Translations under genes and position numbers: made by a program
Shown: positions 1 to 8,151 of the stretch, piece by piece
How the letters are laid out: every line of letters starts with the position of its first letter
Position numbering within the stretch: position 1 is the first letter of the stretch
Source: a virus
Lineage: Duplodnaviria > Heunggongvirae > Uroviricota > Caudoviricetes
DNA: 8,151 nucleotides
Strand: one strand, 5' to 3'
Virus record (IMG/VR): IMGVR_UViG_2671180254_000013
The notes under the pieces: generated by a model
Database searches by the model: none
Seen by the model: only the letters and a program-made list of their open reading frames with translations
What the model was told of the DNA's origin: nothing

Positions 1-2
1 GC

Positions 3-350
3 AATAACCACTGTCATGAAATCCGTATTCTTCATCGTGCAGTTAAATACCTTCCACCAGCAGGCCATAACGGGCTTACTATTCGTTCACCGTTTCCTAG
101 TGCAGTCGTTGTTTTTAAAAAAGAACCACGTAAGCACGAAATTACACAGACGGTTTGCTGTGGTGACACGCTATTACCGTTAACCATCATTAACAGAGGA
201 GGCTTGAGAGGAAGACCCACCATTTACCCACCTGAGACGCTCGACAGCTTCATAAAACTATACAGGCAAGGAAAACCCATTAAGTGCATTGCAGATGCTC
301 TCAGAATGCCTCTGAGCACGTCATACAGGATTGCTCAAAGGTTGAGCTAG
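3..350 (+). CDS. 5'-truncated ORF (enters from left edge); C-terminal helix-turn-helix resembling the DNA-binding domain of small serine recombinases (resolvase/invertase); could also be another HTH protein such as a homing-endonuclease DNA-binding tail
   Basis: Frame 3 is open from base 3 to the TAG at 348-350 (115 codons without a stop, in AT-rich DNA). C-terminal translation ...NRGGLRGRPTIYPPETLDSFIKLYRQGKPIKCIADALRMPLSTSYRIAQRLS has the G-R-P ... helix-turn-helix ... S-T-x-Y-R pattern seen at the C-termini of Hin/Gin/resolvase proteins. The upstream ~70 residues do not look like a resolvase catalytic domain to me. It has no in-frame start in the window, so it is missing from the supplied ORF track. 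Local GC (~45% in 1-180, hand count) is higher than the rest of the window. Confidence 0.4.
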   Translation, partial: NNHCHEIRILHRAVKYLPPAGHNGLTIRSPFPSAVVVFKKEPRKHEITQTVCCGDTLLPLTIINRGGLRGRPTIYPPETLDSFIKLYRQGKPIKCIADALRMPLSTSYRIAQRLS

Positions 351-364
351 AATTCTCATAAATA

Positions 365-427
365 TGGTCATTTACAAGATAGGTGATTCAGATATTAAGA
401 AGCATCCCTGTGAACAATAAATGACCA
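365..427. repeat. 10-bp perfect inverted repeat TGGTCATTTA (365-374) / TAAATGACCA (418-427), 43 bp apart, in an AT-rich intergenic region; candidate protein-binding or recombination/origin site
   Basis: Read directly from the sequence. It lies 15 bp downstream of the left-edge ORF stop and ~300 bp upstream of the winged-helix gene. Nearby similar motifs CTGTGAACAATAA (~407-419) and CTGTGAAATAATT (~441-453). Confidence 0.45.
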
Positions 428-732
428 ATCAGTAATTATTCTGTGAAATAATTGTTGCAATTTATAATCACATCTGTTATAGTTTTTATATGGGGTGATA
501 AAAGAACTCAGAACATTAAGAGGTTACAACGTTGGGAGGCGTCAGGGTATTGACAGATTTTCACGGCCTCTTATTCAATCAAGGCTTTTCCTTTTGCTGT
601 TAATACTCGCGTAATCGCTCAGGCTTCTGAGTTCCTTTATCAGTCCATCTTCTAATTAATTCACTCCCTCTGGGGTTGGTCACTATACGTGGTCAGCCCT
701 TTCTTTGTTTTATTTTTAAAAAGGAAAATATA

Positions 733-1923
733 ATGGAAAAATTCCACATGTTTGATGACCGTATTTATCAGATGACTAATGGCGTTAAAGCTGCCGACCG
801 TATTATTTACACTGTCATGTTGAATGAACAAAAGTTTTATCACGATAAGGGGCAATATTATACCCCTTCATATGCTCATCTTGGTCAGTATGCTGGAATC
901 ACAAGAACATCCGTGATTGCATGTATGAAACAACTTGAGGCACATGGTTTAATCAAGAAAACTAACGTTGCAAGCAATCAGTGTGTTATTAAAGTTTATT
1001 CACTTGATGAAGTACCGGAGGTTTTAACAGAGCTTACAGCTAAGGAAGCCAGAAAGGCAAAGCTGGAGTCTAAAGTTACTCAGTCAGTCAAGAAAGATGA
1101 NNNNNNNNNNNNNNNNNNNNNNNNNNNNNNNNNNNNNNNNNNNNNNNNNNNNNNNNNNNNNNNNNNNNNNNNNNNNNNNNNNNNNNNNNNNNNNNNNNNN
1201 NNNNNNNNNNNNNNNNNNNNNNNNNNNNNNNNNNNNNNNNNNNNNNNNNNNNNNNNNNNNNNNNNNNNNNNNNNNNNNNNNNNNNNNNNNNNNNNNNNNN
1301 NNNNNNNNNNNNNNNNNNNNNNNNNNNNNNNNNNNNNNNNNNNNNNNNNNNNNGCTAAAGAGGTCGTTAAAAAGGAAGATAAAATCTCTGATGTGATTGC
1401 TAGTAGTGACCATAAAAACACACAGTGCCCCGCCACTGATGATGAATTACCGGATGTTGACCTTGATGATGAAGAAGACCCTGAAAAGGAATTGAAACGT
1501 GAACAGCGTAAAGCAGAAATTAAAGAAAGATTCAGAAATGCGAAGCTAAAGAACAAGGTTAGTGACCTCGATGACTTTGATGATAGTGACGATGATTTTA
1601 CTTTTACACCAAAAAAGAAAACTCACACCGAGCCAAAGAAANNNNNNNNNNNNNNNNNNNNNNNNNNNNNNNNNNNNNNNNNNNNNNNNNNNNNNNNNNN
1701 NNNNNNNNNNNNNNNNNNNNNNNNNNNNNNNNNNNNNNNNNNNNNNNNNNNNNNNNNNNNNNNNNNNNNNNNNNNNNNNNNNNNNNNNNNNNNNNNNNNN
1801 NNNNNNNNNNNNNNNNNNNNNNNNNNNNNNNNNNNNNNNNNNNNNNNNNNNNNNNNNNNNNNNNNNNNNNNNNNNNNNNNNNNNNNNNNNNNNNNNNNNN
1901 NNNNGTCCACCAGCTACGATTAA
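733..1923 (+). CDS. Winged-helix (HTH_36 / replisome-organizer-like) DNA-binding protein with acidic low-complexity C-terminal region; putative replication initiator or regulator; interior masked by N runs, 3' end uncertain
   Basis: ATG at 733 preceded by AAAGGAAA (SD-like, ~8 nt spacer); the TTG at 676 in the ORF track is a less likely start. N-terminal ~120 aa (MEKFHMFDDRIYQMTNGVKAADRIIYTVMLNEQKFYHDKGQYYTPSYAHLGQYAGITRTSVIACMKQLEAHGLIKKT) matches the pattern of HTH_36-type winged-helix domains found in phage/plasmid replication proteins. The segment between the N runs (1354-1641) stays open in the same frame and encodes a highly acidic/charged stretch (DDELPDVDLDDEEDPEKEL...DLDDFDDSDDDFTF). 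Stop TAA at 1921-1923 is only 5 codons after the second N run, so the real stop could lie inside a gap. Confidence 0.5.
   Translation: MEKFHMFDDRIYQMTNGVKAADRIIYTVMLNEQKFYHDKGQYYTPSYAHLGQYAGITRTSVIACMKQLEAHGLIKKTNVASNQCVIKVYSLDEVPEVLTELTAKEARKAKLESKVTQSVKKDXXXXXXXXXXXXXXXXXXXXXXXXXXXXXXXXXXXXXXXXXXXXXXXXXXXXXXXXXXXXXXXXXXXXXXXXXXXXXXXXXXXXXAKEVVKKEDKISDVIASSDHKNTQCPATDDELPDVDLDDEEDPEKELKREQRKAEIKERFRNAKLKNKVSDLDDFDDSDDDFTFTPKKKTHTEPKKXXXXXXXXXXXXXXXXXXXXXXXXXXXXXXXXXXXXXXXXXXXXXXXXXXXXXXXXXXXXXXXXXXXXXXXXXXXXXXXXXXXXXXXXSTSYD
1101..1353. other. Run of 253 N (assembly gap or masked sequence) inside the winged-helix gene
   Basis: Directly visible. Reading frame on both sides is compatible with a single ORF if the gap length is exact (1/3 chance by coincidence). 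Confidence 0.95.
1642..1904. other. Run of 263 N (assembly gap or masked sequence) near the 3' end of the winged-helix gene
   Basis: Directly visible. Only 18 nt of real sequence follow before the in-frame stop, so frame continuity cannot be assessed. Confidence 0.95.
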
Positions 1924-1991
1924 AAGACGGTGACCCCGGTAATCTGAGGGCCACCAATATTATCAAGGGAAAGTGCCGGTAAGGCCACCAG

Positions 1992-2168
1992 CTATTTATT
2001 TACTGAAATCTCTATCTCAACACGAAGAAGTTTAAGTCGAATTGTAAGCTTTGTCTTTTTTGTAATGACTCGATTCATAACGCAAAACACCAATAGCACA
2101 ATAAATACCGCAAAGCCCAACGAGCTAAAACGATGAGATTCAATAATTGCTGTGAAAAAATCATGCAT
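1992..2168 (-). CDS. Small putative membrane protein (58 aa from the internal ATG; 68 aa if the GTG at 2198 is used)
   Basis: Only convincing minus-strand ORF. The ATG at 2168-2166 is preceded on the minus strand by AAGGA with a 6-nt spacer; product MHDFFTAIIESHRFSSLGFAVFIVLLVFCVMNRVITKK... has one hydrophobic helix-like segment. Convergent with the winged-helix gene and divergent from the RHH operon. Short, so confidence is low. Confidence 0.3.
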   Translation of the reverse strand: MHDFFTAIIESHRFSSLGFAVFIVLLVFCVMNRVITKKTKLTIRLKLLRVEIEISVNK

Positions 2169-2240
2169 TAATTTTCCTTTTGTGAAAGGAAACAGCACCT
2201 GTATCAGCCCCTACAACCATAGTATCATGTAAATGAGGTA

Positions 2241-2269
2241 CTGACAATATGTTAAATAGATGTTAAGAT
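2241..2269 (+). promoter_or_regulatory. Putative sigma70-type promoter for the RHH operon: -35 CTGACA (2241-2246), 17-bp spacer, -10 TAAGAT (2264-2269)
   Basis: Hexamers read from sequence, 4/6 match to TATAAT and 5/6 to TTGACA, correct spacing, ~35 nt upstream of the ATG at 2306. No experimental support. Confidence 0.3.
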
Positions 2270-2305
2270 TGTAGTATGAGTAAGAGATTTAAGGAGATTT
2301 TTACA

Positions 2306-2596
2306 ATGACTCACACAGTTACGCGCCTTTTGCCAGAGGCATTTGAACGACTGGCAGCAATCAAAGCCAAATATCCCGATATGAAGCACACAGCGCTTGT
2401 TGGGGAGATTTTAAAAGAGTCGGTAAACCTTAGCCCTTTCGATAACGTTAAGGGCGTCGCAGAGGGTTCTAAGGCCATCAGAATCACAACGGGCCAACTG
2501 GAACTACTCAAAGCACAGTCCGCAGTAGCAGGTTGCTCAATGATTCAGGTGTTAAGCGCTAAGGTCCATCAACTGGCGGATAGATTGGAGGTTTAA
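2306..2596 (+). CDS. Ribbon-helix-helix-like DNA-binding protein, apparently two RHH motifs in one 96-aa chain (TraY/CopG/antitoxin-like fold class)
   Basis: ATG at 2306 preceded by AAGGAG with 8-nt spacer (preferred over the in-frame ATG at 2276, which lacks an SD). Two segments each show a beta-strand of alternating residues followed by two short helices: HTVTRLLPEAFERLAAIKAKYPDMKHTALVGEILKES and KAIRITTGQLELLKAQSAVAGCSMIQVLSAKVHQLADRL (G-x-S turn in the second). Stop TAA overlaps the next start (TAATG). Confidence 0.55.
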   Translation: MTHTVTRLLPEAFERLAAIKAKYPDMKHTALVGEILKESVNLSPFDNVKGVAEGSKAIRITTGQLELLKAQSAVAGCSMIQVLSAKVHQLADRLEV

Positions 2597-2817
2597 TGTG
2601 TTATAGGTTCCAATATTCCACACTTGGCCGCCACCTAATCAGACAGAATTTAGCAGATGCTGAATTTGAAGATGTGACCCTCAAAGCAAACAAACGATTA
2701 AAACCCTCTCAAATCCACCAGCTTAAACACGAATTAAAGCCACTGGTAATACTCGACTATAACGACCCTGAACAGCTTGAGCAGGGAATTAAGCTTATTT
2801 CTGAATGGGGTGCTTGA
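2596..2817 (+). CDS. Hypothetical protein, 73 aa, translationally coupled to the RHH gene
   Basis: ATG at 2596 overlaps the upstream stop (TAATG); GGAGG at 2587-2591 just upstream; stop TGA at 2815-2817 overlaps the next start (TGATG). No recognisable motif. Confidence 0.5.
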   Translation: MCYRFQYSTLGRHLIRQNLADAEFEDVTLKANKRLKPSQIHQLKHELKPLVILDYNDPEQLEQGIKLISEWGA

Positions 2818-3032
2818 TGAAAACTATCACAGTACAACTTCAGACTAATAAAGCATTTCGTTATTTTGAAAACTTGCTTGAGTTATACGAAGGATGGGGA
2901 AGTATCCACGGCAAAGATGATATCTATCTTCACTTGTCAGCCCCTAACTATTCTCTGAAGACTCCGGTTAAGCAAAGCTGGTTAAAAGACTACGGTCACC
3001 AGATGGGGCTATTAGTCTCAGACTTGAGCTAA
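2817..3032 (+). CDS. Hypothetical protein, 71 aa (MKTITVQLQTNKAFRYFENLLELYEGWGS...), third gene of the coupled operon
   Basis: ATG at 2817 in a TGATG overlap with the upstream stop; GGGGTG SD-like element 6 nt upstream; the ORF-track start at 2805 is in the same frame but lacks an SD. No recognisable motif. Confidence 0.5.
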   Translation: MKTITVQLQTNKAFRYFENLLELYEGWGSIHGKDDIYLHLSAPNYSLKTPVKQSWLKDYGHQMGLLVSDLS

Positions 3033-3074
3033 AAACAGCAAAACATATCTCTCAGGCTTTACCAGACGCACCAG

Positions 3075-3150
3075 AAACGTTTTTAAGCCCCTAATCAGGG
3101 TAACTTAGGGAATCGCCTTAAGTGGTCTAAAAAAGGGGTTAAAACGTCTT
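3075..3150 (+). promoter_or_regulatory. Imperfect long-range inverted repeat (AAACGTTTTTAAGCCCCT 3075-3092 / AAGGGGTTAAAACGTCTT 3133-3150) between the RHH operon and the next gene; candidate operator or RNA structure
   Basis: Arms pair over ~14 bp with one or two bulges (AGGGG/CCCCT, TTAA/TTAA, AACGT/ACGTT). No T-run follows, so not a classic intrinsic terminator. Confidence 0.3.
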
Positions 3151-3178
3151 AGAATGCGATACAGGAAGGATTTTAAAA

Positions 3179-3484
3179 ATGAATTACCCAATGCAAATTA
3201 TGGTTGACCAAGAAACCATGAATTGGTTGATTGACCTGAACAGGTCGGGCTTTAATATCTATTTCATGCATTGTTTTGAAGCGTCAACGTATATTGACAA
3301 GCATATAATCAACGAAATTAAACTTGGTGACTATGTTCACAAGCTGGAAGTAACAGACCCATACAATAAGCGCTTTATCATTGAAGAGTGCAATCGACTT
3401 GATTTAAGCCCTGAGCAATTATTGAAGCTGAATGTATTCTTGACCTATCAGAATGAATTAAACCCTTACAGCGAGGTGATGTAA
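3179..3484 (+). CDS. Hypothetical protein, 101 aa
   Basis: ATG at 3179 preceded by AGGAAGGA with ~8-nt spacer; stop TAA overlaps the start of the next small ORF (TAATG). No recognisable motif. Confidence 0.55.
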   Translation: MNYPMQIMVDQETMNWLIDLNRSGFNIYFMHCFEASTYIDKHIINEIKLGDYVHKLEVTDPYNKRFIIEECNRLDLSPEQLLKLNVFLTYQNELNPYSEVM

Positions 3485-3561
3485 TGACACTCGTTATTCT
3501 CTGGATGACTTTAGGGTTATTTGTTGGTTGCTGGGTAGGTAATACGGTAAATAAGAATTGA
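3484..3561 (+). CDS. Small hydrophobic peptide, 25 aa (MTLVILWMTLGLFVGCWVGNTVNKN); single predicted transmembrane segment; candidate small membrane toxin / holin-like or membrane-modulating peptide
   Basis: ATG at 3484 overlaps the upstream stop (TAATG) and is preceded by GAGGTG with 5-nt spacer; 17 of the first 19 residues are hydrophobic or small. Below the length cut-off of the ORF track. Short ORFs are easily false positives; the RBS and coupling raise confidence. Confidence 0.4.
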   Translation: MTLVILWMTLGLFVGCWVGNTVNKN

Positions 3562-3585
3562 TGTTACCAATCTGTTAAAAAGCTG

Positions 3586-3640
3586 TTGACAAATAACCTT
3601 AAGCATGAGATGATGGTAATAGGGAAGAGCAACTCTTCCT
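3586..3640 (+). promoter_or_regulatory. Promoter-like element (-35 TTGACA 3586-3591, 17-bp spacer, extended -10 TGaGATGAT 3606-3614) immediately followed by a 7-bp-arm palindrome GGAAGAG-CAA-CTCTTCC (3623-3639), positioned like an operator
   Basis: Perfect -35 hexamer, correct spacing, TG-extended -10 with 4/6 match; the palindrome starts ~9 bp after the -10. The next long ORF starts ~350 nt downstream (3960), so the transcript would carry a long leader or be a non-coding RNA. Confidence 0.35.
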
Positions 3641-3680
3641 GAATTAAACTATTAATCATTCTACATCAATGATAGTTATT

Positions 3681-3736
3681 CTGAAAGGTGCAATGCTTTT
3701 CGCTACATGACCTTTCAGGTTAGTCTGAGAGGTCAT
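3681..3736 (+). ncRNA. Two overlapping, mutually exclusive stem-loops (9-bp stem 3681-3689/3710-3718; 7-bp stem 3707-3713/3730-3736); candidate regulatory leader / attenuator-like RNA element or sRNA
   Basis: Both inverted repeats are perfect (CTGAAAGGT/ACCTTTCAG and ATGACCT/AGGTCAT) and share bases 3710-3713, so only one can form at a time. They lie in a ~400-nt region with no ORF longer than ~19 codons. RNA identity is inferred, not shown. Confidence 0.3.
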
Positions 3737-3761
3737 CTCGAAAAGTACTCTTGTTCATTCG

Positions 3762-3784
3762 TTTGAATCCTTTTTGAATCCTTT
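3762..3784 (+). repeat. Tandem direct repeat TTTGAATCCTTT / TTGAATCCTTT (2 copies)
   Basis: Read directly from the sequence, inside the long non-coding region upstream of the 236-aa gene. Confidence 0.5.
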
Positions 3785-3959
3785 AGATGTTTTAATTTCT
3801 TCACCTTATGAATGGCCCTTTATAAGAAATTATCTAGGGCTATTCAGCTTTTAAAAAGCATACTTGGCAAACCGCCTTTTAAGTCTCTTCTAAGTTTAGA
3901 TAGGCTGTCAGGTGTGCTTTTTAAAAACTGAAACACTTCCGCTTAGAAGAGGAAAAGCA

Positions 3960-4670
3960 ATGACAAATGATATTTACATTAATGGCAAAGTGATTGATAG
4001 CTTCAGTGACTGGTCGCCACAGACTGAACATCCAGCTATCACTATTCAGCGTAAAGAGCATGACAAGCGTATTGAGCTTGAGCAATCGCTAAAGATGTCA
4101 CCAAAAACAACCATCTTTGTGTCTCCTGAGCCTCAAGAGATGCCTGATATTTGCAAGAGTGAAGCATTACTTGAGCTTGAAAAGAAATATTACCAACTGC
4201 TGAAAGAACAGCGCCTTAGATTAGATGACGCTTACAGCAAAGTTACCTTGATGCAATCAGCTATTGAGCCGTCAGAATTTGAGATTCAGGATGAATTGTC
4301 ACAGAAACCATTTGTCTATTACCAATACGAAGATAATGATGGTTTTGGTACTTTTCAAGAAAACGTCGCAGCCGTGATTAGTAGTCTTCCTGCTGGACAT
4401 CGAATTGTGAAGATGGTTAAGGCATCAAGAGGTGCTGGTCAGTTTATTTACATGACTAATAAGAGCGATGAAGAACTCGCTGAAATTGCTAGACAGAACA
4501 TCTTGGCATCACGTAACAAGCAACTTGATAATGTTAAGTTGTATCTCTCAAGAGAGCTTCAGGCTATGAAAGAGCTTGTGAAAGAATATGAAGATGCTAA
4601 GAAGATTGCTATGCAGGCTGATATTGAGCAGCTTACGAAGATTTCTAGCAAATATGCAAAGGCTATTTAA
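3960..4670 (+). CDS. Hypothetical protein, 236 aa, charged and coiled-coil-rich C-terminal half; function unknown (not recognisably a tail tube or tail chaperone)
   Basis: ATG at 3960 preceded by AGAGGA with 6-nt spacer (the GTG at 3912 in the ORF track is a less likely start); stop TAA at 4668-4670. No motif I can name. Confidence 0.6.
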   Translation: MTNDIYINGKVIDSFSDWSPQTEHPAITIQRKEHDKRIELEQSLKMSPKTTIFVSPEPQEMPDICKSEALLELEKKYYQLLKEQRLRLDDAYSKVTLMQSAIEPSEFEIQDELSQKPFVYYQYEDNDGFGTFQENVAAVISSLPAGHRIVKMVKASRGAGQFIYMTNKSDEELAEIARQNILASRNKQLDNVKLYLSRELQAMKELVKEYEDAKKIAMQADIEQLTKISSKYAKAI

Positions 4671-4694
4671 TTAATAATTAAAAGGTGGTGGTGA

Positions 4695-4901
4695 ATGATT
4701 GATTTAACAGAACGCTATGAGCTTATTAAAGCAATTAGTGAACGATTGAAAGAACAACCCAACAAACCAAAACGAATCAAATCATTCACCTCCTCTAAGC
4801 AAAAGAATAGAATCAGGAAAATAGCTAAGTGGTGTCTTGATAAATTACCAAGTGATTGTCAGATTGTTGGTGAAGATGGTAATTATTATCTGGTTAGGTA
4901 A
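4695..4901 (+). CDS. Hypothetical small basic protein, 68 aa (K/R-rich centre: NKPKRIKSFTSSKQKNRIRKIAKW)
   Basis: ATG at 4695 preceded by AGGTGG with 6-nt spacer; stop TAA at 4899-4901. Basic composition suggests nucleic-acid binding, but that is inference. Confidence 0.5.
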   Translation: MIDLTERYELIKAISERLKEQPNKPKRIKSFTSSKQKNRIRKIAKWCLDKLPSDCQIVGEDGNYYLVR

Positions 4902-4999
4902 CAAGATTGGTTGGGTGAAAATCTACGGGAGAGATTATCGAGTGATATCGGTAGTCTTTCCCTTTTTCGTATATGAACACTTAAAGAGGTGAAACATGA

Positions 5000-7180
5000 A
5001 TGAGCAAATTCACAGTTGATAGTTTTATCGTTGAACTTAGTTTCAGTGAAAACGTTATTAAGGGCTTGCAAAGAGTTGAAAAGGCAGCTTTGCAGTCAGC
5101 ACAAAGAATTGAACGCAATTTGAATAGAGCGTTTAAGGTCGATACCAAGCAACTTGACAGCAATCTGACAAGTTCTTTAGGGCAGCTTGAAAGGAAGTTT
5201 AATAAGACCTTTGACAAGATTGAGCAGAGAGCAAGAAGCACAAAAGCATTTCAGTTTGCCACCAGATTTAATGACACTGTTAATCCTCCAAAACAATCAA
5301 GGCAACCACGAATTAGCGGAAACAGAGCAATCACAGCAGCGCATAGCGTGAATATGTCTAAGCTTGGTGATATTAATCCGCTGATGGCTAAAATGTTTAA
5401 AGCACAGTATTACAGCTTAAGCGGTAAGGCTGGTAATATTGGAAGTGAAAAGTTTAACGCTGAACTTGCAAAATTAAATCAATCTCTTCGTGAAACGTTG
5501 AATAAACTCAGGTCACAGACAAAGACCGCCAGCATTAACAATACAAGCGACGCATTTAATAATCTTGCAAGCAATGCGATTAAATTATCTGGTGCATTTT
5601 ACTCTGTGATGGGTGCTCTTAACGCTTACAAGGCCATTATGAATGCAGGTCTTAAACGAGATTCCGCACAGAGAGCCGCTAAGTTTGTACTTGGTGATAA
5701 AGCATCTGAAGCTGAGGTATTTATTCGAAATTTAGCAGACAAGACAGGTCTTAATATCTCTGAAGGGCTATCAAGCTACGCTAAGTTTGCAGCAGGTGCT
5801 CAGGGTTCTATGTCACAGGAACAGACACAGGAGCTATTTGGTAATGCAACGGCTATGAGTCGCTTAATGGGGCTTTCTAACGATGAGCTAAACGGCATTT
5901 TGAGAGCATTTGAGCAGATGGCGAGCAAGGGCAAGATTCAGGCTGAGGAATTACGTGGGCAGTTAGGTGACCGTATGGCTGGTGCATTTAAGCTATTCGC
6001 TGAAGCATTGGGTATGACTGCTACAGAGCTTGATGCAGCCATGAAAAACGGGAAGGTACTTTCCGCTGATACTCTCCCTAAAGTCGCTAAACAGATGGGC
6101 TTGATGATTGATAAAGCGGGTGGCTGGGCTGAAGTCACTAAGAGCACTCAGACAGCTTTAGGTAAGTTAGCAAACAATTGGGATGATACGATGGTGAAAA
6201 TCTTCTCAGGTTCACAGGATGAGCTAAACGGCTTCTTATCCAGCCTGAGTAACCTGCTTAGTGAAATGGGGATGAGTTCTTCTATCGCTGGTGATGCTAT
6301 CGGTGGACTTATCGACATGCTTAAAGCTGGTGTAGATGATATTCGCGTATTCAATAACACCATTGAAGGCTGGATTTTACAGACTAAGAAGTTCTATTAC
6401 AGCCTTGATGACACTAAACGAAAACTACTTGATGAAGTCGGTGATGGTTTTATCAACTTCGTCAAAGGTCTTGCTATAGCGTTATCTGCAAAGACGCTAT
6501 TCAGTGCTACTACAGGGGTTATGAACCTGACAAGAGCAATCACAACGTTAGGTACAAGAGCTAATCAGGTGGCTGGTCAGGTAGCTACTGGTAAAGGTGG
6601 TGGAAAACTGAAAGGTGTAGCTGGTGGTGTAGGTAGTGCTCTTGCAATTGGTTATGCTGATGACGGTTATGAAACAGCGTTAGCATTAGCTTCAATGATT
6701 CCACAAATCAGAGGCGTCACTCTTGGTTTATATGCATTGAAGAAAGCACTGGATTTTATGAATCAGGAAGTAGTCAAAAACGCTAATATGCATCCGTCTG
6801 GGGTAGGTGTGGGTAGTGACTTTAATCCCGTGTATTCTGGTGACCCTAATAAACCGAATATGATTAACGAAGGATGGAGTAGAATTTTTAGTTCAATGGG
6901 TGAATTGTTTAACAATGCCACAATGAATATTGCAAGATTCAATCATCCAGAGTTAAACAACATTAAGCAAGATTCAGCATTAACGAGTGCAGATATTCAG
7001 GGTCTGAGGGATGAAATTAGTGCTTTGAGTAAGCGTATTCAGGAGCCAGTGAAAGTTTCACTTGGTGGTCAAGTTGTCGTTCGACCAGATGAACCATCTT
7101 TCTTTACTTTCAATCAATCAGCTAATGACCAGTTCACGCAGGATATGCTCTTAAGTTCAAGCTATCCAGAGGAAGAATGA
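5000..7180 (+). CDS. Phage tail tape measure protein (726 aa)
   Basis: ATG at 5000 preceded by AGAGGTGA with ~6-nt spacer. Alpha-helical, coiled-coil-like N-terminus. Central segment EELRGQLGDRMAGAFKLFAEALGMTATELDAAMKNGKVLSADTLPKVAKQMG matches the conserved tape-measure domain pattern of lambda-H-like proteins. Gly/Ala-rich hydrophobic segment (AGQVATGKGGGKLKGVAGGVGSALAIGY...LALASMIPQIRGVTLGLYAL) near the C-terminus is typical of tape measure proteins. No obvious lysozyme or peptidase motif. Confidence 0.75.
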   Translation: MSKFTVDSFIVELSFSENVIKGLQRVEKAALQSAQRIERNLNRAFKVDTKQLDSNLTSSLGQLERKFNKTFDKIEQRARSTKAFQFATRFNDTVNPPKQSRQPRISGNRAITAAHSVNMSKLGDINPLMAKMFKAQYYSLSGKAGNIGSEKFNAELAKLNQSLRETLNKLRSQTKTASINNTSDAFNNLASNAIKLSGAFYSVMGALNAYKAIMNAGLKRDSAQRAAKFVLGDKASEAEVFIRNLADKTGLNISEGLSSYAKFAAGAQGSMSQEQTQELFGNATAMSRLMGLSNDELNGILRAFEQMASKGKIQAEELRGQLGDRMAGAFKLFAEALGMTATELDAAMKNGKVLSADTLPKVAKQMGLMIDKAGGWAEVTKSTQTALGKLANNWDDTMVKIFSGSQDELNGFLSSLSNLLSEMGMSSSIAGDAIGGLIDMLKAGVDDIRVFNNTIEGWILQTKKFYYSLDDTKRKLLDEVGDGFINFVKGLAIALSAKTLFSATTGVMNLTRAITTLGTRANQVAGQVATGKGGGKLKGVAGGVGSALAIGYADDGYETALALASMIPQIRGVTLGLYALKKALDFMNQEVVKNANMHPSGVGVGSDFNPVYSGDPNKPNMINEGWSRIFSSMGELFNNATMNIARFNHPELNNIKQDSALTSADIQGLRDEISALSKRIQEPVKVSLGGQVVVRPDEPSFFTFNQSANDQFTQDMLLSSSYPEEE

Positions 7181-7192
7181 TTTAACGGTGTT

Positions 7193-8081
<889 letters not shown>

Positions 8082-8151
8082 TTTGGCATCCATCTCCGAT
8101 CACAGTTTGGCATCACAATCGATCACGATTTGGCATACTTCCGATCATTGA

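Follow-up and report, generated by a model that had tools for sequence, protein, structure and literature searches.

On balance, we favour the view that g1, the first of three overlapping small genes in the 8,151-nucleotide stretch of viral DNA analysed here (the window), encodes a pseudo-dimeric ribbon-helix-helix (RHH) regulator heading a rightward operon, and that the two genes behind it, g2 and g3, encode accessory regulatory or targeting factors. Comparison of related loci indicates that an island of about 11 kb has g1 and the g1 promoter among its core components, and that the DNA from the g1 stop codon to the ribosome-binding site of the conserved gene g4 is a swappable cassette, of which g2 and g3 are one version.

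Gene organisation and translational coupling

The genes and translation signals of the rightward operon were located as follows.

2291..2296, plus strand: Shine-Dalgarno sequence AAGGAG of g1, 9 nt 5′ of the ATG, read from the sequence
2306..2596, plus strand: g1, predicted 96-aa single-chain tandem ribbon-helix-helix protein; island core gene
2587-2591, plus strand: ribosome-binding site GGAGG of g2, inside the end of g1
2596..2817, plus strand: g2, 73-aa orphan ("G2 domain"), first gene of the type A cassette
2817..3032, plus strand: g3, 71-aa orphan ("G3 domain"), second gene of the type A cassette
3033..3178, plus strand: spacer between g3 and g4, cassette-specific and non-coding; the cassette ends on the right at the conserved g4 ribosome-binding site and start codon region (AGGATTTTAAAAATG)
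3179..3484, plus strand: g4, conserved 101-aa island gene with two allelic forms across islands

The original prediction had described three open reading frames joined by 1-nt stop/start junctions, and all of these are present in the sequence: the TAA stop codon of g1 (2594-2596) overlaps the ATG of g2 (2596-2598) as TAATG, and the TGA stop codon of g2 (2815-2817) overlaps the ATG of g3 (2817-2819) as TGATG. Translation of g1 starts at 2306 (MTHTVTR...), and M-x-HTVTR opens 41 of 41 homologue clusters. A start of g1 at 2241 or 2276 was not upheld; position 2241 is the beginning of the -35 element of a promoter-like site, and the ATG at 2276, upstream of the g1 start, is lost in relatives.

All three are genuine genes under purifying selection and not chance open reading frames, because g1 has a dN/dS of about 0.2, and because g2 and g3 have kept amino acid identities of 52% and 49%, respectively, between the type A and type B cassettes described below while the synonymous sites are saturated (pS 0.75-0.83, with pN about 0.3). 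PGAP left g2 unannotated in every relative examined, and both type B genes as well; standard annotation misses genuine conserved small genes at this position.

The gene after g1 begins at the g1 stop codon in 52 of 52 loci of the g1 lineage and of the lineage of P0065, a distant g1 homologue. In the lineage of a second distant homologue, P0069, the next gene starts 2 nt past the stop codon of the g1 counterpart (g1′). A conserved GGRGG-TTT-(A/G)ATG junction closes g1 and is also the left boundary of the cassette; by way of it, whatever gene succeeds g1 would be translationally coupled to g1.

The description of the locus as a three-gene operon stands for the three coupled genes, but not for its right end: no terminator-like site was found between g3 and g4, and for this reason transcription probably runs on from g3 into g4. 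The sequence of the g3-g4 spacer varies with the cassette type and only its last 20 nt or so are shared; it gave no Rfam match, and its fold z-score of -1.6 is not significant.

Predicted fold and family of g1

The claim that g1 is a tandem RHH protein gained support from an AlphaFold2 model built on a shallow, 23-sequence alignment (mean pLDDT 62, moderate confidence). In this model two beta-alpha-alpha units are packed as a pseudo-dimer in one chain, which is the arrangement that defines the tandem single-chain subtype of the RHH (MetJ/Arc) superfamily. The first unit consists of a strand (residues 3-7) and two helices (10-22 and 28-35), the second of a strand (57-61) and two helices (62-75 and 79-93), and a low-confidence linker covers residues 38-55. 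The best structural matches to the model were TraY of the F plasmid and single-chain Arc. The strand residues HTVTR and (I)RIT(T), the presumed DNA contacts, do not vary within the family and are also kept in P0065 and P0069, about 30-40% identical to g1 by eye.

Sequence searches placed g1 in no described family. It had no match in Pfam (TraY model included), NCBIfam or PHROGs at E values up to 1, a PDB sequence-profile search returned noise only, and no curated RHH family profile (RHH_1, CopG, Arc, TraY and similar) matched it. An internal-repeat test with hhalign found no significant similarity between the two halves of g1; the duplication is therefore seen at the fold level only. The family is tiny, with 41 clusters at 61% identity or more, and an exhaustive HMM search recovered 8 representative clusters among 1.84 billion proteins. 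All members whose context was examined lie inside the same kind of island. By itself, g1 would add one more single-chain double-RHH regulator to TraY and AvtR, which is useful and unsurprising.

The divergent promoter and a candidate operator

A promoter scan, a search for repeats and comparison with related loci identified the following features upstream of g1.

1992..2168, minus strand: small membrane-protein gene, 58 aa, single-pass, beginning MHDFFTAIIESHRFSSLGFAVFIVLLVFCVM; divergent from g1, with which it has the promoter/operator region in common
2211..2274, no strand assigned: divergent promoter and putative operator region, from the promoter scan, repeats and conservation across 8 loci
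2241-2246 (-35, CTGACA) and an extended -10, TGTTAAGAT, ending at 2269, plus strand: rightward promoter, from the promoter scan
Complement of 2242-2247 (-35) and complement of 2219-2224 (-10), minus strand: leftward promoter, from the promoter scan
2228 (ATGTAA), 2249 and 2260 (both ATGTTAA): ATGT(T)A repeats, spaced 21 and 11 bp apart
2211 and 2269: inverted repeat CTACAA/TTGTAG

The rightward promoter-like site consists of CTGACA, a spacer of 17 nt and TAAGAT with a TG extension. The two promoter-like sites lie back to back with overlapping -35 hexamers, and the ATGT(T)A repeats fall inside them, occupying the leftward spacer and, on the rightward side, both the spacer and the extended -10. 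In a comparison of 8 loci, the approximately 110 bp between the membrane-protein gene and g1 were the most conserved DNA of the neighbourhood.

The pair ATGTTA-N5-ATGTTA was found 49 times in 1.57 Mb of related loci when both strands were counted, once per locus, and all 49 occurrences are accounted for by this promoter or by its counterpart in the P0069 lineage. Members of the g1 lineage have the pair some 57 nt upstream of g1, whereas L016 and L019 have it at the non-collinear promoter of the operon that carries g1′. The P0069-lineage operon has g1′ in second place, and the repeats, in the same 11-bp phase, are found just upstream of a differently arranged promoter (TTGACA-17-TAGTAT). They are absent from the P0065 lineage.

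Since the repeats are conserved, restricted to promoters and recur in the P0069 lineage, we propose that g1 recognises the ATGT(T)A repeats, whose phasing is close to one turn of the helix, and represses both back-to-back promoters. It would thereby autoregulate its own operon together with the divergent membrane-protein gene, and g2 and g3 would be made in step with g1 and probably tune the expression of the island or its response to a helper phage. The repeats are candidate g1 subsites; they could also be the sites of another factor.

The 58-aa membrane protein occurs in related islands as four alleles, roughly 35-50% identical by eye, which all keep an ESxRF...LLV...IxK motif, the distant island L015 included. 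Its gene is annotated by PGAP in L005, and the protein matched no family.

The genes after g1 form an exchangeable cassette

The trio is not conserved as a unit. A 901-nt query covering the three genes matched 127 of 5,426 complete E. coli genomes, only 20 of which carry all three; in most of the other matching genomes the similarity ends exactly at the g1 stop codon. Five kinds of cassette were recognised at this position. Genome counts below refer to complete E. coli genomes and were made for types A, B, C1 and C2; type D was counted in the 59 readable loci only.

Type A: g2 and g3, as in the window; 20 genomes; 11 of 59 readable loci, including the window
Type B: two genes (76 and 69 aa, ATGA overlap) that differ from the type A pair by about 50%; 36 genomes; 10 of 59 loci
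Type C1: G2-like domain fused to a resolvase-type HTH; 57 genomes; 16 of 59 loci
Type C2: G2-like domain fused to a resolvase-type HTH; 125 genomes; 15 of 59 loci
Type D: g3-like gene alone; 6 of 59 loci

The combination of g2 and g3 is the rarest of the four counted E. coli types. Proteins of type C are single chains of 141 or 128 aa, and the type D gene is sometimes preceded by a small open reading frame with an HNH-type motif, recognised by eye.

Profile comparison with hhalign connects these types. The match between g2 and the N-terminal domain of type C (62% probability, E 7e-5, against 1% or less for controls, with two to six sequences) makes a modest case for their homology. The C-terminal part of type C matched the HTH_7 domains found elsewhere in the island with 92% probability, and Pfam HTH_28 at E 0.003, and g3 matched the type D gene with 97.6% probability. 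The slot can be described as a recombination cassette that would draw on three modules, namely the G2 and G3 domains and an HTH of the resolvase type.

In the 20 genomes that carry it, type A DNA shows 97.5-99.8% identity, against as little as about 70% nucleotide identity for the g1 next to it. Every cassette type was found beside both major g1 alleles; therefore, the cassettes recombine independently of g1.

The lack of any recognisable motif in g2 and g3, noted at the outset, was borne out by wider searches. Searching a collection of 5.8 billion proteins with g2 retrieved near-identical homologues only, and the same collection held no relative of g2 or g3 outside these islands. Neither gene matched an entry in Pfam, PHROGs, NCBIfam or PADLOC, PDB sequence-profile searches gave noise or nothing, tblastn against 50,697 phage records gave no match, and a structure search with g3 gave no match to DNA-binding folds. 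The PADLOC defence models likewise matched none of the genes g1-g6, the type C proteins, the 97-aa protein encoded in the island or the small membrane protein.

These results bear on the reading of the trio as a type II toxin-antitoxin or abortive-infection module, in which g1 would be the antitoxin and autorepressor and g2, g3 or both the toxin. We found nothing in its favour and regard it as very improbable. Searches of Pfam, NCBIfam, PADLOC and PHROGs assigned neither g2 nor g3 to a toxin family, and no toxin fold was found. In the model, two RHH units and the linker account for the whole of the 96-aa g1, which leaves no C-terminal extension for binding and neutralising a toxin. Nor are g1 and the cassette inherited together: type A cassettes that are 99-100% identical stand beside g1 variants that are 100% and about 71% identical, a divergence of which cognate pairs are intolerant. 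Furthermore, the commonest alternative cassette is a G2-HTH fusion, and strain 2013C-4830 has a frameshifted g1 with intact g2 and g3. We conclude that g2 and g3 are probably neither toxins nor defence effectors.

What points to an accessory regulatory or targeting role for g2 and g3, as in our preferred reading, is the make-up of the commonest cassette, in which G2 and a DNA-binding HTH form one protein. This, the only functional hint, is architectural: G2 is most often fused to an HTH, and when G2 is separate it is G3 that holds the HTH position.

The pace of exchange speaks against this reading. Rapid turnover of cassettes is also expected of proteins engaged in an arms race with a phage, rather than of housekeeping co-regulators.

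The island resembles a satellite of Felix O1-type phages

From left to right, the island carries genes for a small serine recombinase, a Dam methylase with a C-terminal HTH_7 domain and an HTH (rep-like) protein, the 97-aa gene, the small membrane-protein gene (minus strand), g1, the cassette, g4, a gene of about 236 aa, a gene of about 70 aa, and genes for a tape measure protein (PF20155), a Dit-like protein (PF21821) and a large serine recombinase (minus strand). It was found in at least about 240 of the 5,426 complete E. coli genomes, as well as in E. albertii, Shigella and Citrobacter, and at no fewer than four insertion sites: wrbA, between yciI and tonB, yecE and mdtG.

The tape measure and Dit-like proteins are its only virion proteins, and there is no capsid gene. 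The Dit-like protein shares 72% identity with garuso gp119, whose gene is the next after the Felixounavirus tape measure gene, and the phage records with homologues of the Dit-like protein belong mainly to Ounavirinae-type phages. A stretch of about 430 nt of the island is also about 92% identical to phages of this type.

Three metagenome contigs (L039, L044 and L052) have the length of the island and are circularly permuted. In L039 and L052 the intact recombinase end is joined straight to the left end of the island, and in L044 the end-to-end junction falls inside the recombinase gene. Therefore, the element occurs as an excised circle or as a concatemer. The island combines attributes expected of an integrated phage satellite, namely an integrase of its own, replication genes, a partial set of phage-related virion genes and excision. 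Judged by its gene content, it looks like a putative satellite of Felix O1-type phages that is mobilised by the large serine recombinase. No paper on this island or on a satellite of Felix O1 was found in the literature searched.

The excised-circle junctions are one reason to consider a different role for g1, as a TraY-like, DNA-bending architectural factor acting at the replication origin, the packaging site or attP of the island; the cassette proteins would then be recombination directionality or packaging specificity factors and not transcriptional ones. TraY is the best structural match of g1, type C has a resolvase-type HTH, and a large serine recombinase needs an excision (RDF) function, for which no gene is annotated in the island. 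Against this, the conserved repeats coincide with promoter elements and not with attP or the repeat-rich region at 3485-3911, the island has neither relaxase nor oriT, and the cassette type is uncorrelated with the integration site or the recombinase. We consider this role improbable. Islands with type A were found at wrbA, tonB/yciI and mdtG, and tonB/yciI is occupied by islands of types A, B, C1 and D; the cassette as a source of the RDF was downgraded because its type does not track the integration site.

The main rival to the explanation that we favour, though one we find rather unlikely, is that g2, g3 and the other cassettes are effectors or sensors aimed at proteins of a Felix O1-type helper phage, with g1 setting their expression. 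Binding of phage proteins would trigger the island, or would interfere with or redirect phage development, and the diversity of cassettes would reflect an arms race with helper variants. Consistent with this are the at least five cassette types with their sharp boundaries and recent horizontal exchange, the presence in the island of a tape measure gene and of a Dit-like protein so close to its Felixounavirus homologue, the stretch of about 430 nt matching Felixounavirus-type phages, the circularised contigs of island length in metagenomes, and the swapping of modules by analogous putative E. coli satellites in conflict with phages (PMC10448857). On the other hand, g2 and g3 have no homologue in the 50,697 phage records or in structure libraries, the cassette type is unlinked to the length of the tape measure protein or to the g4 allele, and the HTH in the commonest cassette suggests that the targets are DNA and not protein.

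Taking the island as a whole, we tentatively suggest that it may represent a family, as yet undescribed, of elements in E. coli and related bacteria that live as satellites or tail-assembly parasites on virulent phages of the Felix O1 type (Ounavirinae), in which the slot after g1 would be a specificity hotspot with shuffled modules for sensing or hijacking the helper. If this is true, the G2, G3 and HTH modules would be new protein families with a new mode of satellite-phage interaction. The context outweighs g1 itself: the island is compact, widespread and mobile, and it carries copies of Felix O1-type tape measure and distal-tail genes. Biocontrol and phage therapy make wide use of phages of this type. 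Should the island prove to be a satellite of these phages or an element that interferes with their tails, the g1 promoter is a likely control point, and the slot occupied by g2 and g3 is the place to look for determinants of helper specificity.

Comparison with known systems

TraY of the F plasmid, a tandem RHH accessory protein of the relaxosome, is encoded by the first gene of the tra operon. It has no sequence similarity to g1, which is not matched by the Pfam model of TraY. The contexts differ too: the island is without oriT, relaxase and T4SS or conjugation genes, and the repeats near g1 overlap promoter elements. AvtR, the tandem-RHH regulator of an archaeal lipothrixvirus, is unlike g1 in sequence and in genomic context.

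Autorepressors of the Arc/Mnt (P22 immI), CopG and omega types have the same fold as each half of g1 in the model. They also resemble g1 in that a small RHH gene stands first in its operon, with short phased repeats over its own promoter. They differ in that each of their chains has one RHH unit and dimerises with another; in g1 two units are joined covalently, and its operator binding is our inference.

Type II toxin-antitoxin systems (MazEF, VapBC, ParDE and TacAT) share with this locus a first gene of the RHH type, overlapping small genes and a location on a mobile element. Unlike these systems, the locus has no toxin family or fold, no tail on g1 and no co-inheritance of g1 allele and cassette.

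A parallel in overall organisation is seen with putative E. coli satellites that encode tape measure and baseplate proteins (Barth et al. 2023, NAR Genom Bioinform, PMC10448857). Most of those elements use a tyrosine integrase at tRNA sites; they also have a gene for a capsid protein, and were linked to Justusliebigvirus phages (PMC10448857). They parallel the island in having a small serine recombinase, an HTH replication-type protein with a swappable N-terminal domain, small genes including an RHH-like open reading frame (by sequence pattern) and a gene of about 68 aa, then a tape measure protein, a baseplate protein and an integrase.

Identity of the island with these satellites was considered and rejected. 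Compared with the example in strain C2, protein homology is limited to the small recombinase (31%), and Table S6 of Barth et al. lacks the four carriers of the island that were looked up, E24377A among them, and lists strain C2 at a different locus only. The island is further set apart from them by its large serine recombinase, by the lack of a capsid gene, and by a Dit-like protein whose phage matches are mainly to the Ounavirinae type.

Island organisation and circular forms

The whole window lies within a mobile island of about 11 kb, which was also found at related loci (L001, 11000-22700; L002-L007 and L014-L019) and contains genes for a small serine recombinase, a Dam-HTH_7 protein, a rep-like HTH protein, a tape measure protein, a Dit-like protein and a large serine recombinase. 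In E. coli the island is inserted at wrbA, yciI/tonB, yecE or mdtG, and homologues of the tandem-RHH regulator gene g1 are also on record from E. albertii, Shigella and Citrobacter. The literature searched yielded no account of the island.

Three metagenome contigs of island length, L039 (11.5 kb), L052 and L044, show circular permutation. Two of them, L039 and L052, have the left end of the island fused directly to the recombinase end, forming an attP-like junction, which indicates that the island exists as excised circles or concatemers. An odd junction inside the recombinase gene is common to L044 and locus L061.

Features of the island outside the g1-g4 genes (window coordinates unless a locus is named; strand where assigned)
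3-347, part of the Dam methylase gene, which extends past the left end of the window
742-1641, rep-like HTH protein, N-masked at 1101-1353 and 1642-1904
1992-2168, minus strand, conserved gene for a 58-aa single-pass membrane protein, divergent from g1
3485-3911, repeat-rich non-coding gap of 427 bp between g4 and g5
3586-3614, strong promoter-like site in the gap
3762-3783, tandem TTTGAATCCTT x2 in the gap
3843-3869 / 3906-3932, 27-nt inverted repeat of the gap
3912-4670 (L001, 16840-17550), gene for a protein of about 236 aa
4927-4962, plus strand, terminator-like hairpin (15-bp stem, then a T-run) between g6 and the tape measure gene
5000-7180, tape measure protein gene, 726 aa
7337-8030, Dit-like pseudogene
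L016, 8285-8557 and L018, 8333-8557, 90-aa ORF with an HNH-type motif (...FRDGNKRNCHPNNL)

Tail genes and the right end

The tape measure protein shares 33% identity with that of the Felixounavirus phage garuso, and in relatives the Dit-like protein shares 72% with garuso gp119. The window's own Dit-like gene is a pseudogene that carries a deletion of about 114 nt and a frameshift near 7483-7491, and the similarity stops at about 8030. The last 130 nt or so of the window match a repeated sequence, found on many plasmids as well, which is probably of IS type.

Small membrane protein, intergenic region and HNH genes

The 58-aa membrane protein occurs as four alleles, with roughly 35-50% identity as judged by eye, and among the relatives examined its gene was annotated by PGAP in only one. 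If the module has a toxic or lysis-type product, this protein is a better candidate for it than the products of the cassette genes g2 and g3.

The gap downstream of the conserved island gene g4 may serve as an origin, a packaging site or a further regulatory region. The hairpin at 4927-4962 is the only strong terminator-like one on the plus strand 3' of the g1 promoter, and may split two transcription units.

In the distant island lineage the 90-aa ORF is inserted between the g1 homologue (g1') and the cassette, and L018 has an HNH_3/AP2 gene near the Dam gene as well; together these suggest homing-endonuclease traffic in the islands.

Rep-like and 236-aa proteins compared with reported satellites

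Two reading frames at the left end were discarded: an ORF at 204-350 with an HTH_7 match is no gene of its own but encodes the Dam methylase's C-terminal HTH, and a 415-aa 'ORF' at 676-1923 is an artefact that reads through masked runs. The second mask also hides most of a 97-aa gene 3' of the rep-like gene. Compared with L001, the N-terminal domain of the rep-like protein is variable (44% identity) and its C-terminal part conserved (86%), a pattern that resembles the swapping of RepA N-domains reported in other satellites.

The protein of about 236 aa is labelled 'transposase' by PGAP in several genomes. It has no match in Pfam, PHROG, NCBIfam or PADLOC. The label is probably wrong, since the place of its gene in the island is the one taken by the capsid gene in the putative E. 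coli phage satellites of Barth et al. (PMC10448857).

Follow-up and report, generated by a model that had tools for sequence, protein, structure and literature searches.

The window analyzed here is an 8151-nucleotide stretch of DNA from a tailed virus record (IMG/VR IMGVR_UViG_2671180254_000013). Inside it, the end of a gene for a 101-aa protein is overlapped by a frame of only 25 codons, followed by a long region with the potential to form RNA structure. We asked whether so short a frame is a gene and, if it is, what its product would do in the element that carries it. A sequence-only reading of the window had named type I toxins, holin-like peptides and abortive-infection effectors among the candidates.

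The Small Frame and Its Overlap with the Upstream Gene

The gene for the 101-aa protein occupies positions 3179 to 3484 on the plus strand and ends with a TAA stop at 3482–3484. The last base of that stop is the first base of the ATG of the small frame (3484–3486), creating a TAATG stop/start overlap at 3482–3486 of the kind associated with termination–reinitiation coupling. The small gene extends on the same strand from 3484 to 3561, closing with a TGA at 3559–3561. A Shine–Dalgarno-like GAGGTG is found at 3473–3478 on the plus strand, within the last codons of the 101-aa gene and 5 nt before the ATG of the small frame. The overlap and the ribosome-binding sequence had both been pointed out from the letters of the window; the coordinates can be read directly, and among the related loci that could be assessed, the overlap recurs in 80 of 80 and the Shine–Dalgarno-like sequence in 79 of 80.

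The product, MTLVILWMTLGLFVGCWVGNTVNKN, is a single-pass membrane peptide by its composition: one hydrophobic stretch of about 18–19 residues and then a short polar/basic tail of 5–6 residues, of which one is basic. Its maximum Kyte–Doolittle mean over 17 residues (KD17) is 2.11. The length of the frame is unremarkable alone, with 25 frames of at least 20 aa overlapping the surrounding 1.5 kb. Hydrophobicity is the rarer property; a KD17 of 1.9 or more is reached by just 4% of the 329 ATG-initiated frames of 20–30 aa found in the chromosomal islands described below. Since short frames are common there and 4% of them are this hydrophobic, the sequence of the window by itself is suggestive and inconclusive.

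Evidence That the Small Frame Is a Gene

More than 100 related loci were examined. They were collected by five routes, which included annotated E. coli genomes, look-ups of divergent homologs, a DNA pattern taken from the promoter beside the frame and protein-alignment scans of viral and metagenome contigs. Scanning genome contigs with a pattern based on the peptide confirmed no loci. The DNA pattern from the promoter region was successful, with several chance matches in unrelated MAGs being thrown out. In the first 20 enterobacterial loci, the small frame was open and overlapped the preceding stop in every one. Two of the collection scans yielded 86 loci, and the six of these that consist of contig ends or contain an inserted gene were not assessable. 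In all 80 that could be assessed, a hydrophobic ATG-initiated frame overlaps the stop codon of the upstream gene, through TAATG in 77 cases and ATGA in 3. This is the arrangement expected if translation of the two genes is coupled, as had been claimed, and it answers the proposal to look for the peptide downstream of homologs of the 101-aa protein in related genomes. A Shine–Dalgarno-like 4-mer is present between −18 and −4 in 79 of the 80 loci, despite upstream proteins that end in C-termini as different as SEVM, VRVH and KVVH. These locus counts do not represent independent events because the sampled loci are related Enterobacteriaceae.

The 78-nt frame is represented by 53 unique versions in 91 loci, which encode 35 peptides. 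Variation falls most heavily on the third codon position, with 16, 14 and 21 of 25 sites variable at the first, second and third positions, respectively. The mean pairwise dN among the 53 versions is 0.196 and the mean dS is 1.05, for a ratio of 0.19, and stops close both of the other plus-strand frames in every version. The exceptions are one frameshifted copy of 19 aa and one stop-loss variant of 31 aa. It had been reasoned that a small frame broken in relatives with an intact upstream gene would speak against a functional peptide; apart from the single frameshifted copy, the frame has been kept under the constraint given by that ratio. From this conservation beyond chance, we conclude that the 25-codon frame is almost certainly a genuine, conserved protein-coding gene.

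A way to explain a conserved frame with no functional product is to suppose that the peptide sequence is irrelevant, and that the frame only carries ribosomes to the end of the operon, where they might prevent Rho termination or affect the adjacent promoter, or that the DNA itself is a cis element. The 3′ half of the frame does belong, along with the promoter, to a stretch of DNA that 478 E. coli genomes have in common, and the stop codon is 25 nt from the −35 hexamer. This explanation is very unlikely considering the dN/dS of 0.19 in the face of saturated synonymous change (dS ~1.05) and the excess of third-position variation. It is also opposed by the persistence of the hydrophobicity, of the 21–25-aa length and of a small-xxx-small motif in classes of the peptide that have little DNA similarity to each other.

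The expectation that standard gene callers would pass over a gene of this size, leaving it unannotated, proved correct. RefSeq annotation of the E. coli genomes carrying the island skips it, and the exact 25-, 22- and 21-aa peptide sequences are absent from a collection of 15 billion proteins, in which only the 31-aa stop-loss variant has ever been called. A full-text literature search for the peptide sequences found no paper. The peptides match nothing in Pfam, PHROGs, NCBIfam or PADLOC and bear no similarity to any described family, and tblastn of the peptide against phages gave no match. The peptide is an unannotated and new family within a general kind already known, the small membrane proteins of mobile elements; its gene is strongly selected as a protein-coding one and is never picked up by standard pipelines.

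Peptide Classes and Their Upstream Partners

In most of the E. coli islands, the 101-aa protein is replaced by a 107-aa family that is homologous to it (hhalign 96.6%, 30% identity). Behind the 107-aa gene comes a 21-aa peptide, MELVIICFVLIGMIAGASIKV, whose start overlaps through TAATG in the same way. More distant members of the family are followed by MIVQLTVVVTCIVLGFWLGGLMIKR or MTLIILWVLLGIVLSFAISMER via ATGA overlaps. The four peptide classes have a mutual identity of merely 16–40%, and all of them have a KD17 of 2.1–2.8, a length of 21–25 aa, a basic or polar C-terminus and small residues in a small-xxx-small spacing at positions 11/15/19 or 12/16. The claim that the product is essentially one transmembrane helix is supported for the peptide of the window, with its KD17 of 2.11, and all four classes are hydrophobic. 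The cassette is older than the 25-aa class, and it has been kept through a divergence of the partner protein to 30% identity.

The partnership itself is looser than it looks in the window. The 100-aa gene is separated from the peptide by a gene for a 74-aa soluble protein in L045, L046, L074, L075 and L137. Contigs that extend as far as the peptide frame are available for L045, L046 and L137, and there the peptide overlaps the stop of the 74-aa gene instead. Even with this gene inserted, the peptide remains the last frame before the conserved promoter. The shifted overlap implies that the constant feature is a hydrophobic micro-ORF serving as the last cistron ahead of the promoter, rather than a strict pairing with the 101-aa protein. 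Hence, of the pairing described from the window, the 101-aa protein stands as the usual upstream neighbor but not as an obligatory one.

The classes also bear on the case for a lipoprotein precursor. Residues 13–16 of the 25-aa peptide can be read as an L-x-G-C lipobox, which would leave a 10-residue lipopeptide, and within the 25-aa class G15–C16 never varies and follows L or F and then V, C or I. That reading is extremely improbable. A basic n-region is missing, F at −3 and C at −2 are unusual for a lipobox, and three of the four classes lack the cysteine or the lipobox: the 22-aa class is without cysteine, and an acceptable lipobox is found in neither the 21-aa nor the L039 class.

The 101-aa Protein

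The 101-aa protein matches no curated family in Pfam, PHROGs, NCBIfam or PADLOC. Its tblastn search against phages gave no match, and a sequence search of the PDB with the profile of the family returned nothing meaningful. The family is narrow, with 21 matches among 1.84 billion representatives. The exact 101-aa sequence is indexed in 4840 blocks of an assembly collection, and the 107-aa partner family comprises more than 3400 sequence clusters; both counts mark the family of elements that carries the peptide as a common one. Some longer homologs of 110–144 aa were considered as possible fusions with the peptide and rejected as N-terminal mis-calls.

Two independent structure searches both returned TraY and AvtR as the top matches, with weak scores and 10–16% sequence identity. 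The conserved turns G24-F-N and L-S77-P-E coincide with the position of the G-x-S/T/N turn of ribbon-helix-helix (RHH) proteins. Like TraY of the F plasmid and AvtR of an archaeal virus, the 101-aa protein is about 100 aa long and is predicted to have two beta-alpha-alpha repeats in one chain. It differs from them in having no relaxosome or conjugation context, and the match is one of weak structure scores. It is probably a single-chain tandem-RHH DNA-binding protein similar to TraY and AvtR, and our confidence in this is moderate because every score is weak. The two predicted repeats take up nearly the whole 101 aa, with no toxin-binding tail left.

That last feature matters in considering whether the two genes form an addiction pair that stabilizes the island, with the RHH protein as antitoxin and autorepressor and the overlapping membrane peptide as toxin. 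In the type V GhoS/GhoT system, GhoT is a short peptide that damages membranes. RHH proteins are frequent among type II antitoxins, and one of the structure searches with the 101-aa protein also listed RHH antitoxins. With a first gene of about 100 aa and a short second gene, the layout resembles those operons, and the gene order and overlap are present. Several points speak against the comparison. The predicted tandem RHH looks complete and fills nearly the whole chain, leaving no toxin-binding tail, and the peptide would expose only about six cytoplasmic residues. The adjacency is broken by the 74-aa gene in at least five loci. In L039, the RHH gene begins 25 nt behind the previous gene, and so has no promoter of its own. 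Finally, there is no match to a toxin–antitoxin family in PADLOC or Pfam or to any known enzymatic toxin family. We regard an addiction pair as doubtful.

The Promoter and Structured Leader Downstream of the Peptide

The peptide stop is followed immediately by a direct repeat, TGTTA-N6-TGTTA (3562–3577, plus strand), which fills part of the space to the −35 hexamer and is invariant in an alignment of 19 loci. A similar repeat is present in the divergent L039 class. It is a candidate site for the RHH protein or for another protein; as the repeat does not co-vary with the class of RHH protein, binding of the RHH protein there stays speculation. Next is a sigma-70-type promoter at 3586–3614 on the plus strand, 25 nt past the stop of the peptide, which reads TTGACA-17 nt-GATGAT with a TG extension and matches the consensus at 10 of 12 positions in the window. 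Most relatives have CATAAT as the −10, bringing the promoter to 11/12 with TG, and the −35 hexamer and its flank are invariant in the 19 loci.

Positions 3615–3959 on the plus strand make up a structured 5′ leader of the downstream operon, with hairpins at about 3623–3639, 3681–3718, 3814–3841 and 3853–3922, the last of these directly preceding the ribosome-binding site. The leader of ~340 nt has a minimum free energy of −111 kcal/mol (z = −7.56 versus shuffles), and RNAalifold assigns 55 pairs, 12 of them with compensatory changes. In relatives, some of the hairpins precede T tracts and score as intrinsic terminators; the copy in the window is weaker and does not score. Rfam recognized no family at threshold in the leader region, with only sub-threshold chance matches. 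Of 5426 complete E. coli genomes, 478 contain the leader block, a wider distribution than that of the 101-aa gene, and in many of the matches, the shared DNA starts inside the small frame and takes in its 3′ half. The earlier inference of a structured noncoding region is upheld by the z score and the compensatory pairs. Its interpretation as a regulatory RNA gives way to a better one: the region is best read as a constitutive-looking promoter and the terminator-laden leader of the tail-gene operon, a layout such as would be expected for antitermination control.

This arrangement bears on the suggestion that the peptide is a type I toxin like Hok, Ibs or TisB, silenced by an antisense RNA. Enterobacterial toxins of this type, such as Ibs, ShoB, TisB and Hok, are 19–50 aa and almost wholly one hydrophobic helix, and Hok is translationally coupled to an overlapping upstream frame. 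The peptide is a small hydrophobic peptide that resembles Ibs, ShoB and TisB in size and composition, and the window has one weak promoter-like site on the minus strand, at 3685–3658 (9/12), from which an antisense RNA might start. The alignment shows that the −10 of this site is not kept in relatives, and a consensus scan found no minus-strand site in two of them. Unlike the type I toxin genes, the peptide gene is the terminal cistron of a multigene operon with no conserved antisense promoter found. Its start overlaps the preceding stop in 80 of 80 loci, which speaks against an independent mRNA. No promoter or leader of its own is evident, although no dedicated scan for one was made, the adjoining conserved promoter points away from it, and Rfam detects no antitoxin RNA. 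With neither the defining antisense antitoxin nor the independent mRNA found, we disfavor this suggestion and consider it quite unlikely.

The Island That Carries the Peptide Gene

The exact 101-aa protein lies on chromosomes rich in IS1. The window is 99.98% identical to one of the collected loci, L001, and the island to which its genes belong sits between ymdF/rutG and wrbA. Related islands in E. coli are found between yciI and tonB, on the yecN/cmoA side and on the msyB/mdtG side, and the gene order is kept at no fewer than four chromosomal sites. Intact copies are about 10–11 kb and are bounded by a small resolvase-type recombinase and a large serine recombinase, both encoded on the minus strand. 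The resolvase is often followed by a Dam methylase, and next are an HTH/replication-initiator gene and several small genes, sometimes with an HNH endonuclease among them. Then come the 100-aa gene and the small frame, a gap of about 400–500 nt, and genes for proteins of 236–250 aa and about 70 aa. The plan ends with a tape measure protein, a Dit-like "baseplate" protein and the large serine recombinase, which contains PF00239, PF07508 and a zinc ribbon. The replication initiator has matches in PHROGs.

The first gene of the tail-gene operon (3960–4670, plus strand) encodes a 236-aa coiled-coil protein. NCBI annotation calls it a transposase; family and fold searches gave that name no detectable support, and we have dropped it. 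The protein has no Pfam, NCBIfam or PHROG family, no phage homolog and no similarity to phage chaperones. Its AlphaFold2 model consists of long helices at low confidence (pLDDT 61.9), with uninformative fold matches. The tape measure gene (5000–7180, plus strand; PF20155, phrog_4036) identifies the type of island. Its product aligns over its full length, at 29–30% identity, to the tape measure proteins of Felix-O1-like phages (Ounavirinae; Felixounavirus and Mooglevirus), and these phages encode, directly behind their tape measure gene, a product with 73% identity to the Dit-like protein. The rest of the island has no further match in a complete Felixounavirus genome, and window positions 2000–5000 have no DNA match in collections of phages and plasmids. 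The intact islands have no annotated capsid, terminase or lysis genes. Two contigs of about 11 kb were examined for circularity as a sign of excision; they are not circular but chromosomal, and one ends in wrbA.

A second small membrane protein is encoded on the minus strand at 1992–2168. It has 58 aa with one hydrophobic helix, and unlike the 25-aa peptide, it is called as a gene in many related loci. Versions of 58–62 aa, in two sequence types, are kept in all classes of the island. It has no Pfam or PADLOC family, and PHROGs and NCBIfam also returned nothing. It may be a partner of the peptide or the true lysis effector.

The peptide had also been suggested to be holin-like. Holins are typically at least 60 aa, and we rejected this reading for a peptide of 21–25 aa with one transmembrane helix and a 5–6-residue tail, lacking the charged C-terminal domain. 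Neither an endolysin, which would be the expected neighbor, nor a spanin or other lysis gene is annotated in the intact islands.

The gene content has a parallel in the PLEs of Vibrio. PLEs, which use a large serine recombinase for integration, have a chaperone (TAC), tape measure and baseplate hub of their own, 20–41% identical to those of phage ICP1, with which chimeric tails are formed (PMC12987554). That paper and LeGault et al. report PLE-like elements solely from vibrios. The island resembles PLEs in having a large serine recombinase, a replication initiator, and island-encoded tape measure and baseplate proteins with relatives in a virulent myovirus, with no capsid or terminase. It differs in size (~10 kb versus ~18 kb), in being found in Enterobacteriaceae rather than Vibrio, and in having a second recombinase, the small resolvase-type one, and in many cases Dam or HNH genes. 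In its gene content, then, the island looks like a PLE-like satellite of Felix-O1-type phages. We could not find a description of such a satellite in enteric bacteria in the literature searched, nor any literature linking Felix-O1-like phages to satellites. Felixounaviruses themselves carry rIIA/rIIB homologs, a spanin and an endolysin.

Proposed Role of the Peptide

The peptide gene is the last cistron of the rightwards regulatory/replication operon of this integrative island of about 10 kb. Ribosomes that finish the preceding cistron, whether the 101- or 107-aa gene or sometimes the 74-aa gene, would restart at the overlapping ATG, so that the peptide would be made whenever the regulatory/replication operon is translated. 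If the island is a satellite, translation of the operon and production of the peptide would follow infection by the helper. A hydrophobic helix followed by a short polar/basic tail implies insertion in the inner membrane with the N-terminus out and the C-terminus in. Since only 5–6 residues would be outside the bilayer, the peptide must act within the membrane. The small-xxx-small face would promote helix–helix packing, either of the peptide with itself to form a leaky oligomer or with another membrane protein. Candidates for the latter are a transmembrane segment of the holin or antiholin of the helper phage, or a host protein.

A precedent for such a protein is LidI, a small and formerly unannotated transmembrane protein that speeds lysis of ICP1-infected cells, and which is the only conserved membrane protein of PLEs, at 66 or 121 aa (PMC7182436). 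LidI and, by prediction, the peptide are small transmembrane proteins of a serine-recombinase-integrated element, the satellite of a virulent myovirus in the one case and the putative satellite in the other, and both were missed by annotation and found by synteny. They differ in helper (ICP1 versus a Felix-O1-like phage) and in host (Vibrio versus enteric genera). Expression during infection and acceleration of lysis have been demonstrated for LidI, whereas the peptide is likened to it by context. By this analogy, we infer that the most likely role of the peptide is that of an intramembrane effector during helper-phage infection, and that the most likely outcome of its action would be a perturbed membrane or a shift in the timing of lysis. 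Set against this, the 25-aa peptide is much smaller than LidI, the 58-aa membrane protein of the minus strand could equally be the lysis-related effector, and the satellite lifestyle is deduced from gene content. Overall, we assign a probability of roughly 0.6 to the reading that the frame encodes a one-helix inner-membrane peptide, closes the regulatory operon of a satellite, and likely provides a membrane or lysis-timing effector in helper infection. The peptide may be toxic to membranes or take part in abortive infection.

The same packing face could instead serve to bind a protein of the host inner membrane with no damage to the membrane, making the peptide a modulator or accessory subunit. 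The small bacterial proteins MgrB, AcrZ, KdpF and SgrT act by binding inner-membrane proteins. It might serve to keep the DNA of superinfecting phages from entering the cell, or to change how a transporter or sensor works. A single helix with a conserved small-xxx-small face and almost no extramembrane residues suits this role, as does an island with no lysis genes. There is no identifiable partner, and the classes have diverged strongly (16–40% identity), a pattern no less compatible with generic helix packing than with a specific conserved target. The data fit both this role and the favored one. We hold such a modulator to be a possibility of lower rank, though a more serious one than the addiction pair.

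The favored role as an effector in helper infection can be carried further, in a tentative form. The islands of Escherichia, Shigella, Citrobacter and Salmonella might constitute an undescribed family of PLE-like satellites that parasitizes virulent Felix-O1-like phages by means of chimeric tails. The 21–25-aa peptide would be its membrane effector, acting through a glycine-zipper-type oligomer or by binding to the holin system of the helper, and it would be the smallest known lysis-timing or abortive-infection peptide of a phage or satellite. We offer this full scheme as a conjecture, with the odds well against all of its parts being right together. If the islands are satellites, parasitism of virulent phages of the PLE type would extend from Vibrio to enteric bacteria. 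Such an extension would matter for phage therapy and phage typing because Salmonella and E. coli are targeted with Felix-O1-like phages. The peptide is a candidate means by which a small mobile island could act on the cell membrane. The family of elements that carries the peptide is a common one, judging from the presence of its leader region in the 478 complete E. coli genomes.

Island Architecture and Decay of the Window Copy

The island is about 10 kb long and is flanked by two serine recombinases, one small and one large; the window (1-8151) holds part of it, and an intact copy is found in a related locus (L011:3514-14678). Its tape measure protein (29-30%) and its Dit-like protein, encoded by the baseplate gene after the tape measure gene (73%), have their matches in neighbouring genes of Felix-O1-like virulent myoviruses; capsid and terminase genes are absent from the island. 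Judged from gene content, this is the architecture of a satellite resembling the PLEs of Vibrio. No description of a PLE-like satellite architecture for Enterobacteriaceae was found in the literature searched. At least four chromosomal sites are used by the island, and its carriers are E. coli, Shigella, E. albertii, E. marmotae, E. fergusonii, Citrobacter and Salmonella.

The island in the window is partly degraded, yet the 101-aa gene (3179-3484, +) and the overlapping membrane peptide gene (3484-3561, +) are intact. The alignment of the window DNA to the intact island is broken between positions 7484 and 7524. In the region 7337-8151 the Dit-like gene has decayed in this Shigella copy, where a 103-aa ORF (7770-8081) is its only remnant; IS1, IS21-like and IS3 elements come after that remnant in the source genomes. 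Since two masked runs of N (1101-1353 and 1642-1904) fall inside the replication-initiator gene, the ORF lists around that gene are artefactual.

Apparent Recombination at the Peptide Locus

At least five related loci carry an extra gene, encoding a 74-aa soluble protein, between the peptide and the 100-aa gene that is the counterpart of the 101-aa gene (L045:6327-6551, L046, L074, L075 and L137:4296-4520). The peptide ORF overlaps the inserted gene's stop in L045, L046 and L137, these being the loci in which the contig extends far enough for the overlap to be read. BLAST block boundaries fall inside the small ORF, at about 3509-3514, and the peptides include chimeras in which an N-terminal half beginning MGLIIAW... 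or MTLVILW... is joined to a common C-terminal half, ...GCWVGNTVNKN. Together, these boundaries and chimeras indicate that island lineages have recombined, with breakpoints within the small ORF.

Conserved GC-rich hairpins, e.g., GCCCCTAATCAGGG..., lie in the gap that precedes the 101-aa gene (3033-3178), which may be a terminator or a processing site. The divergent L039 class lacks this gap entirely. Farther upstream, a 58-aa ORF (1992-2168, - strand) runs in reverse to the operon around it and is kept across all island classes as two sequence types. It matched no Pfam or PADLOC family, and with its one hydrophobic helix (MHDFFTAIIESHRFSSLGFAVFIVLLVFCVMNRV...) it is predicted to be the island's second small membrane protein.

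The Leader and the 236-aa Protein

A near-consensus promoter and a highly structured leader (3586-3959) precede the tail-gene operon. The leader structure covaries, and terminator-like hairpins are seen in relatives; the layout suggests antitermination control of the operon. Conservation of this block extends to 478 of 5426 complete E. coli genomes and is wider than that of the upstream genes. One Shigella genome has what is apparently an insertion sequence within the leader: a DDE_3-family (PF13358) transposase gene, inserted between promoter and 236-aa gene (L009:10679-11710).

Many NCBI records label the 236-aa protein itself (3960-4670) a "transposase". It has no match in Pfam, NCBIfam or PHROG and its model is coiled-coil-like; the label appears to be a misannotation that has propagated.

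Follow-up and report, generated by a model that had tools for sequence, protein, structure and literature searches.

What the roughly 400 nucleotides in front of a tape-measure gene block do, and whether they act as DNA or as RNA, is the question raised by positions 3562-3959 of the 8,151-nt viral stretch analysed here (the window). The initial annotation read them as a promoter with a structured regulatory RNA behind it, and this general idea is borne out by sequence conservation, covariation and an asymmetry between G.U and A.C pairs. The region is a real and conserved regulatory module, and the reading that we favor, which we consider probable, is a promoter with an attenuated and translationally gated leader.

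A conserved RNA module in a chromosomal island

We think it probable that 3562-3959 comprises the promoter and ~340-nt 5' leader of a tail-gene block within a widespread and hitherto undescribed ~10-kb integrative island of E. coli and Shigella. The block starts with a 236-aa and a 68-aa gene, which are followed by the tape-measure gene and a gene of baseplate type. The island lies in the E. coli chromosome, flanked by two serine-recombinase genes. The leader module is represented by 96 distinct related sequences and is found in 478 of 5,426 complete E. coli genomes (~9%), with further carriers in Shigella, E. albertii and Citrobacter. Among the relatives it stands 5' of at least two unrelated first genes, so that its conservation does not depend on which gene follows it. 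The tail genes are patchily related to Felixounavirus genes (88-93% identity), and comparison of 3100-4700 and 7181-7340 with 50,697 phage genomes gave no similarity, indicating that the leader was not borrowed from known phages.

The non-coding status of the region holds, although the statement that it has no open reading frame above ~19 codons does not, as there are two of 39 and 26 codons (Table 1). The longer is found in five of the 96 relatives, and no small ORF or leader peptide in 3562-3959 is conserved among them. The gap does begin at 3562, because the 25-codon ORF directly upstream seems to be coding, its changes in a 10-sequence alignment looking synonymous by eye. Relative to shuffled sequences, folding of 3562-3959 (-111 kcal/mol) is stronger for the plus strand (z = -7.9) than for the minus strand (z = -4.7), and the covariation-backed hairpins, the G.U asymmetry and the strong conservation together support a function as plus-strand RNA. 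We note that about four sequence types contribute this covariation, which thus reflects few independent events. The suggestion of a riboswitch or other known RNA found no backing: none of the 4227 models of Rfam 15, which include riboswitches, C4 antisense RNA, IsrK and leaders, matched the window or a full-length relative at the gathering threshold, a relaxed E-value gave just sub-threshold chance matches, such as to microRNA precursors and snoRNAs, and a tRNA/tmRNA scan found none. A guide RNA of the omega-RNA/HEARO type serving the 236-aa gene was also rejected, as that protein, which is labelled 'transposase', is too small and lacks matches in Pfam, PHROG, NCBIfam and PDB.

An AT-rich, repeat-rich intergenic region with long inverted repeats could instead work as DNA, serving the island as its replication origin or as a site of packaging or recombination, and mobile islands do require ori and pac sites. 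However, the iteron array of one relative (L003; 23 bp, three to four copies) sits within its replication-initiator gene, at a position that corresponds to a masked N-run in the window, and there are no iterons in 3562-3959, which we therefore reject as the replication origin. The strong G.U over A.C asymmetry is unexpected for DNA elements, and the complementarity between a hairpin loop and the Shine-Dalgarno (SD) region described below has no rationale at the DNA level. We regard a DNA-level role as extremely improbable, a packaging site being a remote possibility.

Table 1. Positions of features in and around the leader
Feature	Position	Strand	Description
25-codon hydrophobic ORF	3484-3561		Directly upstream; seems conserved as coding
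Three TGTTR direct repeats	3562..3588	+	11-bp spacing; TGTTACCAATC TGTTAAAAAGC TGTTG
Extended -10 sigma-70 promoter	3586..3614	+	TTGACA (3586-3591), 17-nt spacer, TG (3606-3607), GATGAT (3609-3614)
5'-terminal RNA hairpin	3622..3640	+	GGGAAGAG-CAA-CUCUUCCU; begins 1-2 nt past the inferred start
Variable hairpin module	3641..3681	+	AACTATTAATCAT / ATCAATGATAGTT in this copy; low conservation
First hairpin	3681..3718	+	CTGAAAGGT (3681-3689) / ACCTTTCAG (3710-3718); perfect in this copy
SL-A	3683..3701	+	GAAAGG-UGCAAUG-CUUUUC, within a near-invariant 20-mer
SL-B (second hairpin)	3707..3736	+	10-12 bp, AUGACCUUUCAG / CUGAGAGGUCAU; as perfect hairpin ATGACCTTTCAG (3707-3718) / CTGAGAGGTCAT (3725-3736)
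11-bp tandem duplication	3762..3783	+	TTTGAATCCTT x2; one unit 86% gaps in relatives
26-codon ORF	3774-3854		TTG start
Deletion junction	3784..3792	+	Roughly 100 nt missing relative to most relatives; alignment gap
39-codon ORF	3812-3931		ATG start
T2 remnant	3815..3852	+	GCCCU...AGGGC hairpin, interrupted U-tail UAUUCAGCUUUU
S1 long hairpin	3843..3932	+	27-nt arms (3843-3869 / 3906-3932), 36-nt loop, 85% complementary
Anti-Shine-Dalgarno in S1 loop	3885..3894	+	CUCUUCUAAG; exact reverse complement (10/10) of 3942-3951
Shine-Dalgarno region of 236-aa gene	3942..3962	+	CUUAGAAGAGGA, core 3946-3953; AUG 3960
T3, strong intrinsic-terminator-like hairpin	4927..4970	+	15-bp stem (hairpin 4927-4962) plus U-run; between 68-aa and tape-measure genes

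Promoter and promoter-proximal hairpins

The leader is headed by a near-consensus extended -10 sigma-70 promoter that is conserved almost base for base. The perfect TTGACA and TG-extended -10 reported earlier are present at the correct spacing and constitute the best promoter match in the window (10 of 12 positions plus the TG). TTGACA is kept in 95 and the TG in all of the 96 relatives, and the -10 hexamer is CATAAT, which is the better match, in 81, GATGAT in 13 and GAAGAT in two; further AT-rich, -10-like hexamers lie after it. Transcription would start at about 3621, judging from the position of the -10. The spacer is likewise conserved, and the most conserved stretch of the whole region is 3563-3602 (0.93-0.99 identity), where the last of the three TGTTR repeats overlaps the -35. 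Their pattern (0.01 chance matches expected) keeps its spacing in the divergent relatives L110 and L125 despite different intervening bases, and the repeats are a possible regulator or UP-like site.

The palindrome GGAAGAG-CAA-CTCTTCC, previously read as an operator, is present at 3623-3639 and can be extended by a G.U pair to 3622-3640. Every relative has a hairpin here, in one of several sequence versions, whose 5' arm consists of purines and whose 3' arm of pyrimidines, both sides have changed in three pairs, and the sequence varies while complementarity stays, with G.U pairs and shifts of register. This is the behavior of an RNA hairpin and not of an operator. It is followed by a module in which relatives have unrelated hairpins, (GGAT)n runs or insertions, and then by SL-A, whose loop contains an AUG preceded by the SD-like AAGG. 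SL-A is predicted by RNAalifold and is invariant in 10 relatives found through a neighbouring protein, and in the divergent L125 it is GAGAG-UGCAAUG-CUUUC, a coordinated shortening by 1 bp that retains the loop. The reading frame opened by the loop AUG ranges from 5 to 58 codons among relatives, and so does not encode a conserved peptide. Pairing of SL-A with the start-codon region (3691-3701 / 3952-3962) was judged to be due to chance, the SD-to-AUG spacer being unconserved in relatives, and a short AUGCUUUU/AAAAGCAU match was set aside as weak and lost in L125.

Two perfect hairpins that share ACCT (3710-3713) had been interpreted as mutually exclusive arms of an attenuator or riboswitch-type switch, with the palindrome as a DNA operator. 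Both hairpins are indeed present in this copy with the 4-nt overlap, but they fare very differently in comparison. For SL-B, 93% of cells are paired, four pairs have changed on both sides, and its covariation exceeds that of all shuffles (0/500); G.U cells outnumber A.C cells by 42 to 1, and it is 99% paired as plus-strand RNA against 85% as the minus strand. The first hairpin can form in most relatives (86% of cells paired), but RNAalifold does not predict it, 343 of 500 shuffles covary as well, 13 of 24 sequences disrupt a central pair, and the 5' arm stays constant as the partner arm changes along with SL-B; it shows no detectable selection in these alignments. Moreover, SL-B is followed by AUCUCGAAAAG and by no U-tract, and a terminator/antiterminator pair made of the two was thus rejected. 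With the palindrome behaving as RNA and with no riboswitch or leader match in Rfam, we consider the operator-and-switch interpretation highly improbable. An alternative helix around SL-B, CUUUUCG/CGAAAAG, was likewise discarded, a central pair being broken in 18 of 31 sequences and the helix absent from L125.

Putative terminators, and what may pass or stop at them

Downstream of SL-B this copy departs from its relatives. The tandem repeat noted previously is there, as two copies of TTTGAATCCTT, but it is private to this copy and relatives have a single unit; the adjacent ~100-nt deletion has removed a terminator-like hairpin, T1 (GCCCUAA-N7-UUAGGGC followed by UUUCUUU), and an AU-rich hairpin, SL-C. 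T1 is present in 64 of the 96 relatives and is called terminator-like by scan in L002. E. coli OkiPb01716 (NZ_AP042701) is an example of an island carrier with the long, T1-containing leader, whereas E. coli MSB1_9I and a Shigella sonnei isolate have the short one. T2 in relatives consists of AAAGCCCU...AGGGC followed by U4-U7 in 83 of 96 and by UAUU in 12, this copy included. An intrinsic terminator scan of 3562-3959 called none, T1 being deleted and the T2 tail reading UAUUCAGC. RNAalifold predicts T1, SL-C and T2 in relatives, where all three are nearly invariant, and for these as for SL-A the backing is conservation and consensus folding, with thermodynamics for T1, SL-C and T2, as distinct from covariation. 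T3 is seen by eye in most of 48 distinct relatives in several stem versions. The leader does precede the tape-measure gene block, but its link to the tape-measure gene is less direct than had been assumed, because this conserved strong terminator separates that gene from the first two.

In the leader model that we favor, the RNA of most relatives would largely end at T1, SL-C or T2, leaving a stable RNA of 183-259 nt, about 190-200 nt in most of them, and T3 would be a further terminator guarding the tape-measure gene. With T1 and SL-C lost and T2 weakened, this copy is predicted to be leakier. The arrangement resembles that of lambda PR', 6S RNA, tR' and Q, in which a constitutive-type sigma-70 promoter gives a terminated leader RNA and the structural genes lie behind further terminators; the predicted length is close to the 194 nt of lambda 6S RNA. 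There is no sequence similarity to lambda PR', and an SD-occluding hairpin is predicted in the island leader but is not known from the lambda system.

One possibility is that SL-A and SL-B act together with the conserved promoter as a device for processive antitermination, through which transcripts from that promoter alone pass T1, SL-C, T2 and T3, either with a protein loading at the promoter as for lambda PR'/Q, or with the hairpins modifying RNA polymerase in the manner of HK022 put. Such a device would fit the succession of three to four terminator-like hairpins that lies between a constitutive-type promoter and the structural genes, as well as the length of the terminated leader and the two adjacent conserved hairpins just 3' of the promoter, and the unusual conservation of the spacer and upstream repeats would suit a DNA-bound factor. 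With regard to the sigma-dependent promoter-proximal pause element and the Q-binding element of a lambda-type unit, the observations are the conserved spacer and the AT-rich, -10-like hexamers behind the -10. However, the neighbouring small proteins match no Q, N or other antiterminator family in Pfam, PHROG or NCBIfam, the structure prediction for the 101-aa upstream protein (pLDDT 53) is too poor for a structure search, and the likeness to put or qut is one of architecture. We think this explanation unlikely.

A second possibility is that the promoter-proximal part, which would end at T1 in most relatives and, after ~230 nt, at the T2 remnant in this copy, is mainly an independent and abundant small RNA, acting in trans on host, island or helper-phage mRNAs with either the CU-rich arm of the 5'-terminal hairpin or the loop of SL-A, which is invariant, as its seed. 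The promoter, strong and of constitutive type, would suit such an RNA, as would the 5'-terminal hairpin, the A/U-rich linker, the U-tailed terminator and the predicted length, and the segment from the promoter to SL-B is kept in more genomes than the 3' part of the leader. Against this, no conserved target was found, the invariant 20-mer has no outstanding complementary site within the island, and no clean 3' end is predicted in this copy. The complementarity of the 5' module to the S1 arm is not significant (mean z = -1.1; z = +0.3 for the window), so that blocking of the S1 5' arm by this module, in cis or in trans, was rejected, and 5' hairpin types show no association with downstream SD types. 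We hold the small-RNA explanation to be possible but rather doubtful, and note that it is compatible with the leader model. A related known system is IsrK, a Salmonella Gifsy-1 RNA with small-RNA and mRNA isoforms: as in that phage-derived element, one promoter would give short terminated and long read-through forms, with translation of the long form predicted here to be gated by structure. In contrast to IsrK, the short form has no significant complementarity to S1, and no Rfam IsrK match was obtained.

Proposed occlusion of the Shine-Dalgarno region and possible release of the block

The loop of S1 is complementary to the SD region of the first gene, and this complementarity is held in four sequence versions. 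Across 29 sequences of the four types S1 has 25 pairs, 14 of them changed on both sides, and is 93.5% paired; none of 500 shuffles attains this, and G.U cells (82) exceed A.C cells (33). Along with the 5' hairpin and SL-B, S1 has been kept through compensatory and G.U changes. The cognate duplex of loop and SD has 9-12 bp and -14 to -19 kcal/mol in all four types, and shuffled loops do better in 0-2 of 500 trials for seven representatives and in 11-40 of 500 for three of type III. Cross-pairing over the divide between types I/II and III/IV is weaker (-6 to -12 kcal/mol), whereas types I and II, both with CUUCUAAG, cross-pair about as well as with their cognates. Complementarity is therefore kept when either side changes, as expected of a cis-acting operator that sequesters the SD, and an effect on translation would be predicted.

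In the leader model, read-through RNA would be poorly translated owing to pairing of the anti-SD loop with the ribosome-binding site, which could take the form of a loop-tail pseudoknot next to S1 or, whenever S1 is open, of a simple hairpin. Minimum-energy nested folds, which exclude pseudoknots, form S1 and leave the SD 50-90% unpaired, and when the S1 5' arm is blocked all nine SD bases pair with the loop; occlusion in the full leader would thus need a pseudoknot or an opened S1. Short anti-SD sequences that pair with a downstream ribosome-binding site are familiar from the early transcripts of T4 e, soc and I-TevI and from RNA thermometers. The island version differs from T4-type SD hairpins in carrying the anti-SD within the apical loop of a separate hairpin of 27 bp, from which the same requirement for a pseudoknot or hairpin opening follows, and from e, soc and I-TevI in that no internal late promoter was found. 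The P4 PLE leader with CI RNA and the P1/P7 c4 RNA are similar in that a mobile element silences an operon through a leader-encoded RNA, with occlusion of a ribosome-binding site coupled to termination. Unlike these, the island anti-SD lies in cis within a hairpin loop, there is no conserved complementarity of the 5' module to downstream sites, and no Rfam C4 match. The imperfect stem of more than 20 bp immediately before the ribosome-binding site also recalls the RNase III substrates of the lambda N leader, T7 early mRNA sites and the pnp leader, although cleavage of S1 by RNase III would be a purely hypothetical analogy.

S1 with its anti-SD loop is the most switch-like element of the region, and had been missed in the earlier reading. 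A boxA-like reading of UGCUUUUUA within it was set aside; the bases of this sequence are paired in S1.

Together, the terminators and SD occlusion would mean that expression of the block needs an antitermination or RNA-processing signal, for which circumstantial considerations make infection by a Felix-O1-like helper phage the most plausible source. Felix-O1-like phages are virulent and are used for phage typing and biocontrol. A more ambitious proposal, which we advance as speculation and consider rather unlikely, is that the island represents a kind of phage satellite, or of anti-phage island, not described before, which has borrowed its tail genes (tape measure and a baseplate-type protein) from virulent Felix-O1-like phages. 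The leader would be its helper-sensing switch, in which a constitutive terminated RNA of ~190 nt and a pseudoknotted ribosome-binding site silence the tail genes until infection brings antitermination or RNA processing. If true, this would be an RNA-based circuit with a logic like that of lambda 6S/Q or P4 CI immunity and an unrelated sequence. A literature search for a Felixounavirus satellite or a satellite carrying a tape-measure gene found no relevant description, and the 236-aa and 68-aa proteins have no homology to Felixounavirus tape-measure chaperones. Transfer of genes between a virulent coliphage and a tape-measure gene that lies in the E. coli chromosome, outside any prophage predicted there, has been noted (PMC11069274).

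Should the leader model hold, it would define a new regulatory RNA that is supported by covariation, lacks a counterpart in Rfam and occurs in ~9% of complete E. coli genomes. This RNA would control the only block that connects a small chromosomal island with virulent phages of the Felix-O1 type. Its promoter, its defined hairpins and its anti-SD of 10 nt, open to mutation and compensation, would then give practical access to the ways in which an island of this kind senses, exploits or blocks a lytic phage. Natural variants that differ in the presence of T1 and SL-C, in whether T2 is intact or weakened, and in which of the four S1/anti-SD types they have are ready-made experiments. In the copy described here the baseplate gene is broken.

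Promoter and 5' half of the leader

The region between the small-protein operon and the 236-aa gene contains a conserved promoter and specifies a plus-strand RNA whose hairpins covary; the complementarity between one hairpin loop and the Shine-Dalgarno (SD) region of the gene that follows is conserved as well. We lean towards reading it as a promoter with a cis-regulatory structured leader that gates the SD, and have much less confidence in any particular trigger. A blastn search detects the region in 478 of the 5,426 complete E. coli genomes (70–92% identity), and positions 3553–3773 are its most widely kept part. Relatives were collected with a 20-mer that is invariant across ten relatives found via a neighbouring protein, giving 99 metagenome and 13 IMG/VR loci; these comprise 97 distinct sequences, or 96 distinct versions (366–565 nt; 51 clusters at 88% identity) after removal of a chance match, L085. 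The divergent E. coli C4 locus (L125) lacks the exact 20-mer and provides an unbiased check on this 20-mer-selected set.

Features of the leader and gene order of the island (window coordinates)
Feature	Position	Strand	Description
Promoter	3586–3614	+	TTGACA (3586–3591), 17 nt, TG-n-GATGAT; best promoter-like site of the whole window
5' hairpin	3623–3639	+	Palindrome GGAAGAG-CAA-CTCTTCC, 1–2 nt from the putative start site (~3621)
Variable module	3641–3681
SL-A	3683–3701	+	GAAAGG-UGCAAUG-CUUUUC
SL-B	3707–3736	+	Second hairpin of the initial annotation (arms 3707–3718/3725–3736)
Tandem 11-bp repeat	3762–3783		TTTGAATCCTT, two copies
S1	3843–3869/3906–3932	+	27-bp hairpin, 36-nt loop; absent from the initial annotation
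Island gene 1		+	Dam-type methyltransferase
Island gene 2		+	Lambda-O/DnaD-like initiator, 23-bp iterons within gene
Island gene 3		+	Short operon, small proteins of unknown function
Island position 4	3562–3959	+	Leader gap
Island gene 5	3960–4670 (236-aa gene)	+	236-aa gene and 68-aa gene, function unknown
Island gene 6	5000–7180	+	Tape-measure protein
Island gene 7	within 7337–8151	+	Baseplate-type protein (PHROG 3721)

All of the motifs listed in the initial annotation are present in the sequence, and its promoter, a perfect TTGACA with a TG-extended -10 at correct spacing, is conserved. The -35 is TTGACA in 95 of the 96 relatives, the 17-nt spacer and the TG at -15/-14 are found in all of them, and the -10 is CATAAT in 81, GATGAT in 13 (the present copy among them) and GAAGAT in two. 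Positions 3563–3602 are the most conserved stretch of the neighbourhood (identity 0.93–0.99), above the flanking genes. Upstream, and reaching into the -35, lie three TGTTR repeats spaced 11 bp apart, a spacing kept in divergent relatives although the intervening bases differ; this arrangement and its conservation may reflect a DNA-bound regulator. We also note a second promoter-like site at 2241–2269 (10212–10249 in the relative L003), upstream of the small-protein operon, with CTGACA-17-TGtTAAGAT (TTGACA in L003) and, as at the leader promoter, TGTTR repeats at 11-bp spacing and a TGTTGACAA context; one regulator could possibly act at both.

The region contains no conserved reading frame. 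The earlier statement that no ORF exceeds about 19 codons is incorrect, as there is a 39-codon ATG ORF (3812–3931) and a 26-codon TTG ORF, although neither is conserved and each occurs in at most a minority of relatives. A 25-codon hydrophobic ORF, MTLVILWMTLGLFVGCWVGNTVNKN (3484–3561), precedes the gap, its start overlapping the preceding gene's stop (TAATG). Relatives keep this ORF, and judged by eye the changes in a 10-sequence alignment appear synonymous; the RefSeq relatives inspected carry no annotation for it.

The plus strand of 3620–3962 folds at -111 kcal/mol (z = -7.9 relative to shuffles, with z = -4.7 for the minus strand). The palindrome downstream of the -10 was proposed to be operator-like, but it behaves as an RNA hairpin: its sequence, loop and register vary among relatives (GGGAGAG/UCUCUCU, GGAAGAG/UUUUUCC, AGAGAG/CUCUCU, GGGAG/CUCCC and others), while complementarity is kept and G·U pairs are used. 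SL-A has a single variant, in L125, with each arm one base shorter and the loop unchanged. In SL-B, 93% of cells are paired, four pairs are changed on both sides (in A-U, G·U, G-C series), and the covariation score exceeds that of all 500 shuffles. The initial annotation paired SL-B with an overlapping, mutually exclusive hairpin (hairpin 1, 3681–3689/3710–3718), and both are indeed perfect in the present copy. The proposed switch is unsupported: the 5' arm of hairpin 1 does not vary, its 3' arm varies in step with the other SL-B arm, 13 of 24 sequences disrupt a central pair, and shuffles score as well in 343 of 500 cases. An operator combined with a two-hairpin switch is highly improbable. 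RNAalifold with 17 relatives independently predicts the 5' hairpin, SL-A, SL-B, a short AAAGU/GCUUU helix and the terminator-like hairpin T1, and hairpin 1 is absent from that prediction. SL-B has 42 cells with G·U to one with A·C, and S1 has 82 to 33; the folded strand is therefore the plus strand; we give almost no credence to a DNA-level origin or packaging site. The tandem repeat, earlier counted among the regulatory elements, is private to the present copy and adjoins a deletion junction on its upstream side.

Relatives also differ in a (GGAT)n run within the leader's variable part. A ~29-nt hairpin cassette, GAGGATAGTCTTCTATCCGAAGTCTAT, seen in relatives only, lies just after the -10 in some (e.g. 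L010, L018 and L027) and upstream of the tape-measure gene in others (L012, L033 and L124), two unrelated positions, as a tiny mobile insertion would.

Predicted pairing of the S1 loop with the ribosome-binding site

Both arms of S1 occur in four versions among relatives. Across 29 aligned sequences, both sides have changed in 14 of the 25 pairs and 93.5% of cells pair, with no shuffle or slid register coming near the observed pairing, although these changes represent few independent events since there are about four types. The loop segment CUCUUCUAAG (3885–3894) is the exact complement of CUUAGAAGAG (3942–3951), which overlaps the SD of the gene at 3960. The other types pair AUCUUCUAAGUGU with ACACUUAGAGGA, UUCACCUCU with AGAGGUGAA, and AUUCACCUC with GAGGUGAAU. 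Cognate duplexes have energies of -14 to -19 kcal/mol, matched by 0–2 of 500 shuffled loops for seven representatives and by 11–40 of 500 for the three of type III. Cross-pairing over the divide between types I/II and III/IV is clearly weaker (-6 to -12 kcal/mol), whereas types I and II have CUUCUAAG in common, and pairing between these two is about as strong as cognate pairing.

In nested folding S1 forms and the SD is 50–90% unpaired; when the S1 5' arm is made unavailable, the SD is fully paired with the loop. Because the loop is long and the linker is 4–9 nt, it is sterically conceivable that the loop could pair with the SD beside an intact S1, as a pseudoknot. Among relatives, the first gene after the leader module is of at least two unrelated kinds.

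Terminators, predicted expression and known systems

Three terminator-like hairpins lie in the leader of relatives: T1 (GCCCUAA-N7-UUAGGGC then UUUCUUU), present in 64 of the 96 and scored terminator-like in L002 by a consensus scan; SL-C, an AU-rich 16-bp hairpin 3' of T1 followed by U5; and T2, AAAGCCCU...AGGGC followed by U4–U7, 3' of SL-C. All three are nearly invariant and are identified from conservation and energy, with one compensatory change in SL-C (U-A to C-G). The present copy is a short form in which a ~100-nt deletion near 3786 has removed T1 and SL-C; its T2 tail is UAUUCAGC, as in 12 of the 96, and a terminator scan of 3562–3959 finds none. A strong terminator-like hairpin, T3 (4927–4962, within 4927–4970; 15-bp stem plus U-run), lies between the 68-aa and tape-measure genes, and is also present, in several stem versions, in most relatives examined.

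We propose that in typical islands a constitutive-type promoter would give RNA mostly ending at T1, SL-C or T2, that read-through RNA would be poorly translated through occlusion of the ribosome-binding site, and that T3 would be a further barrier ahead of the tape-measure gene. For the genes to be expressed, antitermination or processing of the RNA would be required, such as RNase III cleavage of S1, which is predicted to separate the loop from the SD, and infection by a Felix-O1-like phage would be a natural occasion for release. The position of T1 predicts an RNA of 183–259 nt, and a free-standing trans-acting small RNA, compatible with the gated leader, is a tentative possibility; no conserved seed-target pair was found between the 5' module and downstream sites.

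The lambda PR'-6S-tR' unit with Q is closest in architecture, although no Q homologue was found here, and we regard a put- or Q-like antitermination device as unlikely. The leader-encoded immunity RNAs P4 CI and P1 c4 are alike in logic, although there is no C4 model match, as are the SD-sequestering leaders of T4 genes. An Rfam scan, as suggested earlier, returned no family match. With the testable hallmarks of the lambda Q and P4 CI/P1 c4 systems lacking, we place the region in no named family and classify it as a structured attenuated leader or translational operator. The feature noted earlier upstream of the tape-measure block is real and is more than a generic intergenic hairpin cluster, but the mechanistic details proposed for it need replacing. 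We read it as an uncatalogued regulatory RNA, supported by covariation, whose host island is widespread, undescribed and linked to virulent phages; all of its functional steps are predictions.

The island and its genes

The window covers most of a ~10-kb integrative island of E. coli and Shigella chromosomes, which ends in a small resolvase-type gene on one side and a large serine-recombinase gene on the other, and whose insertion sites differ (e.g. ymdF/wrbA and yciI/tonB). A literature search found no description of such an island; a satellite or a defence role is possible. Its tape-measure and baseplate genes contain DNA patches 88–93% identical to virulent Felixounavirus genomes, and a search of 50,697 phage genomes gave no match to the leader. 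Compared with that of Felixounavirus garuso, the tape-measure protein is mosaic (33% identity overall), with high similarity in the first ~45 residues and residues ~300–400, a pattern that suggests selection for compatibility with parts of the phage tail-assembly machinery.

The 236-aa protein is named 'transposase' in NCBI records, a label that looks unsupported. Nothing in Pfam, PHROG, NCBIfam or PDB matches the protein, which has more than 3,000 homologues (E ≤ 0.001), the 120 matches listed being from Escherichia, Shigella and Salmonella; an identical protein is on record from S. sonnei. Two N-runs (1101–1353 and 1642–1904) lie within the initiator gene, and the first corresponds to a 23-bp iteron array of three to four copies in L003 (ACCCAACCAGAATTTGGTTACCT, 9054–9141), likely the origin; that of lambda is likewise inside the O gene.

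A second intergenic hairpin module, CTACGTGAA...TTCACGTAG then CTCACGCTTAA (~7195–7256), lies upstream of the baseplate-type gene, or upstream of the tape-measure gene in some relatives; the phage collection contains nothing that matches it. The baseplate-type gene is broken: compared with L003, 74 nt are deleted near 7493, which shifts the frame, and homology to relatives stops at ~8030. From 8023 there are ~23-bp repeats (TTTGGCAT...CGATC) with 98.5% identity to stretches of Shigella sonnei plasmids that carry no annotation; a mobile element inserted here probably ends in these repeats.
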